Below, piece by piece: positions 1-37,233 of a stretch of 37,233 nt of DNA; position 1 is the stretch's first letter; the number at the start of each line of letters is the position of its first letter. Location of the stretch: the IMG/VR virus record IMGVR_UViG_3300037511_000194, positions 1-37,233 of that record. One strand, written 5' to 3'. The DNA comes from a virus. Its lineage: Duplodnaviria; Caudoviricetes. The notes under the pieces were generated by a model. The model had not been told where the DNA came from. It ran no database searches and saw nothing but the letters and a program-made list of their open reading frames with translations. A program made the translations under genes and the position numbers.

Positions 1-281
1 GTAGCCAGCGCGAGATCGTGGTAGGCGCCTCCCAGGTGCGGGGTCAGTCCGTGCATCAGCACCACGTCCAGCGCGTGCCTGTAGTGCGCCACGGCCTCTC
101 TCGGCTCACCCCTGCCGATGTACATCCTGCCCGGCACTTCTGCCGCCCTGTACGCGATTTCTGCGTTGTGCTCGAACCCCGCCTGATGCAGCGCCGCATC
201 GGACAGGCTAAGGCACGCCTGCACGTCGCCGATGCCGCTGGCGAAGCGGGCGCGGTCCAGCGTTTCTGCGGCGGTGTTCAC
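1..281 (-). CDS. Tetratricopeptide-repeat (TPR) protein, N-terminal part, truncated by window edge (not in ORF track)
   Basis: GTG at 281 overlaps the upstream TGA (GTGA) and the frame is open to base 1. Translation MNTAAETLDRARF...GRMYIGRGEPREAVAHYRHALDV...GGAYHDLALA has a TPR-like G..Y...G....A...Y..AL pattern. Confidence 0.65.
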   Translation of the reverse strand, partial: MNTAAETLDRARFASGIGDVQACLSLSDAALHQAGFEHNAEIAYRAAEVPGRMYIGRGEPREAVAHYRHALDVVLMHGLTPHLGGAYHDLALA

Positions 282-727
282 GCGCGGAGTGGCTCCAGTG
301 CCTTCTTCAGGTCGTCGTACACGTCCAGCCGGGTTTCTATGCGCGCCAGCCGCTCACCGATGCTGCGGTCTTCGGCCAGCCGCTCGCGTTCGTGCTTCTC
401 CAGCATCTCCATCACCCGGTCCATCCGTGCATCGTGCCTCCCAAACTGCTCCGCAAGCGAGGTCTGCGTCAAGTGTACGCGCTCCACCACGCGGTCCGTG
501 GCTTCGATTCTGGCGGCGTTAGTCGTGATGGACTGGCCCAAGGCGCCCAGCCGCTCGCCCTGCTCCTTGAAGCGGCGCTCCGATTCGCCACGGTCGCGTT
601 CGGCCTGCTCCTGCAACGGACGGCGAATGAACTTCGCGACGAAGGCGACGGCGGCGGCCACCGCAAGCGCGAATTGTACCACCAGCGAGAGCCAGCCGCT
701 CAGAGTGTCGGGAAGAAAGGGCGGCAT
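278..727 (-). CDS. Membrane protein with N-terminal TM and coiled coil (holin/lysis-module candidate)
   Basis: Likely start MPPFLPDT at 727; hydrophobic WLSLVVQFALAVAAAVAFVA followed by a charged heptad region; lies downstream of the tail fiber. Confidence 0.6.
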   Translation of the reverse strand: MPPFLPDTLSGWLSLVVQFALAVAAAVAFVAKFIRRPLQEQAERDRGESERRFKEQGERLGALGQSITTNAARIEATDRVVERVHLTQTSLAEQFGRHDARMDRVMEMLEKHERERLAEDRSIGERLARIETRLDVYDDLKKALEPLRA

Positions 728-791
728 TTTGTGGTGCCAAGTGGAAGGCGATAAGCGTGCGCCGACGTGAGAACTGGCGCCCTTTGTCTGC

Positions 792-1271
792 TTACGGCTT
801 GAACGCGGCGTACAGGGCTCCGGCGATTCCCACCAGCACGCCGATGGCGCCCAGCGCGGAAGCCAGCAGCGCACCGGCGGACGAGAAGCCGCCCCCTCGC
901 GCGTCGCTGCGCTCTACCTGCTTCGACAGTGCGGCGATTTCCGCGCCGCGTCCCCGGTCCTGTACGTTCATGGTCTCCGCGATTGCCGCGATCTGCTCCT
1001 TGAAGGCGGCCTCCTGCTTGGTGACAGCCTCCTTCGCGGCCGTGAACGCCGTGGTCACGTTGCGCTCGGAAGCCGCGAACTTGGCGTCAGTCAATTCCTT
1101 CTGCGCTGCCAACTGAGCCTCGACGGACTGAATCTTGTTCTCCAGCAGCACTTGCAGATGGTCGATTTCCCGTAGCAGTTGGGCCGTCGTCAGCGTGGAC
1201 GGGTCGGGGCGCGGGATATTTGGTGCGACTGCCCGCCCTTGCTCGCCATACTGCTCTGTGGTGTCGGGCAT
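792..1271 (-). CDS. Coiled-coil protein with C-terminal TM (lysis-module candidate)
   Basis: ATG at 1271 with GAGG RBS; long coiled coil; C-terminal ALLASALGAIGVLVGIAGALYAAF. Confidence 0.65.
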   Translation of the reverse strand: MPDTTEQYGEQGRAVAPNIPRPDPSTLTTAQLLREIDHLQVLLENKIQSVEAQLAAQKELTDAKFAASERNVTTAFTAAKEAVTKQEAAFKEQIAAIAETMNVQDRGRGAEIAALSKQVERSDARGGGFSSAGALLASALGAIGVLVGIAGALYAAFKP

Positions 1272-1275
1272 GGCC

Positions 1276-1929
1276 TCAGCACCCAATGTCCGGCAGTACC
1301 CTCGCCCTGATGCTGTCCTCCGTCTTGCGCGCGGTGCAGAAGATCGTGCGGGCGCGCTCCCACTCCCGCCTGTCCTCGTTATATCTGGTCTCCAACGCGT
1401 TCTGGCGCACCTCCAAGGCCGTCACGCGCACGGAGTTGCTGCGCACGTCCTGCCGCTGCTGCAGCACCATGGTGATCACCGCCACCAGCGGACCAATTAG
1501 CCCAATCAGCAGCAAGAGACCCTTCAGGTCCACTGCCACCGTCAGAGCGCCCCGACGTTCCGGTCCGCTGTATCCATTCGTGCCGTTTGGCATCGCCTTC
1601 CCGCCCGGTAGGTTTGTGCGCGCCGCCTCTCGTTCCACTACGTCCAGCACCTTCGCCACGCTCCCGCCCCTGCACCACTCCGCGTCGATGGTTTCCAGCA
1701 CGTCCAGGGGCCAGCCCTGAAAGGCGTTGCCGCTCTCCTGAAGCCTGCGGGCGGTGATTGGCCCGTCTTCGTCCTCCAGCGCATCCCAGCGTGCAAGGTC
1801 CTGCGGCGTGGCGCCTTCCAGCAGCGCCAGTTGGGCCAGCGGACCACCAGCCACCCATGCCGACTTGCCTGAGCCTGTCGCCGCCGCGATAGCCACGCGC
1901 AGGCGGTCGCGCTGGAGGGTGGTCAGCAC
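1276..1929 (-). CDS. Hypothetical membrane protein; possibly two genes fused in frame (second start ATG 1593)
   Basis: Coding-like codon usage; internal GGGAAGGCG-ATG at 1593 begins MPNGTNGYSGPERR followed by TM GLLLLIGLIGPLVAVITMVL. Confidence 0.5.
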   Translation of the reverse strand: MLTTLQRDRLRVAIAAATGSGKSAWVAGGPLAQLALLEGATPQDLARWDALEDEDGPITARRLQESGNAFQGWPLDVLETIDAEWCRGGSVAKVLDVVEREAARTNLPGGKAMPNGTNGYSGPERRGALTVAVDLKGLLLLIGLIGPLVAVITMVLQQRQDVRSNSVRVTALEVRQNALETRYNEDRREWERARTIFCTARKTEDSIRARVLPDIGC

Positions 1930-1935
1930 CGCGCA

Positions 1936-2121
1936 TCACTCGGGAGCAAGCACGGGTTCCGCCACTCCTGCCACGATCCCCGTTTCCACGTCCTGTCGGA
2001 GCTTTACCAGCACGGCAAGGTTGGCTAGGTGTACATCGCTTGCGTCCTTGGGGAGCGATGCCGCCGTGACGTGGATACATTTGAGGATCGTGGCCTGCTG
2101 CTCCTTGGTGTCGAACAACAT
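1936..2121 (-). CDS. Small hypothetical protein (tail-fiber-associated position)
   Basis: ATG 2121 just after the fiber stop; MLFDTKEQQATILKC... Confidence 0.5.
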   Translation of the reverse strand: MLFDTKEQQATILKCIHVTAASLPKDASDVHLANLAVLVKLRQDVETGIVAGVAEPVLAPE

Positions 2122-2132
2122 AACGGTATCTG

Positions 2133-3611
2133 TCAGGCGGAAGTGACGGCCTCCCACGCCGATGCGGCGCGGAAGTTGAGCTTGCCCGTGGATGTGTTGT
2201 AAATCACGAGCCCAGCGGGCGGCGAAGAGATAGCGTCACGCTGCGTAGTTGTGAGACGGGGCAACAGCAATCCGCGCGTCGTCCCCTCAATTTGCAGTGA
2301 TGCAGCAGCGTTTGGAGACGTGCCGGTTGATCCGAGCACTGTCTGCCCGCCTACATTCAGAGCTCCCGACAGCGTAACCGCGCCAGTCGAGCGCGTGATC
2401 GATACGACCGTGAACAGGGCGGCACCAGTATCGTCGCGAACTTGCACCTCCACATTCGAGCCAGCGTTGGAGCCGGATTCCGCAGTGCTGTTCACTCGCA
2501 CAACCAAGCGGTTGGAGCCTGAAGTACGAAACACCACGTCCCGGTTGGTTCCGGCAGCACCGTCGATAACCAGAGCAGCCACGGTCGGTGCGTTGGACCA
2601 CGCCGGTGCGGTTGTATTGTGCGTTAGGATGGACGCCGACGCAGGTTTCGCGAGATTGGAGAACGCATCTGCGCCCGTGCTGTACAGCATCCCGCCCGCC
2701 GTGCTGGTGACGCCCGCCAGCGCGGTCAGCGTCGCGTCGAGTGGCTGCGCGCCGATGGTGGAGAGCACCGTGGCTGCGTCGGCATCATCCAGGAACGTGC
2801 GGGCGAAGACGCTTAGATCAAACATCGCCGCCGTGCCAGAGCCCGTGAAGTAGATACCCTTGTTGGCGGCCGATGTGAGACCGGCGATGGCGGTAAGTTC
2901 AGCGTCCAGCGGTTGCGCGAGGGCGCCCACGGCAGACGCGAAATCGCTGATCGTCGCCGCCAACTGCGTCCCGGTGTGATGGGAACGGGCGAGAAAATAC
3001 GCCGAGTCCTGGCTGACGGCACCAAGATAATGCGCCGTCAAGTTATCCACGCGGTCAGTCCCCACAACAACGAAAGGAACCGTGGATGACTGGAACGATG
3101 CGGCCGCGTTGAATATTTGCGAAAGCGCCCACGTGCCGGAAGTATCCAGCCGCCCGAGCCCGGATGCGTGGTATCCATCCACCTTGTCGGCATTCAGGTA
3201 CGTGACCAGCGACGCCAAGGAATGCAGCACGAACGGCGGCCCTCCGCCAATGGAGGATAGGTCGATGGCGGATGCCAGCACCAGCGTTCCGTCAACCTCC
3301 AGCTCAGCAGTTACCAGACCGTACTCAACATTGAATTGCTCCGCAACCACTTCATCCAGCGTAGCCGTACCGTAGAGCTTGCTGGCGTTCAGGGCGCTTA
3401 TGTGCGATTCGTCCAGCGTGCCTGTGGCGTTCTCCAGCGCGAGGTAGTAAGCCGCGGGGTAGCCGCCGACGCCTGCGCCAGAGCCAGCGGACGCGTCCAG
3501 CCACGACTTCGCGTCAGGGAGGGGGCCGAAGTCCAGCCCGGCGCCGCAGACGATCTCGCCGTCTAAGACGATGCGCTTGCTGCCGTCCGTGTTTACGAGC
3601 GTCGCAGTCAT
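2133..3611 (-). CDS. Tail fiber protein
   Basis: ATGA overlap with upstream stop; fiber motifs LNADKVDGYHAS, duplicated AQPLDAxLTAxAGxTS, FARTFLDDADAATVLSTIG, and C-terminal RGLLLPRLTTTQRDAISSPPAGLVIYNT. Confidence 0.8.
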   Translation of the reverse strand: MTATLVNTDGSKRIVLDGEIVCGAGLDFGPLPDAKSWLDASAGSGAGVGGYPAAYYLALENATGTLDESHISALNASKLYGTATLDEVVAEQFNVEYGLVTAELEVDGTLVLASAIDLSSIGGGPPFVLHSLASLVTYLNADKVDGYHASGLGRLDTSGTWALSQIFNAAASFQSSTVPFVVVGTDRVDNLTAHYLGAVSQDSAYFLARSHHTGTQLAATISDFASAVGALAQPLDAELTAIAGLTSAANKGIYFTGSGTAAMFDLSVFARTFLDDADAATVLSTIGAQPLDATLTALAGVTSTAGGMLYSTGADAFSNLAKPASASILTHNTTAPAWSNAPTVAALVIDGAAGTNRDVVFRTSGSNRLVVRVNSTAESGSNAGSNVEVQVRDDTGAALFTVVSITRSTGAVTLSGALNVGGQTVLGSTGTSPNAAASLQIEGTTRGLLLPRLTTTQRDAISSPPAGLVIYNTSTGKLNFRAASAWEAVTSA

Positions 3612-6600
3612 GGCAGGCTTCCCGGCAGGAATACCTCGTTGGACAGAGGGGACCATGGCCCTTCAAGACCCGGCCCGGCGGTATTGCGCGCGTGCATGGT
3701 AATACGCGAGCCGATGGCGTATTCTCGTTCGTCGGTAGAAGTGCCCGCTGGTAGCGAAATCAACCCGCCAGGGTCGGTCACTCCGTCCACGAAATACTCC
3801 AGTTCAAGAGCGTCAGTGGTATTGGTGTTGATCCACGTCGCCACGACCGACTGATTGCCACCATCCACTGCGCCCCTTTCGAGGAATGGAGTGAGCGGTG
3901 CCGTCGTTGGAATCTCGCCACTGCCCGGCCCTACGCCCACGATGGCAATGGAGTCTTCCGCCTTGGCGAACCTGTCGCCCGCATAGGCCCTCACGTGCAC
4001 GTAATGTACACCGTTCTGCACGCTCCAAGAAGCGATGCGGTTGGGCCTGCGGTACTCGCCCTGCGAAAATGTGTCGTCGGGCACCCCGGCGGTCACGGGT
4101 GAGGCCCCCGCGTTATCCCACGCGCGCCACGACTCCACCTGATCGTTGTAGTCTACTTCCACGTTCAGCGTGCCCACTGGATCATGTGTCAGGGTGATAG
4201 AAAAGATGGATGGGCGTCTGCCGATGCCCGCCACGTCCACGCCCCTGCGGCGCCACTCCTGCCAGTGGCCCTTGGGCTTGTCCGTGCACTGCCACCGCGT
4301 CAAGGCCACGCCCGGAGAGTCCCCGGAGTGCGATGCGGAGAACACCGCCGCCAGCATGGGTTCATCCCACAGGATTTCGTTCTCACCCCATTCCACCATC
4401 GCATCGATGGCCGCGAACGGCGCGAACTTGGTCTCCACCTCCACCGGGAACGGCGCGCTGCTCACGTCGGCGTAGGCTGCGGCCACCATGGCGTCCAACT
4501 CGGCCTGCGTGTCGCACGCGCTCGCCTGATCTTCGTCAAACTGGAGGAAGAGCGGGCCGTACAGGTCTACCAGCGGGTCCGTGGGCACGTCCACCTCTGC
4601 GGGCAGTTGCGAGACGAGAATTTCGCCCGTCTCGCTGTCCACGCAACGGCCGCGCACGATGGTGCGCAGGTTCTCGCCGCTGGTGGAGAGGCGGTTGACT
4701 TCAAGGTACGTTTCGGGCCCGACGCGGTATTCCGCGGTGTCGGCGGCGCGGTCCGGTTCGATTACGGTGATCTGTGATTCGGTTGGCCCGTCTACCTGAC
4801 GGATGCTCTTCCCGCCCCATTGCAAGGCCACCTGTAGCAGGCCCTCCCACACCTTCACGTCCTTGGGTATCCATTCCGTAATCGCCAGCCGGTCTCCCGT
4901 GGTCGCGTCCGCTAGCACGTACTGGCCCGCACCCATGTGGGCGTCAACGTACGCCTGCATCACGTCGAAGGCGTCGGGCGGATCGTCAGGGTCGCCGTAG
5001 CGCGCCTCAGAGCGCATCTGCGTATCCGCCAGTTTCCCGGCGTAGTCACGTGCGGGTACGGTGATGTCGCCCGTCTTGCGCGGCCAGTCGCTGTCGTCCG
5101 TCACGCCGCGCCAGTGGAAGCCTGCCAGCCAGTCTGCGGCCGTGGGCTGCCTGCTCACCTTCGCCACGCTGCCGCTCTCCACGTCGTTGGTGAGCGGCGA
5201 GACAGGAAGCGTTGTGGCGCCCGCAGCCGTTTCCGCCGTCACAGTGCAGCGCGCGAACGGGAAGTGCAGCACTGAGCCCGCGCCAACGTCGCTGTCCAGT
5301 GCCTCCACGGTGAGAGACTCGTCGCCGTAGTCCGCCGGTGCGGCGAGCGTCACGCGCGAATCGACGCGCAGGTTGCAGGCGCGGAACTCCACCTCGCGAT
5401 TCCAGTCGAGCGCCGGAGCGAACGTCTCCCCATTTTGGTTCAGTGCTGAACCAGTTACCAGCGGAGCCAGCGAAACCCCGTTGATTTGGCGATGCAGCGT
5501 GAACGAAGCGGAGCCGATGGGCGTATCCACGTCCGCCGGTGTGACCCGCCACGACTTGATCCAGTTCTGGCCGCCGAAGTCCCGGTATGACTGCATCACC
5601 GTGCCATCGCCTTCGGGGCGCTCAATCAGCAAATCGACTTCGGTGACGAACTCGCGCGACTCCCACAGGTTGAGCGTCTGGAACGGATCGGACGGGACCC
5701 ATGCGCTCGTCAGTCCGAACTCGTCCTCGTCCTGTACCTCCAGTTGCAGGTCGGGGTCAAGCGCAGGCCGCCCGCCATCGCCTTCCGCGCCTTCCGGCAA
5801 GCCCACCACGTAGAACGCACCAGAGAGCGCTACAGGCGTTGCGGCCACCACGAGAGTGTCCGTGGATACCCGGCGCACCCTCGCGCGTCTGTACGCGTGT
5901 GAGGCCCCTTGCGGGTGCGAATACGCTGCCGCCTCACCTTTCGCCGTCGTTCGCCGAATGTCAGATACGGTGACAGGCTCCGGGTCAGCGGGCGGGAGCA
6001 GCGGGTCTGGTGCCGTATCGCCTGCGGTCCCCCAACTCCAATAGTCGAAGCCGACGCGCCCCGTGTTGTAGCTGTGGATGCCCGGTTCTACGCCTGCCGC
6101 TCCGGACGGCCAGTCGGTGCGATCCTGGTCCAGCATCCACGCACCGGGTTCCGTATCGCCTTCGGGCCACACTTTCGCGCGCAGGCGGCCAGCGGTAGGC
6201 GAGACGCCATCCCAGCGTGCACGCACCCATACGTAGTCACCATCAGAGATCGCACCGCCGAACGAAACCGTGCTGCCGATAGCAGAGTAGGAACCTCCCG
6301 CCACCTTGGAAACACCCGTGGTGCCGTCCGCGAACACATCCACGCCCCAGCCGGTGATAGAACCGCCGTAGGCCACGATGTAGAAGGTGAACGCGTTTAG
6401 CGTGTAGCGGACCCGCGCCAGCACTTCGCTTACAGTGCCGTCCGTGGGCGTCGTGTGCCGCAGGATGTCGAAGGCGCCGTTCGTGGAGGTCTTGCGGATC
6501 AACTTCCCGTCCCGCGCGCCCGCGTCAGCCGCAACTTCCCAATTGGCGCTGGAGCCACCCCACGAATTACCCGCAAAACCGGGGACCGGCGAGCCCGTGG

Positions 6601-6634
6601 AGAGAGACGCGAAGTCCAGCCTGGATTGCGCCAC
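3608..6634 (-). CDS. Large tail tip / central tail protein (1008 aa) with lectin-like and Fn3-like regions
   Basis: Size, position after tape measure and distal tail gene, beta-rich acidic sequence, C-terminal GPWSPLSN Fn3-like end. Confidence 0.7.
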   Translation of the reverse strand: MAQSRLDFASLSTGSPVPGFAGNSWGGSSANWEVAADAGARDGKLIRKTSTNGAFDILRHTTPTDGTVSEVLARVRYTLNAFTFYIVAYGGSITGWGVDVFADGTTGVSKVAGGSYSAIGSTVSFGGAISDGDYVWVRARWDGVSPTAGRLRAKVWPEGDTEPGAWMLDQDRTDWPSGAAGVEPGIHSYNTGRVGFDYWSWGTAGDTAPDPLLPPADPEPVTVSDIRRTTAKGEAAAYSHPQGASHAYRRARVRRVSTDTLVVAATPVALSGAFYVVGLPEGAEGDGGRPALDPDLQLEVQDEDEFGLTSAWVPSDPFQTLNLWESREFVTEVDLLIERPEGDGTVMQSYRDFGGQNWIKSWRVTPADVDTPIGSASFTLHRQINGVSLAPLVTGSALNQNGETFAPALDWNREVEFRACNLRVDSRVTLAAPADYGDESLTVEALDSDVGAGSVLHFPFARCTVTAETAAGATTLPVSPLTNDVESGSVAKVSRQPTAADWLAGFHWRGVTDDSDWPRKTGDITVPARDYAGKLADTQMRSEARYGDPDDPPDAFDVMQAYVDAHMGAGQYVLADATTGDRLAITEWIPKDVKVWEGLLQVALQWGGKSIRQVDGPTESQITVIEPDRAADTAEYRVGPETYLEVNRLSTSGENLRTIVRGRCVDSETGEILVSQLPAEVDVPTDPLVDLYGPLFLQFDEDQASACDTQAELDAMVAAAYADVSSAPFPVEVETKFAPFAAIDAMVEWGENEILWDEPMLAAVFSASHSGDSPGVALTRWQCTDKPKGHWQEWRRRGVDVAGIGRRPSIFSITLTHDPVGTLNVEVDYNDQVESWRAWDNAGASPVTAGVPDDTFSQGEYRRPNRIASWSVQNGVHYVHVRAYAGDRFAKAEDSIAIVGVGPGSGEIPTTAPLTPFLERGAVDGGNQSVVATWINTNTTDALELEYFVDGVTDPGGLISLPAGTSTDEREYAIGSRITMHARNTAGPGLEGPWSPLSNEVFLPGSLP

Positions 6635-6635
6635 G

Positions 6636-6995
6636 TCACGCCTCCCTGAACGTCAGCGTGGGCGCCACGTTGACCGCCGTGTAATCGGTCGGTCCGCTCT
6701 GAACGTCTGGCCCTTCCGGTGCCGTCTCCACCGTCACGATGCAGAGCACCTCTTCGCCATGCAGCACCAGCCCGGAGCACAGCACCGCGCCACCGTCCGC
6801 CGCCGCGCGCAGGGTCGCTTCCTCCGTGAGGGTGATCCAGTCGCACGTCCCATCCCACACCCGTCGTGGCGAGTCGCGTCCGTCCGCAAGGCGGTTGCTG
6901 AACGACGCTGACACCTCGCCGCGATACTCGTTGGCGCGGCGCTGGAAGGACGTGAGCCTTAATCCGATACCGCCTACGCTGATTGAATCGGCCAT
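6636..6995 (-). CDS. Minor tail (distal tail-like) protein
   Basis: Immediately after tape measure; ends with TLTFREA, typical of siphovirus distal tail proteins. Confidence 0.55.
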   Translation of the reverse strand: MADSISVGGIGLRLTSFQRRANEYRGEVSASFSNRLADGRDSPRRVWDGTCDWITLTEEATLRAAADGGAVLCSGLVLHGEEVLCIVTVETAPEGPDVQSGPTDYTAVNVAPTLTFREA

Positions 6996-6998
6996 GGT

Positions 6999-9641
6999 CT
7001 ACCCCAACTGCGCGGCGAAGGAGCGCAGGCCCAGCGTATAGGTCGCCTCGCGGCGAATCTCGCCCTTCAGCCGCCTCCACAGTTCGGCCACGTCCTCACC
7101 CGGCGCCGCATGGAGGTGGATTTCACCGATGCGAGGCGCCCACACCGGCGCGCTCTGCGCGCTCCCGCTCCTCACGCTCTCCGTGGGCACGTTCATGGGC
7201 GCGGTGGCTTCGAAGCGGTACTTGGCGATCTTGAAGCCCTGCACCGCGTTGATAACGGATTCAGACAGGCGGTTGAGGTTCTCCGTCGTCTTGTTCAGCG
7301 CGTCGTTGAAGTCGAGGCCCTGAAGTTCCTTGCGCTTCTTCTTTATCTCGTCGGCTGCGTCGAAGAAGGAATCCGCGCTGCCCCGCAGGCTGTTGCCGAG
7401 CTTCACCAGCCCATTGCCCGGATTGCCGAACGGGTCAAGGAAGTTGATGACCTTGCCGATGGCGCGCACGAACCAGCCGATCCCCTTCAGCAGCGTGCCA
7501 ATCACGCGGTCGAACGCCTCCTGCACGAACGACAGCACAATGGCCAGCGCCTTCAGGATGGGGAACAGCAGCCGCAGTACGGGCGTCACGCCGATGGCGA
7601 TGATCTCCCCGAAAATCTTGACGGGCAGCAGCACGGCCTCCAGCACGGGACGCAGCGCCTCCATGGCCTGTGACAGCGCGTAGGCGGCCAGCCCTGCGGG
7701 GGTGAACTGTGCGGCCATGGCCTCCACGCCGGAAATCGCGTTGCGCAGTTGCGACTTGCCGAGCTCCTTCAGTGCGCGGCCAGACTGCGTCAGCGCCTCG
7801 TGGAAGCCGCCCAACGCAACGCCAAGCAGGGAAAGCCGCTCGCTCACCTGATTGATGCCGCTCGTCGCCAGCCGGTTCGCGTCGCGTGCGGGCAACTCGC
7901 CCACAGCAGACACGATCTGGCCCACATTGCGCGACGGACCGCCACCCAGCGGAGACGTGGGCAGAAGGCCAATGCGTGCCTTCATCTGGAAATCCTGCGC
8001 GAGCGCCTTCAATTCTACCCGCGCATCCCGCAACTGCGCGCGCAGCACGTCGATTCCCCAAGTCAACTGTGGCGGCGGAGTGCGGCCCGCCTGCTGGAAG
8101 CGCTTCAACCCGTCCTGTAGTGTATCCAGTTCGTTGCCCAACTGATCCACAAGCCGAACCTGCTCCTGCATATTGTCTGGCAGGAGGTTGAGCGATGGCA
8201 CGTTGAAGCGCTGGAGCACGGCCAGTTCGCGCAGGCGGTCCGTCAGCGTGTCAATCAGGCCGCGGAACTTGTCAGCCCCGCCGGGTGGCACAGCGGGCGG
8301 CGTTGGGGCAGTGGAAGAGTTGTCCAGCAGGTCCAGCGCCTTCTTCAGCGAAGCGATGCGAGCGGCGGTGTTGTTGGCCTCCACACCCAGCGCGTGCAGG
8401 TCGTGGGTCTCCCGAACGAATGGCACGGCGCGAGGATTGAGAGCGGCTACAACTCCGCCACGCCGGAAGGCATCCGCAATTCCCTCTGGCTGTACACCGC
8501 GCTGAAAACCTCTTCCTGATGCCATCAACGCCTGCTCTGAAGCCTGCGTGGTCATCAGGTTGAGCATCTCTCGGTTAAGATTCGAGAGAAGTTGTCCACG
8601 CGAGAGGCCGATCAGGCTTGCCCGGTACGTGTCCGCCGCCGCCGCCGCCGAGAGCGCGTCCAGTTTGTTCTTGACGAAGAGCGCCGAAAGCCCGCCCAAA
8701 AGGAGCAGGACGCCACCCGTCGCTATTGTCCCCGCCAGTCCCGCAACCCCCAGCGCAGCAGTGAGCGCCACAACTGCCGTTGTCAGTTGCCCGACGAGGA
8801 ACAGGAGCGGTCCAGCCACGGCCACCACAGAGCCGATGGCTAGGGCCCACCGAACGGTTTCCGGGTTGAGTGAGCGGGCGCCTTCCAGCGCACGTGTGAG
8901 ACTATCCACGAGCGGGACGATCACCGGAATAAGCTGCTCCCCAATTGCCACCTTGGCCCGGAACAGCGAATCGGTCAGGTTCTCAAAGGAGTTTTTGACT
9001 CCACCGGAAACCGTGGGCAGCCTCTCCAGCGCAGTGAGCAGACGATCCAGGAATTGAGAAGAGGACAGGCCAAGCTTTTCAATGTCTTCAGCGCTTACAG
9101 TGCCGAACGCCTGCCGCAAAGCCTGACCGACGGCTGGCGCCGCGTCGATAATGGGCCGCAGGTCTTGGGAAAGGACCTTGCCCTTGGACGCCAGTTGCCC
9201 AAGTTGCACGGTGATACGGTCCAGTTCTGCCTTGCCGCCGCCGGTGAACGCCACCGCGTTCCCGAAGGCGCGTAGCGCGCGCTCCGCCACGCCGACGTTG
9301 ATCCCCACGGCCTGTAGCCTGATGCTGCCCTGAATCGCTTCGCGGAAGCCAAGGCCGGGCAGGCGCGCCACGTCCTCCAACCGCTTCAATTGCTCTTCGG
9401 CGCCCTTGGACGAGCCCGCTACGGCGACAAGACCGCGGCGCAGGCTATCCATGTCAGCCGCAGCACTGCCCACGGCCACGCCCAACCCTACCAAGGGCAG
9501 GGTTATGCCGATGGAGAGCGCGGCGCCCGCGCTCTTGACGCCCGCAGCGAAGCGCTGGACAGCGGCGGTGCCCTTGTCCAGTTCGCGGTACAGGTTCTTC
9601 AAATCCGCGTTCGCTTCAACGACAAGCTTGGCAATCGCCAT
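6999..9641 (-). CDS. Tail tape measure protein
   Basis: MAIAKLVVEANAD start; LSIGITLPLVGLG; tape-measure domain LGQLASKGKVLSQDL; Ala/Leu-rich with hydrophobic stretches. Confidence 0.92.
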   Translation of the reverse strand: MAIAKLVVEANADLKNLYRELDKGTAAVQRFAAGVKSAGAALSIGITLPLVGLGVAVGSAAADMDSLRRGLVAVAGSSKGAEEQLKRLEDVARLPGLGFREAIQGSIRLQAVGINVGVAERALRAFGNAVAFTGGGKAELDRITVQLGQLASKGKVLSQDLRPIIDAAPAVGQALRQAFGTVSAEDIEKLGLSSSQFLDRLLTALERLPTVSGGVKNSFENLTDSLFRAKVAIGEQLIPVIVPLVDSLTRALEGARSLNPETVRWALAIGSVVAVAGPLLFLVGQLTTAVVALTAALGVAGLAGTIATGGVLLLLGGLSALFVKNKLDALSAAAAADTYRASLIGLSRGQLLSNLNREMLNLMTTQASEQALMASGRGFQRGVQPEGIADAFRRGGVVAALNPRAVPFVRETHDLHALGVEANNTAARIASLKKALDLLDNSSTAPTPPAVPPGGADKFRGLIDTLTDRLRELAVLQRFNVPSLNLLPDNMQEQVRLVDQLGNELDTLQDGLKRFQQAGRTPPPQLTWGIDVLRAQLRDARVELKALAQDFQMKARIGLLPTSPLGGGPSRNVGQIVSAVGELPARDANRLATSGINQVSERLSLLGVALGGFHEALTQSGRALKELGKSQLRNAISGVEAMAAQFTPAGLAAYALSQAMEALRPVLEAVLLPVKIFGEIIAIGVTPVLRLLFPILKALAIVLSFVQEAFDRVIGTLLKGIGWFVRAIGKVINFLDPFGNPGNGLVKLGNSLRGSADSFFDAADEIKKKRKELQGLDFNDALNKTTENLNRLSESVINAVQGFKIAKYRFEATAPMNVPTESVRSGSAQSAPVWAPRIGEIHLHAAPGEDVAELWRRLKGEIRREATYTLGLRSFAAQLG

Positions 9642-9692
9642 GCGCTTTACAGCCTCCAGACGTCTCAAGGGGCGGCGGCGGACCGCCTCCGT

Positions 9693-10177
9693 TCAGCTAA
9701 GTCCACCGACGCCCCAAAACACAGCGGGATACTTCTTCGCCACGCGGGCAAAGCGCTCCAACTCTATCTGAGAGAGACGCTCGCCTAGTTCTCCGGGGAG
9801 GATACCAAAGCGGGCACAGAGACAGTCGAAGAAATCTTGCCCGCTGCCGGAGGGTTTTCTGCTTCTGCAATCCCCATCAGTTCGTTGTGGGCTTCGACCA
9901 CTGCCGTCGTGTCGTCAATGTGCCACGTCGCGATTTCGTCCCGGTCCGGCAGGAGGTTCCAGTTGTAGAGCGGAACGCCCGGGTTGTCGGGGTCCTCCAC
10001 GGCGTAGGCGACCATCGCAGAGCCACGGTCCTGTTCCGCAGCGGCATTGACGCGCTGCATGTCGCCGCTCATTAGCGTGCGCACGGTCACTTTCACGCCG
10101 GTCTGCGGCAGGGTGACGATCTTGCGCTTTACCAGCGCCCTGCTTTTCTCGTTGAGCGTCTCGCGTAGCGATGCCAT
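9693..10177 (-). CDS. Tail assembly chaperone, long form (G-T fusion by -1 frameshift)
   Basis: In-frame slippery heptamer A AAC CCT at 9857-9851; the -1 frame reads ..PSGSGQDFFDCLCARFGILPGELGERLSQIELERFARVAKKYPAVFWGVGGLS* and stops at 9693, just before the tape measure gene. Confidence 0.7.
9785..10177 (-). CDS. Tail assembly chaperone, short form (gpG-like)
   Basis: Between tail tube and tape measure; KVTVRTLMSGD motif. Confidence 0.75.
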   Translation of the reverse strand: MASLRETLNEKSRALVKRKIVTLPQTGVKVTVRTLMSGDMQRVNAAAEQDRGSAMVAYAVEDPDNPGVPLYNWNLLPDRDEIATWHIDDTTAVVEAHNELMGIAEAENPPAAGKISSTVSVPALVSSPEN

Positions 10178-10180
10178 GGG

Positions 10181-10609
10181 TCAGGCCAGAGTCACGGTGG
10201 AGGGGGCGTCGTCCACGCCCTCGAAGGAGAAGGAGCGGCTGACGATCTCGGTGGTGGCGTCCAGCGGCAGGTTGTGCGCGGTGATGTTCACCTCGCCCTG
10301 CTCCGCCTTGGCGCCCGTGCCCGTGCCTTCGGGGCAGAACTGGATGAACACGGTGGTGCCGTTGCGCTTGGCGGTTTTCAGCACTTCCTGACCGGACGTG
10401 TCGCCGCTGTCGAACAGCACAGTGATGTCGCCGCCCCACGTCTGGTCGCCGGGCCGCGTCACCTGACCGCCAAGGTACTTCGTCTTGGTGCGGCCTTCCT
10501 GTCCCTCATTGCTGTTGGCCGCCGTCACCTTGCCGATGGAGGTATAGGTGCCGCTCACCGTAGTGGAGACGCGCACGCGTGCGTTTACGGGGTCGAACGG
10601 GAACGCCAT
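10181..10609 (-). CDS. Major tail (tube) protein
   Basis: Position; motifs RPGDQTWGGDITVLFD..GQEVL and C-terminal SFSFEGVD. Confidence 0.8.
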   Translation of the reverse strand: MAFPFDPVNARVRVSTTVSGTYTSIGKVTAANSNEGQEGRTKTKYLGGQVTRPGDQTWGGDITVLFDSGDTSGQEVLKTAKRNGTTVFIQFCPEGTGTGAKAEQGEVNITAHNLPLDATTEIVSRSFSFEGVDDAPSTVTLA

Positions 10610-10633
10610 GGGTGTATCCTCGCGTCGTCGGGG

Positions 10634-10864
10634 TTAGTCGTTGCGGGCGGCGTCCTGTACGCGCTCCACGATCTCCGCCTTGCTGCCTACGGTGGCGACG
10701 CCCACTGCCGCCGCGCGTTCCACCAGTGCGACCTTGCCGAGCGACGCAGCCTCTCGCGCCAGTCGCCCGCGCTCGTTGGTCAGGTTGGGCATGGTGAACG
10801 TCTCGAACACCATGGGTTCGGCGTTGGACGTGGCTTCCTTGGGCGCACCCTCTCGCTTCGTCAT
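10634..10864 (-). CDS. Small protein with SAP/HeH-like C-terminal motif
   Basis: SLGKVALVERAAAVGVATVGSKAEIVERV resembles the SAP pattern L...L...GL...G.K..L..R. Confidence 0.5.
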   Translation of the reverse strand: MTKREGAPKEATSNAEPMVFETFTMPNLTNERGRLAREAASLGKVALVERAAAVGVATVGSKAEIVERVQDAARND

Positions 10865-10882
10865 TTCGCTTCTCCCTGCGTT

Positions 10883-11044
10883 TCAGTCGTTGCCGAGGGT
10901 ACGTGGCGCGGGTGGCGGCGCGTCTTGCGGCTGCGGGGCAGGGAGAGCGGCCAGCAGGGCATCCGCGCCCATCACCACGGCCATTGCCTGCGCCCGCAGC
11001 GCCGTGGCCTGCTGCCGGAGTGCCGCAAGGGCTTCGTCCGTCAC
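10883..11044 (-). CDS. Small hypothetical protein
   Basis: GTGA overlap with upstream stop and GGAG RBS; MTDEALAALRQQ... Confidence 0.5.
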   Translation of the reverse strand: MTDEALAALRQQATALRAQAMAVVMGADALLAALPAPQPQDAPPPAPRTLGND

Positions 11045-11445
11045 GGCGTCTCCAGTGCGAGCACCCGGAACCTCATTGGTGCGTGCCGCTTGTTCGGTTC
11101 CTCCAGCACGGTTTCGAAGTCCAGCCGTAGCGCCGTGGAGACGTGGCCAGAGATTGCCAGCGGTGCGCGGAGCGCCACCTTTGCCGCCGCCGCTACCGCC
11201 GAGACACCTGCATTCCCCGTAAGGTCGCTGTCGAACGCGTGCACAGTGATCGTGTGGCCGAAGCCTCGCGTTCCCAGCGTACCACCTTCCTCCACTCCGG
11301 TGAGGCTGTCCACGGTGATCCACGGCGTTGCCGTGCCTGCTGGTGCAGCCGTGTCGAACACCTTAGCCCCTACCAGCGCCGCAACGCCGCTGTCGCCCTT
11401 CAGGCGCGTGACAACGGCCACCTGTAGCGGATAGATGGCGCTCAC
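11041..11445 (-). CDS. Tail completion/terminator protein (DUF3168-like)
   Basis: GTG 11445; LQVAVVTRLKGDSGVAALVGAKVFDTAAP..TPWIT pattern; C-terminal MRFRVL. Confidence 0.8.
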   Translation of the reverse strand: MSAIYPLQVAVVTRLKGDSGVAALVGAKVFDTAAPAGTATPWITVDSLTGVEEGGTLGTRGFGHTITVHAFDSDLTGNAGVSAVAAAAKVALRAPLAISGHVSTALRLDFETVLEEPNKRHAPMRFRVLALETP

Positions 11446-11837
11446 GCCCTCACGCCCTCCACGCCACGCCTGATGGCGTCGCCTACGGCCCTCGTGACGC
11501 GCTCCCGGTGCGCCTCGTGGACGCGAAACAGGAAGTCGTTTGCGCTCTGCGTGGACGATCCCAGGATCACAGGATAGAAGTAGGGATACATCCCCGCCTC
11601 TGCCCAATCGGTTTCATCGTAGCCTACGGTGAACGTCAGACCTTCCGGCGAGAACTCCAGCCGCGTGTGAGCCGCGAGAAAGCCCGTGCGCTTGGGCGCT
11701 TCCTGCACCGTGTCCTCGTGCTGATTATTGCCTTCGCGCTGCATTGCCGCCCGGATGTTCCTGCCGATCTCCGCCTTGGCGACGTGCACGTTGGCGATCA
11801 GCCCAGACACGCCGCGCACCTCCAGCCCACCGCTCAT
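11442..11837 (-). CDS. HK97 gp10-like tail component
   Basis: LEVRGV, APKRTGFL, Y.YPVILGSSTQSANDFL motifs and synteny. Confidence 0.75.
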   Translation of the reverse strand: MSGGLEVRGVSGLIANVHVAKAEIGRNIRAAMQREGNNQHEDTVQEAPKRTGFLAAHTRLEFSPEGLTFTVGYDETDWAEAGMYPYFYPVILGSSTQSANDFLFRVHEAHRERVTRAVGDAIRRGVEGVRA

Positions 11838-12214
11838 ACGCGCCTCACAAATGCCTTGCGGTGGACGGCAAACGTACTCTGGTGCGCCACACCTTCCACC
11901 GTGTAGTTGACTGTCGTACCATGCCTAGCGCTGTACACCGTCACCGTGTCCGTGCCCCGGATATCCGTGCCCAGCGGTAGCATGAGCTTTTCAAGCCCAA
12001 CCTGCCGCAACTCGCCGGAAACGATGTCTTCCGTGTCCGTGGCGTCCAGCGGCCCGATGCGCCCCACGGTCTCCGTGTCCGCGTTCCCGCTCGCCACCAT
12101 CGCACCGCCTGCATTGGCCGTGGCTGCTCCCGGCCGGTGGATCGTCACCGCATCCAGCATCTCGCCTTCGGTGAGCGCCTGAATCCGCGGCAGTACACCA
12201 GTCAGGATGCTCAC
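11834..12214 (-). CDS. Head closure / head-tail adaptor
   Basis: EMLDAVTIHRP and LPLGTDIRGTDTVTV motifs; synteny. Confidence 0.65.
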   Translation of the reverse strand: MSILTGVLPRIQALTEGEMLDAVTIHRPGAATANAGGAMVASGNADTETVGRIGPLDATDTEDIVSGELRQVGLEKLMLPLGTDIRGTDTVTVYSARHGTTVNYTVEGVAHQSTFAVHRKAFVRRV

Positions 12215-12625
12215 CTAGAAACTCCTGACGATCTGCTGTGCGAAGGAGGCGCGCGGCGGCGTGTCGGCCTCCACGGTCACCGCTGTGGCGTCCTCCACCG
12301 CATCCGTGAACGCGGCCTTCCACTCCGCTACCTTCTGTGCGAAGTACTTGCGTTGATCCGCCGCGTACGCTGCTGAGATGTCGCCCTTGTCGATGCTGAC
12401 GGAGTTGGGATCGCTCGCCATCCGCAGCAGCACGTCACTGAAGCCGCGCCAGTACGTGTACGCCAACACTACCGCATCCGCCTGTTCCTGCGTGGCCCCA
12501 TCCGGCACCTTGCTCGCCCCCAGCGCTATCCAGATGCCAGCCGCAGTCGGCAGGTCTGGCGTGCTGAACCACGAGGCTTGCAATTCCCCGGTTGGGGCCG
12601 TTACGTCGGAGGAGGTGATCGGCAC
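12215..12625 (-). CDS. Head-tail connector protein
   Basis: Position after capsid gene; SVSIDKGDISAAY motif. Confidence 0.55.
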   Translation of the reverse strand: MPITSSDVTAPTGELQASWFSTPDLPTAAGIWIALGASKVPDGATQEQADAVVLAYTYWRGFSDVLLRMASDPNSVSIDKGDISAAYAADQRKYFAQKVAEWKAAFTDAVEDATAVTVEADTPPRASFAQQIVRSF

Positions 12626-12628
12626 AGG

Positions 12629-12907
12629 TTACGTCCCGCTCGCTTCAACGATGGCTTGCACGTCTGGCTTGGTGTAGCCGTTGGGGCTGGACGGCGACGC
12701 GCCCTTGAAATCGCCCGCCGACAGCCCTGCATCCTGCGCCGCTTCGCGCGCGGCTTCGCTGGCGAAGTCAACGCCGTCAAGCGAGCCCTGCCCCGAATCG
12801 CTTGCCTTGCTCTCTGCTAGCTTGGCGCCGTCCTTCACGGGCTTGCCGTTGGCGTCCACCAGCTTGCCCCGCACCCGGTAGCGCCCGCCGGGAATCGTCT
12901 CTGCCAT
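12629..12907 (-). CDS. Small protein with E3-binding (PSBD)-like domain
   Basis: FASEAAREAAQDAGLSAGDFKGASPSSPNGYTKPDVQAI resembles the peripheral subunit-binding motif ASP.AR..A.E.G.....V.GTG..G.ITK.DV. Confidence 0.5.
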   Translation of the reverse strand: MAETIPGGRYRVRGKLVDANGKPVKDGAKLAESKASDSGQGSLDGVDFASEAAREAAQDAGLSAGDFKGASPSSPNGYTKPDVQAIVEASGT

Positions 12908-12916
12908 CGTGGCCCC

Positions 12917-14014
12917 TTAGTTGAAGGTGGGAGCAGTGTATACGCCGCCGCTTCCCGCGTTCGCCCACAGTATCGCGCCGTTGGTGCGCGTCCACGCACC
13001 GAAGCCGAACAGCGTCTCCATGTGGCGCGCGTGCAGCGGCATCAACTCCGTCTCCGCAGCCAAGTAGAGGCCCTGAAGCTGGCGCTCCGAAGGTACGCGC
13101 ATCCGCAGCGGCTTGCGGTCGTCGCTCGCGTCGAAGGCAAAGAAGTACTCGGCGGGCATCCACGGCTTCGTCCACACCTCAGCCCCGTGGAAGCGACCGA
13201 TGGCGCGGTTGTCCAGCCGCGACATGTCCAGTGTGCCGTTCGCGCGGTCGTTGGCGGTGCCGGGGATGATCCCCTGCTCCACGTAGGGCGCGAAGTCCGC
13301 CAGTGCGCGTACGGTGCTTTCCTGCGCCCGGTTGATGTAGATGCGGAGGGCACCGCCGTGGTCATGCTCCACCACGTCGTCCACCAGTGCCACCAGCGCC
13401 GTGTTGAGCCCGGAACCCGACGTGCTGGCCGTAGCGTCGTAGTGCGTGTGCGTGGCCCCGTCGAACGACTCCGCGTTGCGGTTGATGGGGATGGGGTCGC
13501 CGTCCGCGTTCAGCAGCCGCTTGACGTTCAGCGTCTCGCCTACGGCCTCCGTGGCGAAGCGCTCGATTACGTCAAAGTTGGTCGCACCGAAGAGCGCGTT
13601 CCGCACCCCGCGCCGCAGCGCGTTGACGTGCGCACGCTGTGCCAGGATTTGCTTTTCGATCATGTCCGCCACTGTGGCGCGGATGAAGTAGTCCCGCGTC
13701 CAGCCTACCGCGAACTGCTTCTTGGTGAGCCCCCACGCGACCTTGCCCTTGGCGGCGGCCTTCTGCGTGCGCACCGCGCCGAACTCGTCCACGTCCTCCA
13801 TGTCGGCATCCTGCTCCACGCCGTACGTCCCCGTGCGCTCCGTGGTGGTCGCCACGAGATCGTTCAGGATGCCCTGTACCTGCGCGTTGTGCGCGTCCAG
13901 CGCATCGCGGAGCGGCTGCACAAGGTTGTCCACCCCGAATTCAATGATGCGGCTCTCCGCCGCGTCGCGGTTGCTGAGCAGGTCCGCGATTGTGTAAGTG
14001 CCGGTGACGGCCAT
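12917..14014 (-). CDS. Major capsid protein (HK97 fold expected)
   Basis: 365 aa; follows scaffold and decoration genes; AGGAGG RBS; C-terminal FGFGAWTRTNGAIL. Confidence 0.85.
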   Translation of the reverse strand: MAVTGTYTIADLLSNRDAAESRIIEFGVDNLVQPLRDALDAHNAQVQGILNDLVATTTERTGTYGVEQDADMEDVDEFGAVRTQKAAAKGKVAWGLTKKQFAVGWTRDYFIRATVADMIEKQILAQRAHVNALRRGVRNALFGATNFDVIERFATEAVGETLNVKRLLNADGDPIPINRNAESFDGATHTHYDATASTSGSGLNTALVALVDDVVEHDHGGALRIYINRAQESTVRALADFAPYVEQGIIPGTANDRANGTLDMSRLDNRAIGRFHGAEVWTKPWMPAEYFFAFDASDDRKPLRMRVPSERQLQGLYLAAETELMPLHARHMETLFGFGAWTRTNGAILWANAGSGGVYTAPTFN

Positions 14015-14026
14015 TTGCGGGCCTCC

Positions 14027-14440
14027 TTACGCGACGAGGGCACGGACGACGATGTCCGTGGGGGAGATGATCTTGGCGATGGCGACCTCGCCTCCAGTGG
14101 TCGCTCCATCGTCCAGCCGTCCAGCGGTTTCGCCAAGGAAGAGTGCGGTCGGCGCGGTGAGGCCCGTGCCGTAGCCGAAGCGCGTCCCCGGCCCGTACAG
14201 CGTCACCGGCTCACCCTCTGCGTAGGCGACGGGCGTAAAGCCATCCACCGCCGCCGCTGCGTCCGCTGCCGTACCGTTGGACATGTAGACCATCATCTTG
14301 CCGTCCACCACTTCCTTGATGTAGCAGGGCGCCACGGCGTCCAGCGCCTCTCCGGCGATGTAATCACCCGAGAGCTGGGGCGCCTTCATCGCTGTGGTGG
14401 CGTCGATATGCGCCGTGCTGGCGCGGGTGATGAGAGCCAT
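14027..14440 (-). CDS. Capsid decoration/cement protein
   Basis: IAGEALDAVAPCYIK and GEPVTLYGPG beta-tulip-like motifs; lies between scaffold and major capsid. Confidence 0.65.
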   Translation of the reverse strand: MALITRASTAHIDATTAMKAPQLSGDYIAGEALDAVAPCYIKEVVDGKMMVYMSNGTAADAAAAVDGFTPVAYAEGEPVTLYGPGTRFGYGTGLTAPTALFLGETAGRLDDGATTGGEVAIAKIISPTDIVVRALVA

Positions 14441-14464
14441 TTCGTTTCTCTGTTCCGGGTTGCG

Positions 14465-15166
14465 CTAGACGGAGTAGTCCACCTTGGTCCGCACCGCCTT
14501 CGCGTGATCTTCTGGCGTCCGCGTGGTGCCGCCCGCGCTCGCCATGCCGCGCTGCTCCGGCACTCCACGCCCATCGCCGCCTGCTCCGCTTCCGTTCCCG
14601 TTGGCCGAAGCCACCAGCACGGGCGCGAGATACGGCCACTTCTCCTTGATGATGTCCGCCACGCGCACCTGCTTGCCGTCCACGGTCGCGAACGCCGTCT
14701 TCTGTTTCACGTTTTCCTTCTTGCCCGCGTTCAGGCGCTCCACGGTCACTTCGCCTTCGCTCAACTCCAATGCGTCGAAGCCCGTGGTGTTCTGGAGCAC
14801 GTCGGGCGCCTGTTCGTTCCACCCCTCGGTAGCGAGCGCGCTGCGCAGGATGTCCTTGCGGTCGCGCTGCTTCTTCTCCGTCGCCAGCGTGTCGCGCTCC
14901 GTCTTCAGCATCGCCACGTCCTCCGGCTTGACGCCCAGCGCCTTCCACGCCTCGTACGTCTTGGCATCGTCCGCCGTCAGCACAATCGAACCTTCGGGCG
15001 GCAGCCCCTTGGCCTTCTCCTTCAGCCCTTCGATTTCCCTTCTCTGCTTCTGATTGTCGGCTTCAAGCTCGCCAATCTTCCGCGTCACATCTGCCGGGCT
15101 GGAGGCGATCAGGCGGAACGCTACAAGGTCCGCGTAATCGCGTTCGGAGAACGCTACTTCGGCCAC
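14465..15166 (-). CDS. Capsid scaffolding protein
   Basis: GTG 15166 with AGGGG RBS; charged coiled coil (LEADNQKQRREIEGLKEK) and Gly-rich C-terminal tail. Confidence 0.7.
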   Translation of the reverse strand: MAEVAFSERDYADLVAFRLIASSPADVTRKIGELEADNQKQRREIEGLKEKAKGLPPEGSIVLTADDAKTYEAWKALGVKPEDVAMLKTERDTLATEKKQRDRKDILRSALATEGWNEQAPDVLQNTTGFDALELSEGEVTVERLNAGKKENVKQKTAFATVDGKQVRVADIIKEKWPYLAPVLVASANGNGSGAGGDGRGVPEQRGMASAGGTTRTPEDHAKAVRTKVDYSV

Positions 15167-15192
15167 GGTGGAACCCCTGTCTGTCTGGTGAG

Positions 15193-15269
15193 GCCCCGGC
15201 ATCCGGGGCGCAGCGCGGCGGCATCCGTCGCGGGCGGTGGAGGGCTGCGGCCGGGAGCATCCCCCGGCC
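15193..15269. repeat. Three tandem GC hairpins, each with an ATG/CAT triloop
   Basis: GCCCCGG-CAT-CCGGGGC (15193-15209), CGCGGCGG-CAT-CCGTCGCG (15214-15232), GGCCGGGAG-CAT-CCCCCGGCC (15249-15269). Confidence 0.75.
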
Positions 15270-15276
15270 TGTTTTT
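15249..15276 (+). terminator. Possible plus-strand (antisense) intrinsic terminator
   Basis: GGCCGGG/CCCGGCC stem followed by TGTTTTT. Confidence 0.35.
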
Positions 15277-15387
15277 CTACTGCGGATCGGACAACTAGGG
15301 CGGCTACAAACGCGACGACGGCCCCGCCCTTCGCTCTGTGGCGAAGGTGAGGCCGTATCCCTGTAAGCCGTCTCCCGTGTCCCCTGC

Positions 15388-15439
15388 TCTAGCCTCAGCA
15401 CCGGGAGAGTGCGTTTCGGGAGCTACCCTAGAGGCCAGA
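15388..15439 (-). ncRNA. Putative three-way-junction RNA immediately 3' of tRNA-Gly
   Basis: P1 TCTGGCCTC/GAGGCTAGA, P2 GGG-TAGCT-CCC, GAAAC linker, P3 GCAC/GTGC. Confidence 0.4.
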
Positions 15440-15444
15440 CTTAG

Positions 15445-15517
15445 AGCCGTCGCCGGGAGTCGAACCCGGAACCGTCGCCTTGGAAGGGCGTTGCTCTGCC
15501 AATTGAGCTACGGCGGC
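15445..15517 (-). tRNA. tRNA-Gly(TCC)
   Basis: GCCGCCG TA GCTC AATTGGCA GAGC A ACGCC CTTCCAA GGCGA CGGTT CCGGG TTCGACT CCCGG CGACGGC T; U73 discriminator; one acceptor-stem mismatch; CCA not encoded. Confidence 0.85.
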
Positions 15518-15669
15518 ACTTCCCACTGCGGCGCTCGCGCCTTCGGGCCGTGGGCGCCCGTTCAGGTTTTCCCTGACCCAGCTTCCGGTGCACTGGTCTT
15601 ATCGGCCCCGAACGGTGCGCTTATCGCCAGCGTCGATCCAGAGAGCACGATGCGGCGCCGTAGCGCCAG

Positions 15670-15742
15670 AGGTCCGCGCAGGGTTCAAACCTGCGACCGC
15701 TCGCTTACGAGGCGAGTGCTCTATCAACTGAGCTAGCGGACC
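15670..15742 (-). tRNA. tRNA-Thr(CGT) with non-canonical A19/U56
   Basis: GGTCCGC TA GCTC AGTTGATA GAGC A CTCGC CTCGTAA GCGAG CGGTC GCAGG TTTGAAC CCTGC GCGGACC T; all four stems pair perfectly. Confidence 0.85.
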
Positions 15743-15835
15743 GTTTCTGCCGCCGTACTTATAGCGCGGCGACGGCAGTAACCGCGAGGCTATCCATTTG
15801 ACGCGGCTTGTTCCCAAGCAGCCGCAACTCTCTCT

Positions 15836-15955
15836 GTATGAGCCCGTGGAGAGAATACGGGACGTGAGTGCGGATTTCGCCAAGCTGAGCCGCTCGTTTG
15901 GCACTTGTGCCTCTTGGCCGGGAGCGCACCCCCTACCGAACGTTGTAGTTCATAC
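15836..15955 (-). ncRNA. Putative structured non-coding RNA at the 5' end of the tRNA transcript
   Basis: Closing GTATGA/TCATAC stem with nested GGGTGCG/CGCACTC, GCCAAG/CTTGGC, GGCA/TGCC and CCCGT/ACGGG; begins at the predicted transcription start. Confidence 0.45.
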
Positions 15956-15959
15956 CTGC

Positions 15960-15988
15960 ACTATACGCGCCAGCCGTTCCCTCGTCAA
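15960..15988 (-). promoter_or_regulatory. Sigma70-type promoter for the tRNA/RNA island and head genes
   Basis: TTGACG-17 nt-TATAGT. Confidence 0.75.
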
Positions 15989-16215
15989 GTGCGTCGCATT
16001 TCAACCCTGAACGATACCCGCCCGTCCTCCTCCTCGTGCTTCGGAGGATCGGTTGCTTGACCCATCCAGACCTGCCCGTCCGCAGTCACTTCAAACCACG
16101 GGTTTGGCGCTTCTGGTATTTGACTTTCCCATGCTGTCACGTGAAGGGTCGCACTCTCGGCGGTATGAACCTTGAACGTCGCCTCCACGCCGTTAGACAA
16201 CGCCATTGTGTGCAT
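15985..16215 (-). CDS. Hypothetical protein
   Basis: ATG 16215 (or 16206) after GAGG/AGG; MHTMALSNGVEATFKV... Confidence 0.55.
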   Translation of the reverse strand: MHTMALSNGVEATFKVHTAESATLHVTAWESQIPEAPNPWFEVTADGQVWMGQATDPPKHEEEDGRVSFRVEMRRT

Positions 16216-16226
16216 CCTGTATATCC

Positions 16227-16555
16227 TCAACCTGTGCAAGGTGAGCAGGGCGTGACACCGCCGCACTGAGAGTCCACGCACGACAGGCAGGTATGCCACA
16301 TCGTTGGCCCGCACGTCGGCATCCCAGCGCATCCCGACCTGCGCAGGTCCCCATCCCTGCGCAGGTGGCGAACGTCGGTTCTCCGCCGCCGCCGCAAGTG
16401 TCTGGATCGCCGGAATACTGCACGCATCCACCCCAGCAGGTATCCTCCAGCGCGCCAGTCGCTAGACCCTGCACCGTTCCTGACCCGTGGAACGCCAGCG
16501 TCTCGAACGATTCTACCGCCAGCGTATCCAGATCCAGCCTCAGTTTCGCGGCCAT
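16227..16555 (-). CDS. RiPP precursor 1 (pinensin-like lanthipeptide leader, Cys-rich core), interrupted by a 1-nt frameshift near 16333
   Basis: Leader MAAKLRLDLDTLAVESFET..GTVQG; the Cys-rich core continues in the -1 frame as GCAGMPTCGPTMWHTCLSCVDSQCGGVTPCSPCTG*; GGGAGG RBS. Confidence 0.75.
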
Positions 16556-16596
16556 TTGACCTACCCTCCCGTGTCAAGGTGGGCATACGGTTGCGG

Positions 16597-17055
16597 TCAA
16601 ATCACAGGGTAATATTTGTCCAACCGCAGGTCAATGCCAGAAACGTTGGAATCTACGGTTGCTGCTACAACAGTCAGGCAGCGGATGCGCTCCTGCTCCG
16701 CTTTCTGCTGAGGCGTGAGGCCGTCAGGGCCGATGTACTTTAGGGCCGTGCCGCCGAAGTAAGGCACTGGTGCAAACCAAGTCGGGTGGGTGGATGCATA
16801 GCGCGCTCGCAGGCTGCGCTCCACGTCCGCATTCATCGCTGTGCTCTCTTCCATACACATCCAATTCTTTCTCCCATTCGAACAGAAACGTTCGCCGCGG
16901 TTTCCCTGCATCTGAGCAGGTCGCACGCGTAGTGCAAGGTTAAAAAGCAGGTGGCGCCAGTATTCCCACGGCGCATAGTGGCATTCCGGCTCGTACATCC
17001 ACCATGGGCGCACCCCGAACCAGAAGCAGCACCAGACAGATTTGCGCCTGCTCAT
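16597..17055 (-). CDS. Hypothetical protein (Trp/Cys-rich N-terminus; may be two genes, second ATG at 16836)
   Basis: ATGA overlap with the MuF-like gene; internal RBS-like GGAAGAG before ATG 16836. Confidence 0.4.
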   Translation of the reverse strand: MSRRKSVWCCFWFGVRPWWMYEPECHYAPWEYWRHLLFNLALRVRPAQMQGNRGERFCSNGRKNWMCMEESTAMNADVERSLRARYASTHPTWFAPVPYFGGTALKYIGPDGLTPQQKAEQERIRCLTVVAATVDSNVSGIDLRLDKYYPVI

Positions 17056-17663
17056 CTATATTCCCACGAGCACCGGTCACGTACCTTGCAATCCCGCTCC
17101 CCAATCTCCGTCTGCGCAGGATCGTTGATAGGAAGCCAGCCACGGGCGGCGGCCTCTATACAGCCCTGACACGAATCCGTCTTGTGTCGGATGCTTTTCC
17201 TTTCCGTGGCTCCGCGCACTAGCTGCTCCGCCTTCTCAAAACGATGGTGGAGGGGTCTGCCAGCTTGCGCGTATAGACGGACGCGAGCGTTGAGCGAATC
17301 AGAGAGTGATTGCTTCCCCGTCGCCACGTCGCGCATGAACCCACGCAGGTACTTGTACTGATCCTGCACGTAGCGCCCGACGCGTCCGTAATCCGCCTCA
17401 GTCATCTGCGCCCATCCGCCCTTCGCCGCCGCGCCGCTGTAGACGGAGACAACCTTCACTTCGCGGCGCATCCGCACTTCCCAGGTAATCAGGTCGATGG
17501 AGCCGGAGCGCAGTTGGTTCGCCAGCACGTCCATGCGCTTGCCTGCCGACTCTAGCGCGCTGTCGAGGTATGCACGGACGCGGGACGCGGGAACCAGCCT
17601 GCCGCTGGTGTCCCTGTACCTGCCAAGGGCGCGGTCGTATCGGAACGGCGGACGTTCAGCCAC
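17052..17663 (-). CDS. Minor head protein (MuF / SPP1 gp7-like)
   Basis: RYRDTSGRLV, QYKYLRGF, RVRLYAQ and C-terminal SCQGC...GW...EIGERDCKVRDRCSWEY motifs. Confidence 0.7.
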   Translation of the reverse strand: MAERPPFRYDRALGRYRDTSGRLVPASRVRAYLDSALESAGKRMDVLANQLRSGSIDLITWEVRMRREVKVVSVYSGAAAKGGWAQMTEADYGRVGRYVQDQYKYLRGFMRDVATGKQSLSDSLNARVRLYAQAGRPLHHRFEKAEQLVRGATERKSIRHKTDSCQGCIEAAARGWLPINDPAQTEIGERDCKVRDRCSWEYR

Positions 17664-17901
17664 GGCGATTCCGCCTACGGTTCTCCCGCTGCATCTTACG
17701 CCGCTTGCGGCGTTGCTCCGCCGCCCACTTGGCTAGCGGGCTCTTGCTACTACGTGGCACGTACACGCCCTGCTCCTTGCCAAGGAGGTTCATCGCCCGC
17801 CGTGACAGGTGATCCGGTACGGGAGTGTAGGCGGCGCGCTCGCTGGCGGTCATGCGTGCGAGGGTTGTGGACGTCACGAGATGATTGGTGTCGGTATTCA
17901 T
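17656..17901 (-). CDS. Basic hypothetical protein
   Basis: ATGA overlap at 17901; YTPVPDHL motif; Arg-rich C-terminus. Confidence 0.55.
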   Translation of the reverse strand: MNTDTNHLVTSTTLARMTASERAAYTPVPDHLSRRAMNLLGKEQGVYVPRSSKSPLAKWAAEQRRKRRKMQRENRRRNRRG

Positions 17902-18134
17902 GTGGGCCTGTTGTTGATGGAGAGAAACCATTCGGCGACCTGCGGCCCAACGACGTTGCGGTCCGTGGTCACGGCGATTACGCGGCCTTCGCCCTGATGC
18001 GGCGGCGTGAGGATGAACACGCCGAAGTGTGTACCGGGCGGGAGCATGTCACGCACCGTGTCCATTACCTTTTGCGCAAGCGGAGCCGCCCTCAGAGCAA
18101 ATCTCGCGTCCGCATCTACTTCCTCGTCTTTCAT
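17898..18134 (-). CDS. Hypothetical protein
   Basis: GGGGAG RBS; coupled start and stop. Confidence 0.6.
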   Translation of the reverse strand: MKDEEVDADARFALRAAPLAQKVMDTVRDMLPPGTHFGVFILTPPHQGEGRVIAVTTDRNVVGPQVAEWFLSINNRPT

Positions 18135-18325
18135 CTCCCCTGCTTCCCGTGTCCAATGTGAAAGTACCCGCAGTGAGGACAGGTGTATACCTCCAGCCCT
18201 TCGGCCGCACCCTTACGCTTCTGGATGCCCTCACGCTGCGCCTTGGCCCCTGCGCGTGAAGTGTGCTGCTGCTTGCCCGTCTTGTGGCACCAGCCGACGA
18301 CTGGAGACCAGCGACGCGTTTTCAT
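18131..18325 (-). CDS. Small zinc-binding protein
   Basis: C.KTGK...YTCPHCGYFHIGH motif. Confidence 0.6.
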   Translation of the reverse strand: MKTRRWSPVVGWCHKTGKQQHTSRAGAKAQREGIQKRKGAAEGLEVYTCPHCGYFHIGHGKQGR

Positions 18326-18330
18326 TGGGG

Positions 18331-18567
18331 CTAGCGGCTGATCCAGCGGGTGAACGCATCCACGGCATCCGTCAAGCGGTCCAGCGTCCAGATGGCTACG
18401 CGCTCCCACAGCGGCTTCCGGCGCAGCCGCATCGCCAGCAACCGCGCCTCTTCGTCCGTCGGCGGTGGAATGCGGCTGAAGGCCGCCTCCACCTCTTCCA
18501 AGGTAAAGCCAGAGCGCGAGAGGATGCGACTCGCTTTCGCTATCTGCTCAGACGTGGGATGGTTCAT
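18331..18567 (-). CDS. Hypothetical protein
   Basis: ATGA overlap at 18567; MNHPTSEQIAKAS... Confidence 0.55.
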   Translation of the reverse strand: MNHPTSEQIAKASRILSRSGFTLEEVEAAFSRIPPPTDEEARLLAMRLRRKPLWERVAIWTLDRLTDAVDAFTRWISR

Positions 18568-18902
18568 ACTGGGGGCTTTCCGGGCAACCTGAAGTCGGTT
18601 ATCAATCTCTCGCCTAAAAATGCGGCATAGTCCTTCGCATAGCGATGGTCGCCGCGATCTTTCCAATGATTCAACCAGTCGCGCTGTACCTGTACCGCGA
18701 AGGCTTCAAGTTCTGTGGTCAGGTGGATGCCATCACCTACCGGCATCTCCACCTCATACGCATCCGGGCCGGGGCCGGGAAACGTGTCCCCGCAGTGCCA
18801 GCGCCAACCGTCCTCTGTGCGAATCCAAAAGCCGCCGCCGATGGCGAATGCCTTTGTACCGACAGGGTAATTATGCCACTGCCGATGCGGTTTGAATTTC
18901 AT
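18564..18902 (-). CDS. Hypothetical protein (Trp-rich N-terminus)
   Basis: ATGA overlap; YPVGTKAFAIGGGFWIRTEDGWRW. Confidence 0.6.
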   Translation of the reverse strand: MKFKPHRQWHNYPVGTKAFAIGGGFWIRTEDGWRWHCGDTFPGPGPDAYEVEMPVGDGIHLTTELEAFAVQVQRDWLNHWKDRGDHRYAKDYAAFLGERLITDFRLPGKPPV

Positions 18903-19117
18903 GCGTCCGCCAGTTCTGAGGCGAGAGAGGAAAGAGCTGCGGCGCGCTCAAGCGCCAAATCGCGAACGACGGCCTTCCATCCCTTTGGGGGCGGGCGTCT
19001 GGCATCGGAGGCTAGGCGCGTCTGGCTCACCGTGTTCTCTGAAACGCCCAAGGCTTCCGCCATCGTTTTGATGATCGGCGGCCCCGCCAGCACGTCCACA
19101 GCCTTGTTGTAGTCCAT
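18899..19117 (-). CDS. Cro/XRE-like helix-turn-helix regulator
   Basis: MAEALGVSENTVSQTR HTH; GGAGAAGG RBS; divergent from the plus-strand operon. Confidence 0.65.
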   Translation of the reverse strand: MDYNKAVDVLAGPPIIKTMAEALGVSENTVSQTRLASDARRPPPKGWKAVVRDLALERAAALSSLASELADA

Positions 19118-19132
19118 CCTTCTCCTGCTCGC

Positions 19133-19174
19133 GTAAGATACTCTTGACACGATCCGTCGCCCACTGTATCTTAC
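19133..19174 (+). promoter_or_regulatory. Sigma70 promoter with flanking 9-bp inverted repeat (putative operator)
   Basis: TTGACA (19144-49), 17 nt, TATCTT (19167-72); GTAAGATAC 19133-41 and GTATCTTAC 19166-74. Confidence 0.75.
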
Positions 19175-19215
19175 ATGTCAGAGAGACGAAGCGCAACCCC
19201 GACGGAGCGGAGACG

Positions 19216-19482
19216 ATGGAAGCGGTTCAGGTGGCATCGGTAACGGCGACCCTGCACGCGGCGGGCCTGACCGCCACCCGGATCGTACGTCGAGTGCGAC
19301 GGAGCGGCTACAACGCGCGTCAGGTGAACGCATATCGCGTGGCCGTGTTCTTTACGCACTACGGAGAGCGCCGGGCGGAGATGGAAGCCGCCGCAGAGCG
19401 CGCCCTGTGCGCCGCCGGGTACGCCGTTTCGCGGCCTTTCCAGAACAGCAACGGCGTGCTGTTCGTGACTCACTCGCGCTAG
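19216..19482 (+). CDS. Hypothetical protein, first gene of the plus-strand cassette
   Basis: GGAG RBS and ATG 19216. Confidence 0.6.
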   Translation: MEAVQVASVTATLHAAGLTATRIVRRVRRSGYNARQVNAYRVAVFFTHYGERRAEMEAAAERALCAAGYAVSRPFQNSNGVLFVTHSR

Positions 19483-19495
19483 CCGGAGACGACCT

Positions 19496-19723
19496 TTGAG
19501 CGCAGAGACCATCTGTCCGACCTGCGGGCGCCCAGCCAGCAGTCCATATCGCATCTTCAACTCGTCGGGCGAGGTGGAAGAGGGGTGCGTGGACGCTGCA
19601 CACGACGGCGAGTTGCAAGCCCTCTCCGCATCCGCCCGCTGGCACAGCCGAGATGTGTCCGTGCGCATCCGGAAGGAAGCAGAGCGTATCCGCGGAACCA
19701 GAGGCGCGGTGACCGATGCCTAA
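19496..19723 (+). CDS. Hypothetical protein with Zn-binding motif
   Basis: TTG start with GGAG RBS; CPTCGRP..PYR...EGCVDAAH. Confidence 0.6.
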   Translation: MSAETICPTCGRPASSPYRIFNSSGEVEEGCVDAAHDGELQALSASARWHSRDVSVRIRKEAERIRGTRGAVTDA

Positions 19724-19919
19724 GCCTACCTACAAGATCGTGGAGCGCGATAAGCGCTACTTCGTCTTCGGCTACGTCGGCGCGGGAAAGTACATGCAGT
19801 GCTCGGAAGGCTACAGACGGTATGCGGACGCTGTGCAGCGGATGCGCCTCAACTGCGGTTCCGAGCGAGCGGCCAAGGCGGAGTTGCTTGGCTGGAACGG
19901 CACCTCCATCAACGATTGA
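19716..19919 (+). CDS. Hypothetical protein
   Basis: Overlapping start and stop within the operon. Confidence 0.6.
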   Translation: MPKPTYKIVERDKRYFVFGYVGAGKYMQCSEGYRRYADAVQRMRLNCGSERAAKAELLGWNGTSIND

Positions 19920-19938
19920 CCACAGGAGCGAGGGGGCC

Positions 19939-20130
19939 ATGCAGGGCATCGTGATAGAGACGCGCGAGGCGCACCCCGGTCTGTACCGGGCCGAAGTCGC
20001 AGAGGGACCGGCTTGGGCGCGCGGATACCGTATCGACCGCACGTCACGCGGGGAAGCCTACAACGACCTATGCCACACCCTGCGCACCATTCGCGTTGGC
20101 GGGGTTGATTTCATCCACGTACCGGAGTGA
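19939..20130 (+). CDS. Hypothetical protein
   Basis: GAGGGGG RBS and ATG 19939. Confidence 0.55.
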   Translation: MQGIVIETREAHPGLYRAEVAEGPAWARGYRIDRTSRGEAYNDLCHTLRTIRVGGVDFIHVPE

Positions 20131-20372
20131 CCACCATGAAGACACAACTTTGGGTAGTCAACGTCACGATGGAGATGGTAGTCCTCGCCCAAAACGAGGA
20201 GACAGCCAAGTCCGTCGCCGCAAGGTACGGCAGAGAGGGGACGGAAGACGCGCGGGAGATCGGCAGCGTTCGCCCCGTTCAAAGTTTGCAAGATTTGCCG
20301 AGGGGGTGGCGTGACGCCTTCCCGTGGAGCGACCTTGGGCAATTCATGACCTGCGGGGAAATGCTACGATGA
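20127..20372 (+). CDS. Hypothetical protein
   Basis: GTGA coupling; VVLAQNEETA and DLPRGWRDAFPW motifs. Confidence 0.6.
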   Translation: MTTMKTQLWVVNVTMEMVVLAQNEETAKSVAARYGREGTEDAREIGSVRPVQSLQDLPRGWRDAFPWSDLGQFMTCGEMLR

Positions 20373-20560
20373 ACGCCCGCGACGTACCCGCCTGTATGCG
20401 CATCCCCGTGGACGAAGCGAGAGCGTATGAGCATGGCTACGGCTTCGGCAACGCGGGGCTGTCTCGCGACACTAATCCGCACTTCCCGCACGGCGAGACG
20501 CGACGGCTGGCGGTGGCGTGGGATGAGGGCTGGTGCGATGGGCTGGAGGTACTGCCGTGA
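20369..20560 (+). CDS. Ribosome modulation factor (Rmf/CrpP-fold)-like protein
   Basis: RAYEHGYGFGNAGLSRDTNPH...AWDEGWCDG resembles the RMF pattern RA...GY.AG..G.S...CPY...W..GW..G. Confidence 0.55.
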   Translation: MNARDVPACMRIPVDEARAYEHGYGFGNAGLSRDTNPHFPHGETRRLAVAWDEGWCDGLEVLP

Positions 20561-20991
20561 GCGTTCCATCGCTTAACCGCACCGCGGAACGCCCATGGTG
20601 CGCCACAGAAGTAGTGCGTCTGGCGTTGGGTGGCTTTGCTGCGGAAGCCTTTGCCGACAGCGCCGATGCGGGATACTGGTCGGCGGTTTGGGATGATGTG
20701 TGTGTCGGGGTGCTGGCCTATCGACGTCCCGGCTTGGGATACGGCACATGGACCCTGTCGTGGTTGGCCGTGCGGCCCGCGTGGCAACACAGGGGAGTTG
20801 GGCGCCTGCTCGTCAACGCGTGGCTGGCGGACACGGGACCGCACATGGCCTACGTCGCTTCGGCGCTTCCCGCTGTCGGGTTCTACAAGCGCATGGGCTT
20901 TCGGCCTGTTCGTCGCCAGAGGCACCCATATGGATCAGACGATACGCTGCTGATGGTCCTCGAAACCTCAATCAATGGAGCGGACAAGTGA
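20557..20991 (+). CDS. GNAT family N-acetyltransferase
   Basis: Motif A LAVRPAWQHRGVGRLL and motif B AVGFYKRMGF. Confidence 0.85.
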   Translation: MSVPSLNRTAERPWCATEVVRLALGGFAAEAFADSADAGYWSAVWDDVCVGVLAYRRPGLGYGTWTLSWLAVRPAWQHRGVGRLLVNAWLADTGPHMAYVASALPAVGFYKRMGFRPVRRQRHPYGSDDTLLMVLETSINGADK

Positions 20992-21236
20992 GCGATAACG
21001 TTGGAGACACCGGCCGCCAACTGGCGCATCGTATCGACGCGCTGGTGGGTGAAATGCGCGCGCTGTTGGGGGACGTGCTGCAACACGTCGGACCGTACGA
21101 CACGGAGGCGCTGGCGACGATGGCAGAGGAAGGGAAGGTGATCGTCTTGCGGCTGGACGGGTTCGCTAAGCGGGTGCGTGAGGGCAACTTCAAGCCCGCT
21201 ACCGTGTGGCGCAAGCCTACAGCCACGCGCGGCTAG
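20988..21236 (+). CDS. Hypothetical protein, last gene of the plus-strand cassette
   Basis: GTGA coupling with GGAG RBS; stop overlaps the convergent gene's stop (CTAG). Confidence 0.55.
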   Translation: MSDNVGDTGRQLAHRIDALVGEMRALLGDVLQHVGPYDTEALATMAEEGKVIVLRLDGFAKRVREGNFKPATVWRKPTATRG

Positions 21237-21403
21237 CCTCCGTCCTCTCCCTCGTACTCCGGAGCGTCCAGAAGCGCCCTGCCGTCAGGTGGAGCGTCTT
21301 GCTGCCATGCTGCGGCCGCGTCGTCACGGTCTGCGGGCGTGATCTGCGCGAGGCTTGCGGCCTGATCGTCGGACAGTTCGGGTGGAATCTGCTGGCGTTT
21401 CAT
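21233..21403 (-). CDS. 56-aa acidic hypothetical protein (not in ORF track)
   Basis: ATGA overlap with the HslV-like stop; MKRQQIPPELSDDQAASLAQITPADRDDAAAAWQQDAPPDGRALLDAPEYEGEDGG. Confidence 0.55.
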   Translation of the reverse strand: MKRQQIPPELSDDQAASLAQITPADRDDAAAAWQQDAPPDGRALLDAPEYEGEDGG

Positions 21404-21972
21404 GCGACAGCGGAGAGAGCGAGGGTTTGGGGTGGATTAAAGCAGAACGGGCTGCGCACCGCGTCAGTATGGTTCTCCGCCGCCTCCAGCGCCCAGCGGA
21501 TACGACGCATGGGGTCGAACTCCGCCGTGACCGCCAGCACTCCCGACGCAACAGCGCGCGCGATTGGATGCCCGGCGGTGGCGTAACCGCGCGAGTTGTG
21601 GAACACGCACAGCCGGTCGGAGACGTTGAAGAGTTGCCCGCCACAGGAAACGAGAAATTCAGCGGTGGCGTTCTCTACCCCGTTTTCGCGCTCTATACTC
21701 CCTCCCGCTTCCAGAACTCCGCGGATGCGGGGAACCAACTCTCGCACAAGATAGCCTTGGCTGTCGTCGCCGATTTTTGCGGGCAACTCTGCGCACGCAT
21801 ACCTGACGAGCTGCGTCGCCCTGACCGTGCCTGCTCCGCCTAGAACGAGCGGGGGTAGCGAGAAGATTTTCGGGCTCGTGTGGGCATCCTCAAACCCGTC
21901 GCCATACCAGCCGCCGCAGTCCGCGCCCATGTATACCGCGCCCTCGTGCTCTATCCCGACGATCAGCGTCAT
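21400..21972 (-). CDS. HslV/proteasome-beta-like Ntn hydrolase
   Basis: N-terminal MTLIVG....AVYMGAD gives a Thr1 nucleophile; PKIF, GGAG and ALEAA...VRSPF motifs. Confidence 0.75.
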   Translation of the reverse strand: MTLIVGIEHEGAVYMGADCGGWYGDGFEDAHTSPKIFSLPPLVLGGAGTVRATQLVRYACAELPAKIGDDSQGYLVRELVPRIRGVLEAGGSIERENGVENATAEFLVSCGGQLFNVSDRLCVFHNSRGYATAGHPIARAVASGVLAVTAEFDPMRRIRWALEAAENHTDAVRSPFCFNPPQTLALSAVA

Positions 21973-22219
21973 GGTCTCTGGTTCGGTTCAGGTCTGGGCG
22001 GTATACGGGCCAAACATCTTTCAGGGCTCCACCATCCAATACAATCCACCCCCAGACGAGGTTGACGTTTTCCGGTCGCGAGTAGCGCACGCCCACGGGA
22101 GCGGCGTAGACGGTGGCGCTCATTTCACCTTGGCGGACAACTTCAAGGATGCGTAGCGTTGTGGGCTCTCCACTCCGCGCGGCCTCCAGCCACGGCTCCG
22201 GAAGTGCAGGGTGACTCAT
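21890..22219 (-). CDS. Hypothetical protein (3' end uncertain)
   Basis: ATGA overlap with portal stop; the 83-nt overlap with the next gene suggests the true end is near 21969. Confidence 0.4.
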   Translation of the reverse strand: MSHPALPEPWLEAARSGEPTTLRILEVVRQGEMSATVYAAPVGVRYSRPENVNLVWGWIVLDGGALKDVWPVYRPDLNRTRDHDADRRDRARGRGIHGRGLRRLVWRRV

Positions 22220-24042
22220 TGCGTCAGGTTGGGTGGGCCGTCGGTGCGCAGCGCTGCATCGGCCTGTTCCGCCGTATATCCCATTTCGTTCATCAGGAAC
22301 CACTTCCTGTCCACGCCGCTGCCCGCTGCGCCTTCAAACATGGTCCAGCGGCGCTCCTGCGTCGCCAGCGTGCGCTCCTGCGCGATCCTGGCGCGCGTGG
22401 CGGCTACGTCCTGCACCCCCAGCCGCGCGGTGCCTTCCTCTGCGTCCAGCAACTCACCCTGCACGGCCGCCAGCGTCGCGGTCTGCGCCGCCACGGACGG
22501 GCTGCCAGCGCTGGGATGGCTCTGGACCTGCACGGCGTAGTTGTCCGCGAAGTCCGGTGCTTCAGAGCCAGCAAGCCAGTCGGCAGCAATCGTTACCCAT
22601 GTGAGCCCGGCGGCGAGCGCGCCGTCCACGGCTTCGGCAACGCCCCTGATGTCGTTGAAGAACCCGGCTCGCGCCTGCTCATAGGCTTCTCCGCTGGCCT
22701 CTGCCGTGCTGCCCGTCAAGCCGCTGCGGCGGTGCCCCTGACGGCAGGCGTAGCGCATCATCATCGTGTGGGCGTCCGCACCTTCAATGATGTTGGCGAC
22801 CTGCGACGGCTCGTGGTAACTGACTTCCGGCGTAGTGAATCCGAACACAGGCGCGCCGTCCGCGTTGACGCCAGTCTGGTACGGGAAGCCGTTCAGCTTG
22901 CGGATAACTTCCGGTCCAAGATTGGCGTCTGCGGGCCAGAGGTAGTAAGTGACATTGTCAACAACCTGTGTCGTCGGCAGGTCGATGCCGGGCGGCGGCG
23001 TGGTCTTCCACTCTCCGTCTTCCTGCGCGTTGCTTTCCGTGCGCTGCCCATAACCATGCGCCTGGATCAGACGCGTGAGCGATGTGGCATCCAAGTCAAG
23101 CGCCGCCTGGATGCGCACCACTGCGGGCGTCAGGATGCAGCCCACGTCCGCGCTGACAACAGGAATCCAGCCGCCCCATGGATAGCGCGTCTCCGCGGTG
23201 TCGGCGCCCTCTGTCAACAGGCGCAGCACGGTTATGCCGCCTTCGTTGAACCACGTCTCCGCGCACTTCCTGTTCTGTGAATCATCGAACAGGAATACGC
23301 CCGTCTTTTCGTGCGTGTCGGGGTCGATGTAGACGGCGCAGGTATTGGGCGGCGGAGCCACGACGCGGATGTGCCGGAGCGCTGCTGCGCGGTCTGGCTG
23401 GCGCGGAATCCGCTGCTCCGTGCCGACGACTTCGCCCGACTCGTTTTTGATGGCGACTTCCTGCGTGCGGCTTGCCGGATTGAAGAAGAAGCGCAGGCAC
23501 GCCTGCCCGCTCTTGGACATGGAGCCCTGCGCCACCATGCCCTTGACGCCCGTGGGGTTGCGGATATTGCTGCCACCCCACAGTCCTTCGGTCGTCCACC
23601 ACGCCGACAGATCGCGCTCCCACTCGTCAACTGCGCGCTTCTGTTCGTCGGAGAGCCCACGCACGCCCTTCTCGTCAGCCGCGCCCGCTGGCTCCTTCGC
23701 ACCTACCGTGATGCTGGCCTCGTTCGCGCACGCCCCGTCCACGCGTTCGGTAAGGCACGTGTACATCTCCGGATTGGGCGTCAGGAGGCGGGTAAGGTCC
23801 GACTTGGCCTTGGGGGTAAGCTGGCCGTTTACGTCGAAGCCAGCACCGATCCAGGGCTTGCCGTCCTGTAGGTGATCGGCCAGCACCACGTAGGCGTAGA
23901 CGCTGTCCGCGTGGCCCTTGTCGAAGCCGCCGGGGAAATTGGCCGTGGCAGCCGCCAGCGCATGGTCGTACGTCCACTCCCGCCGGTCGCGTGGCGGGGT
24001 GGAGGTTGAGGCGCTGTTCGTGGTGGGCGTGGCTAGGGCCAT
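22216..24042 (-). CDS. Portal protein
   Basis: 608 aa downstream of TerL and upstream of the MuF-like gene; ASGEA motif of SPP1/A118-like portals; assigned mainly by synteny. Confidence 0.7.
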   Translation of the reverse strand: MALATPTTNSASTSTPPRDRREWTYDHALAAATANFPGGFDKGHADSVYAYVVLADHLQDGKPWIGAGFDVNGQLTPKAKSDLTRLLTPNPEMYTCLTERVDGACANEASITVGAKEPAGAADEKGVRGLSDEQKRAVDEWERDLSAWWTTEGLWGGSNIRNPTGVKGMVAQGSMSKSGQACLRFFFNPASRTQEVAIKNESGEVVGTEQRIPRQPDRAAALRHIRVVAPPPNTCAVYIDPDTHEKTGVFLFDDSQNRKCAETWFNEGGITVLRLLTEGADTAETRYPWGGWIPVVSADVGCILTPAVVRIQAALDLDATSLTRLIQAHGYGQRTESNAQEDGEWKTTPPPGIDLPTTQVVDNVTYYLWPADANLGPEVIRKLNGFPYQTGVNADGAPVFGFTTPEVSYHEPSQVANIIEGADAHTMMMRYACRQGHRRSGLTGSTAEASGEAYEQARAGFFNDIRGVAEAVDGALAAGLTWVTIAADWLAGSEAPDFADNYAVQVQSHPSAGSPSVAAQTATLAAVQGELLDAEEGTARLGVQDVAATRARIAQERTLATQERRWTMFEGAAGSGVDRKWFLMNEMGYTAEQADAALRTDGPPNLTQ

Positions 24043-24092
24043 GCGGCAGCGGGGATTCGAGGGAGCGGGCGAAGAAAGCCGTTCAGGTGTGA

Positions 24093-24121
24093 ACTATAGG
24101 CGCTGTCGAAGGCAGGTGCAA
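24093..24121 (-). promoter_or_regulatory. Sigma70-type promoter upstream of portal
   Basis: TTGCAC-17 nt-TATAGT. Confidence 0.6.
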
Positions 24122-24162
24122 TGGGCGAAGCGCCCGGTCAAAGACGGCCTCGCCGTTCTCGT

Positions 24163-24486
24163 TTAGCAGATGCCGGAGCAGCAGGCGGCGATGCCGGTGC
24201 ACGAGTCCATGCACACGGTCGGACGCGGACAGGACTGGCAGGTCGCGTCGTCGCAGGTGTAGGGACAGGTGTTCTGGCCGCAGTGCGTGAACAGGGTGTC
24301 GGGTGGACACGGCCCGCACGCCGTCTCGGCCGAGGCGCCACCGCCGCCGCAGGTGTCGTAGTTGGTGTCGTCCACGCAGAGCGCGCCCGTGCGCCCCTTC
24401 ACTGTCCCGAAGCCTTCTGCGGGGTTACGCCCGGTGGCAAAGCTCTCCACCATCAGTTCGTCGAGGTCCAGCTTCAGCTTCCGCAT
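24163..24486 (-). CDS. RiPP precursor 2 (pinensin-like lanthipeptide leader, 14-Cys core), 107 aa
   Basis: GAGGAGG RBS; MRKLKLDLDELMVESFATG..GTVKG leader; Thr/Cys/Gly-rich core ending CCSGIC. Confidence 0.85.
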   Translation of the reverse strand: MRKLKLDLDELMVESFATGRNPAEGFGTVKGRTGALCVDDTNYDTCGGGGASAETACGPCPPDTLFTHCGQNTCPYTCDDATCQSCPRPTVCMDSCTGIAACCSGIC

Positions 24487-24550
24487 AGTCGCCTCCTCAG
24501 GCATCCGCGGTTATGCGCCACGCTCTCACCCGGCGCCCGGTCTCCGCAGC

Positions 24551-24781
24551 CTATGCCCTGCGGCCGGCGATGCTGTTGTGGTACGCGTCAAATGCTTCCG
24601 CCAGCCTTAGCCGCTGGCGGTGGACTTCTGGATGGGTTGGGGCGTTGAAGGAGCAGAGTTGATCCACGTACGCGGACGCCACGTCAATCACAGCCTGTCT
24701 GGCTGCCTCTGCGTCCATGCCGCGTGGAAACTCGCGCTCTCTCATCTCCCCTTCCTGCGCGTTTGGGATTTCCTTAGTCAC
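24551..24781 (-). CDS. Hypothetical protein
   Basis: GTGA overlap at 24781 with GGAGGG RBS. Confidence 0.5.
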   Translation of the reverse strand: MTKEIPNAQEGEMREREFPRGMDAEAARQAVIDVASAYVDQLCSFNAPTHPEVHRQRLRLAEAFDAYHNSIAGRRA

Positions 24782-24966
24782 AAGCCCTCCCCACATACGT
24801 CGCAACATGTGTCGAGCGAATAGCCGTCCAAACTCTCTTCTTCAAACGACGCGTGAACCAATCCCTTACCACAGTTCTCGCATGGATTGGGGTAGTTGCT
24901 CCAGCACCGGCTACAGCGCGGCGAGCCTTCTTCGTGCTCGTCCTCGCAAGCACCCAAACGTCTCAT
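24778..24966 (-). CDS. Small Cys-rich zinc-finger-like protein
   Basis: CSRC, CENCGKGLVH and CCDVCG motifs; ATGA overlap. Confidence 0.6.
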   Translation of the reverse strand: MRRLGACEDEHEEGSPRCSRCWSNYPNPCENCGKGLVHASFEEESLDGYSLDTCCDVCGEGL

Positions 24967-25322
24967 CGTCCCTTCTTCCCTGTCTGGCGCTCTTTGGTGT
25001 ATGGCTGGCGATCGGGCACCTTTGTTGGCGTCGTCTGCACCCCCAGCGGCTGGCGTGTCCAGCCTGCGGGAGTGGTGTCTGCCGGCGCGAGGATAGACGC
25101 AGCCATCGCTTGCGCACGAAGGTGCTCTGAAACAATCTGTTCCGTGGTCACAGCGGGTTTGTTGCATGGCGTCGCGTACGCCTCCACTGCTCTGCGAATC
25201 AGTTCAGACACGGACAGCGCGCGTGAGCCAAGCCGCAAACCCAACTCTGCCGCTTTGCGCTCCCACGCCTGCCAGTCGCCGGGTCGCACGCTGACGGTGC
25301 GCGTCTCTCGCTTGTCGCTCAT
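24963..25322 (-). CDS. Ribbon-helix-helix (CopG/Arc-like) regulator
   Basis: RTVSVRPGDWQAWERKAAE...SVSELIRRAVE. Confidence 0.65.
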   Translation of the reverse strand: MSDKRETRTVSVRPGDWQAWERKAAELGLRLGSRALSVSELIRRAVEAYATPCNKPAVTTEQIVSEHLRAQAMAASILAPADTTPAGWTRQPLGVQTTPTKVPDRQPYTKERQTGKKGR

Positions 25323-25326
25323 GTGC

Positions 25327-25358
25327 CTACAGTAACGCCGGTGACCCCTGTAGCGCAA
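25327..25358 (-). promoter_or_regulatory. Promoter for leaderless RHH gene, with CTACAG/CTGTAG inverted repeat
   Basis: TTGCGC-18 nt-TACTGT-6 nt-ATG; no SD; the inverted repeat abuts or overlaps both boxes. Confidence 0.5.
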
Positions 25359-25380
25359 GTGTTGAGCGTGGTCGTTGTGC

Positions 25381-26889
25381 TTACCGCCGCGCGCTGCGCG
25401 TAGTGGGGACGCCTGCCCACGGGTTCACTGCGGCGCGGTTGTTCAGCATCAGTTCGGTGAAGAGCCACACGACAGCGTCAAGCCGGTTGGGCGATGGATC
25501 GCCAGGGGACCACGTGCACTGCTCTCGTTCCAAGGGAGCGAAGTGGCCCGCGTGGTGCACCCTGCCATCCTCGTATAGTTTCTGTACCGGCTCTGCCCGC
25601 GTGAGCTTTCCCCGGCTGGCGTGGATCAACTTGACGCGAGGCGCCTTGGGCACGGTGCCGATGGTGATCGCCACCATTTCGCCGCCGTTGTTAGCTTCGG
25701 CCACGAGCACATCCGCATTCCACTCGTTGTATGCGTCAACGCTGGCCTGCGCCCACTTCTTCGGCCCGCCCGCCAGGGTCGCATCCCGCAAGAGCACACC
25801 GTGCACCACGCCGCCGCGCTTCTCGATACCGCCAACCATGATCCCGGCTTCGTCGTTGCCCTCAGAGGCGTTGGGATCGACGGCCACCACGATGCGGTAC
25901 AGGCGCCCCGTGTCCTCCGGAGAGAGTGGCACTTCGCGAAACGGGTTGATGTCCCGCTCACGCTGCCAGAGGCCGGATTCCGCCTCCGTTTCGTGCTGTG
26001 CCTCACGCAGAAACGCGCCTCTGCCCCACTCGTTGATCTGCGCTTCGCACGTGGCGAGGTTCTGGCCTTCCCACGTTGCTTCGCCACCCGTGATCCGCCA
26101 GCGCCGCGAGCCGTCTTCTCTGTCCTCATGCTTCAGCGTCAGACCGATTACGGCTGGTTCCTCGAACACCTCCCGGTCCAGAAGGAATTCTGCTTTGCCC
26201 TCTGCCAGTTGCGTGGCTATCGACAGGTCGTGGATGCGGTTCTGAATGAACAGCACGGCGGCATCAGAGGCGCCAGCGGGCAGGATGGATTCAGTGATCG
26301 TCTCTATTTTCTTTTTGATCGTGGGCGGTGAATCATGACGGTCGTCCACGTCGTCGATCACGAACAGGTCGGGCCTATCATCCCCCAACTTGACGCCGCG
26401 TGCAGCCGCGTCCACGCCAAGCGCGAGCACGCTGAATCCGTTGGCCGCGCGGAGAATGTCCATGCGCCAACCGATAGAATTGCCGTAGCCATTGACGGCC
26501 CTGCGGATGCCGAGCGCCTCGAACCTGCTGGCGATGGCTTGGACGTGCTTGTTGGCCTGATCCTGCGTGGCGCAGAGGTAGACGGCGAAGTTGCGGCTGC
26601 GCTTCACCCCCACGCGTGTCACACCCAATTCAGCCGTGCTGCTCTTGGCCCCGCCGCGCGGCCAGATTTCCACGTGGGCGGTGGGCTTTACGCCCGGAAC
26701 CAGTGCCTCAAACCATTCCCAAAGACGCACGTGCCGCAAGGCAAACGGTGCCTTCGCGGCCAGTGGGAAGTTACTGGTTACCCAGGTGCGCCAGTCGCCG
26801 CCCTCAAATAGCCCGGAGAGCAGCGTGTCCATCTCTGCGCGCTCTGGCTCTGTCAAGAAGGGCATTAACGCGCTTAGCTCGTTCGTCAT
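25381..26889 (-). CDS. terL: Terminase large subunit
   Basis: Walker A PRGGAKSS, Walker B LFVIDD, and nuclease motifs VAVDP, AEANNGG, SPNRLDA. Confidence 0.95.
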   Translation of the reverse strand: MTNELSALMPFLTEPERAEMDTLLSGLFEGGDWRTWVTSNFPLAAKAPFALRHVRLWEWFEALVPGVKPTAHVEIWPRGGAKSSTAELGVTRVGVKRSRNFAVYLCATQDQANKHVQAIASRFEALGIRRAVNGYGNSIGWRMDILRAANGFSVLALGVDAAARGVKLGDDRPDLFVIDDVDDRHDSPPTIKKKIETITESILPAGASDAAVLFIQNRIHDLSIATQLAEGKAEFLLDREVFEEPAVIGLTLKHEDREDGSRRWRITGGEATWEGQNLATCEAQINEWGRGAFLREAQHETEAESGLWQRERDINPFREVPLSPEDTGRLYRIVVAVDPNASEGNDEAGIMVGGIEKRGGVVHGVLLRDATLAGGPKKWAQASVDAYNEWNADVLVAEANNGGEMVAITIGTVPKAPRVKLIHASRGKLTRAEPVQKLYEDGRVHHAGHFAPLEREQCTWSPGDPSPNRLDAVVWLFTELMLNNRAAVNPWAGVPTTRSARR

Positions 26890-27244
26890 CCGTCAGGGCT
26901 GCGGTGATGCTGGTGGGCTGCTCCCTCAGGAGGCGCATCTTGTCGATGGCGATGCCGAGCGAGACGGAAACGTTGGACAGATTCGCATCGCTGATCTTGT
27001 CGCCGATGCTGTCCATCAGAACGTGCGCCAGGGCCTCCAGACGGTCCGCGAGGTCTTCTCTTTTTCCGGTGCGCATCTGCGCAACCTCTTCGTGCACGCC
27101 GCGTTCATTGGCCCAACAGTCCAAGGTTTTGTGGGGAATACCGAGCGCGATTGCGGTAGCCCTGACGTTCCCGCCTTTCGCGTCCAGCGCAGCAAGGGCT
27201 TCCGCCTTTTGTGAATCTGAATACCTGCGGCGTTCACGTGCCAT
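26804..27244 (-). CDS. Terminase small subunit (HTH)
   Basis: RRYSDSQKAEALA..GNVRATAIALGIPHKTL HTH; GIAIDKMRLL; directly upstream of TerL. Confidence 0.7.
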   Translation of the reverse strand: MARERRRYSDSQKAEALAALDAKGGNVRATAIALGIPHKTLDCWANERGVHEEVAQMRTGKREDLADRLEALAHVLMDSIGDKISDANLSNVSVSLGIAIDKMRLLREQPTSITAALTDDERAKRVNALLDRARARRDGHAALRAI

Positions 27245-27250
27245 GCTATG

Positions 27251-27280
27251 AGAGTACCCGTCAGGAGGGAGAAAGGTCAA
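27251..27280 (-). promoter_or_regulatory. Promoter for leaderless terS transcript
   Basis: TTGACC-18 nt-TACTCT-6 nt-ATG(27244); no SD. Confidence 0.5.
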
Positions 27281-27431
27281 GGCTCACACCGGAGCAGGCC
27301 GCGGCGTGCCTGCGAAAGCCGTTGGCGGTGAACAGCCTGCCGCACTTCGGACAGGGACGCCGCGGGTGTTTCAGCGGACGCTTCAGTTCTCGCGGCGTCA
27401 GGTGCACGAAGTCATCGTCTGGCTGATTGAT
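27261..27431 (-). CDS. Small C2HC zinc-finger ORF, start uncertain
   Basis: CPKCGRLFTANGFRRHAAAC; frame opens with ATC right after the upstream TAA; first canonical start is GTG 27407. Confidence 0.4.
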   Translation of the reverse strand: MNQPDDDFVHLTPRELKRPLKHPRRPCPKCGRLFTANGFRRHAAACSGVSLDLSPS

Positions 27432-27617
27432 TTAGACCTCTGCGTACACCTCTGCCAAGTCGGCTTCCAGTTCACGAATCCGCTCCACCAGCGCGCGCAC
27501 TTCCGTAACAGGGAGGCGCAGGAAGGAGTAGTCTTCTGCCTCCAAAATGCCACAGTGCCGCAGATAATCGTCCAGCAGTTCGGGTGTCACCTCTACCCGC
27601 TCGGATGCGCGATTCAT
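27432..27617 (-). CDS. Hypothetical protein
   Basis: ATGA overlap; VRALVERIRELEA coiled coil. Confidence 0.55.
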   Translation of the reverse strand: MNRASERVEVTPELLDDYLRHCGILEAEDYSFLRLPVTEVRALVERIRELEADLAEVYAEV

Positions 27618-27853
27618 CGGACGTGCTCCAGTGCATCGGCAATTTCGCGCGCCACCTGTTCGGAAGAGCACGCAGCAACGAATTCACCGAGCGCAAACCC
27701 GCGCTGGTTGTCCCAAACGGCGTACGGCAGTCGTTCCACGTCCAATCCCCGAAGCGCTTCACAGGTGATCGGGCTGTCAGTCGCGCGCACCTCGAATCTG
27801 CGGCCTTTCCTGCGGCGGCGAGGCGCCCGCTCGGATGCGTGGTCGGTAGTCAT
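27614..27853 (-). CDS. Hypothetical protein
   Basis: GGAGGTG RBS region; coupled stop. Confidence 0.55.
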   Translation of the reverse strand: MTTDHASERAPRRRRKGRRFEVRATDSPITCEALRGLDVERLPYAVWDNQRGFALGEFVAACSSEQVAREIADALEHVR

Positions 27854-27915
27854 GCGCTCACACCTCCATCAGGTTCATTTGCCTGCCCGGTGTGAAAGCC
27901 ACCAGCGCATGGGGG

Positions 27916-28200
27916 TTACACACCTGTCACGTCGAATCCGAGTGCCTTCAGAGCGTTGACGGGGTTGCGGTAGAGGGGAATATCACCGGTCTCGTCGGGT
28001 GTAGCCGGGCCTTGCCAGAGCTTGCCGCACAGAAGCGCGCGAGCGTTGGTGCCACAGTGCACGAGCGCATAACTGTAGAGCGAATCCACCAGCGGAGCCA
28101 GCCTCCACTCTGGATTGCATTCCACGATTCTCTCCGCAGCGGCTACTTGCTCGCCCACCACTGCATCCCACGCGGCCCTTTCCAGTTCGGCGGCGTCCAT
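27916..28200 (-). CDS. Hypothetical protein
   Basis: GGAG RBS and ATG 28200. Confidence 0.55.
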   Translation of the reverse strand: MDAAELERAAWDAVVGEQVAAAERIVECNPEWRLAPLVDSLYSYALVHCGTNARALLCGKLWQGPATPDETGDIPLYRNPVNALKALGFDVTGV

Positions 28201-28228
28201 CGTTCGTTGCTCCGGTTGAAGGTTCAAG

Positions 28229-28258
28229 CGTGCTGGCGGCTGTCACACCGCCAGCACG
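28229..28258. terminator. 11-bp perfect intergenic hairpin (possible terminator or processing site)
   Basis: CGTGCTGGCGG-CTGTCACA-CCGCCAGCACG; only a weak U tract. Confidence 0.45.
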
Positions 28259-28268
28259 GGTAGGGGCG

Positions 28269-28688
28269 TCAGTCGTAGTCGGGGGCCACCGTGAACGGGG
28301 CGCCGAAGTCGTCGCACCGCACCCCGAACGCTTCGGACTCGGCGCAGTAGGGGCACTCACATCCGGCCTCGTGGTCGGGGACGCCGTCGAAGATGCCGGA
28401 GTTGCGGTGCGCAAACGCGGCCCCCATCCGGATGATATTGCCCCAAGTGTTCCACGGAGCACCTGCGTCCCGTCCATCGAAGTCGCGGCGTGCCTGCCAG
28501 TGCTCGGAGTAGTATCCTCCCGTGTCCAGCGACCCGTCCGGAGCGACGTTCCACACGACCCACGGCGTGAGCGGGTGCGGCGTGCTTTCCTCCGTGTTGA
28601 AACGGTAGACCAGTACGCGCGAGAACGGGCCAGAGCGCTCGTCGTGCACCGTGTAGCCGGTCTCCATAGTCAGCTCGTCGCGCTTCAT
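28269..28688 (-). CDS. Hypothetical protein
   Basis: GGAG RBS; PWVVW...GGYY...ARRDF motif and C-terminal HEAGCECPYC. Confidence 0.65.
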   Translation of the reverse strand: MKRDELTMETGYTVHDERSGPFSRVLVYRFNTEESTPHPLTPWVVWNVAPDGSLDTGGYYSEHWQARRDFDGRDAGAPWNTWGNIIRMGAAFAHRNSGIFDGVPDHEAGCECPYCAESEAFGVRCDDFGAPFTVAPDYD

Positions 28689-28724
28689 CGTTCGCTCCGT
28701 TGGTCGTGAGGTGCAGGGGTGCGG

Positions 28725-28991
28725 TCAGGCGTAGGCGCCGACGCGCCAGACGCGGTGCATCGCTGGACGGTTAGTAGTGCGCTTCGACTGATTCTCGTTG
28801 TAGTCCACACTCTCCACGATGCCGCGCAGGTTGAACGTGGCGCGCTTCAGCACCTTGGCGACCTTCTCCGCCGCGTCACGGGACCAGCAGGTCACGATCA
28901 CCTGAGAGCCGAATGCATCCACGTCCTTGAACTTCAGGCCGCCGGAGCGAAGGATGCTTTCAAGCCGCGCGGTCATCGTGGGGTCACCCAT
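28725..28991 (-). CDS. Hypothetical protein
   Basis: GGAG RBS; first gene after the promoter at 29041-29069. Confidence 0.6.
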   Translation of the reverse strand: MGDPTMTARLESILRSGGLKFKDVDAFGSQVIVTCWSRDAAEKVAKVLKRATFNLRGIVESVDYNENQSKRTTNRPAMHRVWRVGAYA

Positions 28992-29040
28992 CGTCCGTTC
29001 TCCGTGGTCACGAGTGCAGGGTGCGTCCTACCTGACAGGC

Positions 29041-29083
29041 AATCTAAGCACCCTCCCCGGTCCTGTCAACCCCCACGTTGATA
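29041..29083 (-). promoter_or_regulatory. Sigma70 promoter with TCAAC-N6-GTTGA operator (copy 1)
   Basis: TTGACA-17 nt-TAGATT; inverted repeat 29066-29081 overlaps the -35 box. Confidence 0.75.
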
Positions 29084-29292
29084 AAGGTTGAGATGTCCTC
29101 TCCGAAAAACGAGGCGATGAGGTGCGCCGTGGTGAGCTTGGGCACGTATCCAGCCTCCGTCTCCATGCGGGAGAGGCTTTGGGGCTTCATGCCGATCCGC
29201 TCACCCATCGCTGCCAGGGTGAGCCCTGCGCCGTCGCGGTGGCGGCGCAGGGAGGCTTGGAAGCGGGCGGCCACATCGGAAGAGAGGGCCAC
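29044..29292 (-). CDS. XRE-family helix-turn-helix regulator
   Basis: LRRHRDGAGLTLAAMGERIGMKPQSLSRMET...PKLTTAHLIASFFG. Confidence 0.85.
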   Translation of the reverse strand: MALSSDVAARFQASLRRHRDGAGLTLAAMGERIGMKPQSLSRMETEAGYVPKLTTAHLIASFFGEDISTFINVGVDRTGEGA

Positions 29293-29295
29293 GGG

Positions 29296-29709
29296 TCAAG
29301 CCGCCTTGGGTGGACAGAGCGCCACGTACACGGAGCGCCGGTCGTAGTCCGCCATCGCCAACTGCATCGCCATGTGTCGCGTGCGCTCCTGCTCCGGCGT
29401 TTCGTCGGTGCAGCCGGTGTAGGCGTGCATCAGTCCCGAAAGTGCGCCGTCGCGCTGGTAGCCAGCGTCCGGATCATCCGCGTTCTCCGCGGGCTCGATG
29501 CCGTGCGCCATCAGGTCCAGCGCTTCGTCGTATGCCTTCGGCTTCCACGAGTCAGCCCCTGGATTGGCGAAGGGGACGGCGATGGTGGAGCAGCCGTTGG
29601 ATCTCCAGACGTAGCCGCGCGGGGTGTCAACGTTGAGATCGTAATCGTGCCAGTCGATTTCCGCGCCGACTGCCGCTGCCGCCTTCTCTAGATCGCTACG
29701 CTTCGCCAT
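29296..29709 (-). CDS. Hypothetical protein
   Basis: ATG 29709 with GGAG RBS, downstream of promoter copy 2. Confidence 0.6.
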   Translation of the reverse strand: MAKRSDLEKAAAAVGAEIDWHDYDLNVDTPRGYVWRSNGCSTIAVPFANPGADSWKPKAYDEALDLMAHGIEPAENADDPDAGYQRDGALSGLMHAYTGCTDETPEQERTRHMAMQLAMADYDRRSVYVALCPPKAA

Positions 29710-29758
29710 CGTTCGCTCCGGATTGATGGGTAGACCGCGTTCCTGCCCTACATCTACC

Positions 29759-29801
29759 AATCTAACACCCTTCGCGTCCCCTGTCAACCCCAAGGTTGAT
29801 A
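29759..29801 (-). promoter_or_regulatory. Sigma70 promoter with TCAAC-N6-GTTGA operator (copy 2)
   Basis: TTGACA-17 nt-TAGATT; inverted repeat 29784-29799. Confidence 0.75.
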
Positions 29802-29893
29802 CAACCCGGTGACAGAATGTCCAGCCGCAAGTCACAGTTTGTCCAATGGTCGCTTCTCCCGTTCCACTCTCTCCCGTACGGCTCTCCACCTTC

Positions 29894-30055
29894 TCACCCA
29901 AGGCTGGGACCGATGGGAGGAAGAATGCCCAAGGCTGCACAGCGGCGGTAGAAGGCGGCGTTCAGCGAAGCGAGCATGGCCTCTCCTGCGGCGTGCTCGC
30001 GCTGGGCTCTCCACAGGTCCGGTGCGGCGGGTTTGTCGGCGGTCGCGTCGGTCAT
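29894..30055 (-). CDS. 53-aa hypothetical protein (not in ORF track)
   Basis: GGAGG RBS and ATGA overlap; MTDATADKPAAPDLWRAQREH... Confidence 0.45.
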   Translation of the reverse strand: MTDATADKPAAPDLWRAQREHAAGEAMLASLNAAFYRRCAALGILPPIGPSLG

Positions 30056-30258
30056 GCTTGCCTCCGGTGGCGAGCGCCTTTGCGCTCTTGTTTCTGCCGC
30101 TCACGCTTCATGCGCTCGTGGAAGCCTACTTCCTTGCCGGAGCAGTATTCGCACTGCGCGGGGCCTTCGTGATAGAAGTCAACAATCACCTCACGCGTGC
30201 AGGTTGAGCAGGTGGTATAGCGGAACGCGGGCACGGGCGGCGGCGCGGCTTCGCTCAT
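30052..30258 (-). CDS. Small zinc-ribbon protein
   Basis: CSTC...CEYC; ATGA overlap at 30258. Confidence 0.55.
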   Translation of the reverse strand: MSEAAPPPVPAFRYTTCSTCTREVIVDFYHEGPAQCEYCSGKEVGFHERMKRERQKQERKGARHRRQA

Positions 30259-31088
30259 TTCCATTCTCCCCACGGATCAACCTCGCGCGTCGGCTCGCGT
30301 CGGTCGGGTCCGCGCAGCACGGCACCCTTGAGGTTGGCCGCCATGCGGCTGGTGAGCTTCCCCCACTCCGGCGAACGCTCCGCCAGTTGCCTGCGCCCAT
30401 AGTTGCTGGTGTAGATCGTGGGCTTGCCCGCGCGCTGCTCCATCAGCCTGAACATGTGCGGCGTCACGTCGTCGCCAGAGCCTTCCGTGCCCACGTCGTC
30501 AAGCACCAGCACGTCCGCCCACGCATAGCGGGATACAACCTGCGCCGCCGTGGTATCCGAGCCACGGCCGTATGTGTTGCGTACCTGGGCAATCAGGTCC
30601 GCGCTCGTGATCCACATGAGCGAAGGCCAGTTTTCGTCCCTGCCGCCCTCAAAACGGTAGATGCGGCCCAAGCCCCTTTCGGCCAGCGCCAGCAGCGCAG
30701 CGGCGGCCAGATGGCTCTTGCCGTTTCCGTACGCCGCCTGCTCGCCGGGCCGTTCGGAGGTGAGCAACAGGCTGGGGCCGCCGTCAGGCTTGCCCGCCGC
30801 AAACCATCGCTCCGTAGCGTCCACCCACGTTCTCGCCAGCGCCAGCGCACCTCGGTCGGGGTTCGGATCGAAGGTGGCGAAGGACGCGTGGCGCACCTTC
30901 GTGGGCAACTGCCGCCGTACGAGGTGAATCAGCGCCGCCCGTTCTTCGGCCGCGTCATCCACCGAAGTCGTCGGGGACAATGGTCGGGTCTCCGTCAGCA
31001 ACCGACTGGCCCTGCTGGCGATAGCGCCAAGCGTCTCTATCTCCCCGCCCCGTGCCGTTGCTTCGTCCGTTGCCATTCGATCCCCCAT
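30255..31088 (-). CDS. DnaC/IstB-like AAA+ ATPase (helicase loader)
   Basis: ASFATF, GNGKSHLA Walker A, LVLDDVG Walker B, PTIYTSN, SRM. Confidence 0.88.
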   Translation of the reverse strand: MGDRMATDEATARGGEIETLGAIASRASRLLTETRPLSPTTSVDDAAEERAALIHLVRRQLPTKVRHASFATFDPNPDRGALALARTWVDATERWFAAGKPDGGPSLLLTSERPGEQAAYGNGKSHLAAAALLALAERGLGRIYRFEGGRDENWPSLMWITSADLIAQVRNTYGRGSDTTAAQVVSRYAWADVLVLDDVGTEGSGDDVTPHMFRLMEQRAGKPTIYTSNYGRRQLAERSPEWGKLTSRMAANLKGAVLRGPDRREPTREVDPWGEWK

Positions 31089-31821
31089 CAGTGACTGGAG
31101 CGGTCAGTGCCGCCTGAAACTCCCGCTTGAAGTCCAGCAAATCCCAAGGCTGGCCCCTGCTGTATTTGAACAGGTGAGGCATCCCTTGAATCGCCCGGTT
31201 GATCTGCTCTGGTGTTCGTTCCTCGCATATCAGCCGCGCGGCTCTGCCCTGTTTGCCTATCTCGCTATCCGGCGGTCTTGCTCCGGTCGCTTTCTCTTCC
31301 CGCTTGATCCACCATCCCAAAAGGTTCTCACCGGCATCCGGCGCGGCACGCGCCCCCTCCGGAGGAGGGGGTTGTAGTTCTGTCTCTTCTTTCTTCTCTA
31401 TCTCTTCTCCTCTATCTGTGCGTTTCGTGGCGTTACGTGGCGTTACACGTCGTGACTTGGGTTTCTCTGGCGTTTCTTGGCGTTGCCGCTCCCGAAACGC
31501 GCGCACTCTATCTTTGCTGTCATCAACGCGTTCGCGCTTGGGCTGCTCTGTCTCCCAATCTATGATTCTCATTCCGTCCAGTGCCTTGCCCTGCATCGCC
31601 TCTCGAATGCTCGCTACGGCCTGCGGTTCTATATCCAAGGCTATAGCGGCTCCTTCGTCATCCCATCCCACCAGCGTTCCGCGCGGTGTCGCACGAGACG
31701 CGTTGTCCTCCATCAGATCCCATACGGCGAGCACGAACGCCACCGGTTGCGAGGCCCGGCGAGCGACGAGGCGCCATCTAGGGTTGAGGGCTGCGCCGTG
31801 GTGGCGACGGAACCAATCCAC
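30955..31821 (-). CDS. Phage replication initiator protein
   Basis: MDWFRRHHG...P.W..VAR N-terminus, WETEQPKRE..DSKDRVRAFRERQ linker; directly upstream of the DnaC-like gene. Confidence 0.7.
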   Translation of the reverse strand: MDWFRRHHGAALNPRWRLVARRASQPVAFVLAVWDLMEDNASRATPRGTLVGWDDEGAAIALDIEPQAVASIREAMQGKALDGMRIIDWETEQPKRERVDDSKDRVRAFRERQRQETPEKPKSRRVTPRNATKRTDRGEEIEKKEETELQPPPPEGARAAPDAGENLLGWWIKREEKATGARPPDSEIGKQGRAARLICEERTPEQINRAIQGMPHLFKYSRGQPWDLLDFKREFQAALTAPVTDGGSNGNGRSNGTGRGDRDAWRYRQQGQSVADGDPTIVPDDFGG

Positions 31822-31825
31822 AGGA

Positions 31826-32125
31826 CTAGGCCGCGTGGCGCATGGCGAGCAACTGCCGGTCGCACTCTGCGGCAGCCGCTACAATGGCCCGTGCGTGCGT
31901 GTCTACGGCCCTACGGAGCGCGGCAACGTCGCTGGCGTCCTCTGAGCCAGCCAAGCGGTCGAACACGTCCCGTAGCGCGTGAGACAGCCTTCCGTGATAG
32001 CCGTGGTCGGTGTCTCGCTCCTGCCCGAACGTCGCCCCCTCTTTCTGGATCGTGGCGACGCGCGTAACGGTCCACTGGATACCGTCGAACGCAAGGCGGA
32101 ACTGGTTGATGCGCAGGTCTAGCAT
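31826..32125 (-). CDS. Hypothetical protein
   Basis: ORF with D..QW....GYH..L..AL pattern. Confidence 0.55.
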   Translation of the reverse strand: MLDLRINQFRLAFDGIQWTVTRVATIQKEGATFGQERDTDHGYHGRLSHALRDVFDRLAGSEDASDVAALRRAVDTHARAIVAAAAECDRQLLAMRHAA

Positions 32126-32171
32126 GGCGGGTCAGGCGCTTTCAGCGCGGGCAGAGGTGACGATGGGGGAA

Positions 32172-32654
32172 TCAGGCCGCATGGACGGCAGCGGGCAGGA
32201 GACGCAGTGGGCGGCCAGCGCTGATCTGATGCGCGTGGCTCGCCAGCAGTTCACGCATCGTGACGGTTTCGCCCGTGCCGGGGTCGATCACCTCAACGCT
32301 GTCCATGAATGCGGCGCCCACGTCCTTCAAGCCGAGATGGACGGCTAGGAGCAGTTGTTCGGTCAGGTCTTTCAGGTGACGCCACGCGATGCGTAGTGCC
32401 TGTTGGCGGCGTTCGGCAAGCGTCCATGTGGGGCGGCGCAGCATCTCCATGATGCGCTCCGTTCTGGCATCCATCCGCACCGGAACCTCGCCCAACTCCG
32501 TGCGCAGCGCAAAGCGGATAGCGCAGAGTTCCCCGCGCTCGTTCCACTGCTGCTCAAAGCGAGACGCGCCGTACTTCGCCACCAGGGCAGCGATTTCTCC
32601 CGCGCTCTTCTCCGCCGCGATGGACGTAGTTTCGTACTTAATGGCCTGTGCCAT
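32172..32654 (-). CDS. Conserved-looking phage hypothetical protein
   Basis: GGAG RBS; YETTSIAAEKSAGEIAALVAKYGA...QALRIAWRHLKD. Confidence 0.65.
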   Translation of the reverse strand: MAQAIKYETTSIAAEKSAGEIAALVAKYGASRFEQQWNERGELCAIRFALRTELGEVPVRMDARTERIMEMLRRPTWTLAERRQQALRIAWRHLKDLTEQLLLAVHLGLKDVGAAFMDSVEVIDPGTGETVTMRELLASHAHQISAGRPLRLLPAAVHAA

Positions 32655-32705
32655 CGTCTCTGCTCCATACACGGGGACTGGACATGGGGAACCTCACGCT
32701 AGGCG

Positions 32706-32933
32706 TTAGTCGGGGAAGTCATCTAGACGTTCCCAGAGGAGAGTAAATCTACCCCGGCCTTCGTCAACAGCGAGGCCACATTCCACCAGTAAGGCGCAGG
32801 CGTCTTCGTAAGCGGACAGGCAACCATCCGAAACGACGGTGCGCGGGAAGTGCTCCTCCCCTGCCGCTTGCGCAAGAACGTCCATCAACGTCTCAGCAAG
32901 TCGTTGGCGGGTTAAAAGAGGAAGACCAGACAC
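32706..32933 (-). CDS. Hypothetical protein
   Basis: GTG start with GGGGGT RBS; GCLSAYEDA motif. Confidence 0.5.
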   Translation of the reverse strand: MSGLPLLTRQRLAETLMDVLAQAAGEEHFPRTVVSDGCLSAYEDACALLVECGLAVDEGRGRFTLLWERLDDFPD

Positions 32934-33035
32934 GAGTAACCCCCGGTGTACGTGAGTGGAGGTCCGCCCCGCCCCAGCCCCGGCAAAGAGGCGGAAGTCG
33001 GCTCACGTACACACGGGGGTCGATGGACACTCGTG
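32931..33035 (-). promoter_or_regulatory. Long imperfect hairpin sequestering RBS and start codon
   Basis: Nested pairings CACGAGT/ACTCGTG, ACCCCCG/CGGGGGT, GTGTACGTGAG/CTCACGTACAC, TCCGCC/GGCGGA. Confidence 0.6.
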
Positions 33036-33132
33036 CGCTGTGCCGGGGGCTTGTTTCAATCCGCGCCTCCCAACGCGGGCGACTCTTAGGCCGCGACGAA
33101 CAATCTACATGCGCCAGACTTCGGCGCAACCC

Positions 33133-33933
33133 TCACCTTAGCGCAGTTGCACGCGGGTCAAGGTCCAGCGGCACGTCCTCGCGCAGTTGGGCCAGCGTGA
33201 GGTTGAGGTACGCCCGCTCCCGCCCGTTCACCAGCCATTCGCGTTCGCAGTCCTTCAGGGTTGCGCCGGGCAGTGCGTCGTACAGCCCGTCCAGCGAGCC
33301 ATGCGCGGACACAAGCTCTGCCGCGCGCCTGTCCGTGAAACCGTAGAAACGCGCCCCAGCCTTCGTCTGACGCTGCGCGCCGAGCCGGGGTATGTCATCC
33401 CCCTTGTCGCCCGCGATGGCCTTCAGCGACGTAATCTGGTGCGGCCAGACGCCCATGCGTGCGTGCGTCCCGGTCGCGTCAACGGCTGTCTCGCCCCCGT
33501 TCTCCGGCCAGAGAATCGTTGCCCGGTCCGCGCATTGGAGCAGGTCTGAATCGCGCGTCAGGATCATGATGCCTGTCCCTCTAGCCGCGCAGCGTGCGGC
33601 GAGCGTCGCCAGCACGTCATCCGCCTCAAATCCGCTTACTCCCGCGTGGCAGATTCCCACGCTGTCCAAGAGCGGCACGAGCGCGTCCGTCATCTCCGCC
33701 GTGGAAGGTCCGCGCGTCACTCTTGACGCCTTGTACACCGGGTCCATCAGCCGTCGCCACGTCGGTTCGGGACGGTCCAGCGCTACCACGAGGTGCGAGG
33801 GGCGCCAGCGGAGCAGCGCCTTGCGGATCATCCCCAGCGCGACAGCGGCGGCTCCGGCGGCATCCGCGCACTGCGCCCCGTGAAACGCCCGGTGCAGCGT
33901 GTTGGACCCGTCCACCGCCAGTAGCATTCTCAT
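33133..33933 (-). CDS. 5'-3' exonuclease (PolI N-terminal/FEN family)
   Basis: LLAVDGSN..HRAFH, VALD...TWR...YKASR, FEADDVLATLA, TRDSDLLQ, AIAGDKGDDIP. Confidence 0.92.
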   Translation of the reverse strand: MRMLLAVDGSNTLHRAFHGAQCADAAGAAAVALGMIRKALLRWRPSHLVVALDRPEPTWRRLMDPVYKASRVTRGPSTAEMTDALVPLLDSVGICHAGVSGFEADDVLATLAARCAARGTGIMILTRDSDLLQCADRATILWPENGGETAVDATGTHARMGVWPHQITSLKAIAGDKGDDIPRLGAQRQTKAGARFYGFTDRRAAELVSAHGSLDGLYDALPGATLKDCEREWLVNGRERAYLNLTLAQLREDVPLDLDPRATALR

Positions 33934-34463
33934 AGCCGCGCCTGTCCGTTCAGCAGGTAGGTTTCGGCTTTGATCTGCTCCAACTTCAACTTGATGTACT
34001 CGCTGCGGCGCTTCCACGCTTCAAGGCGGTCGTATATCTTGCCGATCTGCTTACCCAACTCGCGCGCGCGCCTTCTCTCGTCAATCGATTCCTGCACGAA
34101 CTTGCGATAGCGCGGATGGGCATGGGCGATGTCCTCTGCGCGCCCGTCCGTCAACTCAATCTTTACCTGATTGCCCTTGCTGTCCTCCCTGAACTGCGGA
34201 GAACGGTTGTATAGCTCTCGCGCTTCCTCTTTCAACTCAGAGAGCAATAGGCTGCGCTCCACATCCCACATGGAAGGAGAGCGGCCCCTGGAAGCGAAGC
34301 GGTCGTCTATCGCGCCCTTCTCCGCGCGGAGCGGAGAGAGCTTTTGCCGCAGCCCGAAGAACTTTTGCGGCAGGTCCTCCATCTCGCGCAGCAACCCGTC
34401 CACGTCGTAGCCGGTTTCGTGGGCGACGAACGCGGTCGTGCGGCCGGGATCGTTCTGGTTCAT
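33930..34463 (-). CDS. Hypothetical coiled-coil protein
   Basis: Coupled start and stop; charged helical sequence. Confidence 0.65.
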   Translation of the reverse strand: MNQNDPGRTTAFVAHETGYDVDGLLREMEDLPQKFFGLRQKLSPLRAEKGAIDDRFASRGRSPSMWDVERSLLLSELKEEARELYNRSPQFREDSKGNQVKIELTDGRAEDIAHAHPRYRKFVQESIDERRRARELGKQIGKIYDRLEAWKRRSEYIKLKLEQIKAETYLLNGQARL

Positions 34464-34591
34464 CTGCTCACCAGCAGTCCAGCCACAGCCACCAAGCCCT
34501 GCTCCGTGACGATGCCGACGAAAGCGGGCTGGGCCTGTTCCAGGTAGATGCGGACGACTCCGTTCTCTACTCGGATGCGGTAGATCGGCAT
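34460..34591 (-). CDS. Small hypothetical protein
   Basis: ATG 34591; MPIYRIRVENGVVRIYLEQ... Confidence 0.4.
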   Translation of the reverse strand: MPIYRIRVENGVVRIYLEQAQPAFVGIVTEQGLVAVAGLLVSR

Positions 34592-34598
34592 GACTAAT

Positions 34599-35390
34599 TC
34601 ACGCAGCAAGGGTAGAAAGCAGGTCGCCTTGCAGGGGCGGTTCGTCGGAACGGTGCCAGATGGCTTCTCGCGAAATGCCAGAGCGATTCTTGCCCTGTGC
34701 GCCGGGGGTGTCGCGGAATGGGGCAAATGGTAGCCACGTCGCGCCCACGTTTTCACAAACGATGGCCTGACCGCGACGGTTCCTGCACCACGAGGCCAAA
34801 TCCGAGTAGTCTATCCCAGCGGCGCCAAACGTGTAGAAGTTGCCCGCCCCGTTACTGTACGGCGGATCAACAAACCAATCCGCACGCCAGTTGGGGAGGG
34901 CGGCGTAAGTACCCTCACACACCCTCCAATGGCGTATCCACCGTAGCTGGCTTACGATGCGGGCCCGGCGTCGTTCCGACCAGAACTTACCCTCGTATCG
35001 AGCGCTGAACTCCGGATCGCCGCCGTCGCGGTGGTATTTCTTCCACCATGCACGCGGGCGCTTGGCTGGTTCGGCGTCGGCAATGGCGATGTTGAAGCCC
35101 ACGAGCCACTTAGCCTCCTGTGGCACAGCGCCAAGGTCGTCAGGACCTTCGTCGGGCCCGAGCAAGCGCAGGCGCGCGATTTCACTTTCCGGAGCACGGA
35201 TCAGGTAATCCCACGCGCCGCATACGCGCGGGTTGGCGTCGCACAGCAGGACTTTAAGATGCGGGTAGCAGCAAGGGTAAGCGGCCGATCCTGCGAACGC
35301 GTCCACGATCTGCCGGGTGACTGGAGGCGGATAACGGGGCGCGATCCTGTGCTTGGCCCCATAGTAGCTGAAGAACGGACGCAGCCTCAC
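34599..35390 (-). CDS. DNA adenine methyltransferase (Dam/D12-like)
   Basis: FFSYYGAK, DAFAGSA (SAM binding) and FVDPPY (catalytic); GTG 35390 with GGAGG RBS. Confidence 0.88.
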   Translation of the reverse strand: MRLRPFFSYYGAKHRIAPRYPPPVTRQIVDAFAGSAAYPCCYPHLKVLLCDANPRVCGAWDYLIRAPESEIARLRLLGPDEGPDDLGAVPQEAKWLVGFNIAIADAEPAKRPRAWWKKYHRDGGDPEFSARYEGKFWSERRRARIVSQLRWIRHWRVCEGTYAALPNWRADWFVDPPYSNGAGNFYTFGAAGIDYSDLASWCRNRRGQAIVCENVGATWLPFAPFRDTPGAQGKNRSGISREAIWHRSDEPPLQGDLLSTLAA

Positions 35391-35668
35391 GTGTAGTCCT
35401 CCACCTCTGCCGCCCTCGACAGCGCGCACAGCGGGCAGCAAAGGTCTCCGTCTGCCACTACTTCCCAGCCTTGGGCGACGGCCTGCTCTACTCCCCGCTC
35501 TCCTGTTTCTACCTCAATCAGGGCAGTGCAGAAAGCACACTCAGTAAGGACGGTGGCAGAATCGTCGGTGGGAATGCCGGAGCGCGCTGAAGTGAAAACG
35601 CGGCGGCAATCGCACGCGGGATCGTCGCACAAACCGCTTATACGGGAAGGGCGGGCATCAGGCATCAT
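35387..35668 (-). CDS. Cys-rich zinc-binding hypothetical protein
   Basis: CDDPACDC, ECAFC, GW....CCPLC. Confidence 0.55.
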   Translation of the reverse strand: MMPDARPSRISGLCDDPACDCRRVFTSARSGIPTDDSATVLTECAFCTALIEVETGERGVEQAVAQGWEVVADGDLCCPLCALSRAAEVEDYT

Positions 35669-35873
35669 AGACCTGCATCGCCGCGGTGACTTCCTTAATC
35701 GCTACGCCGGTCACGCTGCTCCATTCGCGGGCATCTGTTTCCGTTATCTCGCCGCGCTCCGCCCGAAGCAGAACTTGCTCTAAAAGAAGTGAAACTGCTA
35801 CTTCCAAGATCGCTCCGGTCTCCGCAGCGCTCATCCCGAAACGTTCCATCACGGGCGTCTTTCGGTCAGGCAT
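35658..35873 (-). CDS. Hypothetical protein
   Basis: ATG 35873; MPDRKTPVMERFGMS... Confidence 0.5.
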   Translation of the reverse strand: MPDRKTPVMERFGMSAAETGAILEVAVSLLLEQVLLRAERGEITETDAREWSSVTGVAIKEVTAAMQVYDA

Positions 35874-36273
35874 CGGCGTAGTGCAGCACTCCTTCCTCTG
35901 CCAGACAGCGGAGACACGGAGCGCCGGAGTTGCGGTCCTCCATCGGCTGGCTGTGTCGCAGTGATGCGCACCACGATATACCGCCGATGGCGCGGGGATC
36001 GTCGCGGGCAACGAACATCGAACACTCCTGCCCTCTGCCGTTCGGTCGCTCCACGATCAATTCATCCAGTAGCGCCTTGAGCGTTGGCCCATGCACGTCG
36101 AACCCGGGGTAGAGTTCCATCATCCCTTCGGCGTGTTGATCGTAATTGTGGGCGAGGTGGAGCATCCACACGGAGCACTGTTTCTTGTCGTCTGGATCGC
36201 GGTTGTGGATGCAGCGTTCGCACCAAAGCTCAAAGAAACCTTCGCCTTCAGTGCCGTTGCTGAAGTAACCCAT
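35866..36273 (-). CDS. Phage hypothetical protein (MGYFSNGTEG...WCERC type)
   Basis: GGAGG RBS; TAATG coupling; Cys motifs. Confidence 0.65.
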   Translation of the reverse strand: MGYFSNGTEGEGFFELWCERCIHNRDPDDKKQCSVWMLHLAHNYDQHAEGMMELYPGFDVHGPTLKALLDELIVERPNGRGQECSMFVARDDPRAIGGISWCASLRHSQPMEDRNSGAPCLRCLAEEGVLHYADA

Positions 36274-36590
36274 TAGCCGTCCTCCGGTGTGCGGTCAAGC
36301 CAGAGCGTGAGGCGGTCACGTAGCGCCGTCACCTGTTCACGATCCAGTAGTAGGTCTACCGCTGGATCGCCGTCGTCCGTGGCGGACATGCTGAAGCGAA
36401 GGTAATCCACTAGACCGCCATCGGTGCCGCAGTGTGCTGGAATCCCTGCTATCTCCAGCCACCCGCCGCGCTCGCCTTTAGGGGTCGGCAACACATGCGA
36501 TCCCCTGTAGAAGTACGGGGCGCCTAGGTTCCCTGCCGTTTCGTCGTCCATGTCCCCGTCGATGGAAAGCCATGTCGCGAACAGGCTCAT
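36273..36590 (-). CDS. Hypothetical protein
   Basis: APYFYRGSHVLP and LLLDREQVTALRDRLTLWL motifs; coupled. Confidence 0.65.
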   Translation of the reverse strand: MSLFATWLSIDGDMDDETAGNLGAPYFYRGSHVLPTPKGERGGWLEIAGIPAHCGTDGGLVDYLRFSMSATDDGDPAVDLLLDREQVTALRDRLTLWLDRTPEDG

Positions 36591-36760
36591 TTGCTCACCT
36601 TGGGCTTAAGCTTCTTCTCTCCTACCTGCTGCCACGCAACGTCTCCGAACATCTCGTAATGGGGCCTGCACCAGCCGTCTATCTGCGCAGGTCTGTCACA
36701 GGCTCCGCACTGGCCCTTGCCAGGCAGGACGACGGTGTTCAGGTGAGGTTTGCGTGGCAT
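36587..36760 (-). CDS. Small Cys/His zinc-binding protein
   Basis: CGACDRPAQIDGWCRPHY; start uncertain. Confidence 0.45.
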   Translation of the reverse strand: MPRKPHLNTVVLPGKGQCGACDRPAQIDGWCRPHYEMFGDVAWQQVGEKKLKPKVSK

Positions 36761-36871
36761 AGGCGCTCGCTGGGTTGTAAGTGCGGCCGCAGGTTTCGCA
36801 TCGGCCAGAACAGGGATTCCACCGGCGGTGCCGCAGGTCGCATACGCATCGGAGTGGCGGCTCAACGTGGT

Positions 36872-37117
36872 TCACTGTGCCTCACCGGGTGCTGGGGCGT
36901 TCATGGCGAGCGCGTGGGCACGATCAGCGACCGAAGATGCAGCAACAAATCCAAAGCCGTGCCCTTCGTCGCTCGCGCTGACGGCTTCGGCGCAGAGGTG
37001 GCGTTGGCCTCTGGCGTGCTCCTTGAACTCCGCAATCAACCTCCACGTCGCATCTTCATCGGGATGTTCGCGTGTGTACCCGACGAACCATTCCGCTCGC
37101 TCTCTTGCGCTTTTCAT
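36872..37117 (-). CDS. Hypothetical protein
   Basis: GGAG RBS; QRHLCAEAV motif. Confidence 0.5.
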   Translation of the reverse strand: MKSARERAEWFVGYTREHPDEDATWRLIAEFKEHARGQRHLCAEAVSASDEGHGFGFVAASSVADRAHALAMNAPAPGEAQ

Positions 37118-37233
37118 GGCTTCGGTTCTCCGGGATAGGCTGTCTCCGCCACAGCAGCTACAGCCTCGTCGCGAGGGATGAACATGGTGGAGTCGCGCTG
37201 GATCGTCGCGAACGGCCTGCTGGATAGCGCCAG

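Follow-up and report, generated by a model that had tools for sequence, protein, structure and literature searches.

The described systems closest to the locus reported here are the pinensin-type class I lanthipeptides (Chitinophaga pinensis; model NF038180), the prochlorosins and synechococsins, the bacteriocin clusters borne by prophages, and the lanthiphages. Leaders of Bacteroidetes class I lanthipeptides are reported to follow the motif LxLxKx5L and often to end in Gly-Gly (PMC7268733). In the prochlorosin and synechococsin systems, one promiscuous synthetase (ProcM or SyncM) acts on many precursors that are dispersed over the genome and combine a conserved leader with variable cores; these systems are class II (LanM), use a Gly-Gly leader and have at most 79 substrates, SyncM with its 79 being the most promiscuous synthetase described in that account (PMC8524650). 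Sublancin of prophage SPbeta is a phage-encoded RiPP with a possible gain for the phage or the lysogen (10.1101/2020.10.01.322628), and the lanthiphages, the products of anti-phage class I clusters of Actinobacteria, place class I lanthipeptides at the phage–host interface (10.1101/2024.06.26.600839; PMC12360287).

The stretch analysed here (hereafter the window) is a linear 37,233-nt record of a soil phage, estimated to be 70 % complete, with two candidate precursor genes in its virion-morphogenesis region. Gene A (16227–16555, minus strand; site A) and gene B (24163–24486, minus strand; site B) share the motifs KLxLDLDxLxVESF, GTVxG, TGAL and DTCGGGG, as the first-pass annotation had observed, and their likeness is beyond chance (pairwise BLASTP: E value 5e-9). 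Gene B is an intact ORF of 107 aa with a GAGGAG ribosome site, a leader of about residues 1–31 closing in GTVKG and a core with 14 Cys. Gene A has a −1 frameshift near 16340: its start frame, from 16555 behind a GGGAGG site, stays open as far as a stop at 16193 and encodes 120 aa, 8 of them Cys, and the Cys-rich tail (TCxSC included; stop at 16227) sits in the −1 frame. With an X placed at the break, gene A encodes 109 aa with 12 Cys, both figures requiring read-through of the frameshift. Both ribosome sites in the annotation are present; its count of 14 Cys holds for gene B, but its 12 for gene A are reached only across the frameshift, the count being 8 otherwise.

At this position, an 11-nt repeat of Thr-Cys codons occurs twice with a spacing of 18 nt (16338–16366, minus strand), its second copy spanning the frame break. 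We considered a programmed −1 frameshift and rejected it, as there is no XXXYYYZ heptamer and the counterparts of gene A in two relatives (X2 and G079) are in an unbroken frame. Since the source-run contigs stop short of covering gene A, the break is either an assembly error or a real lesion. A normal product would be expected only from gene B in this genome, suggesting that at least one precursor copy may be dispensable. In gene A, the frameshift would leave the leader intact.

Site B is marked by an SPP1-type portal gene (22216–24042, minus strand), which begins 120 nt downstream of gene B; upstream of gene B, a short inverted repeat lies within a 43-nt element (24527–24569, minus strand) that is identical in relative G073 and to which the X2 contig also aligns. 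Site A lies between a conserved head-module gene upstream (phrog_24776; 17052–17663, minus strand; ‘minor capsid’ by position) and a putative scaffold gene downstream (14465–15202, minus strand; named by its position before the capsid genes). A tRNA-Gly(TCC) and a tRNA-Thr(CGT) (15444–15742, minus strand) are directly downstream of gene A, and the codons of genes A and B revealed no clear need for them. No sigma-70 promoter or terminator was assigned to either gene; both share the orientation of the late genes, suggesting that the precursors are probably made during lytic growth. A GNAT gene (20533–20991) was dropped as a candidate part of the system because the X2 contig skips it and no match was present in G072, G073 or G079.

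Surveying related phages for the leader returned precursors in all four close relatives (1 to 4 copies where countable) and in none of nine distant phage records. These precursors mostly occupy the same two sites: directly upstream of the portal gene in G073 and G072, and at the position flanked by the minor capsid gene and the scaffold gene in G079, whose precursor has a core related to that of gene A. Phages sharing no more than 42–77 % portal identity have precursors at these same two sites. The site-A and site-B core families have 57–81 % local identity, and cores differ between sites. In the X2 orthologue, 5/5 listed changes upstream of the gene A break are synonymous (8 of the 15 differences are listed, of which 3 are non-synonymous or at the break). 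Together, the within-site identity and the synonymous-biased change suggest that selection acts on the phage cores.

Wider searches returned little beyond this clade. A word-index protein search with gene B matched only gene B, the single match in a viral scan with gene B (L001) was a chance hit, and 50,697 GenBank phage records returned no match to the precursor search. Two leader DNA patterns run against IMG/VR gave 1 real match of 2 and 1 real match of 16, and the G073 contig was the only return from a metagenome scan. An exhaustive phmmer search with gene B gave 43 matches, at least one of them spurious (P0026, a repeat protein).

As to family, the first-pass annotation had assigned the leaders to the pinensin type. 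NF038180 is indeed the only family match for both leaders; however, the two peptides score 20.1 and 13.3 bits, below the curated cut-off of 24, which is passed by 0/7 other phage precursors and 1/9 host precursors. The leaders also differ in form, following LxLDxLxVESF...GTVx[G/H] rather than the LxLxKx5L...GG described for Bacteroidetes (PMC7268733), with Asp/Glu in place of the Lys. They belong instead to a Longimicrobium-type expanded precursor family that we define here (alignment A2) by the leader MxKLxLxLxxLxVESF...GTV followed by a Cys/Thr-rich core. A leader HMM trained without gene A gave that gene 43.5 bits, whereas none of 20 shuffled windows exceeded 8.4 bits. Further differences from the pinensin type are the cores of about 50–85 aa with 7–14 Cys, and the location of the genes in a phage with no enzymes alongside.

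This absence of maturation enzymes, noted in the first-pass annotation, was borne out by our searches. Six-frame searches of the window, with its completeness of about 70 %, found neither LanB nor LanC nor a radical SAM gene, and among the ORFs scanned there was no YcaO, transporter or integrase match. Nor was LanB or LanC detected in G072, G079 or G073, in searches in which the positive control (G004) matched; two complete relatives had no LanB, LanC or radical SAM match, and no radical SAM maturase was found in four phage records. The arrangement therefore differs from that of SPbeta sublancin, which brings its own modification enzymes, transporter and immunity gene, and from the lanthiphages, which are described as host-encoded complete clusters in defence islands of another phylum (10.1101/2024.06.26.600839; PMC12360287); here, the phage encodes the substrate. 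Our literature search found no report of such phage precursors, and a search on prochlorosins and cyanophages returned no report on the present subject. To our knowledge, the phage RiPPs reported so far are whole clusters.

The enzymes were found in bacteria. All 11 confirmed bacterial loci of the family are in Longimicrobium or Gemmatimonadetes MAGs, and the leader family is present in 38/71 Longimicrobiaceae genomes, often in 40 to 150+ copies, confirming the expansion that the first-pass annotation had named for this lineage; the leader type was also detected in an Ignavibacteria MAG. LanB accompanies the precursors in 36 of the 38 precursor-bearing genomes, the other two having one precursor match each; five genomes have LanB alone and 28 neither, these counts coming from related, incomplete genomes that are not independent. 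All 34 genomes with at least five precursors carry LanB. The operon of this lineage encodes a split LanB, as also described for the pinensin type (PMC7268733), together with LanC, an ABC/HlyD exporter and an S8 protease. At one locus (L012), a LanB-N/LanB-C/LanC cluster contains two same-leader genes, flanked by LanC and by the ABC transporter gene, and a precursor lies within about 1.5 kb at 5/10 fetched LanC loci. The LanB proteins of this system form one clade. Five genomes hold 46–150+ precursors (profile matches) but only 1–3 LanB matches, suggesting that action in trans is the normal mode in these hosts. The system thus resembles the prochlorosins and synechococsins in its scattered precursors, conserved leader, variable cores and promiscuous synthetase (PMC8524650), but is class I, reaches 150+ profile matches per genome and is one into which phages would plug.

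Phage and host cores are alike in composition (Cys 15 versus 18 %, Thr 12.9 versus 12.9 %, Lys 0.2 versus 0.5 %), and Thr-Cys dipeptides are about threefold above shuffles in both. Ser plus Thr equals or exceeds Cys in 9/9 phage cores, consistent with LanA cores able to form rings. By the shared leader family, the host would belong to Longimicrobiaceae. No CRISPR spacer was found, nor any array around six short host matches. Against this assignment, capsid homologues at 42–45 % identity come from Deinococcales, Trueperaceae and Chloroflexota MAGs, a Longimicrobiaceae MAG reaching only 39 %; other capsid homologues (P0050–P0056) are 72–84 % identical. A sample of 401 genomes from the phylum contained no capsid homologue at E value 1e-20, in a search run without a positive control.

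Taken together, the Longimicrobium-type leader and the absence of a detectable enzyme in the phages point to probable dehydration and cyclisation of the peptides in trans. We consider it somewhat probable that genes A and B encode class I lanthipeptide precursors that the phage carries and a promiscuous synthetase of the host matures. Following established class I chemistry, the leader would bind the split LanB of the inferred Longimicrobiaceae host, Ser and Thr of the core would be glutamylated and then eliminated, and LanC would close (methyl)lanthionine rings by adding Cys thiols, after which the ABC/HlyD exporter and S8 protease of the operon would export and trim the product. The result would be phage-specified cyclic peptides, whose role we can only guess at: perhaps an effector exploiting or countering the host's own lanthipeptide system, in defence or signalling. 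The proposal that the phage supplies substrates for host RiPP enzymes is thus partly supported, as regards precursor anatomy, leader type, LanB/LanC co-occurrence and the lack of enzyme matches in the phages, for a presumed host.

The main rival, which we regard as unlikely but worth weighing, is that the peptides are leader mimics, decoys or competitive substrates that occupy host LanB/LanC or its glutamyl-tRNA, thereby weakening a lanthipeptide anti-phage defence, any modified product being incidental. Class I clusters are reported to shield Streptomyces from phages (10.1101/2024.06.26.600839; PMC12360287), and a decoy would accord with the position among late genes, the variable copy number, the differing cores of the two sites and the leader retained by the broken gene A. 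A leader-only decoy, however, would need neither conservation of cores within a site nor synonymous-biased change, and the scanned neighbours of the host operon include no defence genes. We know of no anti-phage role for the Longimicrobium system. Between the two options raised in the first-pass annotation, a modified peptide or a decoy, the site-specific conserved cores would speak for maturation and against a decoy that works by its leader alone.

Recombination with hosts saturated with small precursor genes could also have left the phages with neutral passengers that then decay, as the frameshift in gene A might suggest; we judge this very unlikely, given the synonymous-biased changes, the recurrence of the same two sites in divergent phages, and cores that resemble one another more closely than they do the 109 host cores in the comparison (the best match of the G079 site-A peptide in the 71 host genomes is at E value 2e-9, 42 %). 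Maturation by another host RiPP enzyme reading the same leader, such as a radical SAM thioether enzyme, appears highly improbable. Other enzymes might read this leader too, since one host array (L013) has Cys-poor, Thr/Val-rich cores, and host genomes encode 2–5 LanC-domain proteins each, some of LanM/LanL size; however, LanB and LanC are the enzymes actually beside these precursors, and of the two radical SAM genes close to host arrays, one encodes a TRAM-domain protein and the other a protein that is UDG-linked, both of which look like housekeeping types. There is equally little reason to expect unmodified metal-binding or disulfide-bonded proteins, such as virion accessories, despite the 7–14 Cys per peptide and the setting among morphogenesis genes: the N-terminal leader is conserved and the cores variable, homologues lie inside LanBC operons, Cys spacing is not fixed, Lys is almost absent, and neither PHROG nor Pfam gave a match to the precursors. 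For gene B, AlphaFold predicts an unstructured chain at low confidence (pTM 0.19), which would argue weakly in the same direction.

If precursors are matured by the host as we favour, a phage clade that retains cassettes of precursors alone would have a compact means of reprogramming host natural-product enzymes, of a kind that cluster-based mining misses. The proposed host system stands out as well: its class I LanBC would have as many as 150+ candidate substrates, against the 79 of SyncM. With a phage link, the idea that prochlorosin-like libraries serve in defence or signalling becomes directly testable. More tentatively, and as a possibility that we would not yet call probable, the phage clade may parasitise a diversity-generating class I lanthipeptide factory, keeping, expanding and shuffling precursor cassettes that are cyclised by the host's single promiscuous LanBC, with products acting as counter-defence or signalling effectors against a host library of >100 peptides. 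Were this true, it would amount to a substrate-level chemical arms race, and would hint that giant lanthipeptide libraries owe their existence in part to phages.

The window is an entire linear virus record (37,233 bp; completeness estimate 70 %) whose terminase, portal, capsid, tail and replication genes are on the minus strand, as are its two lanthipeptide-type precursor genes. Gene B (24163–24486), upstream of the portal gene (site B), is an intact ORF of 107 aa with the 14 Cys originally annotated, and AlphaFold predicted no fold for its peptide (pTM 0.19). Gene A, between the putative minor capsid and scaffold genes (site A), was credited with 12 Cys, but these appear only in a 109-aa read-through with an X at a frame break; from its start at 16555, the start frame encodes 120 aa with 8 Cys and stops at 16193, departing from the Cys-rich sequence near 16340, while the tail ending at 16227 lies in the −1 frame. 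The motifs reported as common to both genes were recovered (BLASTP E value 5e-9), and gene A scored 43.5 bits against a leader HMM built without it (20 shuffled windows, ≤8.4 bits). tRNA-Gly and tRNA-Thr genes (15444–15742) lie immediately 3′ of gene A.

The relative X2, a 56.4-kb contig from a soil run of another study, aligns to window positions 16277–16462 and carries one additional base behind 16340, which keeps the gene A frame. X2 shows 15 further differences, eight of which are listed; all five upstream of the break are synonymous, while the other three are at the break or change residues. An 11-nt repeat occurs here in two copies 18 nt apart, and the break lies in the second, making local conversion or slippage plausible; the break may also be an assembly error, as no contig of the source run reaches this position. 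No slippery heptamer was found in gene A.

Surveying related phages for the leader, as the first-pass annotation had proposed, revealed precursors in all four close relatives (X2, G072, G073 and G079). X2 contains an orthologue of gene A; its alignment to gene B is limited to ~20 nt of the leader and an upstream element. In G073 (7.2-kb fragment, portal 77 %), one precursor lies directly upstream of the portal gene, and the terminase (L002:1743–3032) differs in Pfam type from that of the window (25381–26889), which, beside portals of 77 % identity, indicates module exchange. A 43-nt element, possibly regulatory, is identical in the two phages (window 24527–24569; L002:4173–4215), with diverged neighbouring genes. 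G072 (51.6 kb, complete; capsid 84 %, portal 42 %) encodes a tandem pair between terminase and portal. G079 (54.8 kb, complete; portal 50 %, tail tube 85 %) encodes four precursors: one occupies site A, and the other three lie next to an array of 13 tRNA genes directly 3′ of them (L076:13725–14883); the array includes tRNA-Glu, the LanB co-substrate. None of nine distant records searched carried a precursor (five sharing the terminase only, and four, searched whole, sharing the capsid at 35–43 % and taken from ten such loci; 3/9 near complete), nor did the fetched flanks of the other capsid loci. A distant prophage in the Longimicrobiaceae genome G006 had none, nor had the rest of that genome, and none was found on a 6.5-kb phage-like contig of precursor-rich G036, on which the sequence upstream of the portal gene is missing.

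Two neighbouring window genes may be mentioned here. A possible protease, the HslV-like protein at 21400–21972, directly 3′ of the portal gene, is kept in G073 and the G036 contig. A GNAT acetyltransferase (20533–20991) is on the opposite, plus strand and is missing from X2; PMC12360287 reports lanthiphage escape mutants in phage GNATs, but no link with the window GNAT was found.

The absence of recognisable modification genes from the window was upheld. Six-frame searches of the window, G072, G079 and G073 detected no LanC, LanB or radical SAM (positive controls matched), and Pfam scans of selected ORFs (37 in the window, 48/56 in G072, 43/49 outside the head region in G079) detected no YcaO, transporter or integrase.

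NF038180, the pinensin-family leader model, was the sole NCBIfam match for either start-frame peptide; the proposed family was thus the only one recovered, but at 20.1 and 13.3 bits, below the cut-off of 24. Pfam and PHROGs searches with both peptides returned no match. Such scores are normal for the Longimicrobium-type family, as the cut-off is reached by just one of nine host precursors tested and by neither of the two in the L012 cluster. Exhaustive phmmer returned 43 matches, mainly 70–120-aa peptides sharing the leader; the 16 distinct matches checked or named (P0003 aside) comprised one from Longimicrobium, one from Ignavibacteria and the rest without an organism label. A search of 185,579 species genomes gave 64 candidate stretches; the 11 confirmed ones all came from Longimicrobium or Gemmatimonadetes MAGs. 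The expansion proposed for Longimicrobium-like bacteria was borne out: five MAGs held 73, 129, at least 150, 46 and 128 leader-profile matches. Five or more precursors occurred in 34/71 Longimicrobiaceae genomes, and G001–G005, G036 and others each carry a class I operon with a split LanB and a LanC together with 40 to 150+ scattered same-leader matches, which amounts to a prochlorosin-like library exceeding that of the class II synthetase SyncM. Locus L013 (9200–10450) has five tandem precursors with Thr/Val/Ile-rich cores of 0–2 Cys, suggesting that another modification route may apply, and L097 (6368–11009; G001:C178) is an array of about ten, some with eight Cys in a row.

Synthetases were likewise found in the putative host lineage. 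At L012, the N- and C-parts of LanB, LanC, two precursors with the same leader and an ABC transporter make up a class I cluster; the remaining 10 of the 11 confirmed loci showed no Lan enzyme (76 ORFs scanned across all 11). The operon recurs, followed in G002 and G005 by genes for HlyD and an S8 protease, and the closest PDB entry to its LanB is 6EC7, which we take to be the split dehydratase TbtB. The five precursor-rich MAGs each returned 1–3 LanB and 2–5 LanC-domain matches. Precursor and LanB occurred together in 36 of 71 family genomes, precursor only in 2, LanB only in 5 and neither in 28 (Fisher P 2e-12, inflated by kinship). G027, flagged as unpublished, enters solely as one of these double negatives, and none of the conclusions rests on it. 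Three lanthipeptide clusters are described in L. terrae (PMC7291104).

The putative Longimicrobiaceae host is the weakest link, drawn from the leader family, GC content (phages 62–64 %, host loci about 70 %) and the presence of related head or tail modules in four Longimicrobiaceae genomes. Capsid homologues of similar or greater identity occur in other phyla, and the CRISPR search found no matching spacer. Prophage-like tail modules akin to the window's are present in Longimicrobiaceae genomes at G004:C5 (about 88–97 kb) and G011:C68 (tape measure 38–50 % identity).

Our literature search, covering few subscription journals, found no report of precursor-only lanthipeptide genes in phages or of the Longimicrobium expansion; the precursor lists of PMC7268733 and PMC11118758 could affect novelty. 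Related sources include the lanthiphage preprint (10.1101/2024.06.26.600839), PMC7268733, PMC8692599, PMC12360287, PMC8524650 and 10.1101/2020.10.01.322628, and PMC11118758 describes host RiPPs co-expressed alongside phage genes.

Precursor anatomy, family, the family's linkage to LanB/LanC in bacteria, recurrence in phages and the lack of detected enzymes there are established at sequence level. In class I lanthipeptide chemistry, the leader binds LanB, dehydration depends on tRNA-Glu, LanC cyclises, and export and proteolysis follow. By these steps, the phage leader would bind LanB, the core would be dehydrated in a tRNA-Glu-dependent manner and cyclised by LanC, and the product would be exported and proteolysed. 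As most precursors of the bacteria themselves are encoded at a distance from the operon, a phage precursor, once expressed in a Longimicrobium-type cell, would act in trans like the cell's own substrates.

The leader alone might matter rather than the product, but we consider this improbable because the cores are conserved; for that reason we lean slightly towards the product mattering. Composition and Thr-Cys enrichment are similar in nine phage cores and 109 host cores. The site-A family (window, G079, P0009; 59–81 % local identity) and site-B family (window, G073, P0007, P0008; 57–69 %), whose P-numbered members are presumed phage proteins, match one another better than any host core compared, and since they form families the phage cores are not random. 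A short block common to gene A and a second G079 precursor (E value 0.007) weakly hints at mosaic cores.

The phage precursors are a real feature, conserved across the clade, and on balance we marginally favour a lanthipeptide precursor that has become dependent on host enzymes. With the genes placed among the late genes and no integrase detected, we are inclined to see a role in lytic infection.
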